Source: Armatimonadota bacterium
GTDB taxonomy: Bacteria > Armatimonadota > UBA5829 > DSUL01
Direction of reading: 5' to 3'
Assembly: GCA_039811685.1 (NCBI GenBank)
Contig: JBDHZC010000003.1
Coordinates: forward strand, 32,001 to 96,000
Length of the DNA stretch: 64,000 nucleotides
The position numbers were made by a program, and so were the translations under genes. The notes under the pieces were generated by a model. The model was not told the DNA's origin, ran no database searches, and saw only the letters and a list, made by a program, of their open reading frames with translations. Position 1 is the stretch's first letter, and each line of letters opens with the position of its first letter. Shown one piece after another: positions 1 through 64,000 of the stretch.

Positions 1-16
1 AGGCTGTAAACGATGA

Positions 17-1099
17 CTACAGCTTCACGCGCACAAAGCGTGGCCAGTACAGGCGAGCGTCCTCAAACAGATCTTCAAACCGGCTTGAGTTGGCCACATA
101 AGAGATGACCAGCTCCCCCGGCGCAGACAGGTGCGGATGAGCTTTCGCGGCGTAGCAGAAGACTCCCTCTCGCCATATTTTCTCCGGACAGGAGTAGATG
201 CGCTCCGGCTCACTCCATGGCCCCCACGGGTGCGGTGAACGCCGCAGCGCTATCTCTCCGGATATTCCGCCCTCCATATAAATGCAGACAAACTTCTTTG
301 TCTTGCCGTCCCAGGTCACACTGTACTCCGTGGGGATGTCCGGGAGCAGATGCGAGGCCTTTCGGAAGTCCTTTTGCCACTGTCCATCTTTGTAAAACTC
401 CCATCTGTCAAAGTTGCTCATGTCGCCTTCCTGCACGCGAGCTACTACCATCGCCGAAGGCCCTGGGCTACTGAGGTTTGCCCTGCGGTTGTCCTGCCCG
501 TAGATGTAGATGAAGCCGTTGCTACGCAGCGTCGCGCACCCGTAGAAAAGCGAGCCATCGTCAGCAAAACTGCAAAACGGGAAGCGCTTGTAGCTGACTT
601 TCCACTCTTTTGGACTGGGATGGAGGTCCGTCACACGCGCCAGGTACTGGCCGAAGATGTGGAATCCGAAAGGTCCGCCAGCGCCCGACGGCTTAACCCG
701 CATTGCGAAGAAACTCAGCTCTTTCTCACCGCGTACGCCAGCGAATGGCCACAGATATCCGGCGCCTTCAGGGGGTTTGAAAAGCGCCGATGACCCTCCC
801 TCAGGCGACTCTGCGAAGAAAAAATTGACTCTCTTATGTGTCTCAATGCCAACGGAGTTGTGAATCAGGGTCGAACTGATCCGTCTGCCGTCCTTCACTG
901 AGCCGGCAAACGTGTCCATAAACAGCCACAGCGTCCGCTTGTTTCCCAGATCGAAGTTGAACGCCCCGTCTGCTCCAGTCCACCCGCGCGTCCTTTGGAA
1001 CATCCGGTCTATTTCCGGAGCCGGGACCGCTCGATTTTCGGCAGCGCCTACCCCGACGACGACAGCAAGCAGCAGCGCCGCCGTTATCGCCGCAGTCAT
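17..1099 (-). CDS. Secreted DUF4185/DUF5005-like beta-propeller protein
   Basis: N-terminal signal peptide; GWTGADG, TLWLFMDT, SPHPWGPWS and YAAKAHP motifs typical of this family; GGAGGGG RBS upstream. Confidence 0.65.
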   Translation of the reverse strand: MTAAITAALLLAVVVGVGAAENRAVPAPEIDRMFQRTRGWTGADGAFNFDLGNKRTLWLFMDTFAGSVKDGRRISSTLIHNSVGIETHKRVNFFFAESPEGGSSALFKPPEGAGYLWPFAGVRGEKELSFFAMRVKPSGAGGPFGFHIFGQYLARVTDLHPSPKEWKVSYKRFPFCSFADDGSLFYGCATLRSNGFIYIYGQDNRRANLSSPGPSAMVVARVQEGDMSNFDRWEFYKDGQWQKDFRKASHLLPDIPTEYSVTWDGKTKKFVCIYMEGGISGEIALRRSPHPWGPWSEPERIYSCPEKIWREGVFCYAAKAHPHLSAPGELVISYVANSSRFEDLFEDARLYWPRFVRVKL

Positions 1100-1576
1100 C
1101 TGAGTCCCCTCCAGCCAGGCTCTCTTACTGGCTGCGCTTCAGGTGTCGCCGAGGCGCGGGGACAGTGAATGAGCTCATTCGTCATCGAAATCTCCTGCAA
1201 CGTCCAGTTCTCCTGGAAACATTCTGTCCGCTACGACGCGCTTTCACCACGTTGACGGCGGTGGGTCAGACTCCAGACGGGGATTCCCGCATGAAGACAG
1301 GCATCCGCGGCACATGTGCGAGCTTCATGCGACAAATCACGGGCATGAGAGCAGGCGCATCTGCAATATCTGCGCGTTTACAATCGTCTCCACTGCGGGA
1401 ATCAATACGCAACCGTTCTTCTTGTGCGCCACTCAGCGCACGGTGACCAACTCTTTGTTTCGGCCTTGGCGCCTGATGGATAGACGCAGAAATACTGGGC
1501 GTCGGAGAGTGCGGAGCGGTTGCCTATCTCATCCAAGTTGTATCATCATCCCGTACCAAATTTGAGGGGAGCTTCT

Positions 1577-2092
1577 ATGAACGTAAAATATCGCAGAGTC
1601 GTGCGCGCGTGCGCAGTTGCCGTTGGCGTCTGTCTGCCGACGCTCATAGCCGGCGTGTTAGGCTATGCCCATGAGGGGCACGAGCACACGCCGCCCCCGG
1701 CTGGGCAGACTTCCGCAAAAGCCTACAAGAACATAAAGGTTCTCAAAGACCTGCCGGCTGATCAGCTCATCCCGCTTATGAAGAGCTTTGACGCGGCTCT
1801 GGGGGTGAATTGCGAGTTCTGCCACGTTGTGACAGAGAATCACGAAGGCTTCGACCGCGACGATAAGCCCACCAAGCTTATGGCGCGAAAGATGATCGTC
1901 ATGACGCAGAATCTGAACAAGACGCAAAAGATTCTGAAGAATAAGGCGAGTTGCTACATGTGCCACCAGGGCAACAAGGAGCCGATCGTCGTTCCACCTG
2001 CCCAGAAGCCTGGCAACGAGCCTGGTCAACCCGCAGAGCAGCCTTCGGCATCCGGATCGGGCGAGGCTGGCAGTGAGTCTGTAAGCAAGTGA
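1577..2092 (+). CDS. Periplasmic diheme c-type cytochrome, photosynthetic reaction-centre cytochrome c (PufC)-like family
   Basis: Two CxxCH motifs (CEFCH, CYMCH); YKNIKVL..LM..F..ALGVNC and K..ARKMI.M segments; hydrophobic leader; start moved to ATG 1577 behind GAGGGGA. Confidence 0.8.
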   Translation: MNVKYRRVVRACAVAVGVCLPTLIAGVLGYAHEGHEHTPPPAGQTSAKAYKNIKVLKDLPADQLIPLMKSFDAALGVNCEFCHVVTENHEGFDRDDKPTKLMARKMIVMTQNLNKTQKILKNKASCYMCHQGNKEPIVVPPAQKPGNEPGQPAEQPSASGSGEAGSESVSK

Positions 2093-2143
2093 GTTTCTAA
2101 GAAAAACTTCGCTTCAGACTTCGTAAATCAAACAAAATCGCAC

Positions 2144-2176
2144 GCAAAGCCCGCTGGAGTGCCTGGCGGGCTTTGC
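2144..2176. terminator. Probable intrinsic terminator hairpin after the cytochrome gene
   Basis: GCAAAGCCCGC...GCGGGCTTTGC inverted repeat. Confidence 0.55.
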
Positions 2177-2208
2177 TGTATCAGGGGCGGAGCGTTTACA
2201 ATCCGCTT

Positions 2209-3183
2209 ATGAAAATCGCCAAAGCCGTAATCACTGCCGCCGGACGCGGCGCCCGTCTGTATCCTGCGGCGACTCCTGTTCAGAAATCCATGCTGCCTGT
2301 TGTGGATCGCGACGGCTTCACAAAGCCCGCCATCCAGCTTATTGCGGAGGAAGCAATTAACAGCGGCGCGCAGGACATCTGCATCGTTTGCGCTCCGGGT
2401 GACGAGAGCCAGTATGTAGAGCAGTTCAAATGTCTGCGGCAGAATCTCCTGAAGGTGTTTCAGGATGCGGACTGGGCACAGAAGATGGCCGCCCGGCTGG
2501 ACGATCTGCTGCAGAAGCTGCACTTCGCTATCCAACCGGAACCACTCGGGTACGGAGATGCTGTTTTTCGGGCGCGCGCTTTCACCGCTGGCGAGCCGTT
2601 TCTGCTGCTCCTGAGTGATCATCTCTATCTTTCTTACACAGATCGCTCATGCGCCGAGCAGATAACGGAGTTGGCCAGTGAGCAGCTTTGCTCTGTTGCA
2701 GGCGTGCAGGTCACGCGGGAGAGCCTGATTGCGAACTTTGGCACACTGGCTGGGCGGCGCGTTGAGAACCTGTCTGGAGTCTATGAGATCGAGCGTATCC
2801 TGGAGAAACCTTCCGTCAGCATTGCGGAGATAGAGCTTGTGACTGCGGGGTTGCGCACAGGGTATTATCTGTGCTTTTTCGGTATTCACGTACTGACGCC
2901 GGCGATATTTGAAATCCTGGAAGCTCAAGAGGGTCGGTCGGTGAGTCAGTCTGAGCTGTTGCTTACTCCCGCGCTCGATGAGTTGGCCCACCGGGAGCGT
3001 TATCTGGCGCAGGAAGTGAAGGGCGTGCGCTACGATCTTGGGCAGAAGTATGGGCTGTTGCGCGCTCAACTGGCGCTCGGTGAAGCGGGCGTTGACCACG
3101 ACGAGATCCTCCACGCAACTCTGGAGACTCTGGCGGACGTTCGGCTCGGGTTGCGCCCGGGCGATTCTGGTAGGCCCAGGTGA
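2209..3183 (+). CDS. Sugar-1-phosphate nucleotidyltransferase, GalU-like
   Basis: KAVITAAGRGARLYPA..QKSMLP, QPEPLGYGDAV, LLLSD, ILEKP and RYDLG motifs; likely start is ATG 2209 (MKIAKAV). Confidence 0.85.
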   Translation: MKIAKAVITAAGRGARLYPAATPVQKSMLPVVDRDGFTKPAIQLIAEEAINSGAQDICIVCAPGDESQYVEQFKCLRQNLLKVFQDADWAQKMAARLDDLLQKLHFAIQPEPLGYGDAVFRARAFTAGEPFLLLLSDHLYLSYTDRSCAEQITELASEQLCSVAGVQVTRESLIANFGTLAGRRVENLSGVYEIERILEKPSVSIAEIELVTAGLRTGYYLCFFGIHVLTPAIFEILEAQEGRSVSQSELLLTPALDELAHRERYLAQEVKGVRYDLGQKYGLLRAQLALGEAGVDHDEILHATLETLADVRLGLRPGDSGRPR

Positions 3184-6100
3184 ACGTCTTCATCGAGACA
3201 ATCACGGCGCAAGAGCCTCTGAAGCGGCACAGGTCTCTTGAAGAGCTCCTGAGCGGGCAGAAAACTGAAGAATTATTGCGCGCGTGCGACGAACTGGATG
3301 CGTTCCGCCGCTCAACAGGCAATCTGTACGAAAAGGCGCGCGCGTGCTGCATGCTGCACGCCATCTACCGTTTTCAGCTGCAGGATGCAGGAGATGTATC
3401 GTCAACCGGGGTCGTGCCGTACGGCGCTTTTGAAGACATGCTTGCGCGCCGGTTTGGGGAGGCTGTGTCCGGTTTCAAGGCAGCGCAGGCTGAGAATGGC
3501 CCGAACGCTGCCCTCTTCAGCGCGCTTGCGCACAGCTACCGCCAGCTTACTTTTCAGATTCTCTCGGATCAGGTGCGGCGCAGTGTGCGGGCGACTCGCG
3601 GCAACCAGTGGATGTTTCGCATCGCGCATCCCGATGATCACCCCATCCGTATTCATCCCGCTTTGCTGAAGCGCTCATCCAACTCGCCTCTTTACAATAT
3701 TCTCATCGAGACCACGCCCGTTCGCCTCGATCTGTCCCACAGCGGATGGTCCGACATCTTCTTCCTCGGGATGGACTATCCTGAAGGGGCACGGGTGTTA
3801 AACATTTCGGTGGACCTGGGAGTACACGGGCGTGATGTCAGCGCCAGCGCTCCAATATCCGTGTATTTTCGAGTGATTAGCGAGCCTGTCATCCGGCTCA
3901 CAAGCGTTGACCTGGCCTCTACCAAGGATGTGACAGATCTCAACGACCTGTTCAACTTCGGAAACGACTATCTGAGCCTTCTGAAAGCGGGTGTCATTGC
4001 GTCCGGGCTGATTCCCCCATCGTTCGAAGGGTCAGGCTACCCGCTGCGGCAGATACTGGATCGCGTTGTCGGCCCGGGTATGGGCTTTGAAGTCGTCACA
4101 AGTGTGAACGACATTCCGAAGGGCTCCCGGCTTGCTGTTTCCACCAATCTTCTTGCCGCCATTATCGCCGCCGCAATGCGCGGCTCCGGACAGACTTCTT
4201 CGCTCACGGGGTCACTGACTGAGACGCAGCGGCGGATCGTAGCCTCTCGCGCTATTCTCGGGGAATGGCTGGGCGGATCGGGAGGTGGATGGCAGGACTC
4301 GGGAGGCATCTGGCCCGCGATAAAGCTCATCCAGGGCGCACTTGCGCAGGAAGGCGATCCGGAATTTGGCGTAAGTGCGGGGCGTCTCCTTCCTGAACAT
4401 CGCATCCTGTCAGATGCAGATGTGCATCCGGAGCTTCCCGCCCGGCTCTCCGAGTCGCTGGTGCTGGTTCACGGCGGTCTCGCGCAAAACGTCGGTCCGA
4501 TTCTCGAGATGGTCACCGAGAGATATCTGCTGCGCCAGCAGCCGGAGTGGCAAGCCAGGCAGGAGATGCGCGATATCTTCAACGGTGTGGTGCAGTCGCT
4601 GAAGGATGGGGATGTAAAATCGCTGGCGATGTGGACCACGCGTAACTGGGAAGGACCTCTCAAGACCATCATTCCCTGGGTCACCAACTCCTTCACGGAG
4701 ACCCTTATAGCTCGCTCGCGAGAGAAACTCGGGGCGGATTTCTGGGGATTCCTGATGCTGGGCGGAATGTCTGGCGGAGGAATGGCACTTTTTGTCGCTC
4801 CGCAGCGAGCCGTCCAATTCAGGGATGAGGTTCTTGAAATCATGCGCAGCGCAAAGCGCGAGCTCGACTGCGCCATGCCTTTCGCTATGGAGCCAGTAGT
4901 TTACGACTTCAGGATCAATGAGCAGGGCAGCGTGGCGGACATGCTCTGCGGGCTGGACGCTCTTATGCCGGTTCGCTACTACGGCATCCATCTCTCTCTG
5001 CTGGCGCGGAGCAGCCCGGATGCCGTGCCCGGCTCCAGGCGGGTGGAGTTTGAGCACTTTGTCAGCTCACAGCCAGAGGACGCTGTGTCCTTCCAGCTTC
5101 TGAAAACTGTCGCCTCGTCACTGTTTCGCGCCTCTGAGGCTCCGCCAACCGGACGAACTCAGCAGTGGCGGGTGGAGTTGGAACGGATCAAAGCTGACAG
5201 CGGCTTTGATGACGTACAGCACGAGCAAATGCGTCAGGACCTGCGCAGCGGGCGCATCGGCCTAGCTCGCAACCGCCTGCCACTTGAGTCTGACATCGAG
5301 GATGTAAGTCCGGCAGATGTCACACTGCTGGAGGATTGCGACCGTTTCCGAAGCGCTGGAGTTGAGGCGATTCGGGAAGGAGCGGTGGCAGTTCTGTCTC
5401 TGGCTGGAGGGATTGGCAGCAGATGGACCAGCGGCGCCGGGGTCATCAAGGCGTTGAATCCGTTCGCGCAGATGGCTGGCCACCACCGCAGCTTTCTGGA
5501 AATCCACCTGGCCAAGACACGCAGGACCTCCAGAGAGCTTGGCGCAGAGCTTGCGCATCTCGTTTCCACCAGTTATCTCACGCATGCGGCGATCGCTGAG
5601 ACTCTTCATCAGGAGAACAACTTTGGTTTCACCGGGCCTCTCCTCCTGTCTCCGGGACGAGCCATCGGGCAGCGGTTGGTGCCTATGGTGCGAGACCTCA
5701 CTTTTCTGTGGGAAGACATGCCCCAGGAGACTCTTGATGAGCAAAAGCAGAAAGTGCGCGACTCTGTGAGAGGGGCATTGCTGGATTGGGCTCGAAACAA
5801 AGGCGAAGGGTCTGACTACACAGACAACCTGCCGGGGCAGTGCCTGGCGCCCGCAGGGCACTGGTACGAAGTGCCCAATATGCTGCGTAGCGGGGTACTT
5901 CTGAAACTGCTGAAAGAGCGGCCTCAGTTGCGCACAATAATACTGCACAACATCGACACACTTGGCGCGGCGGTTGATCCTGCGGCGCTCGGCTGGCACC
6001 TGGCAGGTGGTCAGGTGTTGTCGTACGAAGTTGTGCCGCGCCGGATGGAAGATCGCGGCGGCGGTCTTGCGCGCATCAACGGTCGCCTGCGGCTTCTGGA

Positions 6101-6515
6101 GGGTCTCGCGCAACCCCGTGAAGACGTTGAGCTGCGTCTGCGCTATTACAACACGATGACAACCTGGATTCAGATTGACGAGTTGCTCAGGGTGTTCGGC
6201 TTGACGCGCGAGGAGCTTGAGGATGAGTCGCAAGTCATACAGGCGATTCGCAATGTCGCTTCTCGGCTTCCCACGTATGTGACCGTAAAAGATGTCAAGT
6301 ACCGCTGGGGACACGGACAGGAAGACATCTATCCGGTCGCGCAGTTCGAGAAGCTCTGGGGAGATATGACGACTCTTTCAGATGTCAGATGCGGGTACCT
6401 GGTTGTGGACAGGCGCCGCGGCCAACAGCTCAAAGACCCTGCAGAGCTTGATGCGTGGGTGAGGGATGGTTCGCGAGACTATATCGAGAGTCTCTGCGAC
6501 TTCGACGCGCGCTGA
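3180..6515 (+). CDS. Fusion protein: GHMP-family sugar kinase (N-terminal) + UDPGP-family NDP-sugar pyrophosphorylase (C-terminal)
   Basis: PVRLDL, IPKGSRLAVSTNL, GGGWQD and LGGMSGGG GHMP motifs; LSLAGGIGSRW, PAGHW, HNIDTLGA, GGGL and QFEK UDPGP motifs; GTGA overlap with the upstream gene. Confidence 0.8.
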   Translation: MNVFIETITAQEPLKRHRSLEELLSGQKTEELLRACDELDAFRRSTGNLYEKARACCMLHAIYRFQLQDAGDVSSTGVVPYGAFEDMLARRFGEAVSGFKAAQAENGPNAALFSALAHSYRQLTFQILSDQVRRSVRATRGNQWMFRIAHPDDHPIRIHPALLKRSSNSPLYNILIETTPVRLDLSHSGWSDIFFLGMDYPEGARVLNISVDLGVHGRDVSASAPISVYFRVISEPVIRLTSVDLASTKDVTDLNDLFNFGNDYLSLLKAGVIASGLIPPSFEGSGYPLRQILDRVVGPGMGFEVVTSVNDIPKGSRLAVSTNLLAAIIAAAMRGSGQTSSLTGSLTETQRRIVASRAILGEWLGGSGGGWQDSGGIWPAIKLIQGALAQEGDPEFGVSAGRLLPEHRILSDADVHPELPARLSESLVLVHGGLAQNVGPILEMVTERYLLRQQPEWQARQEMRDIFNGVVQSLKDGDVKSLAMWTTRNWEGPLKTIIPWVTNSFTETLIARSREKLGADFWGFLMLGGMSGGGMALFVAPQRAVQFRDEVLEIMRSAKRELDCAMPFAMEPVVYDFRINEQGSVADMLCGLDALMPVRYYGIHLSLLARSSPDAVPGSRRVEFEHFVSSQPEDAVSFQLLKTVASSLFRASEAPPTGRTQQWRVELERIKADSGFDDVQHEQMRQDLRSGRIGLARNRLPLESDIEDVSPADVTLLEDCDRFRSAGVEAIREGAVAVLSLAGGIGSRWTSGAGVIKALNPFAQMAGHHRSFLEIHLAKTRRTSRELGAELAHLVSTSYLTHAAIAETLHQENNFGFTGPLLLSPGRAIGQRLVPMVRDLTFLWEDMPQETLDEQKQKVRDSVRGALLDWARNKGEGSDYTDNLPGQCLAPAGHWYEVPNMLRSGVLLKLLKERPQLRTIILHNIDTLGAAVDPAALGWHLAGGQVLSYEVVPRRMEDRGGGLARINGRLRLLEGLAQPREDVELRLRYYNTMTTWIQIDELLRVFGLTREELEDESQVIQAIRNVASRLPTYVTVKDVKYRWGHGQEDIYPVAQFEKLWGDMTTLSDVRCGYLVVDRRRGQQLKDPAELDAWVRDGSRDYIESLCDFDAR

Positions 6516-6663
6516 GGCATCGCCTACTTTTTCGCCAAGCCCGGTAAAATATCACAGGGATGCTGTTAAGATTGCCGGGGTGTCCTCCGTCTAACTGCTT
6601 TAGCGCAGTTGTTGCGCGTAAGAGGTAGCCAGTTCGTTTCACGATTGGAAAGGGTGCACTTCG

Positions 6664-7569
6664 ATGAAAATTCTCGGATTACGGAGGATGCTGACAAGCG
6701 CATCTGTCGCGCTTTTTCTGGCGTCATCCAATTTTGTCCGCGCTGACCAGCCGCCGGCTGCGGCGGCAACTATATCCGTCAGCCTTAGTGGCAGCGTTAC
6801 AGAAGCAGCCTCTGATCTTGCCGCCAAGACCGGAACGCCCGTCCTCGTAGATCCATCCGTGAGCGGATCTGTGACGGGCACTTTCAACAACTCCTCGGTG
6901 GATCAGGTGCTGGACGCCGTCTCTTCGTCCGTGAAGGCCAGGTGGGTCAAGGCTTTCATTCCGGAGAGCACTCCCAAGGCCGATGAGATCAAAGCCGCCA
7001 AAGAGCAGGTCGCGGCGCTTGAGGCCGTTAAAGAGACCAAGCCAGTGATGGTGTACGATCCTGCTTCCAAGTCGCAGATTATCCTCACAAAGTTTGCCCC
7101 GGATCCCGCGCGCGATCTGGAAGACGCCAAAGCGCTGGGGCTTCGTCCGGTCTATCTGATTTATGCGCCGCCGCCTCCACCCAGGCCTGCAGCAACGGCG
7201 ACAGCGCCCAGCGGTCAGAATGCGACTGACTACAGCAATCTTGGCAAGCAGCAGCAGGCGGAATTCCTGAAGATGACGCCCGACCAGCGTGTTAAAGCTC
7301 TGGAGCAGTCGCTTGCTGATGAAATTGCGACAGATCCAACCACTCGTTCGGAATACATGCGAGCGCGAATGGAAGCGATGAATGCTCTTCGCCAGAGCAA
7401 CTCGCCGGTGTATCAGCAGTGGCGTGATTCGCAGCGGCAGAACTGGCAGAACATGGGCGGCAACCGTGGAAACTGGGGTAACCGGCAGCGGGGTGTTGGG
7501 CCTGGTGGAGACCCCAACAACGGTAACTGGCGTGGCCGTCGAGGTGGCGGTCAGGCCCCTGCGCAGTAA
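6664..7569 (+). CDS. Secreted hypothetical protein with secretin-N/STN-like N-terminal domain and Gly/Arg/Asn-rich tail
   Basis: Signal peptide; LAAKTGTPVLVDPSVSGSVT..FNNSSVDQVLDAV resembles STN/N0 domains; low-complexity C-terminus. Confidence 0.5.
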   Translation: MKILGLRRMLTSASVALFLASSNFVRADQPPAAAATISVSLSGSVTEAASDLAAKTGTPVLVDPSVSGSVTGTFNNSSVDQVLDAVSSSVKARWVKAFIPESTPKADEIKAAKEQVAALEAVKETKPVMVYDPASKSQIILTKFAPDPARDLEDAKALGLRPVYLIYAPPPPPRPAATATAPSGQNATDYSNLGKQQQAEFLKMTPDQRVKALEQSLADEIATDPTTRSEYMRARMEAMNALRQSNSPVYQQWRDSQRQNWQNMGGNRGNWGNRQRGVGPGGDPNNGNWRGRRGGGQAPAQ

Positions 7570-7598
7570 CAGCTCGGCCGAGCAGAAAGCAATCTGAA

Positions 7599-7641
7599 AA
7601 ACAGCGGGCTCGAGCATGGCAGGCTCGAGCCCGCCTTGTTT
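7599..7641. terminator. Bidirectional terminator between convergent genes
   Basis: 12-bp stem GCGGGCTCGAGC/GCTCGAGCCCGC flanked by A- and T-rich runs. Confidence 0.7.
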
Positions 7642-7657
7642 GTACCTGGTCGCCGCT

Positions 7658-8926
7658 TCACTCTGTAGCAGCAGGCGTCGAGGACTGCAAAGCTCCCAGC
7701 AGCGGCCTCGCCTGCTCGCGAAGTTGAGGGAGCATCTTCGCAAAGACTAAAGCGGCGACAATGCCGATGCTGCCACCCAGAGCCACTGTGTGCGGCGCGC
7801 CTATCTGCGCAGCCAGCGCTCCGGCGATGAGCGCGCCCACTGGCGCCATCCCCATAAACATCATCGAATAAAGAGCCATCACGCGCCCGCGCAGCTCATC
7901 AGGCGTCATAGTCTGAACGAGGGTGTTGCAGGAGGCCATCTGGATCATCATCGAAAAGCCCGCCGGTACCAGGCACGCCGCGGACAGCCAGAAATGCCGG
8001 GACAGCGCGAATGCTATCATTGCGATCCCGAACCCCGCGCACGCGCGCGCTATCCAGCGACCCAATCCCTTCACGCTCTGGCGATGAGCCAGTACGATTG
8101 CGCCTATAAAGGCCCCCACGCCTGAGGAAGCCATCAGAATCCCCAGCCCGCGGGCGCCTCCGTGGAGAATAGTCTCGGCAAAGATCGGCATCAGTGTGAC
8201 GTATGGCATCGCAACCATACTGATCACGCCAAGAAGCGCCAGAAGAGTAAGAATTGGCCGCGTGCTGAGTACGTATCTAAAGCCTTCTGTTACGTGAGTC
8301 AGCCCGGACTTTGTACGGGTAGCCGGTGAGGCATCCAAACGGATGAGAACCAGTCCCGTGATTACTGCCGTGTAGCTAACACCGTTAATAAAAAAGCACC
8401 AGCCCTCACCCACAGCCGCAACGAGAATTCCCGCGATAGCCGGACCGACAATGCGGGCGCCGTTGAACAGGGAAGAGTTGAGCGCAATTGCGTTGATCAG
8501 GTCGTCGCGCCCTACCATGTCCACCACAAAGCTCTGACGGGTAGGGATGTCTATCGCGTTTGTGATTCCCAGGAGACCTGCGAGTACGAAGAGATGCCAT
8601 GGCTGCACGCGGCCGCTCAGAGTGAGAGCTGCCAGTGTAAGCGCCAGTACCATCATGGCGCTTTGTGTGCAGATCAGAACGTGGCGGCGGTTCAGGCGGT
8701 CCGAGAGCGAACCGCCGATCGGTCCCAGAAGAAAAACAGGGATCTGAGAACAAAACTGCATACCGCCCAGCAGCACCGCTGAGCCAGTCAGCCTGTACAC
8801 CAGCCATGACTCTCCCACAGACTGCATCCACGTGCCAATAAGTGAAATGAACTGCCCGGCCATAAACAGGCGATAGTTGCGGTGGCGCATGGCCCGCAGA
8901 GAAGCTGGTAGCTGGAAGTTAGTCAT
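7658..8926 (-). CDS. MFS transporter (MFS_3/DUF894 type)
   Basis: HRNYRLF..GQFISLIGTWMQ, GSLSDRLNRR and PDELRGRVM motifs; about 12 hydrophobic segments. Confidence 0.9.
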   Translation of the reverse strand: MTNFQLPASLRAMRHRNYRLFMAGQFISLIGTWMQSVGESWLVYRLTGSAVLLGGMQFCSQIPVFLLGPIGGSLSDRLNRRHVLICTQSAMMVLALTLAALTLSGRVQPWHLFVLAGLLGITNAIDIPTRQSFVVDMVGRDDLINAIALNSSLFNGARIVGPAIAGILVAAVGEGWCFFINGVSYTAVITGLVLIRLDASPATRTKSGLTHVTEGFRYVLSTRPILTLLALLGVISMVAMPYVTLMPIFAETILHGGARGLGILMASSGVGAFIGAIVLAHRQSVKGLGRWIARACAGFGIAMIAFALSRHFWLSAACLVPAGFSMMIQMASCNTLVQTMTPDELRGRVMALYSMMFMGMAPVGALIAGALAAQIGAPHTVALGGSIGIVAALVFAKMLPQLREQARPLLGALQSSTPAATE

Positions 8927-9069
8927 TGTGGTTGCAGTGCAGCGGAGACGCCGCAGTTGCGTTGACGTCCCAAGGTCATTCTACCCGCACCTGGCCGGTG
9001 TGCGCCCGTTATGAGTTGGCGAGGACTCTGCCGCAGCCTTCCCGAAAGAGCCTCTTGGGAGGATTTGCG

Positions 9070-10944
9070 ATGGAGCTATTTCGACTTTGCATACATGGGC
9101 TGGGAGTTGCGATTCTACTGGCTTTGGTGGCTTCGTTTGCCGGAGCGGAAGAGTATCAGGGTGCAAAAGCGACCGCCAGAGAGTTAGCTATGCTGAAAAC
9201 GTTGAAAACAGACCACCCACGCGTCCTCATTACGGATGCTGATATCGAGCGCGTTCGCTCGCTGCTGAAAACTGATAAAGCAGTCCGGAAGATGCGAGAC
9301 GTGGTGTTCAAGCAGGCCCAGGACGTTTTGTCGCAAGAGCCTGTAGAGCACGTTCTGATCGGGCCGCGGCTTCTCACTCAGAGCCGCCGGGCCGTGTCCC
9401 GCGTGACAACTCTCGGAGTGGCGTACCGGCTTACCGGAGAACGAAAATATGCCGAGCGTGCGCGCACGGAGATGCTGACAGCCGCTGCGTTTCCGGACTG
9501 GAACCCTTCCCACTTTCTTGACACAGCAGAGATGACCAATGCCCTGGCCATCGGGTACGACTGTTTCTACCGCGATCTCAGCCCTGCCGACAGGTCAACG
9601 ATAAGCAAGGCTATCGTCAGGCTGGGGCTGTTGCCCGGGCTTTCCATTTATGAAAAGCAGACGGGATGGGCGGTGGATGCGTTCAACTGGAATCAGGTGT
9701 GCAACGGCGGAATGCTGTCTGGCGCTCTGGCTATCGCTGACGAAGAACCAGACCTCGCCGCGCGCATTGTCTCTTTTGCGGTGAAAGCGCTGCCCTTCGC
9801 TATGAATACCTACGAACCTGACGGTGCGTGGCCGGAAGGGCCGGGCTACTGGGCATATGCCACATCGTATAGCGTTTACGCTCTTGCGGCTTTACAGAAT
9901 TCACTCGGGACGGACTTCGGTCTTGGTCAGGCAAGAGGGCTTATTGAAAGCGGCATGTTTCGGTTTCACAGTACAGGTCCACTGGGCCTTACGTTCAATT
10001 TTGCTGACAGCGCAGAAATAATCGGACGAGCGCCGGATCTGTTCTGGATGAGCCGGCGTTTTGACAGGCCGCTTTACGCCTGGCTTGAGCGCCATCATTT
10101 CAGGGACCCAAACGCTCTGGATCTATTGTGGTACGATCCTCGCGGGAGCGGGCCGAAGGCCGATCGTGTTCCCCTGGATGCCCACTTTACGGCAGCGGGC
10201 GTCGTCTTTATGCGCAGCGCCTGGGAGGATTCAGATGCGCTGTACGTAGGGTTCAAAGGAGGGGATAACACTGTCAATCACTCCCATCTTGACCTTGGAA
10301 CCTTTGTGCTGGACGCCCTTGGGCAGAGGTGGGTTGCGGAGCTTGGCCCGGATGACTACAATCTTCCCGGATACTGGGACACAGCAAACCGTCGCTGGAG
10401 CTACTATCGTCTGGGAACACCGGGACAGAACACGCTTGTTCTCGACAATCAGAACCAGAAGTACCACGCAAGAGCGCCTGTGACAGCGTTCTCACCGGAT
10501 TCAGAATCTCCGTTCGCCATCGCCGATCTGTCCGAGGGCTACGTCCCTGTTGCGTCAAGCGTCAGGCGCGGTGTCGCCATGCCCGGCCGCCGCAGCGTGG
10601 TTATTCAGGATGAGATCAGGGCGCCTGAGCCGATAGAGGTATCCTGGCGCGTTCACACCCGCGCCAGCGTCACTGTCGCCGGACGCACGGCCACCATGAC
10701 GCAGGAGGGCCGGACACTGGAAGCGCGCTTGCTGGAGCCTGCCGACGCCTCATTTGCAGTCGAGTCGGCCGCCCAGGAGCCGCCTCAAAACCGTAATGAA
10801 GGGGTACTGCGCCTGATGGTGAAGCTTCCGGGCAAAGTTACTCAGACGCGCATTGTCGTGCAGTTTGCGCCCATGACCAAAGGCAAAAGAGCTTTGGATT
10901 ATCACGTGAAATCACTTTCCGAGTGGAAGCCGGGAGGCATGTGA
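9070..10944 (+). CDS. Heparinase II/III-family polysaccharide lyase-like protein
   Basis: HPR, FPDWNPSHFLDTAEM, NWNQVCNGG, EGPGYW.Y and HSHLDLGTF motifs; signal peptide from ATG 9070. Confidence 0.8.
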   Translation: MELFRLCIHGLGVAILLALVASFAGAEEYQGAKATARELAMLKTLKTDHPRVLITDADIERVRSLLKTDKAVRKMRDVVFKQAQDVLSQEPVEHVLIGPRLLTQSRRAVSRVTTLGVAYRLTGERKYAERARTEMLTAAAFPDWNPSHFLDTAEMTNALAIGYDCFYRDLSPADRSTISKAIVRLGLLPGLSIYEKQTGWAVDAFNWNQVCNGGMLSGALAIADEEPDLAARIVSFAVKALPFAMNTYEPDGAWPEGPGYWAYATSYSVYALAALQNSLGTDFGLGQARGLIESGMFRFHSTGPLGLTFNFADSAEIIGRAPDLFWMSRRFDRPLYAWLERHHFRDPNALDLLWYDPRGSGPKADRVPLDAHFTAAGVVFMRSAWEDSDALYVGFKGGDNTVNHSHLDLGTFVLDALGQRWVAELGPDDYNLPGYWDTANRRWSYYRLGTPGQNTLVLDNQNQKYHARAPVTAFSPDSESPFAIADLSEGYVPVASSVRRGVAMPGRRSVVIQDEIRAPEPIEVSWRVHTRASVTVAGRTATMTQEGRTLEARLLEPADASFAVESAAQEPPQNRNEGVLRLMVKLPGKVTQTRIVVQFAPMTKGKRALDYHVKSLSEWKPGGM

Positions 10945-11023
10945 GCCGTGTGCCTTGCGGCATCCAGCACAATCTCTGCAGTGCCCCTGCCGCCACCGGC
11001 CGGCAGTAGGATTCCTGGTTCAT

Positions 11024-12406
11024 TTGAAAATCGCTGATCTGTTGTCTGCTGAGGGAGTCCGTCTCTATCCGGCCTCTATCAAAGACGTGTGCGGCGGCCG
11101 TGTATTCGTTGCATCGAAAGACGGCCAGAAGTATGTCGGCTCAGAAGGTGTAGAACTGCCAGAAAGGCCGGACACCGTCATTGCCACAACTGCGTTACGC
11201 AGGCTCACCTGGCCTGTCTATGAAGCCCTGCGCAGCCTGACAGACCTGCGCCCGTCAATCTGTGATAGTTCTGCGTCTTTCGGCACGGGCGACCGCCTCG
11301 GAATGGTCACCGCTGCCCATCTGCAAGCTGTCAGCCACTCTCCTCTTTTCCCCGTGGTGGCTCAGCAGTCCCCGCGCGAGCTCAAACTAACCCGCCGCAG
11401 CTTTCAGTCCGTTCTTTGCGACGCTGCGCTCGGCGTTCTGGAAAGCGGCTACAGCGGGAGATGGGGGGCTGACGCCGATCACATCAAAGCTGAAAGTGAC
11501 CTTATGGATGCCGTACGCGCGGGATACACGATGTATACGCTGGATCTCAGCGACTGGACTCCGAGCGCCTTTGCGTCAGACAGCGCTCTCTCCAGCCTCA
11601 GCCGCCAGATCATCACCGAATGGGCGGGCAAAAGCATCCGCGAAGGCGCAGTCTGCGCGCGTTTTACAGAGGAGGACCTGACAGAGTCCGCCGCCGTCTA
11701 TGAAAAAGCTCTGCAGAGCGCGGTCAACTACAACCGCATCATCCGGAGCTCCCTCAGCGCCTTCGATCTGGAGATCTCCATTGACGAAGGCGATCGCTTG
11801 ACCACCCCCGCTGACCATCTCTATGTCGCGCAGTTCCTCAGGCGCTCCGGTGTCCGCATTTTCAGCATCGCCCCGCGCTTTCCAGGGGAGTTCCAGAAGG
11901 GGATTGACTACGTCGGAGACCTGAGCGAACTGAAGCGCTCCTTTGACACCCATGCCGCCCTGGCGCGAGCCACCGGAGACCACCGTCTGTCTCTGCACTC
12001 GGGAAGCGACAAGTTCAGTGTGTACGGCATGTTCGCGGAGGCGACGCGCGGGCGCTATCACGTCAAGACCTCCGGGACAAGCTGGCTGGAAGCTGTGGGG
12101 GCGGTTGCTCTGGCGGACAGAGCGCTCTTCAGCGACCTCTACCGTGCCTCGTTGGATGCGCTGAACGCCAACAAGAAGCTCTACCACATCTTCATCACAG
12201 TGGATGACTTCCCGTCAGAAGTTCCGCAGGACATCGCCGCCTTCTTCCGGGAAAACAACACGCGGCAGCTCTTTCACGTGTCTTACGGAACGCTGCTGGA
12301 TGCCTTTGGAGAGCGCATCCGCCGGGCGCTTGAGTCCACAGAAGACCTCCACTACAGGTCCGTCTCGGAGCATATTCTCAAGCACGTAACGGAACTCACA
12401 GCCTGA
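11024..12406 (+). CDS. uxaE: Tagaturonate/fructuronate epimerase
   Basis: SFGTGDRLG, AQQSPRE, GADADHIK, EISIDE, GEFQKGIDY, LSLHSGSDKFS and HVKTSGTSWLEA motifs; start uncertain (TTG 11024; ORF opens at 10955). Confidence 0.9.
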   Translation: MKIADLLSAEGVRLYPASIKDVCGGRVFVASKDGQKYVGSEGVELPERPDTVIATTALRRLTWPVYEALRSLTDLRPSICDSSASFGTGDRLGMVTAAHLQAVSHSPLFPVVAQQSPRELKLTRRSFQSVLCDAALGVLESGYSGRWGADADHIKAESDLMDAVRAGYTMYTLDLSDWTPSAFASDSALSSLSRQIITEWAGKSIREGAVCARFTEEDLTESAAVYEKALQSAVNYNRIIRSSLSAFDLEISIDEGDRLTTPADHLYVAQFLRRSGVRIFSIAPRFPGEFQKGIDYVGDLSELKRSFDTHAALARATGDHRLSLHSGSDKFSVYGMFAEATRGRYHVKTSGTSWLEAVGAVALADRALFSDLYRASLDALNANKKLYHIFITVDDFPSEVPQDIAAFFRENNTRQLFHVSYGTLLDAFGERIRRALESTEDLHYRSVSEHILKHVTELTA

Positions 12407-12441
12407 AAAAGTCGCTGCCTGGAGAGCTCAGCAGAACCGCT

Positions 12442-13554
12442 TTACTGCGCCAGGTTCTCAACCGCAGAAATCAACTCGGACACCGGCATCCGCGCCACGG
12501 CGGTATAGTGGTTGCGGTCGTGAATCCACGAGACCGCGGCATGTCCATCATCGTCCTGACGCGCTGAGGCGGAGTCAGTCCCGGGAATCCGCACAGAATG
12601 CCACTCGTCCGCGGCAGCCAGTTTTGCTTTCTTTGTATTGTCGCCTGTCTGCTTGACAAAGATGGAGATGGACTTGAGTCCGTCCGAATACAGGCACTGA
12701 GTTGAGTGGTTACCGCTCTGGCGCACCTGTCTGGCTGGTTTCACGACGGAACGCAAACGCAGATGTCCGGCGACTACCGGAAGTCCCAGGTCTCTTGCTT
12801 CGGATGTCAGGTTGTCCCGGCGCTGCGACGATGCGACGAGATGGCGCGCGGGCGCTTTGAACTGAGGTTGAAAATCCTGGTCGCTCACCGCTGGTCTGAC
12901 AATGACGTCGCTCAACGTCACGCGCCGCAGCGTACGCCCGTGTGCGTCATATTCCTCAATTCGCAGGGCGCGTCCGGTCTCCTCGTCTATCCATCGGCGC
13001 TCCACCACTGCTCCTGATCGTCCTTTTAGCACCAGAACGGAAGCGCTACGCCCGTCCACCACATCAGCAGTTGCGCCCAACTCTCGTTTCCAGCCGTCTG
13101 ACGTAGAGTCATCCAGACTGTTGTCGCCGGCCGGAGCACTGCGCCGTACAACAGTGCTTGTGCGCGGCTCGTACTGCCAGATATGGTGACCGTCACTGAT
13201 AACTACGCGCCCTCGCGAACTCTGATCGTCCGTATACTTCAGCCGGTAGCGCCCGCCGGGGCCTTCCAGCAAACGAAAGACACGTACACGCGCCTTCCCC
13301 GAAGCGGGATATGTCTGAATAGTAGCCGTAGCGCTGATGGGTACCTCGCGAGACGCGCGCACGTTTTTTGTCCACAGAGCATTTGCTGCTTGCTCAGAGG
13401 TAGTGGCAGGCCTGCCGGAAGCGTGCGCGCTCTCGTGCAGGCGCCGTGATGTGCATGACGACAGCGCGAGGGACACTGCCACACACATCACGGCGGTTGG
13501 AACCCATCCCCGGTGGCGCCCGTCCCGCAGCCAGATTACTTTGGGACGCGGCAC
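12442..13554 (-). CDS. MucB/RseB-like (LolA-fold) sigma regulatory lipoprotein
   Basis: LALSSC lipobox; VVISDG..IWQYEP, RWIDEETG..LR and YSDGLKSISIF motifs; third gene after ECF sigma and anti-sigma; likely GTG start at 13554. Confidence 0.7.
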   Translation of the reverse strand: MPRPKVIWLRDGRHRGWVPTAVMCVAVSLALSSCTSRRLHESAHASGRPATTSEQAANALWTKNVRASREVPISATATIQTYPASGKARVRVFRLLEGPGGRYRLKYTDDQSSRGRVVISDGHHIWQYEPRTSTVVRRSAPAGDNSLDDSTSDGWKRELGATADVVDGRSASVLVLKGRSGAVVERRWIDEETGRALRIEEYDAHGRTLRRVTLSDVIVRPAVSDQDFQPQFKAPARHLVASSQRRDNLTSEARDLGLPVVAGHLRLRSVVKPARQVRQSGNHSTQCLYSDGLKSISIFVKQTGDNTKKAKLAAADEWHSVRIPGTDSASARQDDDGHAAVSWIHDRNHYTAVARMPVSELISAVENLAQ

Positions 13555-13555
13555 T

Positions 13556-14107
13556 CTACAGGTTCCCCTGCACGCGGTTGTCAGCCTCGTCCAGAAGCGC
13601 CGCCTGCGCCTCTGCACGTACATCGTGATGCAGCACGGGATCTCCCGCACTGAGATCTGGCGCCTGCACGTCGTGAAGGTGATAGAGCTGTGACAGCTCT
13701 GAAGCTGCTGGGGGATTTATCTGCACTGGTTCTGATCCTGGAATGAGAATAAATGCGCCCACAACGACAGCTACTGCCGCAGCGGTGGCAAGTGCCGGTT
13801 GCCACGTTACCACTGGCCACCTCAGTAATGGCCACCTCAGCGATCTCCCCGCGACTTTTGATTGTGCAGCTTCACCCGAACGCACAGAAGCCTCCAGGCG
13901 GCTGAAGACCCGCTCTCTCATCTGCTGTGAGCCACCGGGCGTTGACAAGCCGCGCAGCGCCAGCCGCACGTTCTGCAACTCATCCTGAACGCGTCGGCAT
14001 TCAGCGCACTCAGACAGATGCTGAGCAGCCCGGGTCGCTTCTCGGGCACTCATATCGTTGTCCAGTAAGCGGCTCATATTCTGTTGAAGCCATTTGCACG
14101 TGTTCAT
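13556..14107 (-). CDS. Zinc-binding anti-sigma factor (zf-HC2)
   Basis: C..........LD..........HLSECAEC motif and one TM helix; immediately downstream of the ECF sigma. Confidence 0.85.
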   Translation of the reverse strand: MNTCKWLQQNMSRLLDNDMSAREATRAAQHLSECAECRRVQDELQNVRLALRGLSTPGGSQQMRERVFSRLEASVRSGEAAQSKVAGRSLRWPLLRWPVVTWQPALATAAAVAVVVGAFILIPGSEPVQINPPAASELSQLYHLHDVQAPDLSAGDPVLHHDVRAEAQAALLDEADNRVQGNL

Positions 14108-14168
14108 CTCTTGTTGCCAGTCTTTCTGTGTTCACCCCGCCAATCTGCCCTGCAACAGGCGTCTGTAT

Positions 14169-14774
14169 CTAGGCCCTGGAAGGTGAAACCGATTTGCACT
14201 TCATCAGCGCCTGGCGAAGTTGATTGCGTCCGCGATGTATCCGTGATCTCACGGTTCCAAGCGGCAACGCCAGCGCCTGCGCAATTTCCTGATAGTCCAT
14301 CTGTTCAACATCACACAGTAGAACGGCAATTCTGAAGTCTTCGGAAAGGCTGCTCAGCGCCTCTTCCATTTCCTCTGAAATCATCGGGTCGATCAGCGCG
14401 TGGAGGGGATCAGAACCGGTGTCTGCGACGTCCCGTTGGACGGATTCTCCTGACTCGTCCAACCACGCTGTGTCCATGCTCTCAGTCTTGCGCACTTTTG
14501 CGCGCCGCGCCATATCGATGCGGTTGGTCGTCAGAATACGAAACATCCATCTGTCGAAGCCGCTTCCGCGATACTGATCGAAAGACTGAAAAGCTTCCAC
14601 CAGACTGTCTGAGAGCAGATCTTCCGCGTCATCGCTATTGCCACACAGCCGGTACGCGTAACGGTAGAAGCGGTCCCAATCACGGGCCACCATCCCTTCG
14701 AAAGCTCTCAGCTTGTCGGCGGTCTGGTCGCTTGTTCGCTCGCCAAACCTGGTCAAGGCAAATGCTACTCCCAC
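14169..14774 (-). CDS. ECF RNA polymerase sigma-70 factor
   Basis: DAEDL, F.RWMFRI..N and YQEIA..L.LPLGTVRSRIHRGR region 2 and region 4 motifs. Confidence 0.95.
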   Translation of the reverse strand: MGVAFALTRFGERTSDQTADKLRAFEGMVARDWDRFYRYAYRLCGNSDDAEDLLSDSLVEAFQSFDQYRGSGFDRWMFRILTTNRIDMARRAKVRKTESMDTAWLDESGESVQRDVADTGSDPLHALIDPMISEEMEEALSSLSEDFRIAVLLCDVEQMDYQEIAQALALPLGTVRSRIHRGRNQLRQALMKCKSVSPSRA

Positions 14775-14821
14775 TGGACTCAGTACTCCTCATCTTCTGG
14801 CTGTGGAACCTGCACGATAAA

Positions 14822-14848
14822 CAGCGCACCACGCACCGCGATAGTTCC
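14822..14848 (-). promoter_or_regulatory. Candidate autoregulatory ECF promoter
   Basis: Minus-strand GGAAC-N17-CGCTG upstream of the ECF gene; a similar GGAAC-N18-CGCCA lies at 15449-15477. Confidence 0.35.
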
Positions 14849-14903
14849 GGCCTGAGGCTGAGTCTTGTTGAAATTGTAGCGTTAATATACCCGCAGTTAA
14901 GCC

Positions 14904-14943
14904 AAAAAAGAACAACCCTGAGAAGCGTCTGCTCTCAGGGTTG
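14904..14943 (-). terminator. Intrinsic terminator of the basic small-protein gene
   Basis: 11-bp stem CAACCCTGAGA/TCTCAGGGTTG followed on the minus strand by TTCTTTTTT. Confidence 0.8.
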
Positions 14944-14972
14944 CCTTAGCCTTCGACCTTATGTGATGTTCT

Positions 14973-15314
14973 CTATTTGGTTTTTTTCGATGAGGCGCTC
15001 TTGGATATGGAGTGGGCCTTCGAAGTCTTAGACTTCGCCGTCTTGGAATGTGCCTTGCGCGTAGCCTTGTGCGTCGAGGACTTAGCGTGTGTCTTGTGCG
15101 TCGCGCTCGTGGCCTTCTTGCTGGGATGCGCCGCCTTGCTGGTGGAAGGCGCTAGAGTCGTCTTCACGGCCGCAGTCTTAGCTGACGATGCCGCAGTCGT
15201 CGTCTTGGCCGCCTTGACGGTCTTTGCAGTCGCAGCATGCACGGGGCCGAGTCCCAACCCGCCCAGAAATACTGCGGAAACCGCGAGTGCAATGAGTCTT
15301 GATACGATCTTCAT
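14973..15314 (-). CDS. Small secreted Lys/Ala/Thr/Ser/His-rich basic protein (Asr- or histone-H1-like composition)
   Basis: Signal peptide ending VHA, then a low-complexity basic region; AAGGA RBS; own terminator. Confidence 0.7.
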   Translation of the reverse strand: MKIVSRLIALAVSAVFLGGLGLGPVHAATAKTVKAAKTTTAASSAKTAAVKTTLAPSTSKAAHPSKKATSATHKTHAKSSTHKATRKAHSKTAKSKTSKAHSISKSASSKKTK

Positions 15315-15540
15315 AGAACTGTCCTTGTACCTCTCTGGCAAATGCCCGGTCATCAAAGATGACCTTGGCGGGAGGACTAACTTTATCTGACCCTCCCAGC
15401 CGTATTGTCTCGCCTGATATCCTGTTGGAACTGGTTGAGACGGTGAGAATGGCGCATGGACAGAACCGATAAGTTCCTGAAGGAAAAAATTCTTTGCAGT
15501 TCATCAGACCGGCCGGAGTGCCGCCGAGGAACCGCAGTAT

Positions 15541-16068
15541 CTAGCTTTTCACGCCAACGTCGCGCCTGTCGTGCCTGCGGTGGCGCAGGGACTGCTGAAT
15601 GGCGGCTTTGTAGGAAGCTGTCACCTCAGCTCCTTTCAGGGCCGCTTCCGCGTCGCGTCCCGGAATACGCTCCAGGGCCATGCGCGCATACTCCCTTACG
15701 TCAGTGTCCGCCAGAAGCGCCTGTATGCCCTGAACCTGCTCCCTGCCGCCAATCAGACCAAGGTACATCAAAGCGTCCGACCGGACAGCCCTTGCGTTTC
15801 CGGCTCTGGTCTGCTTCAGCAGCTCTCCTGACACTGCCTTGCGCTTGCCTGTGTCCTGTCCGGGCTTCGCCGCCGCGTGAACCAGCCGCTTCAGCGCTTC
15901 AGACGCAGCCTTTGCGGCCGCCGGATCATTGCCCTGCATTATCCGCCCGAGCGCCTGCACGGCCGCAGGACCAGCCTCATGCGCTCTGCTGACCGCTTCC
16001 CATCTGGCCGCCGCATCGCTTCCGGCAAGAGCCGCAATCAGCCTCTCTACTGTGATGCCTTCTTCCAT
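15541..16068 (-). CDS. HEAT-repeat protein
   Basis: Ala-rich helical repeats, e.g. LLADTDVREYARMALERIPG; GGAGG RBS; downstream of Gfo/Idh/MocA gene. Confidence 0.75.
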   Translation of the reverse strand: MEEGITVERLIAALAGSDAAARWEAVSRAHEAGPAAVQALGRIMQGNDPAAAKAASEALKRLVHAAAKPGQDTGKRKAVSGELLKQTRAGNARAVRSDALMYLGLIGGREQVQGIQALLADTDVREYARMALERIPGRDAEAALKGAEVTASYKAAIQQSLRHRRHDRRDVGVKS

Positions 16069-16120
16069 TTCAGAACTTTCCTCCCCGCCAACCGCCCCGC
16101 CTGCGCTCTGGCGTGGCTTT

Positions 16121-17449
16121 CTAGCTGGCTGTCCCCGGTATCTCTGCGTTCACGCCTTGCCTGGCCACCATATCCAGGCTCCACGGATAGCGGTAAGGCA
16201 GGGAGATCATCCGGTCGGCCTCCTCATCGTCCACAAAGCGCTCTTTACCCATGTCAAAGGTCACAGGCCGCCCCAGCGTGTAGGCGATGTTGCCAAGAAT
16301 GCACAGCGTCACCACGCGATACGCCGGATCAATGTCCATCACTGGCCGGTCCCCGCTTCTGATGCAGTCAAAGAAGTTCTGAGTGTGCCCCGGACTCTGA
16401 AAGACATGCACGCCTCCTGCGGGGACCTCAAAGCTCTTCGCCTTCTCCTCCGTCTCACAGCCGCCATCTCCCCCCAGCACCACAAGATCGTCTTTGTCCC
16501 CGTAGTAGGTCGCGCCCCATTCGCCGGGCAACCGCGGGTTGGGTTTGCCCGGCTGGCTCCACGTCAGCGTCCAGTCCGGATCGTGGAACGTCCACTTGAC
16601 CTCCATCGTCGCCGGAACGTCATACATCCCCGCCTTCATCGGTGTTCCGCTGGCTTCGCAGCGAACCAGCCCGCGGTAGCCATCGTTATTTGTCAGCCAC
16701 GAGACGATACTGATCGCGTGATTTCCACGGTCCCGTATGAAGCCCTCCCCGTAATCCATCCACCACCGGAAGTTGAAGTGAGCCTTCAGCGGGTGGTAGT
16801 CGCTGTAGCGCGCCGGCCCCAGCCACATATTCCAGTCCAGCTCTTTCGGGACCGGCTGGGCCGTGAACCATTGATCCGTTGTGAAATTCAGCGGATGCCA
16901 GATCTCCACGCGCTGAACCTTGCCGATCATTCCGTTGCGCACGTACTCGCAGGCTTTTCTTGCCGTCGGGTTAGACCGTCCCTGCGCCCCAATCTGCACC
17001 ACACGCCTGTAGTAGCGCGCGGCGTTCAGCATCGCGCGCCCCTCCTGGATGGTTTTGCTGGTCGGCTTCTCTGAGTAAACGTGCTTGCCGGCCTGGCAGG
17101 CGTGCACAGTCATCAGCGCATGCCAGTGGTCCGGTGTCCCGATGAAAACAGCGTCAATGTCCTTGCGGTCCAGAACGCGCCGGTAGTCTTTGTAGAGGTC
17201 GGGCTTCCCCTGGGAGACCCGTTTAGCCCCGGACGCCAGGTGGTTGTCGTCCACGTCGCACAGCGCCGCGGCGTCCGACTGAATGTGGCTGCTGCCCATG
17301 CCTCCGCACCCGATGACCGCCGTTACGATCCGATCGTTAGCGCCGGGCTTTCCAGAGCGGCCGACTACGCCTTCCGGAAGAATCAAAGGGACAGCCACTC
17401 CTGCGGCTGCCCCGGCTATGAACTTGCGTCTTGATATTTTGAGCGCCAT
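16121..17449 (-). CDS. Tat-exported Gfo/Idh/MocA oxidoreductase
   Basis: SRRKFI Tat motif; IGCGGMG, TPDHWH, GKHVYSEKP and LDWNMWLGPA motifs. Confidence 0.93.
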   Translation of the reverse strand: MALKISRRKFIAGAAAGVAVPLILPEGVVGRSGKPGANDRIVTAVIGCGGMGSSHIQSDAAALCDVDDNHLASGAKRVSQGKPDLYKDYRRVLDRKDIDAVFIGTPDHWHALMTVHACQAGKHVYSEKPTSKTIQEGRAMLNAARYYRRVVQIGAQGRSNPTARKACEYVRNGMIGKVQRVEIWHPLNFTTDQWFTAQPVPKELDWNMWLGPARYSDYHPLKAHFNFRWWMDYGEGFIRDRGNHAISIVSWLTNNDGYRGLVRCEASGTPMKAGMYDVPATMEVKWTFHDPDWTLTWSQPGKPNPRLPGEWGATYYGDKDDLVVLGGDGGCETEEKAKSFEVPAGGVHVFQSPGHTQNFFDCIRSGDRPVMDIDPAYRVVTLCILGNIAYTLGRPVTFDMGKERFVDDEEADRMISLPYRYPWSLDMVARQGVNAEIPGTAS

Positions 17450-17573
17450 CCGCTGCGTCTCCCTTCACCCTTCCCGTGAGACTTTGTGGAGGCTTCCACG
17501 TGGACACCAGCGCCTCCTGCAGAGGACGCGCTTCGCCGATGGCGTCGCAAGTATCCTTGCGAAAGAGTAAACT

Positions 17574-18020
17574 CTAGCGGTCTTCTTCGGAGGGCACCGG
17601 CTCGCGCAGGAGGTTGGCAACTTCGGCGTGCATCATCACAACTGATGGCTCGCCCTGCAGCGTCTGCCGGTAGCGCTGCTGGAAAGCGCCCTCAGAGGAG
17701 GTTGGAGTCAGCAGATCGCGCGCCTCGTCCAGCAGGTCCCGGCCGTCTGATGCGGCCACTGGCTCCTTCGCGCTGAGGATTTCATCAATCTTTACAATAA
17801 ACTCGGATACCGGGTGCAGCCAGGCGAACCACTCGTCGGAAACAACCAGCCGGAAGAACTCTCCGCTACTGGCGATCCGGCCATGTGCGCGTTCATAACC
17901 GATGCGCTCAGTATCCAGCAGCGTCTTGTGCAGACGCATCAGGGCGCCGCGCAGATCGCGCAATCGCTGCCGGGAGTTTTCTCCCATAAGAGGGCCAAAC
18001 TCAAATGATTCGTCGTTCAT
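17574..18020 (-). CDS. Conserved hypothetical protein
   Basis: AGGAG RBS; helical protein with LHKTLLD.ER..YE..HG and FAWL.P.S segments. Confidence 0.6.
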   Translation of the reverse strand: MNDESFEFGPLMGENSRQRLRDLRGALMRLHKTLLDTERIGYERAHGRIASSGEFFRLVVSDEWFAWLHPVSEFIVKIDEILSAKEPVAASDGRDLLDEARDLLTPTSSEGAFQQRYRQTLQGEPSVVMMHAEVANLLREPVPSEEDR

Positions 18021-18206
18021 TGTACGTCATGCTCCTGCCTGGTACATGCCATTTTCCTCTGCGGTACTCGCCTTCAGATTCTACCCGTCCTTGCCAATCC
18101 GCGCCTGTGAGTGTCCGTTTTCTCGCCGTGTGCCTTGTTAGCGGTTCAGAGTATTGACCCACAGGTGTGTTATACTCTCGCCAGCGTTCGCTCAAGGAAA
18201 TCGAAA

Positions 18207-19607
18207 ATGAACGAGTCTCCCATACTGACAACGGTCTTTGCTGCACTGGCGCTGATGTTTCTGTTGCCTGCAGCGGCTTTAGCCGAGCCGGCTTTATCCG
18301 AACCGGCTTTAGCCGAGCCGCAGGCGCTCCCCACAGAGAGCGGCTACCGGGGAATCTGGTACAACATCGGCCTCAAGTACAGCGGTGGAATGGCCACCTA
18401 TCCGCAGCAGCACATCCCTATCGCCATCTATTCTCCCGTTGCCAATAAGACTTTCTTCTGCTACGGAGGCGTTTCCGGGGAGGGCGGCAGCCTGCTGCAT
18501 ATGGTCAGCTTCTTCGACCATCACACGGGTGAAGCGCCGCGTCCCCGCGTTCTGCTGGACAAACAGACGACCGACGCTCACGACAACCCGACGCTCAGTA
18601 TGGACGACGAGGGGCGCCTGTTTGTCTTCTCCAACGCACACGGAACCAGCCGTCCGTCGTTCATCTCCCGCAGCGCTCAACCCTACAGCATTGACGCCTT
18701 CGAGCGCGTGTTTACCGGCAACTTCTCCTATGCGCAGCCGTGGCACGTTCCGGGCAAAGGCTTTGTTGTTCTGCACACGCGCTACTCAAAGGCCGGGCAG
18801 CGTCATCTGTTCTGGATGACCAGCGCCGACGGCGTCACCTGGTCACTGCCGCAGCCGCTGGCAGCCTTTCAGGGGCACTATCAGATTAGCTGGATGGATA
18901 AGGGCAAGATTGCCACCGCCTTCGACTTCCATCCGGGTGGGTTGGATCATCGTACCAACATCTACTATATGGAGACTCCGGACGAGGGGCAGACATGGCG
19001 CACGGTGGACGGAAAGCCGGTCGCTACGCCGCTTACCTCACCTGACAACGCCGCGCTGGTTCACGACTATCAGAAAGAGAAGTTGCTGGTCTATCTGAAG
19101 GATATTCAGTTTGACGACAGCGGACACCCCGTGATTCTCTACCTCACCAGCAAAGGCGCTGAGCCGACGCCCGCCAACGGCCCGCGCGTCTGGCGCACAG
19201 CGCGGTGGGATGGCAAGCGCTGGGTCATCCGCCGCGTGACTACCTCAGACCACAACTATGACCATGGCTCGCTCTACCTTGAAGGTGATCTCTGGCGCAT
19301 TATCGCGCCGACCGATCCGGGGCCGTTTCCCGGCGACACCGGTGGTGAGATGGTGATGTGGGAGAGCCGTGATCAGGGGTTGACGTGGCGCCGCGCCCGT
19401 ACGCTGACCGCTCACAGTCCCCGCAACCACTCCTACGCGCGCCATCCGATGAACGCCTCGCCGCAGTTCTACACCCTCTGGGCGGACGGCGCTACACGAC
19501 AGCCATCAGAGTCTCACCTCTATTTCGCTACGCGTGACCGTGATGTGTTCGTCCTCCCGTACACGATGCAAAGGGGGCGCGAGAAGCCGCAGAAGCTGAA
19601 GCGCTGA
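18207..19607 (+). CDS. Secreted BNR-4 repeat (sialidase-fold) protein
   Basis: GYRGIWY, YSGG, DAHDNP, FSY.QPW, Asp-boxes (SADGVTW, TPDEGQTW, SRDQGLTW) and SDHNYDHG; signal peptide from ATG 18207. Confidence 0.8.
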   Translation: MNESPILTTVFAALALMFLLPAAALAEPALSEPALAEPQALPTESGYRGIWYNIGLKYSGGMATYPQQHIPIAIYSPVANKTFFCYGGVSGEGGSLLHMVSFFDHHTGEAPRPRVLLDKQTTDAHDNPTLSMDDEGRLFVFSNAHGTSRPSFISRSAQPYSIDAFERVFTGNFSYAQPWHVPGKGFVVLHTRYSKAGQRHLFWMTSADGVTWSLPQPLAAFQGHYQISWMDKGKIATAFDFHPGGLDHRTNIYYMETPDEGQTWRTVDGKPVATPLTSPDNAALVHDYQKEKLLVYLKDIQFDDSGHPVILYLTSKGAEPTPANGPRVWRTARWDGKRWVIRRVTTSDHNYDHGSLYLEGDLWRIIAPTDPGPFPGDTGGEMVMWESRDQGLTWRRARTLTAHSPRNHSYARHPMNASPQFYTLWADGATRQPSESHLYFATRDRDVFVLPYTMQRGREKPQKLKR

Positions 19608-19654
19608 AGGTCTGTAACCTGTCAGACGCCGTGACGCGAATGGACGAAAATTAT

Positions 19655-19700
19655 AGTCTGCGAAGGCAGACTTCGTTCTTGAAGGCGCGGTTTCAACCGC
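19655..19700. repeat. REP-like double-hairpin intergenic element
   Basis: AGTCTGC-GAAG-GCAGACT followed by GCGGTT-TC-AACCGC, between convergent genes; single copy in the window. Confidence 0.5.
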
Positions 19701-19740
19701 CGGCCAGATTTGCCATCAGATGTGGCATCAGAGTAGCGGG

Positions 19741-20835
19741 CTAATGTAGACGTACTTTTACTGAGTCCGTTGGCAGGCCACAGGTCGCTAGAAGAGCGCA
19801 GCATTGGCGAACGAAGCTGGCCGTGCTACGGTCGGTATCTATGTACACGGCGGGGTCAACCCCTTCAGCTTGCTTGAACATTGTTTTCTTTGCCTTTCCG
19901 GGGTGCTCCGGGCGTACATTCAGAAAACATCTCAGTTGTGACTTGCCAGCAGCCCATGGCAGATCTGGTAGACCATTGCTGTTACTGATGTAACGTACTA
20001 TTTCTATGGCTACATCTATCCAGTGGTTCTTTGCAGTTCTCGTTCCGTCTGGTAACTGCAATTCCGCTGGTTTTTGTCCAGTGGTTAAGGTTTCACGGCT
20101 TTTGTCCAGGTCTTCAAGAGTGTGCCAGTTGTCGGAGCTGCCGGTGGGTAATCCAGGTTGGATAGCCGAGTCATTCTTGGACGGTTGTGGCGGCTGTACT
20201 TGCACAGCGCGCCTGTTGGAGAGAGCCGCCCGCACGCTTTCGTGACTGATTCCACCGAGCCCGTGCGTGTTTCTCAGCACCTTGACTACTGCCTTCACAA
20301 CGGTACTCTGGGGGTCCGATAGCTCGCTGGCGAGGATAGCGTTCAGGCGTTCCGTTTGCGCAAACTCCTCGATCCCCGAGCCAGTCATGCTCTCCGGGCT
20401 GAGCGCGCGCAGGAAGCGCTTCGCGTCTTCGACATCCTCGAGTTTCATCTGAGCGACCAGCTTTGCGGCCAGCTCTCCTGTTATCTGGTTATCGTACAGA
20501 CGCCATTCTCGTCCGTTACTCAGCACAACCCAGCGCCGGTTATTCGTGAAAGCATAAATTAAACTCTGCCGGACGTGGTCGTCATTCAGTGTGACCGTCC
20601 ATGCCTTCGCCTCCAAAAACCATTCAAACTCGGTACCAGGCAGGATAGTATAGTCAGGGCGTTGTCCATTGGCGTCCGTCCCCTGTGGCAAGAGGTCGGT
20701 CGGCTTATAGCCAACCTCCAACAGCAGCGGTTTGATGACCCAGTCACAGGTACTGGCCTCGTTAGGCGGTGGCTTCTTGGTATGTGCCAGCGCTTCTGAT
20801 ATAGCTTCTTCCAGCGGCGTTCGGAGATCGGTCAT
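19741..20835 (-). CDS. Stand-alone HsdR_N-type PD-(D/E)xK restriction endonuclease-like protein with C-terminal accessory domain
   Basis: NEAST..VIKPLL..GY, RPDY, LEAK, Q..Y and WVVLSNGREWRLYD motifs; no helicase motifs; start likely ATG 20835. Confidence 0.8.
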   Translation of the reverse strand: MTDLRTPLEEAISEALAHTKKPPPNEASTCDWVIKPLLLEVGYKPTDLLPQGTDANGQRPDYTILPGTEFEWFLEAKAWTVTLNDDHVRQSLIYAFTNNRRWVVLSNGREWRLYDNQITGELAAKLVAQMKLEDVEDAKRFLRALSPESMTGSGIEEFAQTERLNAILASELSDPQSTVVKAVVKVLRNTHGLGGISHESVRAALSNRRAVQVQPPQPSKNDSAIQPGLPTGSSDNWHTLEDLDKSRETLTTGQKPAELQLPDGTRTAKNHWIDVAIEIVRYISNSNGLPDLPWAAGKSQLRCFLNVRPEHPGKAKKTMFKQAEGVDPAVYIDTDRSTASFVRQCCALLATCGLPTDSVKVRLH

Positions 20836-20996
20836 GTTTTGCGCCTTGTCCTTCTCACGATAACTTTTTCTTTCACTTACAGCGCGAAAAGTTCCTGCCT
20901 TCGCCCGTGTATCCCCAGCTCTCCATTCCACGCAGGGTTGGTGTATGGCTTTGGCGAAAACGAAACTCGACATCATTTTAGGAGAAAGACCTGGCT

Positions 20997-22067
20997 ATGA
21001 CAGAAATGACAACGCGAGAGCGGGTGCTCCGGATGTACGAGCACAAAGAGGCCGACCGCGTACCCGTTACCGACACTCCGTGGGACGCCACTCTGCAGCG
21101 CTGGCACGCGGAAGGCCTGCCCACGGACGTGGACTTTGCGGACTATCTTGGCCTGGACCGCATCATCCAGATCGAGGCGGACAACAGCCCGCGCTACCCT
21201 GTACGCACCCTCGAAGAAACGGACGACTACACCATCGCAACCTCACCCTGGGGCGCGACGCTGAAAAACTGGAAGCACGCGGGAGGCGTTCCGGAGTTTC
21301 TGGACTTCACAATCACCGACCGCGACAGGTGGAAGGAAGCCAGAGAGCGCATGCGTCCGGAGCGCGACCGCATCGGCTGGGACCACCTCAAGCGCAACTA
21401 TGCGCAGTGGAGGAAGGACGGCGCATGGATTACGGCTGGCTTCTGGTTTGGCTTCGATGTCACGCATTCCTGGGCTGTTGGGACGGAGCGTGTGCTGGTG
21501 GCTATGGCGGAAGACCCGGAGTGGGTGACGGAGATGTTCAACCACTGGCTGGATGTGGACATTGCCCTGTTCCAGATGGTGTGGGATGAAGGCTATCACT
21601 TCGATGAGATCACCTGGCCGGACGACATGGGCTTCAAGAATACCACCTTCTTCTCACCGGCAATGTACAGAAACCTTCTGCAGCCAGTCCACCGGCGCGC
21701 CGCCGAGTGGGCGCACCAGAAGGGTATCAAAGTCCGGCTGCACTCGTGCGGATTCGTCAGGCCGTTCCTGCCGGACCTTCTGGACGCCGGGATAGATATG
21801 CTCAACCCGCTGGAAGTCAAAGCGGGGATGGATCCAGTGGCTCTGAAACAGGAGTTCGGCGACCGTCTGGGCTTCCATGGCGGATTGAACGCGGTTCTCT
21901 ATGGGGACATGGCTGCGCTGGAGGAGGAGATGCGCCGCGTCATTCCAGTCATGAAAAAGGACGGCGGCTACATTATCAGCTCAGACCACTCCGTGCCCGA
22001 CTCCGTCAGCCTGCAGGAGTTTCAGCGCTTTATTGCGCTTGCGCGGGAGCTGGGGACGTACGAATAG
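20997..22067 (+). CDS. Uroporphyrinogen decarboxylase (URO-D)/cobalamin-independent methyltransferase-fold family protein
   Basis: MTTRER, DRVP, PDDMG, LHSCG, NPLE, FHGG and GGYI.SSDHSVP motifs. Confidence 0.85.
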   Translation: MTEMTTRERVLRMYEHKEADRVPVTDTPWDATLQRWHAEGLPTDVDFADYLGLDRIIQIEADNSPRYPVRTLEETDDYTIATSPWGATLKNWKHAGGVPEFLDFTITDRDRWKEARERMRPERDRIGWDHLKRNYAQWRKDGAWITAGFWFGFDVTHSWAVGTERVLVAMAEDPEWVTEMFNHWLDVDIALFQMVWDEGYHFDEITWPDDMGFKNTTFFSPAMYRNLLQPVHRRAAEWAHQKGIKVRLHSCGFVRPFLPDLLDAGIDMLNPLEVKAGMDPVALKQEFGDRLGFHGGLNAVLYGDMAALEEEMRRVIPVMKKDGGYIISSDHSVPDSVSLQEFQRFIALARELGTYE

Positions 22068-22083
22068 GCCGCACTCGCTTCAC

Positions 22084-22172
22084 TTCGGCGTTTCTCCAGA
22101 GTTGGAACACCACTGCGCGGCGATCGACTGCGTCAGCAGAAACTTCTGGGCCGAGCCTGAGTGCGCCTAGCT
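22084..22172 (+). repeat. 89-bp direct repeat, left copy (flanks R-M cassette)
   Basis: 86 of 89 positions identical to 24557-24645 by manual alignment. Confidence 0.95.
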
Positions 22173-22307
22173 CACGTATGTGTTTCGACCGGGGTGTTTG
22201 CGGAGAACTCCTCGTGCAGTGGCAAGAGCCAGCTTATTTGTTTTCCAGGTAGACTGTTTCAGTGCCCGTGACTTCTGCGCAGGAGCTAGCAGGAGCAGAG
22301 CGGAGAT

Positions 22308-23633
22308 TTGTTGAACAAGCAGGATAGGATGCAAGAGCGCGACCTAACCGAACTGGACTTTAGAGCATCACCTATACAGAAATCTCTCCAAATTCCGCTG
22401 CCGTCCCTTGTTGAGACGAAGCCACAACACGGAGTCACACTGTATACCCACACTGCTACACCGACCGTACCTCACGAGGTTACGCATGCCACTCCACTGG
22501 AAGACTTGAATCTGAACTGGCGTGAGCGTGACCTTCCTGAACGGGAGCGGACAAAACACGTTCACCGGCTACACCCGTACCTCGGCAAGTACATCCCGCA
22601 GCTCGTCGAGATATTCTTACGCAAGTTTTTCTGGCCCGGGGCAACCATATATGATCCTTTTTGTGGATCTGGAACAACTCTAGTACAAGCATGTGAGTTG
22701 GGTGTCAATTCGGTGGGCTGTGATATTTCTGCGTTTAATATACTTCTGTGCCGAGCAAAGCTTCACCGCTATGATTCTACCAAAGCAGCTAGGGAGATTC
22801 GCGATGTGCTCGGACGCACCCACAAGGCTCTCTTTGGGTCTATCGGCAAATCGCTGATAGACGAGGCACAACCACACCTCTCCGAAGATGTTTCTGTCTC
22901 AGAATATCTGACATCGTGGTTCGCTCCGAAAGCGCTCAGAGAACTACTGACCTTTCGTCAGGTCATTGAGACAGGCTCGTACGATTACAAAGACCTGTTA
23001 CGCGTTATTCTGACAAGAGCCGCTCGGTCGGCCCGGCTGACAACACATTTTGATCTGGATTTCCCGAAGAAACCTCAAATCGGTCCCTACTGGTGCTATA
23101 AGCACTCCCGCAATTGCGTTCCGACTGATGACGCCTGGAAATTCCTGCACCGGTACGCTTTGGATACAGTAAGACGGGTAGCTCAGTTTCAATCAGTGCG
23201 GAAGGAAGCGACCACAACACTGCACCACGTGGACAGTCGAGCAGTGAACTTGCCAACAATAGACGGTGTAATAACCAGTCCTCCCTATGTTGGGCTCATT
23301 GACTATCACGAACAGCATAGCTACGCTTACCAACTACTGGGATTGCCGGACAGGCGAGTTGAAGAGATTGGGCCAGGCGTACAGGGTTCTTCCGTAGACG
23401 CGAAAGAGCGCTACAAGCGAGATATTGCAGCTGTATTCAGGCGTGCCGCAGGTGCAATGCCGTCGGGCGGTCGACTCGTCGTCGTAGCGGCCGACAGGTC
23501 GCATCTTTACGACGAAATCGCTCAGATGGCGGGTGTGGAAGTTGAGGCCGTAGTCAAGCGGCACGTAAACCGGCGCACGGGTCGTCGTTCTAGTGAGTTT
23601 TTTGAGTCTGTCTTTGTATGGCGCAAGCCGTAG
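22308..23633 (+). CDS. Type II DNA amino-methyltransferase (probably N4-cytosine), M.MjaII-like
   Basis: HRLHPYLGKYIPQL, DPFCGSGTT (SAM binding) and ITSPPY (catalytic) motifs; adjacent endonuclease. Confidence 0.9.
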   Translation: MLNKQDRMQERDLTELDFRASPIQKSLQIPLPSLVETKPQHGVTLYTHTATPTVPHEVTHATPLEDLNLNWRERDLPERERTKHVHRLHPYLGKYIPQLVEIFLRKFFWPGATIYDPFCGSGTTLVQACELGVNSVGCDISAFNILLCRAKLHRYDSTKAAREIRDVLGRTHKALFGSIGKSLIDEAQPHLSEDVSVSEYLTSWFAPKALRELLTFRQVIETGSYDYKDLLRVILTRAARSARLTTHFDLDFPKKPQIGPYWCYKHSRNCVPTDDAWKFLHRYALDTVRRVAQFQSVRKEATTTLHHVDSRAVNLPTIDGVITSPPYVGLIDYHEQHSYAYQLLGLPDRRVEEIGPGVQGSSVDAKERYKRDIAAVFRRAAGAMPSGGRLVVVAADRSHLYDEIAQMAGVEVEAVVKRHVNRRTGRRSSEFFESVFVWRKP

Positions 23634-23639
23634 CATGCG

Positions 23640-24482
23640 GTGAACATGGCCGACGCTAATGAGGTAAAGAAGGCGATTCAGGACACGATAACTGCGCTAA
23701 TGAGTCGCGTCCTTGATAATGTCCTTAGGAGAGATCCGTTTGTTCCAGAAGAACATCACGCAAAAAAGCCGCTTTACGCTGCCTTAGTTCCAGATGAGAT
23801 ATTCAGAGGAAGTCACTTTGAACGTAGGTTTGTCACTTCCTTTGGTGGTGCCTGGGAACAACTCGCCGTGAGTGCAGCTAGGCAGGGTCTAGGCTTAGGG
23901 GCATTGCAGCGGACCGTCGTAGGCACTGTCGCCGAAGACCGGCTGCGCAGAATCACAGAGATTCTCAACAAACTCGAGCACCCAAGTGCCCCTGAGTCCC
24001 CGCGCTTAAGGCCGAATTGGACAGAAGAGTTGGCGTATGTCCGACAGGCAGGTGGGGAGCCCATCCCGTGTACGGTGGTCTGTGACTTGTATGCGGAGAA
24101 TACTACAACTGGAGAACGGCTCGCTTTTGAATTGAAAGCTCCCCTTCCCAATAGCGATCAGACGAGAGTCAGCAAGGAAAAGCTGCTAAAGCTGTACAGT
24201 ATGGAACCTTGTCCAATTGATATGGCTTATTTCGCACTTCCCTACAATCCCTACGGGTCAAGGGTCAATTACGCCTGGTCATTTCCAGCGCGCTGGTTCG
24301 ATATGCACGCGGATCCGGTCGTCCTGATAGGCGATGAGTTTTGGGAACGAGTTGGAGGTGGCGGTACTTATGCCGCATTTCTTGAAGCTGTACGAGAAAT
24401 TGCTCCGCGATATCGAGAGATCATCTACCGAGATTATCTGAAAATGACTCCTCCACCGGAAAGCCTTGACGTGGACATATAA
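23640..24482 (+). CDS. Type II restriction endonuclease, TdeIII/MjaII family
   Basis: SHFERRFVTSFG..WE.LA, CDLY, FELKAPLPNSDQT and ALPYNPYG motifs; directly after the MTase. Confidence 0.85.
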   Translation: MNMADANEVKKAIQDTITALMSRVLDNVLRRDPFVPEEHHAKKPLYAALVPDEIFRGSHFERRFVTSFGGAWEQLAVSAARQGLGLGALQRTVVGTVAEDRLRRITEILNKLEHPSAPESPRLRPNWTEELAYVRQAGGEPIPCTVVCDLYAENTTTGERLAFELKAPLPNSDQTRVSKEKLLKLYSMEPCPIDMAYFALPYNPYGSRVNYAWSFPARWFDMHADPVVLIGDEFWERVGGGGTYAAFLEAVREIAPRYREIIYRDYLKMTPPPESLDVDI

Positions 24483-24556
24483 ACCTTTTCTAATTTTGCT
24501 ACCCTAACGTACTCCTGCCCTCTACCGCGCTTGTCTGCAGCGTGCATCTCTCCGGT

Positions 24557-24645
24557 TTCGGCTTTTCTCCAGAGTTGGAATACCACTGCGCGGCGATCGA
24601 CTGCATCAGCAGAAACTTCTGGGCCGAGCCTGAGTGCGCCTAGCT
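24557..24645 (+). repeat. 89-bp direct repeat, right copy
   Basis: Matches 22084-22172 with three substitutions. Confidence 0.95.
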
Positions 24646-24775
24646 GAGTTTCATCTCCACAGGACAGGGACGCCTCACCAGATTAGAGTTTTCCAAGCAT
24701 AGGCATCCGATGGAAACGCCGCTCGCTTTGAGGCGTCAAACGAGTGGGCAGCGCTGTTGCCCAAAGGAAAAACAA

Positions 24776-25294
24776 ATGAGACGAAAACTGATTGTCGTTC
24801 TGCTGGCCGCAGTTAGCGTTCCTGTATTTGCAGCGTCTAACCTGCCCAGGCCGTGGTTTCTCGCTGGAAGTGATCCTGAACACTACGACGCGAGCATTCA
24901 ATTGACACGCGAAGCCCGGGTGGTGGATCTGCATTCGTTGCCGGGATCCGCAGGCAAGTTCGCTACAGCCATGCAGGCGTTTCCTGCAGAGTCCTACCGC
25001 GGCAAGCGGATGCGTCTTAGCGCCCAGATCAAGAGCTACGATGTTCGGGGCTGGGCTGGCCTGTGGATGCGCATTGACGGTGACGGAGACCCGCCGCAGA
25101 CCCTGGCTTTCGACAATATGCAGAAGCGCCCCATTAAGGGCACGACCGCATGGCGCACTTACGAAGTTGTGTTGGATGTCGCGCCGACAGCGAAAACAGT
25201 GAACTTCGGGTTTCTTCTGAATGGCGAAGGACGGGTGCAGGCGACAGCGTTCGATCTCCAACCCGTCAACCAGCGCGTCAAGCCAACGAACTGA
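24776..25294 (+). CDS. Secreted galactose-binding-like (jelly-roll) domain protein
   Basis: Signal peptide; YRGKRMRLSA.IK..V.GWAGLWMRIDG and FDNMQ.RPIKGTT.W..YEVVLDV motifs; AAGGA RBS. Confidence 0.65.
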   Translation: MRRKLIVVLLAAVSVPVFAASNLPRPWFLAGSDPEHYDASIQLTREARVVDLHSLPGSAGKFATAMQAFPAESYRGKRMRLSAQIKSYDVRGWAGLWMRIDGDGDPPQTLAFDNMQKRPIKGTTAWRTYEVVLDVAPTAKTVNFGFLLNGEGRVQATAFDLQPVNQRVKPTN

Positions 25295-25456
25295 AAAAGC
25301 ATACCAGGCTGGATGTTACGGAGTTAGCTGAGGCTGGCTTTCTCCAGAGGCATCCGGATAGCCACTAGAGTTATCAGCCACAGGGTGCGCAGGGGGTCGG
25401 GCGCTGAAGCCTCCAAAGCAAACTGCGCCAATCCGTTGCGCACCCTTCCACCTCGT

Positions 25457-26869
25457 TCACCGCTCAAATCTGAACGAATACAGATCAGCGTCTTTCATCC
25501 GAAACCGCAGCCGGACGTCTCTTCCCTGAAGGCTGGTAAGTCCAGCGCGATTCTTCCAGTGGACGCTGCGTGCAATCTCGTCGCCGTAGATGGGCTCGCA
25601 CTCGGCCAGTGAAAAGCCAGGAATGCTCGCGCCGGAGCTATCCTGCGCCTCCACCCGGATTTCGCCGACGGCTGAGGTGGAGAAGTTGAGAGCCAGCCGG
25701 GACCCGCTCACGCGTACCGGCCGGGTGATAATCTCCCCACCGGAATAGGGCGCATTAACGGATGCGAATCCGTCCAGCCGCAGCGTGCCGCGCCGAAGCT
25801 GTGGAATCTTGCCGTAGTTCTCAGTCCAGTAGATGGAGATCTCCGCAGGGCCGGTCTGCAGCAGTCCCCAGGCCGGAGTGTTGTTGCCGTGCGCATTCCC
25901 CCAGTTCTGCTCGGAGAGGCCCGGACGAATAAACGCTTCCATAAACGTTCGCGCAAAGTTAAGCCCGTCACGGCTTGAGATGAATACGCCGTCTGACAGC
26001 CCGTCAACTTCCCGCGGCGGGTTGCCGATGGTCTTTCGTTCAGGAACAAAGCGCATGGGAAAGCCGAAGTACCAGCGCGGATCACGCAGGTAGGGGGCGA
26101 TCGCATTGGTGTAAAACTGCTCCAGCGGCGCCCCCTCATATTCCAGCCACTCCGGGCTCGACCACTCCCGGAAGTCCGGGGATGTCGCGCGCTGCACGGC
26201 TCGCTTGCCGTTACGGCCCGCCCGCAGATAGCACACGTACTGGTTTCTAACGGTATCCCAGAAGGCCACATTCTGCGAGTCGAAGCTGCCTTCGTGCATC
26301 ACTGGTGTCTCCTGCAGTTTGCGCCAATGAATGCCGTCCTCAGAGACCAGCGCCGTCAAAGCGCGGATATCTTCTCCGGAGGGCAGTACGTAGCGCCCCA
26401 GCCCGAGAGCCTTCCAGCGCTCATCCGCCGGAGCCGCAGGATTCAGGTCCACAAAGGGCGTGAAGTTGTGAGATTCGCGGTAGCCCTTGGCCGAGCCTGT
26501 GTAGATGATGTTATTGTCTTTCGAGCCGTTGTACTCGATCAGCCCGGGGCTCGGCCGCTTCCAATGAATCCCGTCTTTACTTTCGGCCATGCATGTATAT
26601 TCGCGGCTGTTTTCATCCGTCTGCGCCCGGTAGTACATACGGAAGCCTTCCGGAGCCTTCAGCACCGTAATATACCCGCTCATAGCCCCTTCCCATGGGG
26701 CGTCATACGTAAAGACCGCCTCCCGGCGCACGGGGCTGTGCAACTTCAGATGGCAGTCTCGCATGCTCTGGATTTCCGAGCGGTCCACAAACAGATGCAA
26801 TTCAGGTGGGACTTGCGCGCAGAGCGCGCTGCCCGCAAGCGCTGTCCCAGCAATCGCCATAGCCGCCAT
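25457..26869 (-). CDS. Secreted glycoside-hydrolase-like beta-propeller protein
   Basis: LFVD, FRMYYR, Asp-box-like ESKDGIHW/SEDGIHW/SRDG, FDSQN, LRLDGFAS and ADLYSF motifs; the ORF-track 5' extension overlaps the divergent gene, so start is placed at 26869 (uncertain). Confidence 0.7.
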   Translation of the reverse strand: MAAMAIAGTALAGSALCAQVPPELHLFVDRSEIQSMRDCHLKLHSPVRREAVFTYDAPWEGAMSGYITVLKAPEGFRMYYRAQTDENSREYTCMAESKDGIHWKRPSPGLIEYNGSKDNNIIYTGSAKGYRESHNFTPFVDLNPAAPADERWKALGLGRYVLPSGEDIRALTALVSEDGIHWRKLQETPVMHEGSFDSQNVAFWDTVRNQYVCYLRAGRNGKRAVQRATSPDFREWSSPEWLEYEGAPLEQFYTNAIAPYLRDPRWYFGFPMRFVPERKTIGNPPREVDGLSDGVFISSRDGLNFARTFMEAFIRPGLSEQNWGNAHGNNTPAWGLLQTGPAEISIYWTENYGKIPQLRRGTLRLDGFASVNAPYSGGEIITRPVRVSGSRLALNFSTSAVGEIRVEAQDSSGASIPGFSLAECEPIYGDEIARSVHWKNRAGLTSLQGRDVRLRFRMKDADLYSFRFER

Positions 26870-27050
26870 TGTTCCCCGGAATGCCCTTCTCCTGAGCTTT
26901 GCTTTGACATTTGGGGAGCGTTCGTGGCAGCATGATACGGCTCTGGCTTGAGTCTTAGTTTTCAGACCCGCAGGCGCATCGGACCGAACTCCTATTCCGC
27001 CGAAGCTGCCCGCGTCTGTAAAGAGACTTTCAGTAACGATCGGAGAAGAC

Positions 27051-27986
27051 ATGCAAGACAAACCTTCCTTCACACGCCGGGAAGTCCTGAAGATGGGAGC
27101 CGTCACCGGCGCCGGAGTCGCTCTGGGAACGCTGTGGCCGTTCCGGGTCGCCTCCGCGGCTACGCGCAAAGGCTCGCGCTTCCGGTTTATCCACTACACG
27201 GACATCCACGTGCAACCCGAGCTCGCCGGAGCCCGCGGATACGCCCAGGCCATCGCGCACATGAACGGGCAGAAAGCCGACTTCGCCATCAGTGGCGGTG
27301 ACCTCGTCTTCGACAGCCTCAAAACAAAGCGCGATCGCTGCGAGCGCCTGTGGAAGCTCTACACCAGCCTCGGTAATGACTTCGATATGCCTGTTTACCA
27401 GACGCTCGGCAATCATGACAACCTTGGGCTGTCCAATCCCGATATCTCCTCGTCTGACCCGGACTACGGAAAAAAGGCGTTTCTCAACCGCTTCCAGCAG
27501 AACCACACGTACCGCTCATTCGACCACAAAGGATGGCATTTTGTCATCCTCGATTCCATTCTGCCGCAACCCGGGGGCTGGAAGCCTGTTCTGGATGAGG
27601 AGCAGATGGCGTGGCTGAAGAGCGATCTCGCGGGCAACAAGCTGCCGGTCATCGTAACCCTCCATGTGCCTATACTTACCTTCATCACCCAGATCACGCA
27701 CGGGCCGATGACCGCGCCGGGTGAACATCTGGCGATGAATGACGGCAAAGCGCTGCGTGAGCTTTTCGAAGCCAGCAACGTGAAGCTCGTGCTGCAGGGG
27801 CACGTCCACATCCGCGAACACTTCGAATACAACGGAATCAACTACATCACCAGCGGTGCGGTTTGCGGCTCCTGGTGGAACGGTCCGCGACTGGGACACC
27901 CGGAAGGCTACGCCACTGTTGACATAGACGGCGACAGCTTCGACTGGAAGTACCACACCTACGGATGGAAGGCCGTGAAGAGCTAG
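27051..27986 (+). CDS. Tat-exported calcineurin-like metallophosphoesterase
   Basis: TRREVL Tat motif; DIH, GGD, GNHD, H.P and GHVH motifs. Confidence 0.92.
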   Translation: MQDKPSFTRREVLKMGAVTGAGVALGTLWPFRVASAATRKGSRFRFIHYTDIHVQPELAGARGYAQAIAHMNGQKADFAISGGDLVFDSLKTKRDRCERLWKLYTSLGNDFDMPVYQTLGNHDNLGLSNPDISSSDPDYGKKAFLNRFQQNHTYRSFDHKGWHFVILDSILPQPGGWKPVLDEEQMAWLKSDLAGNKLPVIVTLHVPILTFITQITHGPMTAPGEHLAMNDGKALRELFEASNVKLVLQGHVHIREHFEYNGINYITSGAVCGSWWNGPRLGHPEGYATVDIDGDSFDWKYHTYGWKAVKS

Positions 27987-28014
27987 CCTCGCGCTCCAGG
28001 CGGTTACCGGAGGA

Positions 28015-28181
28015 TTAAAAAATCTGGGGGCGGCTGTCGTCGTTGAACTCAAACGCCCCCCAGGCTACCTCCCACAGATATCCGTCCGGGTAGCCGGAAT
28101 CCGCAGCCCGTCCCTGTAGAACCGCAGCGAGCGTTCAATATCCGCCACGCCGAGGGTAGTCAATGAGGTATGCGGTTGCGT
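28015..28181 (-). pseudogene. Internally deleted VOC/glyoxalase-family gene remnant
   Basis: 28181-28104 reads (T)QPHTSLTTLGVADIERSLRFYRDGL with ACG at the start position; 28098-28015, in another frame, reads SGYPDGYLWEVAWGAFEFNDDSRPQIF*; these are the N- and C-termini of a VOC protein. Confidence 0.8.
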
Positions 28182-28188
28182 GTTGGTA

Positions 28189-28524
28189 TCAGTACACCGG
28201 GACTTCCGGGTCTATGCGCTCTGCCCACGCCCGGATGCCACCCTGCAGTTTTTTCACATTTTGAAAGCCGGCTTCTTCGAGAAACGCTACCGCCTTTGTC
28301 GCGCGTCCTCCGCGGCGGCAATGCACTACGATCTCCTGTGCTCTGTCCAGCTCTTCCAGACGGTTTGGCAGCTCATCCAACGGGATAAGACACCCACCAA
28401 TGTTGCAGAGCTCGTACTCGTCCTGATCGCGTACGTCCAGCACGAATACCTCTTCACCGTTGTCTCTGCGAGCCTTTAGCTCTTCGACTGTGATCTCCCG
28501 CACTCTGCGCGCTCTCCTTTTCAC
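28189..28524 (-). CDS. Rhodanese-domain sulfurtransferase (resembles MoeZ C-terminal domain)
   Basis: EITVEELK, LDVR..E, HCRRGGR active loop and GGIRAW...IDP..PVY; start may be GTG 28503. Confidence 0.9.
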   Translation of the reverse strand: MKRRARRVREITVEELKARRDNGEEVFVLDVRDQDEYELCNIGGCLIPLDELPNRLEELDRAQEIVVHCRRGGRATKAVAFLEEAGFQNVKKLQGGIRAWAERIDPEVPVY

Positions 28525-28745
28525 AAACTGATTTTTCGCGCATAAGATATATCACAGCCCGCTAATGCGCTGCTATCCTGTCATCTGCCGGGAACTGCCT
28601 GGCAGAATAGGCGCCACAGGCGAAAAGTGATGCCGCCTGAAAGCATCGCCTTCCGAATGTCCCACTGCTCTGTGGAGAACGGTCACTGAAAACCCCAAGG
28701 ATAACAAAGTCAGATATTCTGAGTGTTGCTGTTGTCGCGCTGTTT

Positions 28746-30278
28746 GTGCTCTGGCTGAACCCGCCTGTGCTGCTGCGGCTGTTCACGGAGTACGATAACT
28801 ACATTTACGCGGGTGTTGTGCGGGGCATGGAGCATGGCCTGATGCCCTACCGGGGAGTGTTTGACCAGAAACTCCCCGCACTCTACCTGACCTTTTACGC
28901 GCTCATCCGGCTTTTTGGTGATTCTCCAGTCCCCATTCAGCTTTTCTACCTGTTCTGTACGTTCGGCCTGAGCCTGTGCGTCTTTTGTCTGGCCAGACGC
29001 ATTGGCGCAGGGTCTGGCGTCTCCGCTATTGCTGTGCTTCTGATGCTCTCGTGGCCCATCCGCCTTACGCGGGGGGCGGGTTATCTGAGCAGTCTGCAGG
29101 TCTGGTTCAACAACACGGGGCTGCTGCTGGCTTTTGCTCAGAGCCTGTGTCTTCTTCTTGCCGTAAGCGCCCGTAAGCCGCGGTGGTGGTTTCTGATTGG
29201 TCTGCTGGCTGGCTGGGCTGTCTGGATCAAGCCACAGGAAGCTCTCTTCCTGCTTCTGCTGGTACTGTGGTTGTGGAGGAGTCCGCAGCACAGTAGCTGT
29301 CGCCTGCCTGCGCTTGGATTTCTCGCTACCGGATTTGCTGCGGTGTCGGCGGGAGTTCTGGCCTGGCTGGCAGGGCACAGGCTCTTCTCCGCTCTTGCCG
29401 AAGTCATGCGCTACAACGCGCACTATGTCCGCGACACCCCTTTGTCCTCAGGATTTGTCTGGGTGTGGGAGATGGTGCGCGGAGGGCCGGAACCGCTGGT
29501 CTTTGGGGCGCTTGCGGCGTTCGCGGCTGCATGGGCTTCCAAGAGTAAGCGCGATGAACGGGACAATATCAGGTTGCTGTGTATTGGCTGGGTGATCTGT
29601 GGCGCAATTTCCGTTGTGCTCGGAAGGCGCAGCTTCACGCACTCTCTGCTTCCGGTTATGGCTGCCTGTGCTGTCTTGAGCGCAGGAGTTCTCTCGCAGT
29701 TTCTCGGTTGGATGCGCGACAGGCTGGACGGTCGCGGAAGGTTGGGGATGCGTGCGGCGATATCTCTGATTTTCGTCCTGACGCTCCTGGCGGGAATGGA
29801 TGAGCGCGTTCATCGCAATCTCGCCCTGTGGGCGCACAGTGTTCGCCCGTTTGATCTGAAGGACGAATGGGCTGTGAATGCGTGGAAGCCGCGCAATGTT
29901 CAGCTCGGGTTGTGGTTACGGTCTCAAGTGCCGCCAGATGGACAAGTGTTTGTCTACGGACCCTCATCGCCGCAAATCCTCTATGAGTCCGGTTTTTCTC
30001 CAGCCACGCGGTTCATCTGGCCGTGGCCACTTGAAGGTCACTACGGAGGGAGCCTGACCCGCCAGCCGGAGGCGCTGACGCAGCTTTTCTGGTCGCAGTG
30101 GCTCGCAGATATGCGCCGCTCCCAGCCGGCTCTGATTTTGGACGAAACCGGCGTCTTCACAAAAGCCGTCCAGGGAAAGGCAGCTTTCCCGCTTCCGATT
30201 GAGGCTGCCCGCTTTGTTCAGGAGAACTACAAATTTGAACACGCCCATGAGGGTTTCGGTGTTCTACGGCGCAAGTGA
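28746..30278 (+). CDS. GT-C membrane glycosyltransferase (ArnT/GT39-like)
   Basis: Multiple TM helices; G.MPY..VFDQK.P and IKPQ motifs; frame open upstream to a possible CTG start at 28686. Confidence 0.7.
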   Translation: MLWLNPPVLLRLFTEYDNYIYAGVVRGMEHGLMPYRGVFDQKLPALYLTFYALIRLFGDSPVPIQLFYLFCTFGLSLCVFCLARRIGAGSGVSAIAVLLMLSWPIRLTRGAGYLSSLQVWFNNTGLLLAFAQSLCLLLAVSARKPRWWFLIGLLAGWAVWIKPQEALFLLLLVLWLWRSPQHSSCRLPALGFLATGFAAVSAGVLAWLAGHRLFSALAEVMRYNAHYVRDTPLSSGFVWVWEMVRGGPEPLVFGALAAFAAAWASKSKRDERDNIRLLCIGWVICGAISVVLGRRSFTHSLLPVMAACAVLSAGVLSQFLGWMRDRLDGRGRLGMRAAISLIFVLTLLAGMDERVHRNLALWAHSVRPFDLKDEWAVNAWKPRNVQLGLWLRSQVPPDGQVFVYGPSSPQILYESGFSPATRFIWPWPLEGHYGGSLTRQPEALTQLFWSQWLADMRRSQPALILDETGVFTKAVQGKAAFPLPIEAARFVQENYKFEHAHEGFGVLRRK

Positions 30279-30366
30279 CAACTCTCGCCGTCCGTTTGTC
30301 CTGCCCCTCGCTTGAATAGCTCCGTTAGTCGAAACAGCCAGCTCAAACGTGTATAATCCAGTTGAG

Positions 30367-31002
30367 ATGTTCACTGGCATAGTTTCGGACGTTGGAATCG
30401 TAGAGTCAATCAGCGCGGCTCCGTATGGCACGCGCCTGTCCGTCCGTCCGGCAAAGTTCACAGGCATTCAGACGGCGGAAAGCGTTGCTGTCAACGGAGT
30501 ATGTCTGACCGTCGCCGATACGGGCGAGGCGCCAGAGGGAGCGGTTCTGCATTTTGACTGCGTTCAGGAGACTCTGGACCGCACAAGCCTCGGTTCCCTT
30601 CGGCCTGGCGCCCGCGTCAATCTGGAGCGTCCGGTGGCTGCCGGAGAGCCGATGGGCGGACACTTTGTGCAGGGCCACGTGGACGACAAGGGCCGGATCA
30701 CTGAAATTGTTCCGGATGAAGAGGCGCGCACGGTTCGCGTTTCCTGCGCTCCTGAAATCATGCAGCTCATCGTCCATAAAGGCTCAGTAGCCATAGACGG
30801 CATCAGTCTCACTGTCGCCTCCTGCAATGATGAGTCGTTCACTGTCGCCATCATCCCGTTCACCTGGGAGGAGACGAATCTGCGCGACAGGGGCGTCGGC
30901 GACGAAGTCAACATTGAGACTGATATCCTCGCCAAGTACATTGCCCGGTTCCTCCCACCGGAATATGTGCCGGAGCCGCTTCGAAATATCCAGGAGGCCT
31001 AG
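30367..31002 (+). CDS. ribE: Riboflavin synthase alpha chain
   Basis: MFTGIV start; SVAVNGVCLTV, GGHFVQGHVD, KGSVAIDGISLTV and VNIETD motifs. Confidence 0.97.
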   Translation: MFTGIVSDVGIVESISAAPYGTRLSVRPAKFTGIQTAESVAVNGVCLTVADTGEAPEGAVLHFDCVQETLDRTSLGSLRPGARVNLERPVAAGEPMGGHFVQGHVDDKGRITEIVPDEEARTVRVSCAPEIMQLIVHKGSVAIDGISLTVASCNDESFTVAIIPFTWEETNLRDRGVGDEVNIETDILAKYIARFLPPEYVPEPLRNIQEA

Positions 31003-31009
31003 AGCGGAT

Positions 31010-32308
31010 ATGTCTGAGGAGCGTTCACAAGAGTTCTGCACTGTAGAAGAAGCCATAGAAGAGCTTCGCGCCGGTCGGCTGATTATCGTGGTGGACGATA
31101 AAGACAGAGAGAACGAAGGTGACTTCGTTATGGCGGCGGAGTTCTGCACGCCCGAAGCAGTCACTGTTATGGCGAGAAAAGGCGGCGGGTTGATCTGCGT
31201 CGCGGCTACAGAAGAGCGTCTGGCGGAGTTGGACTTGAAGATGATGGTGGAGAACAACACGTCCAAGCTCGGCACCCAGTTCACTGTCACGGTTGACGCC
31301 CGGCGTGGCACCAGTACCGGCATTTCCGCCTCTGACCGAGCCCATACCATTCGAGTGCTTGCGGATCCCGCAACGCAACCTGACGATCTTTGCATACCCG
31401 GGCACATCTTCCCGCTGCGCGCACAGCCGGGCGGCGTACTCGTAAGGGCAGGGCACACCGAGGCTGTAGTTGACCTGATGTCTCTGGCCGGGTTGCGGCC
31501 CTGCGGCGTACTTTGCGAAATCATGAGCGAGAGCGGGCACGAGATGGCCCGTGTGCCGGAGCTTTTGGAAATCGCATCGAAGCACAACCTCAAGGTGCTG
31601 ACGGTCGCCGACCTGATCAAGCACCGGCGTCATCACGAGAAGCTCATTCACCGCGTCGCAAGCGCACAGCTTCCCACAAAGTGGGGTCAGTTTGTCGCGC
31701 ACGCGTACGAGGCGGCCATTGACAGCAATCCTTACGTGGCCCTTGTAATGGGTAACATTACAGAGGGTGAGCCGCCGCTTGTGCGCATTCACTCTGGCTG
31801 TCTCACGGGAGACGCTCTGGGTTCTTTGCGCTGTGACTGTGGAGACCAGCTTGACCTGGCCATGCAGAAGATTGCTTCAGAAGGCCGCGGAGTGTTGCTT
31901 TACATCCAGCAGGAGGGTCGCGGAATCGGACTGGTGAACAAACTGAAAGCGTATGTGCTTCAGGATCATGGAGCCGATACCGTAGAAGCCAACGAGATGC
32001 TGGGCTTTCCGCCAGATATCCGGGACTACTCGCTTGGTGCACAGGTGCTTGTGGACCTCGGTCTCAAGAGGCTGCGTCTGATGACCAACAATCCGTCCAA
32101 GTACGCTGCTCTGGAAGGCTATGAACTGGAGATAGTGGAACGCGTCCCACTGGTTGCCGGGCGCCGTCCGGAAAGTATGCGCTATCTCAACACTAAGCGA
32201 ACCAAAATGGGCCATATTTTTGAAAGTGGGGAGACGCCGGCTACGCGCGAAAATGGTTGTGCGCACCAGCCGGAGCCCCTGGCGGAAACAAAACAACAGG
32301 AGAGTTAG
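31010..32308 (+). CDS. ribBA: Bifunctional DHBP synthase / GTP cyclohydrolase II
   Basis: DRENEGD, TGISA.DR, RAGHTEA, RIHSGCLTGD..GS.RCDCG and EGRGIGL motifs; start is ATG 31010. Confidence 0.97.
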   Translation: MSEERSQEFCTVEEAIEELRAGRLIIVVDDKDRENEGDFVMAAEFCTPEAVTVMARKGGGLICVAATEERLAELDLKMMVENNTSKLGTQFTVTVDARRGTSTGISASDRAHTIRVLADPATQPDDLCIPGHIFPLRAQPGGVLVRAGHTEAVVDLMSLAGLRPCGVLCEIMSESGHEMARVPELLEIASKHNLKVLTVADLIKHRRHHEKLIHRVASAQLPTKWGQFVAHAYEAAIDSNPYVALVMGNITEGEPPLVRIHSGCLTGDALGSLRCDCGDQLDLAMQKIASEGRGVLLYIQQEGRGIGLVNKLKAYVLQDHGADTVEANEMLGFPPDIRDYSLGAQVLVDLGLKRLRLMTNNPSKYAALEGYELEIVERVPLVAGRRPESMRYLNTKRTKMGHIFESGETPATRENGCAHQPEPLAETKQQES

Positions 32309-32776
32309 TTGGCGCATACTCTGAAAGGCGAGCTTGCCGGTGGCGGCTTGAAAATCGCTATCGTAGTCTCGAGATTCAATGCTTTTGTTACGGAGCGCTT
32401 GCTTTCGGGCGCGCTGGATACTCTGAGCAGACACGGCGTGTCTGATGAGGATATCTCCGTCGCGTGGGCGCCCGGGGCTTTTGAGCTGCCGCTGGTGGCG
32501 CGCAAGTTTGCAACGAGCGGCTCAGACGCTGTAATCTGCCTGGGCGCGCTCATTCGTGGAAACACCCCGCACTTCGACTACATCAGCAGTTGCGCGTCTA
32601 GCGGCATTTCGCGTGTCAGCCTGGAGACGGGGATTCCAGTCATTTTTGGCGTACTGACCTGCGACACCGTGGAGCAGGCAATTGACCGCGCCGGCGCCAA
32701 AGCTGGGAATAAGGGGAGTGACGCCGCTGTCGCCGCGATTGAGATGGCCAATCTCCTGCGTGCGATCGGTGAATAA
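32309..32776 (+). CDS. ribH: 6,7-dimethyl-8-ribityllumazine synthase
   Basis: SRFN, PGAFELP, IRG.TPHFDY and GNKG motifs. Confidence 0.97.
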
Positions 32777-32823
32777 TTAGTCTCAAATGCCGTTATTTCA
32801 TCAAGAGCGGCTGATAAAAGTAG

Positions 32824-34047
32824 GTGTCCGTGAAACAATTGGGTTTGATAGTTCTGGGGGCGGTTGCTGGAGTATTGTTGTGGCAGGGATTTCAACATTA
32901 CTCAGAGTCTCACGAAACCTCGACAAATGGGGGACTGCCCGGTATCGTGTCGCGTCCGGCTCCTGAATCCCCAAACGCGCAATCTTCGGCAAAAGCGGCC
33001 AATACTGTAGAGGAATACGTCGTAAACGTGGACACAACAGGCCGTCCAGTCGCTGACTACGGGTTCTTCGGTTTTCAGCGATGGGTGACGCCGCGCGGTA
33101 GCGGTTCGGGAGTTATCGTTCGCAAAGACGGGTTTATCGTTACCAACAACCACGTTGTGGACGACGCTCAGGACATTCAGGTGACCCTCTTCAGCGGCCG
33201 CAAGTTCTCCGGACGCCTGTGGGCGCGCGCGCCAGACTACGATCTCGCGCTGGTCAAGATCAATGCCAATGATCTGCCCTATGCGCGCTTCGCTGACTCA
33301 GAAAAGGACATCCGCGTAGGCGATCCTGTCATTGCTGTCGGAAATGCCCTCGGCTTGGGTACGACGGTCACTTCAGGCATTATCAGCGCTCTTCAGCGCC
33401 GGGTGCCATCCCAGAACGACAGCCGCAACGTCAGCCTTCAGAAGGCCATTCAAACAGACGCCGCTATCAACCCCGGGAACTCTGGCGGAGCGCTGGCTCT
33501 GCTGGACGGACGCCTGATTGGCATTAACACGGCCATTTACTCCACCAATCAGGGCGGCGGGAACATCGGTATAGGGTTTGCAATCCCCGCCAACACCGTT
33601 CACAAAGCCTTGGAAGCCCTTATCAGCAAGAAGACTTTTGAGTCTCCGGCTCCTGCGTTTATGGGTGTGGCGTATCAGCCGATGAGCCCAGATCTGGCCC
33701 AGTCACTCAATCAAAGGTTTGGGCTGAGTTATCCGACCACGGACACCGGTGTTGTTGTTCAAAATCTTGTACCCCAGGGGCCGGCGGAACTGGCTGGTGT
33801 CAAGTCCTATGACCAGATTCTTGAGGTGGACGGGAAGAAGCTCGACGCGGCGCAGAAGCTGGCGGAGATTATGCAGGCTCACAAACCCGGAGACGTTCTG
33901 AAGGTTGTCTTGTACCGGCCGGCGCTTTCAAAGAAGATGACGCTGAGCGTAAAGTTGTCGGCGGCTCCAAGAGATCTGGGGAATGGGCCCGATCAGTCGC
34001 AACCTCAGCCGCAGCCTCAACCTAGAATTCCGGGATGGCCATTTTAG
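32824..34047 (+). CDS. htrA: HtrA/DegP-family serine protease with one PDZ domain
   Basis: GSGSG, TNNHV, DLAL and IQTDAAINPGNSGG motifs; C-terminal PDZ; N-terminal TM. Confidence 0.93.
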   Translation: MSVKQLGLIVLGAVAGVLLWQGFQHYSESHETSTNGGLPGIVSRPAPESPNAQSSAKAANTVEEYVVNVDTTGRPVADYGFFGFQRWVTPRGSGSGVIVRKDGFIVTNNHVVDDAQDIQVTLFSGRKFSGRLWARAPDYDLALVKINANDLPYARFADSEKDIRVGDPVIAVGNALGLGTTVTSGIISALQRRVPSQNDSRNVSLQKAIQTDAAINPGNSGGALALLDGRLIGINTAIYSTNQGGGNIGIGFAIPANTVHKALEALISKKTFESPAPAFMGVAYQPMSPDLAQSLNQRFGLSYPTTDTGVVVQNLVPQGPAELAGVKSYDQILEVDGKKLDAAQKLAEIMQAHKPGDVLKVVLYRPALSKKMTLSVKLSAAPRDLGNGPDQSQPQPQPQPRIPGWPF

Positions 34048-34495
34048 TCTCCGCGGAGATGATAGTCCATCTCTGGACAGGGTAAATGAGCCAGCGCTTG
34101 CGCTCTTCTCGCTTGAGCCGCAAGGTGACCAGGCCCGCGTACTGGGCGGAGGCTCCACTGTTGGAGGTAATGCGTGCGTTTGCGTCAGTTGTCGCGACGG
34201 CGGAGTCCGCGTGCACTGATATCTGAGGCGGGTGCAAGGCGATCTGGATGCTGCTTGAGTCGCGAAATGTCTGAAGCAGAATCAGGCGCACCTGGTCGTA
34301 GCTGCCGCCAACTCCCTTGTAGTCCCTGGACACATGCGACAGCGTCCGCCAGATATCTCGCTTTTCGGCTGCTGCTGTCAGTCCTGTCAGAACATTCTGA
34401 ATCTGTTGCTGGTCTGTGCCTCGCGGGCGTGAGGCCAGCCATCCAGCGCCAAGCGCAACCGCAATGGCCAGAGCGGTCAGAAATGTCTTGTTCAT
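34022..34495 (-). CDS. Membrane-anchored NTF2-like hypothetical protein
   Basis: AAGGAG RBS before ATG 34495; N-terminal TM; D.QQI..V.....AAE.RD.....VS.DY pattern. Confidence 0.55.
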   Translation of the reverse strand: MNKTFLTALAIAVALGAGWLASRPRGTDQQQIQNVLTGLTAAAEKRDIWRTLSHVSRDYKGVGGSYDQVRLILLQTFRDSSSIQIALHPPQISVHADSAVATTDANARITSNSGASAQYAGLVTLRLKREERKRWLIYPVQRWTIISAETKMAIPEF

Positions 34496-34548
34496 AGTCT
34501 TAGCGCGCTCCTTTTGGAACTGGAACACGGCGCTTCGCGAAAAACACC

Positions 34549-35658
34549 ATGTCCTTCCAACTGTCTGACGAGTGGAAAAGCTGTATGTTTCAGCTGCTCG
34601 AGTCTGGCGGCCGTGTTCTGGTCAGCGGGCCAACCGACAGCGGAAAGAGCACATTTTGTCTGGCGCTAGCTGATGCGTGCGCTGTTCGCGGTCATCTTTG
34701 CGCTGTGGTTGACGCCGACACCGGGCAGTCCGAGATTGGCCCTCCTGGAACTGTTGGGCTGGCCTGCCTCAACAAGACCACTGGCTCTTTCGCGGAGCTG
34801 GAACCTGACGCCATCTACTTTGTCGGAAGCACCTCCCCTCCCGGACATCTACTACCATTGGCGCTTGGCGTGGGAGTCCTCTGCCGCTTTGCCGGTGCGC
34901 GTCGGCCACACCTTACAATCGTTGACATGCCGGGATTTGTCAGCGGCCCTGGCGCCTCCACACTCGTAAGCAGTGTCATTTCAGAGTCTGCACCGGACAC
35001 TCTTGTCATTTTTCAGCGTGAGCGCAGTATGCGCGATATTCTGGCGGCGGTGCGTGGACTTCGCAAACCTGAGGTCTTGTTCCTGGAGCCGTCCGCGCAG
35101 GCACGGCAAAGAAGCGCGCACGAGCGCACAGCGCGTCGCAGATTGAAGTTTGCGGCTTACTTTGCGGATGCTGAGACTTTTGAGCTACAGGGTAGAAGTT
35201 GCGGGCTCCCTTATGGGGGGCCTTTCGCCGGCCGGGCACTCCCTATTGACGATTGTCTGGCGCTGGAGAGTGTGCTGGGAGTGGAAGTAGTGTACGCTGA
35301 GGAATCTGCCTTGCGAACACTGATTGTTACCCGGACCGAAGCTTCGCCCGCTGCTGTGGCCTCGGTGGCCAGGAGTATTCGGGGCCGCGCTTACACGTGC
35401 GTGACACAGGACTGGTTCAGGAATTCGCTGGTGGGGCTGGCGGATGACTCTGGGCGCCACCATGCTGTGGGAATACTGGAGGAAGTGGATTTTCGCAGTG
35501 AACAACTTCGCATCTGTTCACCTCTCAAGCGGCCGGGGATTGTGCGGCAGGTTCTGCTTGGAGCGCTTCGGCTGACGCGGGACGGACGTGAACTGGGCTA
35601 TATTGCTCCGGGCTCGCTTTACAGCCCGTCTGGCGCTGGCGTCAGGCGCCGGAGATAA
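34549..35658 (+). CDS. Clp1/Grc3/Nol9-family polynucleotide 5'-hydroxyl kinase
   Basis: Walker A GPTDSGKS; VDADTGQSEIGPPG; YFVGSTSP; VDMPG; lid motif R...RTARR..F..YF; C-terminal LVGL.D....GIL. Confidence 0.85.
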   Translation: MSFQLSDEWKSCMFQLLESGGRVLVSGPTDSGKSTFCLALADACAVRGHLCAVVDADTGQSEIGPPGTVGLACLNKTTGSFAELEPDAIYFVGSTSPPGHLLPLALGVGVLCRFAGARRPHLTIVDMPGFVSGPGASTLVSSVISESAPDTLVIFQRERSMRDILAAVRGLRKPEVLFLEPSAQARQRSAHERTARRRLKFAAYFADAETFELQGRSCGLPYGGPFAGRALPIDDCLALESVLGVEVVYAEESALRTLIVTRTEASPAAVASVARSIRGRAYTCVTQDWFRNSLVGLADDSGRHHAVGILEEVDFRSEQLRICSPLKRPGIVRQVLLGALRLTRDGRELGYIAPGSLYSPSGAGVRRRR

Positions 35659-35692
35659 CAGGCGGCTATAGGATCTACCCTCGGAAAATACT

Positions 35693-36349
35693 ATGCTTAA
35701 GAGCTTGACTTTCGTACGCCACGGTGAAAGTAAATGGAACGCGGGACGCAAGATTCAGGGGCATCTTGAATCCGAGTTGTCTTCTCTGGGGCGGGCGCAG
35801 GCGAGAGCGCTGAGAGGCTGTTTCTCTGGGGACTCCTTTGATGCCGTGTATTCCAGCGACCTGATCCGAGCTGCCGACACCGCACTGTTGGCGACCGGAC
35901 TAGGCCGCGAACAGCTGACTGTTACAGAGGCTTTGCGTGAGATATCCTTCGGAGACTGGGAGGGACTCAGTCCGGAACAGGTGCGCAGGCGGTGGCCAAG
36001 CGCCTGGGACGCGTTTCGCCAGGATCCCATCAACGCACGCCCTGCGACCGGGGAGAGCATAGCGCAACTCTCTGCGCGCGTAGGAGGTCTGATTGAACAC
36101 TGTCATTCTGTTCACGCAGGGCAAAGAGTGGTATTCTTTACACACGGTGGGCCAGTCCGAATCGCACTGATTGAAATACTCGGGCTTTCTCCGCGCCACT
36201 GGCGCACGCTGCGCATAGCAAACGCCAGTCTTACGCGTGTGGAATACATTGACGGAGAGGCGATTCTGACCTGTTTCAACCTTACAGGCCATCTGGCGGA
36301 TATTCACAAAGTGAAGGCAGCGGAGACACTGAAAGCGGATGAACAGTAA
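35693..36349 (+). CDS. Histidine phosphatase (phosphoglycerate mutase superfamily)
   Basis: RHGES.WN, YSSDL.RA..TA, LREISFGDWEG, GES and THGG motifs. Confidence 0.92.
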   Translation: MLKSLTFVRHGESKWNAGRKIQGHLESELSSLGRAQARALRGCFSGDSFDAVYSSDLIRAADTALLATGLGREQLTVTEALREISFGDWEGLSPEQVRRRWPSAWDAFRQDPINARPATGESIAQLSARVGGLIEHCHSVHAGQRVVFFTHGGPVRIALIEILGLSPRHWRTLRIANASLTRVEYIDGEAILTCFNLTGHLADIHKVKAAETLKADEQ

Positions 36350-36641
36350 GTCGAGTCCGGTCGGCCTCGTACGCACGGTCTGGGGTCTGCGAAGGTCTAT
36401 GCGACTCTTCTGGCGTCTGTTCAACGATCCGCGCGTACCCGCTATCTTCAAAGCAGTCCCGCTGGCGGGATTTATCTACCTCATCAGCCCGCTGGATTTT
36501 GACTTCATCCCCGTGGTCGGCCAGATGGATGATGTGGCGGTACTCCTGTTGCTTGCGCGCTTCTTTGTCAAGCTGTGTCCTCAACAGCTAGTGCAGGAGC
36601 ACGAACAGGCTCTGGGGCGAACGGGACATTCCGCCCACTAG
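36339..36641 (+). CDS. YkvA/DUF1232 family membrane protein
   Basis: DPRVP and YLISPLD.DFIPVVGQMDD motifs. Confidence 0.9.
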   Translation: MNSKSSPVGLVRTVWGLRRSMRLFWRLFNDPRVPAIFKAVPLAGFIYLISPLDFDFIPVVGQMDDVAVLLLLARFFVKLCPQQLVQEHEQALGRTGHSAH

Positions 36642-37438
36642 ACAGCGTTTCTGAAATCCCACGCCCTCACAATCTCAGTCAAAAACTCCTGCACAGGCAG
36701 CTCAATCTCTTGAGCGCTCAGTTCCAGCCTTTGACCGATGCTCTCAGCCATACTCGCCAAGAGACGCTCGGAGACCTCCGGCTTCAACTCAGTGCTCCTC
36801 TGGATACAATGTCTGATTGCTTCCGCTTCCAGTGCGTTCAGACTTCCGGCTTTTTGTTGCACGTCCAGGCTGAGCGGGGATGAAAGCGGCTGCTCTGGTG
36901 GTAGCGCTGAAGGCGGCTGGACCGCAGGCGGACTCGCGCGCTGGAGTTTGACGACCACAGTTCCGGCGGCAATGTCGCCGATGCGTCTTCCGTCCCGGTT
37001 CAGGAACGCCACCACGATTCCAGGCCAGTACAGCCCCGGAAGCGAATCTGCGGCGCGAAGAAGGTTGCGAATGAGCGCTGCGCGAAAGCTGAGCGCGCGG
37101 CCATCCTCCATGATGACCCGGATGCTGACAAGTTTCTTACCCGGTGTCTGACCCTTCCATAGGCTCTCAAACAGCAGAAAGTAGCCATTGTAAACCACTT
37201 CAGCCAGCAGGATAGCCCCCGCAACCATCCATGAGCTTAGCGAGTTGCCCACTGCTGCAAGGCGTTGAATCCCTCCCAGGGCCGATGTGACAGCCAGAAA
37301 GAGGAGAATGATGCCGGCGAGCGCCGCCATCTGAAGCAGAGTGTCCAGGATAAGCGCCGCGCCGCGCGAGCCCAACCCGGCCACTTCGTAGGCGAGGCCA
37401 ATATTCTCCGGAGTTCTAATCTCGACTTTCTGTGGCAT
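36638..37438 (-). CDS. RDD family protein
   Basis: TPENI....AGLGSR..A...D, GQTPGK and RIGD..AGTVVV motifs. Confidence 0.9.
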   Translation of the reverse strand: MPQKVEIRTPENIGLAYEVAGLGSRGAALILDTLLQMAALAGIILLFLAVTSALGGIQRLAAVGNSLSSWMVAGAILLAEVVYNGYFLLFESLWKGQTPGKKLVSIRVIMEDGRALSFRAALIRNLLRAADSLPGLYWPGIVVAFLNRDGRRIGDIAAGTVVVKLQRASPPAVQPPSALPPEQPLSSPLSLDVQQKAGSLNALEAEAIRHCIQRSTELKPEVSERLLASMAESIGQRLELSAQEIELPVQEFLTEIVRAWDFRNAV

Positions 37439-37513
37439 GACCTGTAGAATCTTTGTGACGATGGCTCAGATACGGCTGCATCCGCAGACCGCCAAGGCCG
37501 CCGCTCAGAGGAG

Positions 37514-38506
37514 TTGCACCCGATGGCTATCAAATCCTCCGCCACAAAGCACCTCGAGGAATTAGATCAGTTGACCTCTCAGGTAGAGTCGCACGGCTTG
37601 CGCTCTCTCAAAGGGGAACAGGTGCTGCGTCTCGGGCAGCTCTATCGTCAGGCGGTGAGTCTCCTTGCCCGTGCTCGTAGCCGAGGTGGCGACTCCCGGG
37701 AGCTGGAAGAGCTCAATGCGCTGGTTTCCCGCGCCTACCAGTACGTCTATGCGACTCCAGATCGCTCCGCACATGTCGCAGGACAGCTCTTCACCGCGGA
37801 GATTCCTCAGGCTGTTCGGCGAAATATCCGCGTCATCGCCCTCGCGCTCCTCGCTATGCTCCTCAGTTCGCTGGTTGCAGCAGTCAAAGTCCAGCAGGAC
37901 CCTGCGACCGCTGAGCGGCTGATGGGACGAAGCGCGCTGTCTTCTCTCGGGTTCCTCTCCCAGCGTCATCGGGACCGGCAGGAGATTATAGATCCGGACC
38001 AGCGCAGCCAAACAGGGTCTTTCATTCTGGTCAATAACGTCCGCGTGGCAACTCTGGCCTTCGCAATGGGCGCGTTGGCGGGCGTGGGCAGCCTGCTGGT
38101 GCTCATCTACAATGGCCTCATGCTGGGCGCATTTACTGCCGCAGTGGTGCAGTCAGGCGGAGGACTGGATTTTCTGGGATTTGTGGCGGCTCATGGGGTG
38201 CCTGAGTTGACAGCTATCGCTCTGGCGGGAGCCTCCGGAATTCGTCTGGGGTGGAGCCTGCTGGATCCGGGGGACTATGCGCGCGGCGAAGCGTTCCGGC
38301 AGGCGGCCTATGACGTCATCCGGATAATGATGGCTGTAGTGCTGATGCTGGTGTGGGCCGCCCTACTGGAAGCCTTCCTCTCTCCTAACCGCAGCCTTCC
38401 CTATTCTCTCAAATTTACAGTGGCGGGCGTGGAGTTGCTCGTGTTGGGGCTGTACTTCAGTCTTGCGGGTCGCGGATCAGCGCAGAAGACGCCACTTGAA
38501 GCGTGA
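37514..38506 (+). CDS. SpoIIM/DUF95 family membrane protein
   Basis: LYRQ....LA, I.VNN..VA, NGLMLGA, HGVPELTAI and LEAF motifs. Confidence 0.88.
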   Translation: MHPMAIKSSATKHLEELDQLTSQVESHGLRSLKGEQVLRLGQLYRQAVSLLARARSRGGDSRELEELNALVSRAYQYVYATPDRSAHVAGQLFTAEIPQAVRRNIRVIALALLAMLLSSLVAAVKVQQDPATAERLMGRSALSSLGFLSQRHRDRQEIIDPDQRSQTGSFILVNNVRVATLAFAMGALAGVGSLLVLIYNGLMLGAFTAAVVQSGGGLDFLGFVAAHGVPELTAIALAGASGIRLGWSLLDPGDYARGEAFRQAAYDVIRIMMAVVLMLVWAALLEAFLSPNRSLPYSLKFTVAGVELLVLGLYFSLAGRGSAQKTPLEA

Positions 38507-38558
38507 TTGCTCCGTCTCTCGGCGGACAGCACTGTTTTCAAGCTAGAATACCTGCCAA

Positions 38559-39734
38559 ATGCTTCTCACACTCACTCACGAACTGATGCGCTTCTGCGAT
38601 CGTGCCCGCGACGCTGGCGTTGTCTATCTCGATACCGAATTTGTCAACGAAGAGAGCTATCTTCCCCGTCTGGAAGTCATCCAACTGGAGTCACGCGGAG
38701 ATATCGCGATTGTCGATTTTCAGGCTCTGAAAAACCCGGACCCGGTGATCACTCTGCTTTATGACAGCGAGCTACTGAAAGTCTTTCACGCGGGGCGTCA
38801 GGACCTGTCCATCCTGCATCAGATATCCGGTGAGGTAATGACCAATACGTTTGACACACAGATCGCTGCGGCTTTTGTCGGTTATGGTGAACAGATTTCT
38901 TACGGGGACCTGGTGCGCCAGATTTGCGGAGTCTCACTTTCAAAAAGCCACACTTACTCCTCCTGGGGCCGCCGGCCATTGACAAAAGAGCAGATCGAAT
39001 ACGCTCAGGATGATGTGCGCTATCTGCCCGCTGTGCACCAGCAGCTTGCGCGGCAACTTGAAGAAATGGGCCGGATGAGCTGGGCGAAGGAGGAGTTTGA
39101 GGAGTTGGAGCGCTCTTGCGCGTCCGAGCGAACACCGTCTGAGCAGCTGTACGTGCGGGTGAAAGGGATGAATGGCCTGCGGCCAAAAGAGCTGGCGGTG
39201 TTGAGGGAACTGGCTATGTGGCGCGACGGCGAAGCTATGGCGCGCAATCGTCCCATTGGGAAGATTCTACGGGATGAGCAGCTCGTCAACATCACGCGCC
39301 ACGCCCCAACGACGCTCCACGAACTGAAGGACGTACGGGGCATCCCACCCCATATCGCGGACCATTACGGGCGCGGTATTCTTGAGGCGATTCACAAGGG
39401 CCAGAGTCTGCCGAAGGCACAGTGGCCCGCGCGCTCTGAAAGCCGCCATCTCGATCCAGAGAAACAGGCGACGGTCACGTTGCTCCAGACGCTGATCCGT
39501 TTGCGCGCATCGGAGGAACAAAGCTCCGGGCGGCTTCTCTCGAGCGCTTCCGAGTTAGAGGAGCTGGTTCAGCAGGCGCCGAATATTCGTTCTGAAGACT
39601 TTCGGGTTCTACAGGGCTGGCGGTATGAAATGATCGGGCGCGACATTCTCAAACTGCTGAGAGGCGAGCTGGCCCTGGGAGTGGACGCGGCAACTGGACG
39701 AGTCTGCGTTGTGCGGGAGGCTCTGGCGAACTGA
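38559..39734 (+). CDS. rnd: Ribonuclease D
   Basis: DTEF, KVFHAGRQD, FDTQIAA and YA.DDV.YL motifs; HRDC domain; GWR near the C-terminus. Confidence 0.93.
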   Translation: MLLTLTHELMRFCDRARDAGVVYLDTEFVNEESYLPRLEVIQLESRGDIAIVDFQALKNPDPVITLLYDSELLKVFHAGRQDLSILHQISGEVMTNTFDTQIAAAFVGYGEQISYGDLVRQICGVSLSKSHTYSSWGRRPLTKEQIEYAQDDVRYLPAVHQQLARQLEEMGRMSWAKEEFEELERSCASERTPSEQLYVRVKGMNGLRPKELAVLRELAMWRDGEAMARNRPIGKILRDEQLVNITRHAPTTLHELKDVRGIPPHIADHYGRGILEAIHKGQSLPKAQWPARSESRHLDPEKQATVTLLQTLIRLRASEEQSSGRLLSSASELEELVQQAPNIRSEDFRVLQGWRYEMIGRDILKLLRGELALGVDAATGRVCVVREALAN

Positions 39735-39788
39735 GATCAGCGGCTCGGCAGGGTGGGTCCGGCAGTCAGAGTGGACGGCAGAGGCAAT

Positions 39789-40472
39789 ATGGCACTCACA
39801 GTTCTGGTAGTAGAAGATGATGCAAGCGTAGCGCGCTTTCTCGATCAGGCTCTGCGGGAAGCTGACTTCGACACACGCGTGGTTGATACGGGTTCGGATG
39901 CGCTGCGCGAAGCAAAGAAAACCTCGTACGACCTTATCCTGCTCGATGTTATGCTGCCGGGAATGTCCGGTATTGAAGTGTGTCGGCAGGCCCGCGCCGT
40001 CGGCGTACGCACACCGATATTGATGATCACCGCGCGGGATACACTTGCGGACAAAGTGGAAGGGCTGGACAGCGGCGCGGACGACTACATCGTCAAGCCT
40101 TTTGAGACAGCAGAGTTGATGGCGCGTATCCGCGCGCTTCTCAGAAGGGAAGCTGTCGCCGTAGGTCCCCTGAAAGTCGCCGGGCTTGTGCTTGATCCTC
40201 ACTCGCGCACTGCCGAACGCAACGGCCGTACGATCCACCTGTCTCACACGGAGTATGCGCTGCTCGAGATGCTGATGCGAAAAGCCGGAGGCGTCGTCAC
40301 CCGGCAAGACATTCTCAGACAGGTCTGGCAGTACGATTTTGGGGGGCGCGACAATGTCCTGGATGTGTACATCAGCTATCTGCGCGATAAGCTGGACGCT
40401 CCCGGGTCGCCTTCGATCATCAAGACTGTGCGTGGGCGTGGCTATATGATTGGCGAGGAGAGTGCGGTCTAG
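39789..40472 (+). CDS. OmpR-family response regulator
   Basis: VEDD, LDVMLP, GADDYIVKPF and winged helix ending TVRGRGY. Confidence 0.95.
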   Translation: MALTVLVVEDDASVARFLDQALREADFDTRVVDTGSDALREAKKTSYDLILLDVMLPGMSGIEVCRQARAVGVRTPILMITARDTLADKVEGLDSGADDYIVKPFETAELMARIRALLRREAVAVGPLKVAGLVLDPHSRTAERNGRTIHLSHTEYALLEMLMRKAGGVVTRQDILRQVWQYDFGGRDNVLDVYISYLRDKLDAPGSPSIIKTVRGRGYMIGEESAV

Positions 40473-41784
40473 ATCTCTGAGGAAGCGAACCTTCGCACGT
40501 TTTGCGCTCCTTTTTGCTGGTGTTCTGGTTGGCCTGTGGTTGCTTGGCGCGGGCTATGGCAGATGGGAAGCTCAGCGCAGTGCGGACAAAGCGCTCAAAC
40601 AGATCGCACTTAAGCTTGAGCACGATCTCAGCTCACCAAATGCCCGCCGCTCGCCACAGGCGGTTCTATCGGCCAACCTGCCCTTACTGCGAGATGGCAA
40701 CATAGCCGTTGTCATTACGGACCACTCAGACAGGGTGCTGGCTCGTTCTCAGGCACACGCTCCGGGTTCATCAGTCCGTATCGACTCATGCTGGCGCGTA
40801 TTGAAGCTGTCCAACGCCCGCTACAACATCATTGTAAGCATGCCGTGGGAGCGAATACACCGCCAGCTTAATGCGCAGACGCTTGTTTCAGCAGTGGTCA
40901 GCCTCCTCGGATTTCTCATCCTTGTGGCAGGCGCCTGGCGGCTTACCGGCGCCACTCTCGCGCCAGTAAGAGAGCTCACGCAGCAGGCGCGAGGCGCAAC
41001 TGCGGAGCAGCGAAGGCTGAGGCTGGAGTCTCCCAGTAACGACCGGGAGATTCAGGAACTCATCGGAAGTCTGAACGGCATGTTAGCGAGAAGGGAAGGC
41101 GCCGCGGGGATTCGAGGACGCTTCTATTCTGCGTCTTCGCACGAGTTGCGCACTCCGCTTCAGGCGCTTTCAGGTCATCTCGAGCTGGCGTTGTCGCGGC
41201 CACGTTCAGTCGAAGAGTACCGCACCGCTGTTGAAGAAGCGTACTCGCAGACTCGTCGACTGGCCTCCATTATGGAGGACTTGCTTCTCCTGAGCCGTCT
41301 GGAGTCACGCGCCAAGCCGCCCGTTGCTTCCGTCTATCTGGCCGAAGTCTGTAACCAGACACTACAGGAGCATCGTGGGCTGATTGAAGCGAGGTCTTTG
41401 CGTATTCGTATGTCTGTGGATGACTCTGTCGAAGTATCAGCGCCTGAGTCGCATGCGGAGATGGTTGTGCGAAATCTGGTTGCAAACGCGGTCAAGTACG
41501 CCGTGGAAGGCAGTGAAGTCAACATAGAGCTCGAGCGTGAAACGCGGCTGCTTCGCCTGAATATCTCCAATCAGTGCGATGCGCTGGACGCAAATCTGGA
41601 CGAGATGTTTGAGCCTTTCTTTCGCTCGCAGGCCGCGCGCGTCAGCGGAATGAGTGGCACAGGGCTGGGGCTGACGATCGCGCGTGCTGTATGCGCTGCT
41701 AACGGGTGGGAGATTGCGCTCAGGAGGCAGTCAGGCGGGATAAAAGCCTCTGTAGACTTCTTCGCCGTTTACACCTCAAACTGA
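40462..41784 (+). CDS. Sensor histidine kinase (HAMP, HisKA, HATPase)
   Basis: Two TM helices; SHELRTPL, NLVANAVKY, FEPFFR and GTGLGL motifs; GTG 40462 behind GAGGAG. Confidence 0.92.
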   Translation: MRSRSLRKRTFARFALLFAGVLVGLWLLGAGYGRWEAQRSADKALKQIALKLEHDLSSPNARRSPQAVLSANLPLLRDGNIAVVITDHSDRVLARSQAHAPGSSVRIDSCWRVLKLSNARYNIIVSMPWERIHRQLNAQTLVSAVVSLLGFLILVAGAWRLTGATLAPVRELTQQARGATAEQRRLRLESPSNDREIQELIGSLNGMLARREGAAGIRGRFYSASSHELRTPLQALSGHLELALSRPRSVEEYRTAVEEAYSQTRRLASIMEDLLLLSRLESRAKPPVASVYLAEVCNQTLQEHRGLIEARSLRIRMSVDDSVEVSAPESHAEMVVRNLVANAVKYAVEGSEVNIELERETRLLRLNISNQCDALDANLDEMFEPFFRSQAARVSGMSGTGLGLTIARAVCAANGWEIALRRQSGGIKASVDFFAVYTSN

Positions 41785-42011
41785 GTCTGAAGATTTCCTG
41801 CTGCACTCGGAGAGATTTCTGCGCTTGCGAAGGCCGGAGAAGTCGCCCAGATCAGCGCGGCGCGCGAGTCGCTTTGGCAGGGGATACGCGCGCCGCCTGA
41901 ACTTCACCCCGGGGGGTGATGATTCAGTAACTAATACGCCCGTGAGAGAAAAAAGATTCCATCAATCCCCTGTTTGCGCTTTCCTGCCTCCCACAAGCTC
42001 CACCGCTCCAG

Positions 42012-42113
42012 CTTTGACCCGCAAAGGCTTTTGAGCCTTGCGAGGTAAATGTCAACTCTCCCTGTTGCTGCACCCTTTGGTGGGGACCTCGCTGATCCTG
42101 CAGGCGGTCAAAG
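42012..42113. ncRNA. Candidate structured RNA of unknown family
   Basis: Five nested helices in 102 nt of intergenic DNA (see findings); no Rfam family recognised by eye. Confidence 0.4.
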
Positions 42114-42155
42114 GACAATTCCTCCTGAGCACGTAAGAATCTGCGTAAGCAATAC

Positions 42156-42938
42156 ATGGCTGACGATGTCTGCACAACAACTGTAGCCGCCCGTGGCCTC
42201 CTGAAGCGCTTTGGTGACAAGACGGCGGTCAACGGTATCGACCTCGACGTGCGAGCTGGGGAGTTTTTTGGCTTTCTCGGGCCCAACGGAGCCGGCAAAT
42301 CTACAACTATCCGCATGCTCTGCGGACTGCTGCGTCCGGACGCAGGCACGATTCATGTGGCCGGTTACGACTTGCGAACCCGGCCGCTGGAAGTCAAAGC
42401 CCGCATTGGCGTCCTGCCGGAGGAGACCATGCTGTACGAGCGGCTCAACGCGGAGGAGTTCCTGCTCTTTGCCGGCCGGATGTACGGACTTTCTGTGCAA
42501 GAAGCGCAGCGGCGAGCATCCGATCTGTTGGAGCTTATGGAGTTGACCGAGGACAAGGACAAGCTCATCGTGGACTATTCGATGGGAATGAAAAAGAAGA
42601 CAGCTCTCGCCGCCGCGCTGATTCATAGTCCGCGGGTGCTGTTTCTGGATGAACCGTTCAACGGGATCGACCCTATCTCCGTGCGAGCAATCCGCACCGT
42701 CCTGCAACACCTCCTTGAACGCGGAACCACCATTTTCTTCTCATCTCATGTCATGGAAGTCGTGGAACGCCTGTGCACAAGGATTGCGATTATCAACCAT
42801 GGGGACATCGCCGGTGTGGGGACTGTGGAGGAGCTTCGTAACGAAGCTCACGCCGCTGGTGGCTCGACTCTTGAGGACATCTTCCTGACTCTCGTGGACG
42901 CCCGGGTTGATGACGATGCGCTGGAGTGGCTCCAGTGA
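42156..42938 (+). CDS. ABC-2 type transporter ATP-binding protein
   Basis: GPNGAGKST, YSMGMKKK, LFLDEP and SSH motifs. Confidence 0.95.
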   Translation: MADDVCTTTVAARGLLKRFGDKTAVNGIDLDVRAGEFFGFLGPNGAGKSTTIRMLCGLLRPDAGTIHVAGYDLRTRPLEVKARIGVLPEETMLYERLNAEEFLLFAGRMYGLSVQEAQRRASDLLELMELTEDKDKLIVDYSMGMKKKTALAAALIHSPRVLFLDEPFNGIDPISVRAIRTVLQHLLERGTTIFFSSHVMEVVERLCTRIAIINHGDIAGVGTVEELRNEAHAAGGSTLEDIFLTLVDARVDDDALEWLQ

Positions 42939-44643
42939 GCGGGTTCTGACGGTGGATACTGGAGCCGTAGGCGCCCTGGACGCGGGCAGACCCATCCATT
43001 CGCTGTGGGCAGTGGTGAGTCCGCTGCTTGCTCTCAAGTGGCGGCTGATGATTCGCGGGTATCTGCGAAATAGTACAGCACTGGTAGGCGTGCTTGTGAC
43101 CGTGCTGGTTTTGCTGCCCACATCCATCCTGTTGGGCTTCGGCGCTTTCGCGGCGCTGCGCTTCTCCCCGCCCGATTACACAGCGCATATTCTTCGTGCA
43201 GTAATGCTGTCTATCTATTTGCTGTGGGTGTTGACCCCTTTGTTTGGCTACGCCCTGAATGAATCCTACGATCTCAAACGCCTCTTTATCTATCCGCTGA
43301 CGATGCGCCAGATTTTTGTCGGTTCCGTCGCTGGAAGCCTCATGGATTTCACTGTACTGCTCCTGTTCCCTATACTGGGCGCCGTCGTTCTCAGCTTCAC
43401 CTACGGCCCGTTTTCTTTTGTGTTTACGGGAATAGTCATATTGCTGTTCTTGTTTCAGACGCTTGCGCTGGGACAGGCGCTCATGCTTCTTGGTCAGAGC
43501 CTCCTCTCCGCGCGCCGGGCACGGGATATCCTGATCGTCCTGGGGCCGCTTCTCGGCGCCGGGGTCTATCTTGCGGTTCGCTACTTCGGCGAAGCAGCCA
43601 CCCACTTCGACTGGGCAGGATTTCTAGCTGGCCCGGTTTGGGGCGCCGTGGAGTGGTTGCCGCCGGGGCTGGCTGCCCACGCCATCGTCTCTGTGTCCTG
43701 CGGGCAGATTCCTGGCGCGCTCGCAGCCCTCGCGCTGTTAGTGGTCCTGACAATAGCGACTGTGTACGCGGCCGGGGCTCTGCTCCATTCAGCGTACATG
43801 GGCAGTTCCACTCAGGCGCATGGCAGGGGCAGGAAAGCTCTTGACCAGTCCGGAGTTACGAGCTCACGCACATGGAGCGCGCGGCTCCTGCCTCCGGTCG
43901 TCAGCGCGATGTTTGACAAAGAGATCAGATATATCCTCAGAGAGCCATACTACAAGCTAACTCTGACCAGTGTTCTGTATATGGTGGCAATTTCAGGGAT
44001 GTTCTTGTTTACGGGCCGGGTCCAGATGTTTGAGCGGGAGAGCTCCTTTCTCATCTGGGGAGCGTCCGTCTACATTTTGATGGTGGAGATGGGCATTCCC
44101 TACAATGCGTTTGGCACGGACGGATTTGCGTCCGCAACACTGCTCTCCTTTCCCGCGTCGCGTCGCCAGATATTGCTGGGCAAGAATCTGGGCCACTTCG
44201 TCTTCCTGACGCTGGTCAACGCGGTAGCCATGCTTGTTCCGGTCGCAGTGCTTCACCAGTGGCGTCTCTACGGCCTGCTGATGCTCTGGTTGGTTCTCGC
44301 AGTCATTCTGATGACGGCAGTGGGAAACCCGATCTCAGTCAAATTGCCAGTTCGCGTCACCACCAGAGCCGGCCGGTTGCGCCGGACGTCTGCAGGTCAG
44401 GGTTGCGGCCTCGGTTTCATCTATTTGGCTGCCAACGCGCTGACTGCTGCTATTATGCTGCCGGTGCTGGCTGCTCTGATTGCGCCATACTTCTGGGTGC
44501 GGTCTATCTTCTTTGTGTTCACCATCCCCTTCGCTCTCGTATACACCGCCTTTTTCTATCTTCTCTCGCTGCATCTTACAGAGCCTGTGCTCTTGTCCAA
44601 TGAGGTCGAAATGATCGCAAAGCTCAGCGTCGAAGACAGCTAG
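42907..44643 (+). CDS. ABC transporter permease (large multi-TM)
   Basis: More than 12 hydrophobic helices; KE.RY..R and NAFGTDG motifs; follows the ATPase; exact start uncertain. Confidence 0.8.
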   Translation: MMTMRWSGSSERVLTVDTGAVGALDAGRPIHSLWAVVSPLLALKWRLMIRGYLRNSTALVGVLVTVLVLLPTSILLGFGAFAALRFSPPDYTAHILRAVMLSIYLLWVLTPLFGYALNESYDLKRLFIYPLTMRQIFVGSVAGSLMDFTVLLLFPILGAVVLSFTYGPFSFVFTGIVILLFLFQTLALGQALMLLGQSLLSARRARDILIVLGPLLGAGVYLAVRYFGEAATHFDWAGFLAGPVWGAVEWLPPGLAAHAIVSVSCGQIPGALAALALLVVLTIATVYAAGALLHSAYMGSSTQAHGRGRKALDQSGVTSSRTWSARLLPPVVSAMFDKEIRYILREPYYKLTLTSVLYMVAISGMFLFTGRVQMFERESSFLIWGASVYILMVEMGIPYNAFGTDGFASATLLSFPASRRQILLGKNLGHFVFLTLVNAVAMLVPVAVLHQWRLYGLLMLWLVLAVILMTAVGNPISVKLPVRVTTRAGRLRRTSAGQGCGLGFIYLAANALTAAIMLPVLAALIAPYFWVRSIFFVFTIPFALVYTAFFYLLSLHLTEPVLLSNEVEMIAKLSVEDS

Positions 44644-44738
44644 CCTCAAAGCACATTCTGTCGCGTGAGCAGAACAGGAATTGGGGCGCCGGACGCAGAA
44701 GTCCGCTGTGGAAAACGAAAACCTCGACAGGAGTAGTT

Positions 44739-47690
44739 ATGGACTGGAAGGCGCGATGGATCTGGCTTGACGGGGAGACGAACCCCTGGAATTTCTGGCT
44801 TTGCGCCCGTAAGACCTTTGACCTGGCGGATGTTCCGGGCGACGCGCAGATTCACATAACTGCCGATACGCGCTATGTGCTGTGGGTGAACGGGGAGCGA
44901 CTCGGGCAGGGTCCGGTTCGTGCCTGGCCTCAGACGTGGAGATACGACACTTACGATCTGCGCGGGCGCCTAAAAGCGGGGCGCAACACGGTCGCGGTTC
45001 TTGTTCTCCATTATGGAATCGGCACGTTTCAGTCTTTGCCCACGCGCGGCGGGCTGCTGGCGCAGGTAGAGGTGGACGGCAACGTAGTTGCCGCGACAGA
45101 TAGTTCGTGGAAGCTCGCCGAGCACACCGGATACGCCAGAGCCACTCCTCAGATTACCTGTCAGCAACCCTGGACAGAGCACTTCAACGCTTTCTGGGAA
45201 CAGGTTAGCTGGCAGGATATTGATCTGGACGAGGAGTCCAGCCGAAAGTGGCACCTCGGCGAGACGATTGTCAAACAGCCGGTTATCTGGCAGAGCTCTG
45301 ACTTTGACGATAGCCGCTGGCAGAGCGCTGTGGATGTGGGGCCTGTGGGCTGCCAGCCGTGGACGAGCGTACTGCCGCGGGATGTCCCGTTTCTGACCGA
45401 AGAGCCTCTGTACCCCGTCAATGTGATGCGGGCGCGCGTGGTGCGTCAGGCGGATGTCTGGTCGGTCCGCCTGCGTGAGACTCTTCTGCCGGGTTACGAG
45501 GACGCCAACCAGGCAAGCCTGTGCGGATTCCTGGTAACTGTTATTGAAGTCGAGCACGAAACTCACTTCACGCTCTACACACCGCCTGGCGGCAACTACG
45601 CTCCCGGACAGTTGCGCGTAAACGGGAAGGATGTCCAACGCGAAAACGGCACGGATCTGCGCTACGATCACGGACACACCTTCCGTTTCACTCTCTCGCC
45701 GGGGAAAAACCTGCTGGTCTGGGATGTAACAGGGCGCTATCACGGGTGGGCTGCGGCTTTTGCCGTTGAGACCGATCCTCCATCAGAAGGCCAATGGAAT
45801 GAGACTTTCCCGTTCTTTGTGACATACGGCCCGTTTGAATCTTCCGAGGACGCGGACTTTCAGGGAGTCTGGAACGCTGTCCACGAGAGCGACCTGGATA
45901 GTTACGAAAAGTATCTGAAACAAGCCCTGCGCACTGACGATCACGTCCAGATGATCACCGCTCACGCTCATCCTGTCGCCGATCTACCCGTGCGCCCGTA
46001 CGCTGCTCTGTGTTCCTCAACGGAAGATTTTGCCGAAATAGAGCCAAGCCCGGACGGAGACACTGAGATTCTACTGGATTTCGGGCGTATGACTGTCGGC
46101 TACTGGGAGCTGGATCTCGATGCGCCCGAGGGAGCCGTGCTGGACATGCTCGGCTTTGAAGCCATTCAGAATGGCGCGCTGGATTTGACGTGGGGGCTGA
46201 ATAACGCCCTGCGCTATACCACGCGCGCGGGCCTCCAGACCTACCATTCGGTCTTACGCCGCGGCTGCCGCTACATTCTACTCACCATCCGCGATTTGAA
46301 AGGGCCGCTCCGCATACGCCGTATCCGTACGCTTCTGAACACCTATCCAGTTGTCGATCGTGGCAGCTTTATGTGTGACGATGCTTTGTTGAACCAGATA
46401 TGGGAGATGGGGCGCTGGACAACGCGTCTGTGTTCTGAAGACACCTATGTAGATTGCCCGACCTACGAACAGACTTTCTGGGTTGGTGATGCGCGCAACG
46501 AAGGGGCAGTCAACCACTATGCTTTTGGCGAATACGCGCTCTCTCGCCGTTGCCTGATTCTGGCAGCCGAGTCTATGGAGCGCTCCCCGCTGGTTGAATC
46601 TCAGGTCCCCTCTTCGTGGGAAGACATTTTGCCCACCTGGAGTCTGTTGTGGGTGCTGGCGTGTCAGGAATACTATCAGCTCACAGCGGATCGAGCTTTT
46701 CTGGAGTCAGTCTATCCGTATGTGAGCCGGCAGAATGCGCACTGTCTGACACAAAAGGGTGAGGACGGTCTTGTCCGGCTGGTGGGTTGGAATCTGCTCG
46801 ACTGGGCGCCGCTGGATACTCCCTCAGACGGTGCGTGCACCCACACCATAGCGTGGCTGACAATGTGCCTGGAGAGTCAGGCTGAGATGGCGAAGGTGTT
46901 GGGGCGGGAAGAGGAAGTGGAGCCGCTTCTGGAGCAGCGCCGGGCGCTCGTTGACGCAATGAATGAGCGCCTTTGGGATGAGGACCGGCAGGCGTACATT
47001 GACAGTATTCACGCTGATGGCTCTCGCAGCGCAACTGTCAGCCAGCAGACAAATACCATTGTTGTGCTGACCGGGTGTGCTCCGCCGGAGCGCGACGCCG
47101 CTATTCGCCGCCTGCTGACGGAAAAACCGGAAGATGTCGTCGGAGTTGGCAGTCCCTTCTTCATGTTCTTTACATTCGAAGCTCTCGCTAAGTTGGGACG
47201 CTTCGAAGATATCTTGGGCCTAACGCGACAGTGGTGGGGTTTTATGCTCAGCACGGGCGCTACGACGTGCTGGGAAACTTTTCCGGGGTTTGAGCCGGCC
47301 GGCCGATGGACCCGCAGTCACTGCCACGCATGGAGCGCGGCGCCGACTTTCTTCCAGAGCCGCTACCAGCTTGGAGTGGCCGCGCTTGAGGACGGATTTG
47401 CACGGGCGCTTATCGCTCCTGAGCCTGCCGGGCTGAAGTGGGCGCGCGGTTCAGTGCCAACCCCGCACGGCGAGATTTCGGTAGATTGGCATATCAGCGA
47501 TTCCAGTGTGCAGATGCAGGTCGGTCTGCCTCACGGTGTGGAAGCAGAAATCGTCTTGCCAGTGGACGCCGGCAGAACGACGGCGCTGAAAGTTTCAGGC
47601 GCAGAAGATGTCGGCCGCAGCAACGGCAGGCCGCGGTTTACAGCGGCTCCGGGAGCAAGAGTGGACATCGAAGCCGCATTGCAGGCGTAA
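44739..47690 (+). CDS. Alpha-L-rhamnosidase family (GH78) glycoside hydrolase
   Basis: WKARWIW, ITADTRY.L.VNG, LDFGR, VDCPTYEQ.FWVGD, GATTCWE, SHCHAWS and VPTPHG motifs. Confidence 0.9.
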   Translation: MDWKARWIWLDGETNPWNFWLCARKTFDLADVPGDAQIHITADTRYVLWVNGERLGQGPVRAWPQTWRYDTYDLRGRLKAGRNTVAVLVLHYGIGTFQSLPTRGGLLAQVEVDGNVVAATDSSWKLAEHTGYARATPQITCQQPWTEHFNAFWEQVSWQDIDLDEESSRKWHLGETIVKQPVIWQSSDFDDSRWQSAVDVGPVGCQPWTSVLPRDVPFLTEEPLYPVNVMRARVVRQADVWSVRLRETLLPGYEDANQASLCGFLVTVIEVEHETHFTLYTPPGGNYAPGQLRVNGKDVQRENGTDLRYDHGHTFRFTLSPGKNLLVWDVTGRYHGWAAAFAVETDPPSEGQWNETFPFFVTYGPFESSEDADFQGVWNAVHESDLDSYEKYLKQALRTDDHVQMITAHAHPVADLPVRPYAALCSSTEDFAEIEPSPDGDTEILLDFGRMTVGYWELDLDAPEGAVLDMLGFEAIQNGALDLTWGLNNALRYTTRAGLQTYHSVLRRGCRYILLTIRDLKGPLRIRRIRTLLNTYPVVDRGSFMCDDALLNQIWEMGRWTTRLCSEDTYVDCPTYEQTFWVGDARNEGAVNHYAFGEYALSRRCLILAAESMERSPLVESQVPSSWEDILPTWSLLWVLACQEYYQLTADRAFLESVYPYVSRQNAHCLTQKGEDGLVRLVGWNLLDWAPLDTPSDGACTHTIAWLTMCLESQAEMAKVLGREEEVEPLLEQRRALVDAMNERLWDEDRQAYIDSIHADGSRSATVSQQTNTIVVLTGCAPPERDAAIRRLLTEKPEDVVGVGSPFFMFFTFEALAKLGRFEDILGLTRQWWGFMLSTGATTCWETFPGFEPAGRWTRSHCHAWSAAPTFFQSRYQLGVAALEDGFARALIAPEPAGLKWARGSVPTPHGEISVDWHISDSSVQMQVGLPHGVEAEIVLPVDAGRTTALKVSGAEDVGRSNGRPRFTAAPGARVDIEAALQA

Positions 47691-47723
47691 CGGCCTTCTG
47701 GCGGGAAAGGACAGCGGAACCAG

Positions 47724-48344
47724 ATGTCGAAACGAGTAGGCTGGTCGCGCAGTCAGGACGAGGGAAAGGCGCGGACGGCCTTCTGGGACTGGTTTCAGGA
47801 GAACTGCTCTCTGCTCGGCTCTGTACGCACGGGGCAGGAGCCAGTCTATGCGCAGTTGATCACCCAGATTAGACGCGTTCACGAGGGGCTGCTGTGCGAG
47901 TTCAGCGTGCACTCAGACCAGGAGGCCCAGATGGTAATCAGCGCGGGCGGAGACCCGGATGTTTTCCCCGCTGTTGAGCGCCTTGTTGCCGTCGCGCCTG
48001 ATATCCCGGGATGGAAGATCACCGCCTTTCGTCAGCGCCGCAGTATGGACGATGTCAATCTGCGTATTGAGGATACTGCTGTGAAGCAGACGGACCTCTG
48101 GTATTCCTCAGAGCCTCACGCAAATCTGCTCGGCCTGAACATTTATGTGCGCGGGCTGAAGGACAGCAACGTGGACGTTCTGGCAAACGCGGTATTTCTG
48201 TTCCTGGACTATACGCTGGGTGAGTACGACGCCACCACCAGAGTCAAGGTCCTGGAGTTGCAGAGCCTGCCTCCGAGTCCGGGAGAAATGGGCCTCCGCC
48301 CGCTGAGCGATCTGCCTGGAGAAGTAGACAGCTACTTTCGCTAG
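47724..48344 (+). CDS. Conserved hypothetical protein (DUF695-associated type)
   Basis: FW.WF, ISAGG...F..V..LV..AP....W...AFR and LDY.LGE motifs. Confidence 0.65.
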   Translation: MSKRVGWSRSQDEGKARTAFWDWFQENCSLLGSVRTGQEPVYAQLITQIRRVHEGLLCEFSVHSDQEAQMVISAGGDPDVFPAVERLVAVAPDIPGWKITAFRQRRSMDDVNLRIEDTAVKQTDLWYSSEPHANLLGLNIYVRGLKDSNVDVLANAVFLFLDYTLGEYDATTRVKVLELQSLPPSPGEMGLRPLSDLPGEVDSYFR

Positions 48345-48367
48345 ACCGGCGCAGTCAAGCTGGCGTC

Positions 48368-49165
48368 TCAGTCCATAGGATACACAATTCTACGTCGTCT
48401 CTCGTAGCGGACCAGCTCTCTATAGCCAGCTTCTCGAGCGAGCTCTCGCGCTCGATCAAAGTCGCGACTCAGGTGAGCGCTCTCGTGCGCATCGGCATTG
48501 ATGAGCAGTGGAATGTTGCGATCACGGGCAGCCTTCAAGAGCGAGAGCGACGGGTAGGCCTCTCCGACGGGTTTGTGCCAGCCGGCCGTGTTGATCTCAA
48601 TGGCCATGTCAGCTTTCGAAATGGCATCAAGCGCCGCGATCGCCTGCTGCGAAAAATCTACACTCGGCCGGAAGCCAAATTTCTTTGGCAGGTCCAGATG
48701 AGCGGCGAAGTCAAACACGCGTGAGCTTGCCATCTCAGCGATCTGTTTCCAGTACCCTTCCCAGACGTCGTTGATCTGGTCCTGTGTCAAAGCTTCCCAG
48801 TCTCTCGCGTCCGCGTCAATGGCAAACTCACCAAGAAAGTGCACAGAGCCTATCACATAGTCAAACGGGTGCAGCGCCAGCCGTTCTTCGAGCGATGAAA
48901 TGGTCTCCGGGATAAAGTCCGCTTCTATGCCGGTTCTAATGATAAGATGACTCTGCCGCGAACCCGCCTGCTTTAGCGCGCTCACGTACTCATCGAGAAA
49001 ACCGAGAGGCATAGACCACTCTGGCTCGTGCCCGTCTGGCCGCACCACGTAGTGGTCAGAAAGGCCGAACTCATCCAACCCCTGCTCAATCGCCGCCTGA
49101 ATCTGCTCTTCGAGCGTTGGGAGGCCGTCACTCCAGAGCGTGTGATTGTGATAGGAGGTAACCAT
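48368..49165 (-). CDS. hisJ: PHP-family histidinol-phosphatase
   Basis: YHNHT, GLSDH, GIEAD, DYVIGSVH, AHLDLPKKF, EINTAG and DAH motifs; true start is ATG 49165. Confidence 0.85.
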   Translation of the reverse strand: MVTSYHNHTLWSDGLPTLEEQIQAAIEQGLDEFGLSDHYVVRPDGHEPEWSMPLGFLDEYVSALKQAGSRQSHLIIRTGIEADFIPETISSLEERLALHPFDYVIGSVHFLGEFAIDADARDWEALTQDQINDVWEGYWKQIAEMASSRVFDFAAHLDLPKKFGFRPSVDFSQQAIAALDAISKADMAIEINTAGWHKPVGEAYPSLSLLKAARDRNIPLLINADAHESAHLSRDFDRARELAREAGYRELVRYERRRRIVYPMD

Positions 49166-49214
49166 ATGAGCGGAGTGTAGCGGAGCGGTAGAAGTACGGC
49201 AACTGCGCTGTCCT

Positions 49215-49937
49215 GTGCTCACCTCCCTCTCACTTGCCCAAAGCACACACTCACTCACGTCAGGCAAAGGAACCCGCAGCGAGTCTTTAGGCGTTATCTC
49301 TCTCAGAGTGTCCCTGAATTCCACCAGAGCCCTTGTCAATACAGCGATTGCCGCAGGCATTGTGCTTGTGCTTGCCGCAAGCGCCAGTTTCTATCTGAGC
49401 CTGCGCAGCTCCCTCGCGCGCCCGAAGCTCAACATTGACGCCTCACGCACCGAAGTGATTCGCCAGATTCGCGGCATCAGCCGTCTGGAAACAGCCTCAT
49501 TCACCGTGGAGAAGATCATCGAGGCCGGGACAGATGGCAATGTGTTTCAGGAGATTCTCTACGGGGACCGGATTCTCCTGATAGCGCATGGAGAGGTTGT
49601 CGCAGGTTTCGATCTCTCAGGTCTTTCCGGCCGGGATGTCCGGATAACGCAGGGCTCGCTGACACTGAACCTCCCGCCCCCGCGTATCCTGTTTGTGCGT
49701 CTGGACAACTCCCGCACGCGTGTGTATGACCGCAAACGCGGATTGCTTTCACGCGGAGATAAAGACCTGGAATCAAAGGCGCGGGTGGTCGCGGAAAACT
49801 CCATTCGCTCGGCTGCCTGCGAGGGCGGAATCCTGTCGCAAGCCTCAAAACAGGCAGCTCGCCAACTTGCAGCGCTGTTCAGATCAGCGGGCTTTGAGTC
49901 TGTGCGGGTGAATATTCCAGATACCGTCTGTGACTGA
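49215..49937 (+). CDS. DUF4230 domain protein
   Basis: N-terminal TM; LET, LLIA.GEV.AGFDL, LP.P.I and A...GIL..A motifs; start uncertain. Confidence 0.8.
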   Translation: MLTSLSLAQSTHSLTSGKGTRSESLGVISLRVSLNSTRALVNTAIAAGIVLVLAASASFYLSLRSSLARPKLNIDASRTEVIRQIRGISRLETASFTVEKIIEAGTDGNVFQEILYGDRILLIAHGEVVAGFDLSGLSGRDVRITQGSLTLNLPPPRILFVRLDNSRTRVYDRKRGLLSRGDKDLESKARVVAENSIRSAACEGGILSQASKQAARQLAALFRSAGFESVRVNIPDTVCD

Positions 49938-49942
49938 AGGCG

Positions 49943-50944
49943 CTAAGCGACGGCTTTTTGTGTGTACTCCTCCAGCAGCCGCAGAAACAGCCGGTAGTCT
50001 TCAAGGGAAACTCCCGGCGGCGTTTGATGATCTACAGACGGGATGAAATAGCCACTCTTCATCACCGGCATCAACCGTTCGAACTCCTGCCGCATGCGCT
50101 CCTCGCCAAGATGCATTACCGTTTTGTCAAATCCACCCATCAGCTTCCATTCGGGGTGGTTGCGGCGGATTCTGTTTACGTCAACGCCCGCCATTCTCTC
50201 CAGCGGCAGAATGCCTTCCAGTCCGACGGACTCAAACCACGGAATGAGAGGTTCGATGTCTCCGTCCGAGTCGATGATCGGAACAATGCCGTGATCTTTC
50301 AGGCGCGGAACGACCTGTTGATAGTAGGGTGAAAGAAACTCATCGAAGAGCTTGCGGGAGACCATCGGACCGTGGTTGTAAGACATGTCCTCAGCAAAGG
50401 TCATGAAATCGGGCGTGCAGACCTCGCAAAACGTGTCAATGCAGCGCAGCATGTGGCGAGTCTGATCCTCATTAATGCGATGCATCAGATCACTTTCATC
50501 GTAGAAGGCGTACATGTGTGGCTCGATCCCGAAGAGTTCTCGTGGCCACCAGAAAAATCCCGAAAGTGTCACCCAGACCACAACGCTGCCCTCTTCCTGC
50601 TCAACCCTCCAGCGCGCGATCACGTCCCGGTCAAACAGCCCCTGATCGGGATAGAGAAATGGTCTGAGACGTTCGTAGTCCTGGGCATTGCTGATCCAGC
50701 CCTGGCCGTGCTCCGTGGGCCTGTTCGGAGCGCCGGGGAGGATCTGTGGAAACCAGTGCTGATAATCCACATCCAGATTGAAATAGCGCTTGATCGCATG
50801 GCCGTCCAGGTCCTGCGGAAGCCCTTCAGTGTGCCAGCGCTGGATTGTCTTGTCCCACCACACAGCCCATTCCATGCGCGGTAGATGATCCTCTGGCGCC
50901 TCTCCCCGCATAGCCTTTTGAAACCTTGATCGAACTGTTTCCAC
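49943..50944 (-). CDS. URO-D family protein (second copy)
   Basis: TIQRWH.EGLP, GFFW.PR, AEDMSYNHGP, DSDG, PLE..AG.D, GGFDK and PSVDHQTPP motifs. Confidence 0.85.
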   Translation of the reverse strand: METVRSRFQKAMRGEAPEDHLPRMEWAVWWDKTIQRWHTEGLPQDLDGHAIKRYFNLDVDYQHWFPQILPGAPNRPTEHGQGWISNAQDYERLRPFLYPDQGLFDRDVIARWRVEQEEGSVVVWVTLSGFFWWPRELFGIEPHMYAFYDESDLMHRINEDQTRHMLRCIDTFCEVCTPDFMTFAEDMSYNHGPMVSRKLFDEFLSPYYQQVVPRLKDHGIVPIIDSDGDIEPLIPWFESVGLEGILPLERMAGVDVNRIRRNHPEWKLMGGFDKTVMHLGEERMRQEFERLMPVMKSGYFIPSVDHQTPPGVSLEDYRLFLRLLEEYTQKAVA

Positions 50945-51297
50945 TTATCCCTCCGGCACATTCGCATCTGCGGCTGTGCAAGCGCTTTCCCTAATCAGGA
51001 AAGCCATTCCTGCAGATAATAAGAACTGCGCACCGCCAAAACCAGGTTCTTCGCTGGACAAGAGGCTTCTCGCGTTGTCTCGTCTCTCTGCACGGGCTAC
51101 GAATGAGAGGCTAATTTACAGCATCGTTTCTGATTGGCACGGATTTTGCACTTGATATTTCTGATATGTGAGCAGGCTCGGCTGTTGTTGGGACAGTTCG
51201 GGCTGAGCGTTTTTTGATTTCGTCCGCATCGCCACGAAAGGATGACTTTGTTGTTCGCGGTGGCGGGCAGATGTTGCGATACAAAGGAGGCAGGAGT

Positions 51298-52068
51298 ATG
51301 ATACGACGCGGATTGATAGCCGCAGCCGCCGCGCTGGCGCTTGTCGCCGGTATGGGACAAATCGCTTCCGCTCAGGGTGGCGTAAACTTTCTGGTAGTAA
51401 TCAACAATCTGGGACCGCAGCCGCTTTCGCCGATTTTCCTGGCGACAGGCAACTCCGGCTACGACATTTTTACGCTGGGGCAGCCCGCCTCGCCTGCGCT
51501 TCAGGCGATCGCGGAAAGTGGTGATGTGGCGCCGCTACAGGCTGATGCCGCGGCTGCACAGACTGCTGGCAATGTGGCGGATCATCAGGTGGTGCATCCT
51601 GGCTCTCCTCTGCCGGCCGGCCAGTCCGCCTTCACGTTCATCGTCGCTGACCCTGCGCACCCGTGGTTGTCGCTTGTCTCGATGCTGGGTTTGAGCAATG
51701 ACGCCTTTGTGGGCTTCAGCTACGGCGCGACGGACAGAGGCGTGAACCTTTTCCCCAACGGAACGCCTTTGAACGCTCACTTCACCCTGTCATTCCTGGA
51801 CGCATGGGACGCTGGGACCGAGGTGAACGATGAGCTGAGCGCCAATCTGGTCGCTTACGGTGGCAACGGGCACGTGGCGGAGAATGGTGTTGTTACGGGG
51901 CCGCACCCTGGGCTGACCGGAAACGGCGCCATACCGCTGAGCGCGAACTGGTACGGACGCGACATCGCCCGCGTCACCATTATCCCGACCGTAATTCCAG
52001 AGCCGGCGACAATGACCGTGCTGGGTATGGGTCTGGCGAGCCTGCTGATTCGCAAGCGTTCTCGCTAA
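51298..52068 (+). CDS. Spondin_N-domain protein with PEP-CTERM sorting signal
   Basis: Signal peptide; PLSP, AESGD, SML..SNDAF and DAGTEVN motifs; C-terminal IPEPATMTVLGMGLASLLIRKRSR. Confidence 0.88.
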   Translation: MIRRGLIAAAAALALVAGMGQIASAQGGVNFLVVINNLGPQPLSPIFLATGNSGYDIFTLGQPASPALQAIAESGDVAPLQADAAAAQTAGNVADHQVVHPGSPLPAGQSAFTFIVADPAHPWLSLVSMLGLSNDAFVGFSYGATDRGVNLFPNGTPLNAHFTLSFLDAWDAGTEVNDELSANLVAYGGNGHVAENGVVTGPHPGLTGNGAIPLSANWYGRDIARVTIIPTVIPEPATMTVLGMGLASLLIRKRSR

Positions 52069-52094
52069 CGCATTTACTCTGGATTAGCATAGTG

Positions 52095-52130
52095 AAAGCC
52101 CTCGATCTGTTCGGATCGAGGGCTTTTTTT
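52095..52130 (+). terminator. Intrinsic terminator
   Basis: AAAGCCCTCGATC...GATCGAGGGCTTT followed by a T-run. Confidence 0.9.
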
Positions 52131-52205
52131 CTGTGTTGTATCTCTTCCAGATGCCCTTTGCTTGTTCGGAGCCAAGTATTGAACGATTCTGCAGCGCTTC
52201 CTGCT

Positions 52206-53951
52206 CTACTGCGCTGTTGAGCGCGCCAGATGATCGAGCTGCTGGGCAATCAACCTCATCAGCGGTTCAATTGTCTCAGTGTCAAATCTGAACTGGCATC
52301 CCGCCCGTTCAAACAGATCCGGCAGAGGCCTGGAACCACCCAGTTCCAAAGCCGTCTGATAGTCACGCAGCGCCTTCACTTTGTCCTGGCGTGAGTTGCG
52401 CCACACCTGCAGCGCCCCAAGTTGGGCAATACCATACTCCACGTAGTAGAACGGTGAGAGGAAGATGTGAAGCTGGCGGTGCCAGAGATTGGCTCGCGCC
52501 TCCTCATATCCACTGTAATCTACGTCACCGCCAAAGCGGTTCATCAGCTCCTCGAAGGCTCGCGTGCGCTCTTCGCGGGAGTGACCCGGATGCGTATAAA
52601 TCCAGTGCTGAAAAGCATCAACTGTCGCCATCCACGGGAAGAAGCTGATGATACCTTCCAGATGCGTCTTGCGAGCGCGATCGGCTTCATCGCGCGGATA
52701 AAACTCTTCCAGAAACTCGCTGCCAAGAAGCTCCATAGACATCGAAGCCACCTCGCAAAACTCCAGTGGCGCGTGCCGATAGGTGAACAAATCCTCGTCC
52801 TGTGTAGCCAGTGCGTGGAAAGCGTGTCCGGATTCGTGCAGCATCGTCTCGACGTCTCTTTGCACGCCAACAGCGTTCATGAAGATGAACGGCAATCGGG
52901 CTTCTGAGAGAGTTGACTGATAGCCACCGGGAGCTTTGCCTTTCCTGTTGTCGAGGTCGAGAAGATGTAGATCGCGCATTTTTCCAAAACCGCGAGACAG
53001 ACCGCCATCGAGCCTCTCAAAGATGGCCTGCGTTTTGCTCACCAGCTCTCCAACGTTTTCAAACGGCTTGAGCGCAGGCCGGTTGAGCGGATCAACCGCC
53101 ATATCCCACGGGCGAAGCGCGCCCACGTTCATCTGCCCTCTGCGCTCGGCCTGCAGTTTGCGGACCGCCGGCATAATTGAGCGCTCGACCGCCTCATGAA
53201 AACTCAGGCAGTCCTGTGGCGTGTAATCGAAGCGCGCCTTCGCCTTGAACGCATAGTCACGGTAGTTTTCGAAGCCCGCGTTGTGCGCAATTTGTTCACG
53301 TATCTTTACGAGCTGATCGAATATCTCTTCAAAGCGCTCTCGCTCCTGCAGCCGCCTTGCCGACACCAGTTCCCACACTTCCTGGCGAAGCGCCCTGTCC
53401 GGCTCTTCCAGAAACTTGCCCATCTGCGTCAGCGTCATCTCTTCGCTGCGGAAGCTCACAGTGAGTGATCCGGACAACTCCTGATACTGCTGTTCGAGCT
53501 TAGCTTCTTCCGTTTGCAGCGGGACGTTCTCCTCGCGAAACAGCTCCACGTGAAGCCTTGCGTATCTGTCGTAGATTTCATAGCGCGGAGTTGGGAGTTG
53601 GCTGCGCAGGGGATGCTGCACGTATATCTGGGACAGCTTGAACTCGCGCGGTTTGATTCTGGGTTCAATCTGTTCCACAAAGCGCAGATAGGCTTCTTTG
53701 GCCTCTTCGCTGTCGGTGTGACAAGTCATTGCGATGTAGAGACGCGTGCTCTGTTCGTCCAGGGCCGCTCCCATTTCTTCGTGGTTACAGATCCATTTTT
53801 GGAAAAGCTCAAGCGTCGAAGCCTGAGCCGCCTGCTCTTCCAGACGGTCGTACAGAGACTCAATTGTGTCCCAGGACGACAGATCAGCGTCAGCCGGGAC
53901 AAAAGTGCGCTCCTTAAACGGAGCGAGCTGACCAAACGGTAAAAGACTCAT
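52206..53951 (-). CDS. M3-family oligoendopeptidase
   Basis: KGKAPGGY, HESGH zinc motif, EVASMSME and PFYYVEYGIAQLGA. Confidence 0.93.
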   Translation of the reverse strand: MSLLPFGQLAPFKERTFVPADADLSSWDTIESLYDRLEEQAAQASTLELFQKWICNHEEMGAALDEQSTRLYIAMTCHTDSEEAKEAYLRFVEQIEPRIKPREFKLSQIYVQHPLRSQLPTPRYEIYDRYARLHVELFREENVPLQTEEAKLEQQYQELSGSLTVSFRSEEMTLTQMGKFLEEPDRALRQEVWELVSARRLQERERFEEIFDQLVKIREQIAHNAGFENYRDYAFKAKARFDYTPQDCLSFHEAVERSIMPAVRKLQAERRGQMNVGALRPWDMAVDPLNRPALKPFENVGELVSKTQAIFERLDGGLSRGFGKMRDLHLLDLDNRKGKAPGGYQSTLSEARLPFIFMNAVGVQRDVETMLHESGHAFHALATQDEDLFTYRHAPLEFCEVASMSMELLGSEFLEEFYPRDEADRARKTHLEGIISFFPWMATVDAFQHWIYTHPGHSREERTRAFEELMNRFGGDVDYSGYEEARANLWHRQLHIFLSPFYYVEYGIAQLGALQVWRNSRQDKVKALRDYQTALELGGSRPLPDLFERAGCQFRFDTETIEPLMRLIAQQLDHLARSTAQ

Positions 53952-54046
53952 GTTTCACAGCATACCCTCTAAGACCGTTGCTCAGCCAGAGATACGCTGT
54001 CACCCGAAAGATGCCGCACCAGGCGCTGTTTGGTCACAATGGTTCT

Positions 54047-56911
54047 ATGGACACAGAGCGCCGCGCACAACTACCGAAGAAATCACTCCTGGGACTTACA
54101 CCGCGCAAATACGATCTATCCGACTCTTTGTCGCAGGACGTTGAACTTCTGGATCAGACTCTGGGGCAGGTGTTGGCCGAGCACGAGGGCGAGAGCGTGA
54201 TATCCCTTGCTAACCAACTGTTGCAGGACTATGGGGAAGCCGGTACGCTCCTTGAGCGTATTCCCGAACTGCAGGATGCTTCGAAAGCTGGCAAGCTGCT
54301 GCGAGCGTTCACCATTCTGTTTCAGCTCCTCAACACGGCAGAACAAAAGGAGATCGTGCGCGTAAACCGCGCTCGCTTCGATCCTTCCAGTGTTTCGTCC
54401 CGGCCAGAATCGATCTCAGAGGCGGTTATCAGGCTCAAGGACTCAGGTCTTTCTGCTGATGAAATGCAGCAGCTACTGAACACGATAGATATCTGCCCGA
54501 CCATCACCGCGCATCCCACGGAAGCTCGCCGGCGGGCTGTGCTCGATAAGCTACAGGCTGTGGCCCGCGTCCTCGCGGAGCGCTCACTGCCGCCGGATGC
54601 GCCACTCCTGGATCAGCCGCTCACACAGGCGCGACGGCCAGAGCGGGAGCTCAGGCAGCTTCTCACGCATCTCTGGCAGACAAGCGAGGTGCGCTCCGGC
54701 GCAATGACAGTGTCCGATGAGGTGCGCAACGCCCTCTACTACTTCGAAAACACCATTCTCAAAGTCATTCCCTGGCTCCACGAAGACCTTAGAGAAGCCC
54801 TGTCGCGAGCCTATCCTGAGCACACTTTCGACATTCCGCCCTTCATTCAGTTTCGATCGTGGGTGGGTGGAGACCGGGATGGCAACCCAAATGTGACTCC
54901 TAAGGTGACGTGGGAAACCCTTGTTCAGCACAAGCGCGCGGTGCTTCATCTGTATGCGGAACGCGTCGCTGCGCTGCGGCGCCTATTCACTCAAAGTCAC
55001 AGGCTCGTCAACGCCTCTGACGCGCTGCTGAAGTCACTGGAGCGCGACCGTCAGAGCGCTCCGTTGTCCGCCCGCACCCTCGAGCGCCACCGTGACGAAC
55101 CCTACGTCCTGAAGTTTTTGCATATGCGGGCAAGAGTGCTGGCTGCGCAGAGGCATCTCTCGCGCCTGGAGGACTCCCGAAGCTCCAACCTGGAGACGCC
55201 GTTGCCGAGTGGGGCATACACCTGCGCGGAGGAGCTACTGGATGATCTGCGGTTGGTGCAGCAGAGCCTGATTGCCTCAGGCGCTCGTGACATCGCCACG
55301 TACGGCCCTCTGGCGGACCTCGTTACGCAGGTGAAAACATTCGGCTTCTGCCTGGCTGCGCTTGATGTCCGTCAGCACAGTGAGGAACACGAGAAGGCTC
55401 TCGGGGAATTGCTCGAAGCGGGAGGCGCACTCTCGGCTGGAACCAGCTATTCTGCCCTGTCTGAAGCGCAAAAGCTCGAAGTCCTGACTCGTGAGCTCTC
55501 CAATCCACGCCCGCTAGTGTCGCAGGACTGGGAAGGCTCAGAGCATTCACGGGAGATGCTGCGCCTCTTTGAGGTGATTCGTCTTGCGCAGAAGCACCTG
55601 TCACCCGGCTCCGTCAGCACCTACGTTATCAGCATGACCCATGGGATCAGTGATATTCTGGAAGTCTTGCTGCTTGCCAAGGAATCCGGGCTGGTAAAGT
55701 GGACGCACAAAGGGCTGCACAGTGATCTGGACGTCGTCCCGTTGTTTGAGACCATAGACGATCTCAACCGTTGTGATGGCCTTCTCAGAGAGCTTTTTGA
55801 CAACCAGGCTTACAGACAACATCTGCAGGCTCGGGGTGACTTCCAGGAAATCATGCTCGGATACTCTGACAGCAGCAAAGACGGCGGGTATCTGGCGGCA
55901 AACTGGGCGCTGTTCGACACACAGAAGCGCATTGCGGCTGCGTGCCGGGAGGCGGGTCTGCAGTTCCGGCTGTTCCATGGGCGCGGGGGCACGGTAGGAA
56001 GGGGAGGCGGCCGGGCTAATCGAGCCATCATGTCCATGCCAGTTGGCAGCTTTAACGGGCGAATCCGTATGACGGAACAGGGTGAAGTAGCTTCTTTCCG
56101 GTACGGTCTTGCGCCGATTGCCCACAGGCATCTGGAGCAGATAGCCAACGCCGTGCTGCTGGCTACAGCCAGCCGTCCCGCTCCAGAGCCCGCCGCACAG
56201 GAGTGGCAGGACGCGCTGCGTCAGATGGCTGCGCGCTCTCGCGAGATATATCGCGCCCTGGTATATGAGGATTCTGATTTCTGGGATTTCTACACAAAGG
56301 CGACCCCGATCGGACACATAAGCCGTCTGCCGATCACGTCGCGTCCAGTCTTTCGTCCGGGGCGTGCACTGGTGGGGCTGCAAGACCTTCGAGCCATTCC
56401 GTGGGTGTTTGCCTGGGTACAGAGTCGCTATGTGTTGCCAGGGTGGTTTGGCCTGGGTAGCGCTATTGAGTGGTTCTGCGAGCAGGCGCCAGGCAACAGA
56501 GATATGTTGAAGCGTATGTGCGCGCAGTGGCCGTTCTTTGGCAACGTCCTCAGCAACGCTCAGCTCGAGCTTATGCGCGCTCACATGCCTACCGCTCAGA
56601 TGTATGCTGTGCGCGTGCAGTCCGCCAGCGCCGGGCGCATCGACGCGGCTATTCAGCAGGAGTACCGGAAGACTCTTGAGTTCGTTCTGGCTGTAGCGGG
56701 TCAGCAGGAGCTTCTTGAGTCTGCGCCAGTCGTCAAACGCACTGTTGAATTTCGCAATCCCATAGTACAACCGCTCAGCAAACTGCAGGTTGCTCTTCTT
56801 GAAGCGTGGGACCGCAATCTTTCAAAAGACGAGGAGACGAACGCTCCCTGGCGGCTTGACATCCTGCTGAGTATCGCCGGTATTGCCGCTGCTATGCAGA
56901 GCACGGGCTAG
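54047..56911 (+). CDS. ppc: Phosphoenolpyruvate carboxylase
   Basis: TAHPTE, GGDRDGNP, VPLFET, MLGYSDSSKDGG, FHGRGGTVGRGGG and LRAIPW motifs; start is ATG 54047 or earlier. Confidence 0.97.
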   Translation: MDTERRAQLPKKSLLGLTPRKYDLSDSLSQDVELLDQTLGQVLAEHEGESVISLANQLLQDYGEAGTLLERIPELQDASKAGKLLRAFTILFQLLNTAEQKEIVRVNRARFDPSSVSSRPESISEAVIRLKDSGLSADEMQQLLNTIDICPTITAHPTEARRRAVLDKLQAVARVLAERSLPPDAPLLDQPLTQARRPERELRQLLTHLWQTSEVRSGAMTVSDEVRNALYYFENTILKVIPWLHEDLREALSRAYPEHTFDIPPFIQFRSWVGGDRDGNPNVTPKVTWETLVQHKRAVLHLYAERVAALRRLFTQSHRLVNASDALLKSLERDRQSAPLSARTLERHRDEPYVLKFLHMRARVLAAQRHLSRLEDSRSSNLETPLPSGAYTCAEELLDDLRLVQQSLIASGARDIATYGPLADLVTQVKTFGFCLAALDVRQHSEEHEKALGELLEAGGALSAGTSYSALSEAQKLEVLTRELSNPRPLVSQDWEGSEHSREMLRLFEVIRLAQKHLSPGSVSTYVISMTHGISDILEVLLLAKESGLVKWTHKGLHSDLDVVPLFETIDDLNRCDGLLRELFDNQAYRQHLQARGDFQEIMLGYSDSSKDGGYLAANWALFDTQKRIAAACREAGLQFRLFHGRGGTVGRGGGRANRAIMSMPVGSFNGRIRMTEQGEVASFRYGLAPIAHRHLEQIANAVLLATASRPAPEPAAQEWQDALRQMAARSREIYRALVYEDSDFWDFYTKATPIGHISRLPITSRPVFRPGRALVGLQDLRAIPWVFAWVQSRYVLPGWFGLGSAIEWFCEQAPGNRDMLKRMCAQWPFFGNVLSNAQLELMRAHMPTAQMYAVRVQSASAGRIDAAIQQEYRKTLEFVLAVAGQQELLESAPVVKRTVEFRNPIVQPLSKLQVALLEAWDRNLSKDEETNAPWRLDILLSIAGIAAAMQSTG

Positions 56912-56917
56912 GGGGCT

Positions 56918-58153
56918 TTACACCCGTAGCCCTTTGCGCAGTCGCCTGACGGCTTCCTCAACGTTCTCTCGGGTGTTGAACGCGCTGAGGCGGAAGTAGC
57001 CTTCACCCGCCGCGCCAAATCCGCTTCCCGGCGTGCTGACGATGTGCGTCTGAGATAGCATCTGGTCGAAGAAGTCCCAGCTTCTGACGTTGCCGGGAGT
57101 CTTGACCCACACGTACGGCGCGTTCACTCCGCCGTAGACTTCCAGCCCGATCTCTGTCAGCCCCTCGCGAATGATGCGTGCGTTTTCCAGATAAAACGCG
57201 ACAAGCCCGTGCACCTGCGCCTGCCCGTCGGGAGTGTAGACGGCCTCTGCGCCGCGCTGTGTGATGTAGGATACTCCGTTGAACTTGGTTGTATGCCGGC
57301 GCATCCAAAGGCGCGAGATTGAGATATCTTCACCGGAGTTTGATTTTGCCCTCAGAGTCTTTGGAATCACGACACAGGCGCAGCGCACACCCGTAAAGCC
57401 AGCGATTTTTGAGAAGCTGCGAAACTCAATGGCGACTTCTCTCGCGCCGGGGATCTCAAAAATGGAGTGCGGGATATCCGGATTGGTAATATAGGCTTCG
57501 TAAGCGGCGTCGAAGAAGATAATGGAGTTGTTCACTCGCGCGTATTCCACCCAGCGAGTCAGAGTCTCCCGCGACGCAACAGTTCCCGTCGGGTTGTTCG
57601 GGTAGCACAGATAGACGATGTCAACGCGCTGCTTCGGGATCTCAGGAGTAAAGTCGTTTTCTGCCGTTGCGGGGAGATAAATCAGCCCTTCAAACTCTCC
57701 GTCGTCGTTTGCCGGGCCGGTGTGCCCTGCCATGACATTCGTGTCCACGTACACCGGATACACCGGGTCCGTAACTGCTATGGTGTTGTCCGGACCGAAG
57801 ATGTCCAGAATGTTCCCGGTATCGCATTTGCTGCCGTCCGAGATGATGATCTCGTCAGCTTCTATCTCGCAGCCTCGAGCCTGAAAATCGTGCTCCGCAA
57901 TCTTCTCACGCAGCCACAAATATCCCTGTTCAGGTCCGTAGCCGTGGAAACTCTCGCGCTTGCCCATTTCATCTACGGCTGCATGCATCGCCTGAACGAC
58001 GGCTTGTGGCAGAGGCTCTGTGACATCGCCGATGCCCAGCCGAATAATCTGCGCGTCTGGATTGGTCTGTGCGAAGGCCTGCACGCGGCGGGCGATCTCC
58101 GGAAAAAGATACCCCGCCTTAAGCTTCAGAAAATTGTCATTGATGTGTGCCAT
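56918..58153 (-). CDS. dapL: LL-diaminopimelate aminotransferase
   Basis: GYLFPEI, LGIGD, GYGPEQG, SDGSKCD, PNNPTG, SFSK.AGFTG.R and [17 protein letters not shown] motifs. Confidence 0.96.
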
Positions 58154-58232
58154 AAGCTCCGAGACAGATTATGTAGCACACAGCTTCTGCATTGTCACCT
58201 GAGCCGCCTCGGCGCTGCTGTGTAAGCACAAC

Positions 58233-58261
58233 AAAAAGGGCCTGCGCGCCAGCGCAGGCCC
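58233..58261 (-). terminator. Intrinsic terminator after the M6 protease gene
   Basis: Minus strand GGGCCTGCGC-TGGC-GCGCAGGCCC-TTTTT. Confidence 0.85.
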
Positions 58262-58290
58262 CAGACCTTGGACCGGTCTCTTGACCAGCC

Positions 58291-61200
58291 TTACTGCCTG
58301 CCGTAGTTCTTCAACAGGAAGTCAATATCTGCCAGTATCTTGCAGCCAGCCGGGTTCTCCCGCGTATTGGCTACACCGGTTCCTGGGCCGCTTGGCGCCG
58401 GAAACGCCGGGCTCTGGCTCAGGCACATGTCCGCTACCTGAAGCTCGATCTGAGACAGGATATCAGCAATTTCAACCTGAGTAGGCGCTGCCTTTGCCTG
58501 CGCCATCTTGCCCTTCAGCCACGCGTACGCATTCTCATCCGAGATAAGCGGCACTTGATCCAGTCCGAACGGCACGGTGTGAAATGCGTCCAGCAGCGTG
58601 TCCAGAGAGTCCAGCGTAACTTCGACGCGCCATCTCCACTGATCGCGGTGCACGAAGCCCGCATTTCGCTCACCCGGGAGCTTCACGCTCTTCGGGGTCC
58701 CGTAAAGGATCGTCAGCGTCCACGTCGTGCCTGGTGGCTCATACATCAGCGGCCACCACAAGCGCACGTTCGGCGTTCCCTGCTGGCCGATGGGCCCTGC
58801 GGCAAAGACGTCGTAGCACTGTCTGAGCGCTGCGTGCTCCTTCTGAAGCACGACATTCTTGAGGCAGTAGCTGGCGCATCCAGCCGTCGCGTTTACGAAG
58901 TTTGCCCACTTGCTGCCGGGGTCGATCTCAAAGACGCCGCCAATCGCGCTGATTGGATCGACAGTCTTCCCAGCGTAGCCAGCGAAACCTGTCTGCCCCA
59001 GCGAGTTGTTGCCGGGCGGCGGTTCAACAGAAGCCAGTTGCACGGGTGATGCGCCAAGGGATCGTGCAGGATACGCCTGATAGAGCGGACAGATGCTCTG
59101 CGTATCTCTGACGGCCAGGTCCTGCGTGACATCCTCGCACTTTACGCGGAACGGTACGCAGCGATCGACGGCGGACCCTACCGGCGCATAGCCGTAGGTT
59201 CCACTCTCAGAGATCTTGTAGATTCCTGGCGCCAGTTCTCCAAAGCGGAACGAGCCGTCCGACTTGGTATTCGTGCAGTTGTAAACCAGGCTCTGGCAAT
59301 CCGGATCGGTCGCCATCAGTGGTAGCGGCATAAAGGTGAGCGTTGGCTCAACTTTGGCTACCTTCAGGCACACCTGCCAGCCCTCCAGTGGGTCTGGAAT
59401 GCTGTCCGGGCAGTTTTTCAACGACAGTGTGCCGGTGATGCTCGCCAGACAGACATTGCCGAACTCAAATGGAGCGACGTCAGCGCATTCGGCGTAATCG
59501 ATGCTGTGCACGACCGGCGTCGTTGCCAACCACCGCCGCCCCTCATGTGTGCTCTTTAGGCGGTCCGGTTGAGGAGCGATAGCCCCAGCGCACCAATCGA
59601 TCGAGCCGTCACACCACTCAGAGTCCTGGTAGATCTTGTAAGAGCCGGGCGGGATATCCTTGATGTCAATGCAACCACCCGCATCAGTCGTTGTCTTGAT
59701 GGGGCCAATGCACCGGCCATCAGCGGATGTCCCGCAGACCGTAACCGGCCAGTTCGGTTGAGTTTCTTCAGCATCGTCCCACACGCCGTTCGCGAAGCTG
59801 TCAACAAAGGGCTCGGCGGGGTCCCAGACTCCGTTGCCATTCTCATCTCGCAGAGGCTCGGCGTCATCCCAGCAGAGGTTGCCATTCAGGTCCGTGAATG
59901 GTTCTCCAGAGTCGTAGCGGCCGTTGTGGTTCTTGTCCACATAAGGTTCGGCAGGGTCCCACATCCCATTGTTGTTGAGATCACCGTAGAGCTCTGCAGG
60001 GTCCCATTTACCGTTGCCATTGATGTCCGTATAGCTTTCCGCAACGGTTTCGCGTGTCCCGCTCATATTCTTGTCGTAGAACACGCACGCGCTCAGAGTC
60101 CCCAGACAGACATTGCCAAATCTGTTGTTGAGGTCTTGCCCTTCGCCAAGAACAGAAATCTGCTCAATAGCTGTGGTTGCCTGCCAGCGCTTTCCAGCGT
60201 GGGAGGTCCGGTTTACCGAGTAGCCGTCCGTTGCGCACGGCTGTGCGCTCTCCCAGGTCAGGTCCTCACGGGCTGCGTAACCTGTCGCGTCACTTGGCAG
60301 CAGATCGCGGAATACATAGTCGCCGGTTGCGTCGGTGCTACCGGTCAGGTTGATGTCCGCGCCGTTGATGGCCTTGCCCGTCAGGCGGAATGGCCACCCC
60401 GCAATACCAGCCTCGGAGCCGTCCTGAGCGCCATTCATACTTGCGTCATCGAATTTGTGAGCGGTGATGGTTCCAAGCTGAACAACTCCAAACTCCACTA
60501 CTGTCGGAGTTGAGCAGTTGGGCGTTACAGTTGCGCTAATGGGCGTTGTCAGCTTCCAGCGTTTGCCAGTGCCGGTTGGGTCATTGAAGTTGCCGTTTCC
60601 GTCCACGCTCACCTTCAGTTGCACATCCGTGGAGCAGGGCGGCTGGTCATCGAACAGATCCACACACTGTCCGGAGGCTATCGTTCCGGTGCCACTTGCA
60701 CCACAGACTGTCCAGTCGATTTCCCAGTTCGTGAAATCTCCGCCTTCGCCAGGGTCCTTGACGCCGTTTGCATTGCTGTCGCGGAAAATACACGCCGTGA
60801 CCTTCGCGGTGGTGCAATCGACATATTGTGCCGTCATGACCTCAGCTTTTGCTGAGATATCGCACAGGCCGAGGTCCGTTTTTGTGCCGTCGTACAGCTT
60901 GGAGCTTGGAGTTGTGCTATTGAGAAAAGTAGAATTCTGTGGGTCGAAGAAGACGTCGTCAATAGTCCCCTGATTTGCTGGTGGGACGCTCAAAATACTG
61001 CCGTTGGTAGTAGTGGCTTCGACGGCGACAACGCCCTGATGCTGCCCTGTCACGTACAGGTTAATGTCGTTGTTCGCCGGACTCCCAATGTTGTTGTCAA
61101 CGTGTTCAATCAGCAGAGCGCCACCCCAGTTTTTGCCAAGGTACTTCTCAAGACCGAGGTCCCAGCTCTTTGGATAGCGATTTTCCACCAGAAAGTACTC

Positions 61201-62520
61201 TGTCGTGCTGGCAGAAGGCTTTACAATCTTCAATGGGGAGTTGGTGGTGTCGAGGGGCGGCGGGAAGCTGACTGGCCCGGAGCTACCGGGAATCCTCACC
61301 GTAGACCAGCCGAGGTACTCGCGGCACCACGCGTCCATCGCAACAGGAGTTTCTCCCGAATCAGTGTCTGCATCCGCCTTCCCCCACGAGCCAAAGGACA
61401 TGAGTGAAAACCCACCAAGTCCGTTGTTCTTATAGTCCGGGTCATACAGATCCGGAAGCCCGCACATCTGGTGTCCCAGTTCGTGCGCGATGACTCCCAT
61501 CGGATGGCGTCGGCTAGCGTCGTTCAACTCACCGTTCATTGCCCAGTGCTGAAGCGTCTTGCCGTCGACCGTCACCTCATTGCCGGACCACGCGTGCGCC
61601 CACACGTTCGGATGCTTGGATGAGCCGGAGGCGTCGTAGCCCGCAGGGATGAAGTAGATGACACATTCGCTCTGGGATATTACTCCGTCGTTGTTGGAGT
61701 CCATAGTGCTGTAGTCAACAAACGGCGCAGCGGCCGCAAGCGCGGCCTTCAACCACGGAGCTTCAGTTGCTTTGGTGTAGTTGTCCGCATAATCAGGATG
61801 ATTATTACTGATCGTCACCGTCACGATTCCCGCTGGATTTCCAGCCTGGGTATGCGCGTATGGCGAAACGCTCAGCGTTCCAAAGGAGTTGTCTTTGTAG
61901 AAGTTGGCTACCGACTTGACACCAGGGGTTGTAGAAAAGATAGCGTCGTTCCAATCGTTCGCTGTTGTGGTTAACGCTCTGTCAGCAAAGTTGACCAGAA
62001 TTATCAACAGCTGTCTGGATCCTGAAACCGGTGTCGGCGTCCAGGTGGCGAGATGTGAGCCGTTCAGCCCTGCGAGAACTGAGGGCAGTGAAGCAACCTC
62101 GCTCTTGTGGTCCTTTTTTTTGGGTGGGCGAAGGTGTTTTTCCAAGCCGGAAGGCGGCGCCTTGTCCGGATCCACGACAACGTCTGGATTCGCAGTCGCA
62201 TCCATGGCATGGATCTGTCGTCCACTTGTGCCGTCCGCATACACCCACTCGCGGGCGAATGGATTGGCTGGATCAGGAGGGCTCAGCGGGCGCGGAAGAA
62301 TAGTGTAGCCGTCAGAGGTCTCAATCCATCCTTGCGTCTCATCTCCATAGATATGCGCAGTAAAGACCTTGCCGTTTGGCTGAGTAATCTGGATGGGGTC
62401 GTCATTGGCCACGACCGCAGCGGCCGGACTTACGAACGCTGCGCTAACTGCTAGCGCGGTCACGGAGGCTGCCAGCAACCTCCACGGAGCTTTCTTAATC
62501 AATGGGAATCCAAGCCTCAT
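58291..62520 (-). CDS. Secreted M6-family (immune inhibitor A-like) metalloprotease with SdrD-B-like Ig repeats, Ca-binding repeats and an uncharacterised Cys-rich C-terminal region
   Basis: Signal peptide; QP.G...GDE propeptide; HELGH..GLPDLYD, SLMS.GSW and EYFLVENR motifs; AGGAGG RBS before ATG 62520. Confidence 0.9.
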   Translation of the reverse strand: MRLGFPLIKKAPWRLLAASVTALAVSAAFVSPAAAVVANDDPIQITQPNGKVFTAHIYGDETQGWIETSDGYTILPRPLSPPDPANPFAREWVYADGTSGRQIHAMDATANPDVVVDPDKAPPSGLEKHLRPPKKKDHKSEVASLPSVLAGLNGSHLATWTPTPVSGSRQLLIILVNFADRALTTTANDWNDAIFSTTPGVKSVANFYKDNSFGTLSVSPYAHTQAGNPAGIVTVTISNNHPDYADNYTKATEAPWLKAALAAAAPFVDYSTMDSNNDGVISQSECVIYFIPAGYDASGSSKHPNVWAHAWSGNEVTVDGKTLQHWAMNGELNDASRRHPMGVIAHELGHQMCGLPDLYDPDYKNNGLGGFSLMSFGSWGKADADTDSGETPVAMDAWCREYLGWSTVRIPGSSGPVSFPPPLDTTNSPLKIVKPSASTTEYFLVENRYPKSWDLGLEKYLGKNWGGALLIEHVDNNIGSPANNDINLYVTGQHQGVVAVEATTTNGSILSVPPANQGTIDDVFFDPQNSTFLNSTTPSSKLYDGTKTDLGLCDISAKAEVMTAQYVDCTTAKVTACIFRDSNANGVKDPGEGGDFTNWEIDWTVCGASGTGTIASGQCVDLFDDQPPCSTDVQLKVSVDGNGNFNDPTGTGKRWKLTTPISATVTPNCSTPTVVEFGVVQLGTITAHKFDDASMNGAQDGSEAGIAGWPFRLTGKAINGADINLTGSTDATGDYVFRDLLPSDATGYAAREDLTWESAQPCATDGYSVNRTSHAGKRWQATTAIEQISVLGEGQDLNNRFGNVCLGTLSACVFYDKNMSGTRETVAESYTDINGNGKWDPAELYGDLNNNGMWDPAEPYVDKNHNGRYDSGEPFTDLNGNLCWDDAEPLRDENGNGVWDPAEPFVDSFANGVWDDAEETQPNWPVTVCGTSADGRCIGPIKTTTDAGGCIDIKDIPPGSYKIYQDSEWCDGSIDWCAGAIAPQPDRLKSTHEGRRWLATTPVVHSIDYAECADVAPFEFGNVCLASITGTLSLKNCPDSIPDPLEGWQVCLKVAKVEPTLTFMPLPLMATDPDCQSLVYNCTNTKSDGSFRFGELAPGIYKISESGTYGYAPVGSAVDRCVPFRVKCEDVTQDLAVRDTQSICPLYQAYPARSLGASPVQLASVEPPPGNNSLGQTGFAGYAGKTVDPISAIGGVFEIDPGSKWANFVNATAGCASYCLKNVVLQKEHAALRQCYDVFAAGPIGQQGTPNVRLWWPLMYEPPGTTWTLTILYGTPKSVKLPGERNAGFVHRDQWRWRVEVTLDSLDTLLDAFHTVPFGLDQVPLISDENAYAWLKGKMAQAKAAPTQVEIADILSQIELQVADMCLSQSPAFPAPSGPGTGVANTRENPAGCKILADIDFLLKNYGRQ
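59765..60039 (-). repeat. Six tandem 15-aa repeats EPxxDxNxNGxWDxA inside the M6 protein
   Basis: ESYTDINGNGKWDPA/ELYGDLNNNGMWDPA/EPYVDKNHNGRYDSG/EPFTDLNGNLCWDDA/EPLRDENGNGVWDPA/EPFVDSFANGVWDDA. Confidence 0.9.
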
Positions 62521-62682
62521 CTCTCCCCTCCTTTCGACGAGCGACTTCTTATCCGAAGTCACGTTGCCACAGAGTTCATGTTCCTCCCGCTCCCTGTTCC
62601 TGTCAACTGGTAGAAATAACAGTGTATGTTCTGCCGCCTGCGGGAATAGGCAATCACAGGCGGCCGAACACGCTGGTAGGCG

Positions 62683-64000
62683 CTAAAGCTTCCCGTATTG
62701 CTTCAACAGGTAGTCGAGATCCGCCATAACTTTGCACCCTGCCGGGTTTTCCTTGGTCTGGGCGATACCCAATCCGGGGCCGGAAGGCCTGGGGAGCGCA
62801 GGGCTGGCAGAGATGCACATGTCAGCCGTCAACAGCTCCAGGTCGGACAGAGCCTGCATTCGTTGCTGGTTGTTACCGGCAGACGCTGCGGCCGCAACCA
62901 GTGACTTCATAGCCAGATAGCCCTGTTCGTCCGAGATCAGCCCGACCTCGTCTGTCCCGAATGGCACGCTGTGAAACACATCCAGCAGAAGGTCCAACGA
63001 CTCGAGAGTCACCTGCACCTGCCACTTCCACTGATCGCTGTGTACCACGCCTGGAACTGCCTCACCGGGAAGCTGAACTGGCGTGCTGGTCCCGTAGAGG
63101 ATGTTGAGCGTCCACGTAGTGCCGGGCGATTCATAAAGCAGTGGCCACCACGTGCGGATATTGCGTGTCCCCTGCTGATGGATCACGCCTGCAGGGAACA
63201 CATCAGTGCACTGCCGCAGCGCAAAGTGCTCTTTGGTCAGCGTTACGTTCTTCAGGCAGTAAGGGACGCACCCTCCCATCGCGTTCACGAAGTTCCCCCA
63301 TTTGGAGCCGGGGTCAATGGAGAACACGCCAGCCGTCGCCCAGACCGGATTCAGATAGCCTATGCCATTGCCGAGCTGGGCCAGAGCGACGCCCTCACCA
63401 GGCCCTTCCTCTTCCGGCGGGCCTTCCACGGCGGCCAGTAAGGAGGTCGGATAGGCCTGATACAGCGGACAGACCGAGTTGATGTCACGCACCTCAAGCT
63501 GCTTGTCAATGTCTTCGCAGGAGATGCGGTAAGGCACACACAAGTCCACAGGGCTGCCCATCGGGTTGTAACCAACCTGAGGCGTCTCCCGCGCCAGATA
63601 GACTCCCGGCACGAGTTCGCCGAACCGGAACGAACCATCCCCCAGCGTCGTGGTGCAGTTGCCCGCAAGATTTACGCAGTCGGGATTAGTCGCCAATGTA
63701 GGCAGCGGCGCGAAGGTAATAGTCGGTTCCACATAAGCCTGTGTCAAACACACCTGCCATCCGCCAAGCGGCGTTGGTATATCGTCCGGACAGTTTTTCA
63801 GGCTCAGATTGCCTGTAATCGTCGCCAGGCACACATTGCCGAACTCAAAGCTGCTGAGAACCTCACACTCACCCATCTGAAGCGAGTTGGTAATCGCCGT
63901 AGTCGCAAGCCACCTGCGTCCGTTGTAGGTCGTTTTGCACTGGTCAACAGGTGGCATAGCTCCGCCGTTGCACCAGTCCACTTTGCCCCCGCACCATACC
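62683..64000 (-). CDS. 3' part of a large Cys-rich surface protein paralogous to the C-terminus of the M6 protein (start outside the window)
   Basis: Frame open to the window edge; colinear with the last ~430 aa of 58291-62520 (GRRWLATT, FEFGNVCLA.ITG.LSLKNCPD, WWPL.YE.PGTTWTL, ENPAGCK). Confidence 0.88.
   Translation of the reverse strand, partial: VWCGGKVDWCNGGAMPPVDQCKTTYNGRRWLATTAITNSLQMGECEVLSSFEFGNVCLATITGNLSLKNCPDDIPTPLGGWQVCLTQAYVEPTITFAPLPTLATNPDCVNLAGNCTTTLGDGSFRFGELVPGVYLARETPQVGYNPMGSPVDLCVPYRISCEDIDKQLEVRDINSVCPLYQAYPTSLLAAVEGPPEEEGPGEGVALAQLGNGIGYLNPVWATAGVFSIDPGSKWGNFVNAMGGCVPYCLKNVTLTKEHFALRQCTDVFPAGVIHQQGTRNIRTWWPLLYESPGTTWTLNILYGTSTPVQLPGEAVPGVVHSDQWKWQVQVTLESLDLLLDVFHSVPFGTDEVGLISDEQGYLAMKSLVAAAASAGNNQQRMQALSDLELLTADMCISASPALPRPSGPGLGIAQTKENPAGCKVMADLDYLLKQYGKL

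Follow-up and report, generated by a model that had tools for sequence, protein, structure and literature searches.

The window, a stretch of 64,000 nucleotides from an Armatimonadota bacterium, contains two overlapping genes, one for a GalU-like protein and one for a 1111-aa kinase/UDPGP fusion (Table 1). They form a widespread, highly conserved and unstudied bacterial pair, on which we found no paper in the literature and which probably makes a UDP-sugar from a sugar. The GalU-like ORF begins with ATG at 2209 and has TGA (3181-3183) as its 325th codon. The fusion ORF begins with GTG at 3180 and ends at 6515, which confirms the GTGA overlap reported in a preliminary description of the locus. 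The 1111-aa protein aligns with its homologues from residue 1 on, supporting this start.

Table 1. Features of the gene pair (positions in the window)
Feature	Position	Strand	Basis
GalU-like partner gene, 324 aa, 'long' type	2209..3183	+	PF00483, TIGR01099, YngB matches
GTGA start/stop overlap of both genes	3180..3183	+	direct sequence reading
Kinase/UDPGP fusion gene, 1111 aa	3180-6515	+	ORF
N-terminal helical domain, aa 1-170	3180..3689	+	all-helical in AF2 model
Fucokinase-type GHMP kinase domain, aa 171-594	3690..4961	+	9iip, 4usk, PRK13412
Remodelled phosphate loop, motif II PKGSRLAVST, aa 313-322	4116..4145	+	aligns FKP 711-720 PAGSGLGTSS
Helical linker, aa 595-651	4962..5132	+	least conserved stretch
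UGPase-type UDPGP domain, aa 652-1111	5133..6512	+	PF01704, UGPase structures

The fusion protein has four parts: a helical N-terminal domain, a fucokinase-type GHMP domain, a helical linker and a UGPase-type UDPGP domain. This bears out the architecture described earlier (helical region, GHMP kinase with altered motif II, UDPGP transferase), and all the motifs quoted for it are present in the translation: NDIPKGSRLAVST (aa 310-322), GGGWQD (368-373), LAGGIGSRW (741-749), PAGH (891-894) and HNIDTLGA (923-930). AlphaFold2 modelled the full-length protein with a pLDDT of 84.9 and a pTM of 0.84. Structure comparison, Foldseek included, confirmed both the GHMP fold (Z 32.4) and the UDPGP fold (Z 31.5-31.9), and on the predicted model both matches are far above chance level. 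Mean column identity is 63% among 50 homologues from many phyla, and both sites retain their catalytic and ligand residues, which, like the odd P-loop PKGSRLAVS, are invariant across phyla.

Active sites of the fusion protein and its partner

Residues 174-548 resemble the kinase half of FKP (NCBIfam PRK13412, E 8e-21; PDB 9iip, E 1.9e-10), the bifunctional L-fucokinase/GDP-L-fucose pyrophosphorylase of Bacteroides fragilis (PDB 9iip, 9iit, 5yys). The kinase domain superposes on 9iip over 354 residues with an rmsd of 2.5 A, and on the heptokinase WcbL (4usk) with Z 31.2. Seven of the eight FKP residues that contact fucose-1-phosphate or act in catalysis are identical here and invariant in 50 sequences: R592, W599, D601, E751, G759, Q761 and D762 of FKP correspond to R182, W190, D192, E362, G370, Q372 and D373. 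The metal-binding Ser719 is retained as S321 (residue roles from the available part of PMC11982464). The phosphate loop, however, differs from that of every canonical GHMP kinase. Arg replaces Gly at the FKP G715 position and Ala replaces Gly at G717, and IPKGSR(L/F)AVST is found in all 63 full-length core-family sequences; kinase activity with ATP thus cannot be taken for granted. PF00288 misses this domain, yet it picks up four further GHMP kinases elsewhere in the genome. The HddA NCBIfam model does not match the 1111-aa protein at E <= 0.01. Close to the active site, the core family has extra basic residues (K314, R317 and H187).

Against full-length FKP the alignment extends towards the N-terminus, with model residues 5-589 aligning to 494-949 of the 9iit chain and 3-590 to 484-949 of 5yys. 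Since 447 residues align with full-length FKP against 354 for the kinase part by itself, the N-terminal domain overlays the interdomain linker of FKP, and the gene order thus mirrors that of FKP. The linker ahead of the UDPGP domain has a mean identity to the window of 0.26 (aa 601-650), and pLDDT falls under 50 directly past its end, at aa 648-656.

The C-terminal domain carries the sole PF01704 match in the 97%-complete genome (aa 888-1014, 38.2 bits, cut-off 22). The best PDB matches of the family profile are UGPases (8c0b, E 6e-15), those named in the structure comparison were 2i5k, 7ppr and 1z90, and model residues 664-1108 align to residues 14-381 of AtUGPase (Z 31-32). Seven AtUGPase ligand residues (roles in PMC5832301) fall in the confident HMMER alignment and all are kept, six identical and one changed from Lys to Arg: G191, H192, N220, K256, G258, E271 and N293 are G893, H894, N924, R959, G961, E974 and N991 here. 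A candidate position for the uridine-binding Gln, placed by eye only, varies between Q and L.

The partner matches PF00483 (E 1e-15) and scores 130.8 bits with TIGR01099 galU, below the cut-off of 326.8. Among solved structures YngB is its nearest relative (E 2.7e-30); H. pylori GalU matches with E 1.3e-28, and the protein is colinear with both except for two family-specific insertions. Partners occur in a long and a short form. The short form (29/54 typed partners) lacks the phosphate-binding lysine segment that carries K31/E32 in KpUGP, and some short partners also lack the catalytic Arg (AGPQQQH). The long form in the window keeps 10/11 assignable GalU active-site residues, catalytic Arg included; R16, K26, Q109, G114, D137, G178, E199 and K200 correspond to KpUGP R21, K31, Q109, G114, D137, G179, E201 and K202. 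Judging from these residues, the window's own partner may be a genuine enzyme rather than a pseudo-enzyme.

Pairing and spread of the two genes

The big gene is immediately preceded by the partner in 78/79 genome loci, the sole miss having just 132 bases upstream, and in 65/72 testable R-variant metagenome loci, making the suspected link to the GalU-like gene almost absolute. No third gene is conserved beside the pair in the 79 genome loci. The two genes have diverged together. The tree of the big protein shows two clades (100% SH-aLRT) that match the long (23 rows) and short (24 rows) partner forms; for the 47/63 rows that were typed (16 were dropped), partner type needs one change on the tree, which none of 500 label shuffles equalled. 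Phyla are mixed within the clades. Sister clades with 40-51% identity have the Arg P-loop and no partner, and a partner-like gene is absent at E <= 1e-8 from three of their genomes. The GalU-like protein is an addition made in one clade. Its absence from the sister clades, together with the loss of the segment in half of the typed partners, makes it unlikely to perform the main pyrophosphorylase step. The question of why two unrelated nucleotidyltransferases share one operon, raised in the preliminary description, is thereby partly answered.

Proposed function and its alternatives

With modest confidence, we favour one unit in which a bifunctional kinase and uridylyltransferase gives a UDP-sugar and the GalU-like protein is an accessory subunit. 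The GHMP domain would phosphorylate the anomeric hydroxyl of a sugar, using Asp373 as base, Arg182, Glu362 and the remodelled phosphate loop (Lys314, Arg317), and the C-terminal domain would join the sugar-1-phosphate to UMP from UTP. The N-terminal helices would be the counterpart of the linker joining pyrophosphorylase and kinase in FKP, with the GalU-like protein encoded exactly where FKP has its pyrophosphorylase. Acquired by one clade and presumably bound to the fusion protein, the partner could be a pseudo-enzyme, like GalF or GMPPA, that senses a ligand or serves as a scaffold; 'long' partners such as the window's could act as a second, weak nucleotidyltransferase. With the catalytic and ligand residues retained in each of the two active sites, the one-polypeptide route from sugar through sugar-1-phosphate to UDP-sugar, as suggested earlier, is the most economical reading of the sequence. 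Nevertheless, the kinase pocket looks fucose-like and would yield a beta-L-sugar-1-phosphate, and the UDPGP pocket resembles that of enzymes using alpha-D-hexose-1-phosphate, so that passage of a single sugar through both sites is not self-evident. The intermediate would pass between the domains, but fusion does not imply channelling, as no tunnel connects the two active sites of FKP in the available account (PMC11982464).

The kinase might instead take a hexose-6-phosphate or heptose-7-phosphate to the 1,6- or 1,7-bisphosphate, from which an unlinked phosphatase would produce the sugar-1-phosphate for activation by the UDPGP domain. We consider this unlikely. Its logic is that of the GDP-heptose route (GmhA, HddA, GmhB, HddC), and it is favoured by the structural nearness of the heptose-7-phosphate kinase WcbL, which equals that of FKP, and by the extra basic residues of the core family. 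Further support comes from a Bacillota-type subfamily (about 30% identity, same architecture) with a canonical Gly P-loop, P(K/R)GSGLAVS. Here 6/6 loci have a GmhA-like SIS gene immediately upstream, 4/5 loci with room have a beta-PGM-family HAD hydrolase upstream, and 4/4 loci with room have a cellulose-synthase-like GT2 downstream. A ROK kinase gene follows in an Omnitrophota relative; P0137 is a single ORF of ROK, core, UDPGP and IMPase-family domain; and P0150/P0273 and L105 (ORF open > 4353 aa) also carry ROK. However, all such context belongs to the Gly P-loop subfamily and not to the window's Arg-variant family, in which no isomerase, phosphatase or ROK gene is conserved beside the pair in the 79 genome loci or adjoins any of 76 metagenome loci, and in which locus L106 has an aldose 1-epimerase directly upstream, pointing to a free sugar. 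The window's genome has a separate GmhA and an RfaE-domain-I-type heptose kinase, GmhA is found in 131/151 genomes of one order with the module present or absent, and K314 and R317 lie in the ATP-phosphate loop, not demonstrably close to sugar C6.

It is improbable that the module is simply the cell's UDP-glucose pyrophosphorylase (the UDPGP domain with or without the GalU-like protein), with the GHMP domain as a non-catalytic, regulatory sugar sensor. The database name of the protein, UTP--glucose-1-phosphate uridylyltransferase, would fit, as would the non-canonical P-loop and the retention of every mapped UGPase ligand residue, glucose-holding ones included. The window's genome has no TIGR01099 match above cut-off, the partner being the best, and the same holds for 4/5 named module-bearing genomes. 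Yet among 151 genomes of one order, with the module in 12 and canonical GalU in 15, GalU is commoner with the module (7/12) than without it (8/139), so the module is not a replacement for GalU; and since most of these genomes lack both, neither is the general source of UDP-glucose there. The patchy distribution and mixed phyla fit an accessory, transferable function, and the invariant kinase Asp, Arg and Glu and sugar-contact residues argue for catalysis. Equally improbable is that the GalU-like protein is the true pyrophosphorylase of the kinase product and the UDPGP domain performs a different, coupled reaction. An FKP-like order of nucleotidyltransferase, linker and kinase, the translational coupling of a partner gene at the position of the FKP N-terminal domain and the eight KpUGP equivalents (R16 to K200) would suit this reading, but short partners without the K31/E32 segment, sister clades wholly without a partner and the weaker conservation of the partner (mean column identity 46% versus 63%) speak against it. 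Least probable of all is salvage of glucuronic or galacturonic acid to UDP-uronates. The preliminary description had drawn this hint from a heparinase II/III-like gene (8926-10944) and UxaE (10955-12406) within 6 kb; plants and zebrafish do salvage GlcA with a GHMP kinase and a pyrophosphorylase (PMC3938481, in the part available), and the extra basic residues could fit an anionic sugar. But neither gene, nor any of four other window neighbours, has a homologue in any of the 79 loci, which makes the hint a local chance. Moreover, an opposite-strand MFS gene (7658-8926) separates the module from both, and by sequence the kinase is nearest fucokinase, with no glucuronokinase family scoring.

Comparison with known systems

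The fusion shares with FKP the kinase fold, the linker helices preceding the kinase, seven of eight fucose-contact or catalytic residues and the presence of kinase and sugar-1-phosphate nucleotidylyltransferase on one polypeptide. The domain order is the opposite, as the preliminary description had stated: pyrophosphorylase is N-terminal and kinase C-terminal in FKP (PMC11982464, available part). The FKP pyrophosphorylase is of the NTP-transferase plus beta-helix type and gives a GDP-sugar, whereas here the enzyme is a C-terminal domain of the unrelated UDPGP/UGPase type. The P-loop reads PKGSRLAVS instead of PAGSGLGTS, a separate GalU-like gene accompanies the fusion, and PRK13412 gives 73 bits against its cut-off of 721.

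The UDPGP domain resembles eukaryote-type UGPases (PF01704; Arabidopsis 2icy, yeast Ugp1p 2i5k) in fold (Z 31-32), in the motifs GH, NxDxLG, (K/R)GG, LLE and YN..W and in the mapped UDP-glucose ligand residues. Unlike them, it is fused behind a kinase and has GHWY instead of GHGD. Of the 469 residues of the plant enzyme only those from 14 to 381 (14-381) are covered by the alignment, which leaves the C-terminal beta-helix oligomerisation part without a match.

The NDP-heptose pathway consists of the isomerase GmhA, the GHMP kinase HddA/WcbL, the phosphatase GmhB and the nucleotidyltransferase HddC. The kinase here is as near to WcbL as to FKP, and the distant subfamily has GmhA-like and HAD hydrolase genes as neighbours; the window's family, in contrast, has no linked isomerase or phosphatase, and its nucleotidyltransferase is of the UDPGP type.

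Zebrafish GKUP and the plant glucuronokinase and UDP-sugar pyrophosphorylase likewise serve salvage by combining a GHMP anomeric kinase with an enzyme that forms a UDP-sugar. In GKUP a short nucleotidyltransferase of bacterial type is N-terminal and the kinase is C-terminal (PMC3938481, available part), and the plant enzymes are separate proteins. Unlike in those systems, nothing in this analysis points to uronates.

The short-type partner fits the pattern of GalF, the inactive enterobacterial GalU paralogue, and of GMPPA, in which the NTP site is damaged and the remaining pocket is kept. GMPPA is a non-catalytic paralogue that regulates GMPPB, and by analogy the partner could bind a ligand and regulate. 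Each of the two works beside an active paralogue that shares its fold, while the partner here pairs with an unrelated UDPGP-fold enzyme; and GalF has lost the catalytic Arg (PMC11796359 and PMC11228364, available parts), which the long-type partner of the window keeps.

The two-gene unit and its distribution

The GalU-like gene ends and the gene for the 1111-residue protein begins within a shared GTGA. The smaller product, referred to here as the partner, matches PF00483 (E 1e-15), and its best solved relatives are YngB (E 2.7e-30) and Helicobacter GalU (E 1.3e-28). The motifs cited for the larger product in the preliminary description are all present in its translation, and its residues 174-548 resemble the kinase half of FKP, the Bacteroides fragilis fucokinase/GDP-fucose pyrophosphorylase (PRK13412, E 8e-21; PDB 9iip, E 1.9e-10). 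A scan of window positions 1900-6900 for promoters and terminators returned nothing bearing on the unit. The inverted repeat between the upstream cytochrome gene and the start of the unit (aaagcccgc ... gcgggcttt) could be the end of an upstream transcript; it is missing from the terminator output because no T-run follows it. The next ORF downstream has no homologue in the 79 related loci described below, and the one model that it resembles, weakly and below threshold, is TIGR04260 for the GrrA/OscA1 cyclophane RiPP precursor (E 6e-6; 26.8 bits vs a cut-off of 31).

Features in and around the unit (window positions)
Feature	Position	Strand	Remark
c-type cytochrome gene	1520-2092		
Inverted repeat	2146-2174		
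GalU-like partner gene	ATG 2209, TGA 3181-3183	+	324 codons
Gene of the 1111-residue protein	GTG 3180 to 6515	+	1111 codons
301-aa ORF	6664-7569	+	downstream of the large gene; no Pfam family
Heparinase II/III-like lyase, then directly UxaE	8926-12406	+	lyase 672 aa, PF07940 + DUF4962; UxaE tagaturonate epimerase, PF16257 E 2e-127

In the homologue search all of the best 8000 scored candidates (protein clusters at 90% identity) matched, so that the family comprises at least 8000 clusters. The best 120 of these are 1083-1128 aa long, 61-77% identical to the window's protein, and come from many phyla. At least 758 stretches were confirmed in species-representative genomes, and 79 loci were kept for the neighbourhood analysis. 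The proposed tie between the two genes holds in 78 of the 79, the GalU-like gene immediately preceding the large one in the same orientation; at the one remaining locus no more than 132 bases of upstream sequence are available. Of metagenome loci, 76/79 carry the P-loop PKGSRLAVS (the Arg P-loop), 72 of the 76 are testable upstream, and the partner is found in 65 of the 72. When all flanking ORFs were clustered, no third gene was common to more than 7 of the 79 loci, antisense shadow ORFs aside. A search of the ESM Atlas returned the family's own clusters only.

A maximum-likelihood tree of the large protein splits into two clades with 100% SH-aLRT support, which coincide with a long (23) and a short (24) form of the partner; 47 of the 63 rows could be typed, and the other 16, which had no complete partner ORF, were left out. 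A single change of partner form is needed on the tree, a result equalled by none of 500 label shuffles. Planctomycetota occur in both clades with other phyla interleaved, which suggests that the whole unit has moved horizontally between lineages. Module copies labelled Williamsia (Actinomycetota) or 'Bifidobacteriaceae' MAGs (loci L023, L001 and L075) may stem from mis-binning of contigs or from recent transfer: in the tree L023 nests among Spirosomataceae and L075 in a clade rich in Chloroflexota. L001, a partial copy, was left out of the tree.

Within a one-order sample of 151 genomes the distribution is patchy. Twelve have the module, and three of the twelve copies are impaired: that of genome G146 is broken by stop codons, that of G114 is in two pieces and that of G119 is cut by a contig end. 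In G146 (C2:6882877-6886207) several stops interrupt the N-terminal half of the large gene, and the module is probably a pseudogene.

Fold and predicted active sites of the large protein

An AlphaFold2 model built from an alignment of 50 homologues (pLDDT 84.9, pTM 0.84) was compared with known structures by Foldseek and VIA-align. Both folds that had been proposed are present in the model. The kinase part of FKP (9iip) superimposes on residues 143-589 with Z 32.4 and an rmsd of 2.5 A over 354 residues, the two-lobed GHMP fold; the heptose-7-phosphate kinase WcbL (Z 31.2) and mevalonate kinase (Z 27) also match. Residues 664-1108 match the UGPases 2i5k, 7ppr and 1z90 at Z 31.5-31.9, and UDP-GlcNAc pyrophosphorylases at about Z 29. 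As regards the C-terminal beta-helix oligomerisation domain of eukaryotic UGPases, the alignments, which are given by their end points, stop at residue 381 of 469 of the Arabidopsis enzyme (AtUGPase) and at model residue 1108. Full-length FKP (484/494-949) aligns with model residues 3/5-589/590 over 447 residues, compared with 354 for the kinase alone, and the N-terminal helical domain (aa 1-170) thus overlays the interdomain linker of FKP. At the profile level, PF01704 passes its gathering score (38.2 bits vs 22, aa 888-1014), while the whole-protein cut-off of PRK13412 is missed (73.4 bits vs 721), profile positions 609-945 alone being matched.

The active-site passages of the FKP study (PMC11982464) place R592, W599, D601, T602, G759, Q761 and D762 in contact with fucose-1-phosphate, with D762 as the base, and describe E751 as essential; they assign phosphate binding to loop 712-720 and metal binding to its S719. 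These residues were mapped by a HMMER alignment to 9iit, whose numbering is that of FKP plus 20. In the order R592, W599, D601, T602, G759, Q761, D762, E751 they correspond to R182, W190, D192, I193, G370, Q372, D373 and E362. Seven of the eight are thus identical, T602 being replaced by Ile193, and all eight positions are invariant in 50 sequences, including the catalytic trio D762, R592 and E751 (D373, R182 and E362). The predicted pocket points to a fucose-like sugar.

The phosphate loop itself is rebuilt. PAGSGLGTSS of FKP becomes PKGSRLAVST through A712K, G715R, G717A, T718V and S720T, with S719 kept, and all 63 full-length family members examined have IPKGSR(L/F)AVST; judged from this conservation, the altered P-loop is a fixed remodelling rather than decay. 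The canonical motif II PxGSGLGSS is absent from the protein, which has no PF00288 match in Pfam; a PF00288 search of its own genome matched four other genes and missed this one.

For the C-terminal domain, the family profile ranked UGPases first (8c0b, E 6e-15; AtUGPase, E 5e-13). Ligand residues named in the relevant part of the AtUGPase study (PMC5832301) are G191, H192, N220, K256, G258, E271, N293, L85, G87, K99 and Q162. The first seven align confidently with G893, H894, N924, R959, G961, E974 and N991, which are invariant or nearly so in the family. Counterparts of L85, G87, K99 and Q162 were placed by eye only, and since the position proposed for Q162 holds either Q or L, the preference for UTP is inferred from family membership only.

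The wider superfamily

At E <= 1e-3, exhaustive searching with HMMER yields 2665 clusters at 50% identity; 516 of these reach E <= 1e-30. The family reaches more than 10 phyla and one oxymonad eukaryote, with 52-77% identity across phyla. The oxymonad protein, P0154 (1292 aa; annotated as from Blattamonas nauphoetae, on a 667-kb contig), has the Arg P-loop IPKGSRLAVSS and may reflect transfer from a bacterium to a eukaryote. An intermediate clade, 40-51% identical and represented by 'PVC group' MAGs and six metagenome loci, combines the Arg loop with an HSGWSD motif and is found without the partner; three of its genomes contain no partner-like gene at E <= 1e-8. One metagenome locus of this clade has an aldose 1-epimerase directly upstream. 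A kinase-only form of 484 aa (helical and GHMP regions, no UDPGP domain) occurs in a Pseudobacteroides MAG (L090:46-1500), followed downstream by a CBM3 protein, an FGGY kinase and a ROK regulator.

In the distant subfamily, at about 30-35% identity, the loop is the canonical P(K/R)GSGLAVS and the genomic context differs. Bacillota-type members have a GmhA-like SIS gene directly upstream (6/6 loci), preceded by a beta-PGM-family HAD hydrolase (4/5 loci with room) and followed downstream by a cellulose-synthase-like GT2 (4/4 loci with room); a second genome scan with query P0275 added no new Bacillota-type loci. In an Omnitrophota member a ROK kinase and then a PPDK-like gene lie downstream. 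Giant ORFs fuse such functions: P0137 (2318 aa) joins the core to ROK and IMPase-family (inositol-monophosphatase) phosphatase domains, P0150 and P0273 (2939 and 3096 aa) join it to ROK only, and L105:3-13061 is a continuous ORF, open-ended and longer than 4353 aa, that holds core and ROK. No GalU-like part was found within the giant fusion proteins (hhalign probability at most 0.2%). The protein P0221 of Candidatus Kaelpia imicola (Omnitrophota; 1246 aa) has the reversed order, UDPGP at about 118-481 and kinase at about 563-1223; this is the order of FKP, but with a pyrophosphorylase of UDPGP type.

NDP-heptose synthesis proceeds via a bisphosphate. By analogy, the operon and fusion context of the Gly-loop branch fits such a bisphosphate route, and the superfamily context argues for anionic or phosphorylated sugars as the ancestral substrates. 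Linked NDP-heptose-type isomerase and phosphatase genes are present only in the Gly-loop subfamily, none being conserved beside the window-type pair in the 79 loci. GmhA is uninformative as a co-occurring gene, being present in 131 of the 151 genomes of the one-order sample, including all 12 with the module; the module's own genome also encodes GmhA and an RfaE-domain-I-like kinase.

Possible roles of the unit and comparison with FKP

By a narrow margin over even chances, we favour the reading that the large protein is a kinase and UDP-sugar pyrophosphorylase acting on one sugar and that the GalU-like protein was added later as an accessory subunit; the Gly-to-Arg switch in the P-loop may mark a change of substrate. 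Three other readings appear weaker. The link to uronates drawn in the preliminary description took the lyase and UxaE genes as its hint, and it did not survive the comparison of loci: the unit's six neighbours in the window lack any homologue in the 79. The lyase and UxaE genes are plausibly concerned with uronate-polysaccharide utilisation in their own right, unconnected with the module. A housekeeping UGPase would agree with the database annotation of the family, plain UDP-glucose pyrophosphorylase or hypothetical, and GalU above cut-off is absent from the module's own genome and from 4 of 5 named module genomes. The idea that the module replaces GalU was rejected on a positive association in the 151 genomes, GalU occurring in 7 of 12 with the module vs 8 of 139 without it. 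The module's own genome also has a conventional salvage pair outside the window (C2:488361-490429; L082:1300-3365), in which the gene of a 237-aa NTP-transferase, best matched below cut-off by the NCBIfam model Arch_glmU/AglF-like, is followed, with an overlap, by that of a 452-aa galactokinase (TIGR00131, 272.7 bits vs a cut-off of 226.65).

In the third of the weaker readings the real pyrophosphorylase is the partner. The portion of the KpUGP (GalU) study that lists the active site (PMC11796359) gives A16, G17, R21, K31, E32, Q109, G114, D137, G179, E201 and K202; the window's partner has A11, G12, R16, K26, S27, Q109, G114, D137, G178, E199 and K200. Since ten of the eleven are kept, this long-form partner could still be an enzyme; the one change among them is E32 to Ser27, and T20 is changed as well, to Ala15. 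It misses the TIGR01099 equivalog cut-off (130.8 bits vs 326.8), on which true GalU of related genomes scores 368-382 bits. Among 33 aligned partners the long form, including the window's, is colinear with GalU; the short form has neither the 'VQKxMLP' segment nor a helical stretch some 24 residues long, and its Gly-rich loop is variable (e.g. AGPQQQH, AAPNQN). The K31/E32 segment is deleted in this form, to which 29 of 54 typed partners belong. A complex prediction of the partner with aa 1-660 of the large protein scored 0.00 ('no answer'), which counts neither for nor against binding.

A broader reading, which we consider unlikely, is that the helical-GHMP-UDPGP superfamily is an unrecognised, mutase-independent route to UDP-sugars, running via a 1,x-bisphosphate in the Gly branch and with a new substrate class and a GalU-derived sensor in the Arg branch. 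The Gly branch would convert ketose-phosphate or hexose-phosphate to a 1,x-bisphosphate, then to sugar-1-phosphate and a UDP-sugar, possibly UDP-heptose, for a processive GT2. In the Arg branch the substrate could be a free 6-deoxy- or L-sugar or one that bears a fixed anionic group (such as a sulfonate or carboxylate), a degenerate GalU would have been recruited as an allosteric UDP-sugar sensor, and the product would be a UDP-sugar new to bacteria. If the reading of the family as a sugar-activating enzyme is right, it would conceal a nucleotide-sugar supply route in polysaccharide-degrading soil and water bacteria, offer chemoenzymatic UDP-sugar synthesis a ready-made catalyst in one protein, and be a new case of a pseudo-nucleotidyltransferase teamed with an enzyme of another fold. 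The Gly-to-Arg change, fixed in a GHMP phosphate loop, poses an enzymological question of its own.

Literature searches on GHMP-kinase/pyrophosphorylase fusions, bacterial fucokinase/uridylyltransferase and UDP-heptose found no study of the family. A term search of the 2025 FKP phylogeny paper (PMC12732313) met no mention of UDP, uridylyl or UDPGP enzymes, domain order or Planctomycetes. No counterpart of FKP residues 1-483 aligned anywhere in the model of the large protein. In outline, its architecture is that of FKP minus the N-terminal pyrophosphorylase and plus a C-terminal domain of UGPase type, and in the pair the GalU-like gene occupies the place of FKP's pyrophosphorylase.
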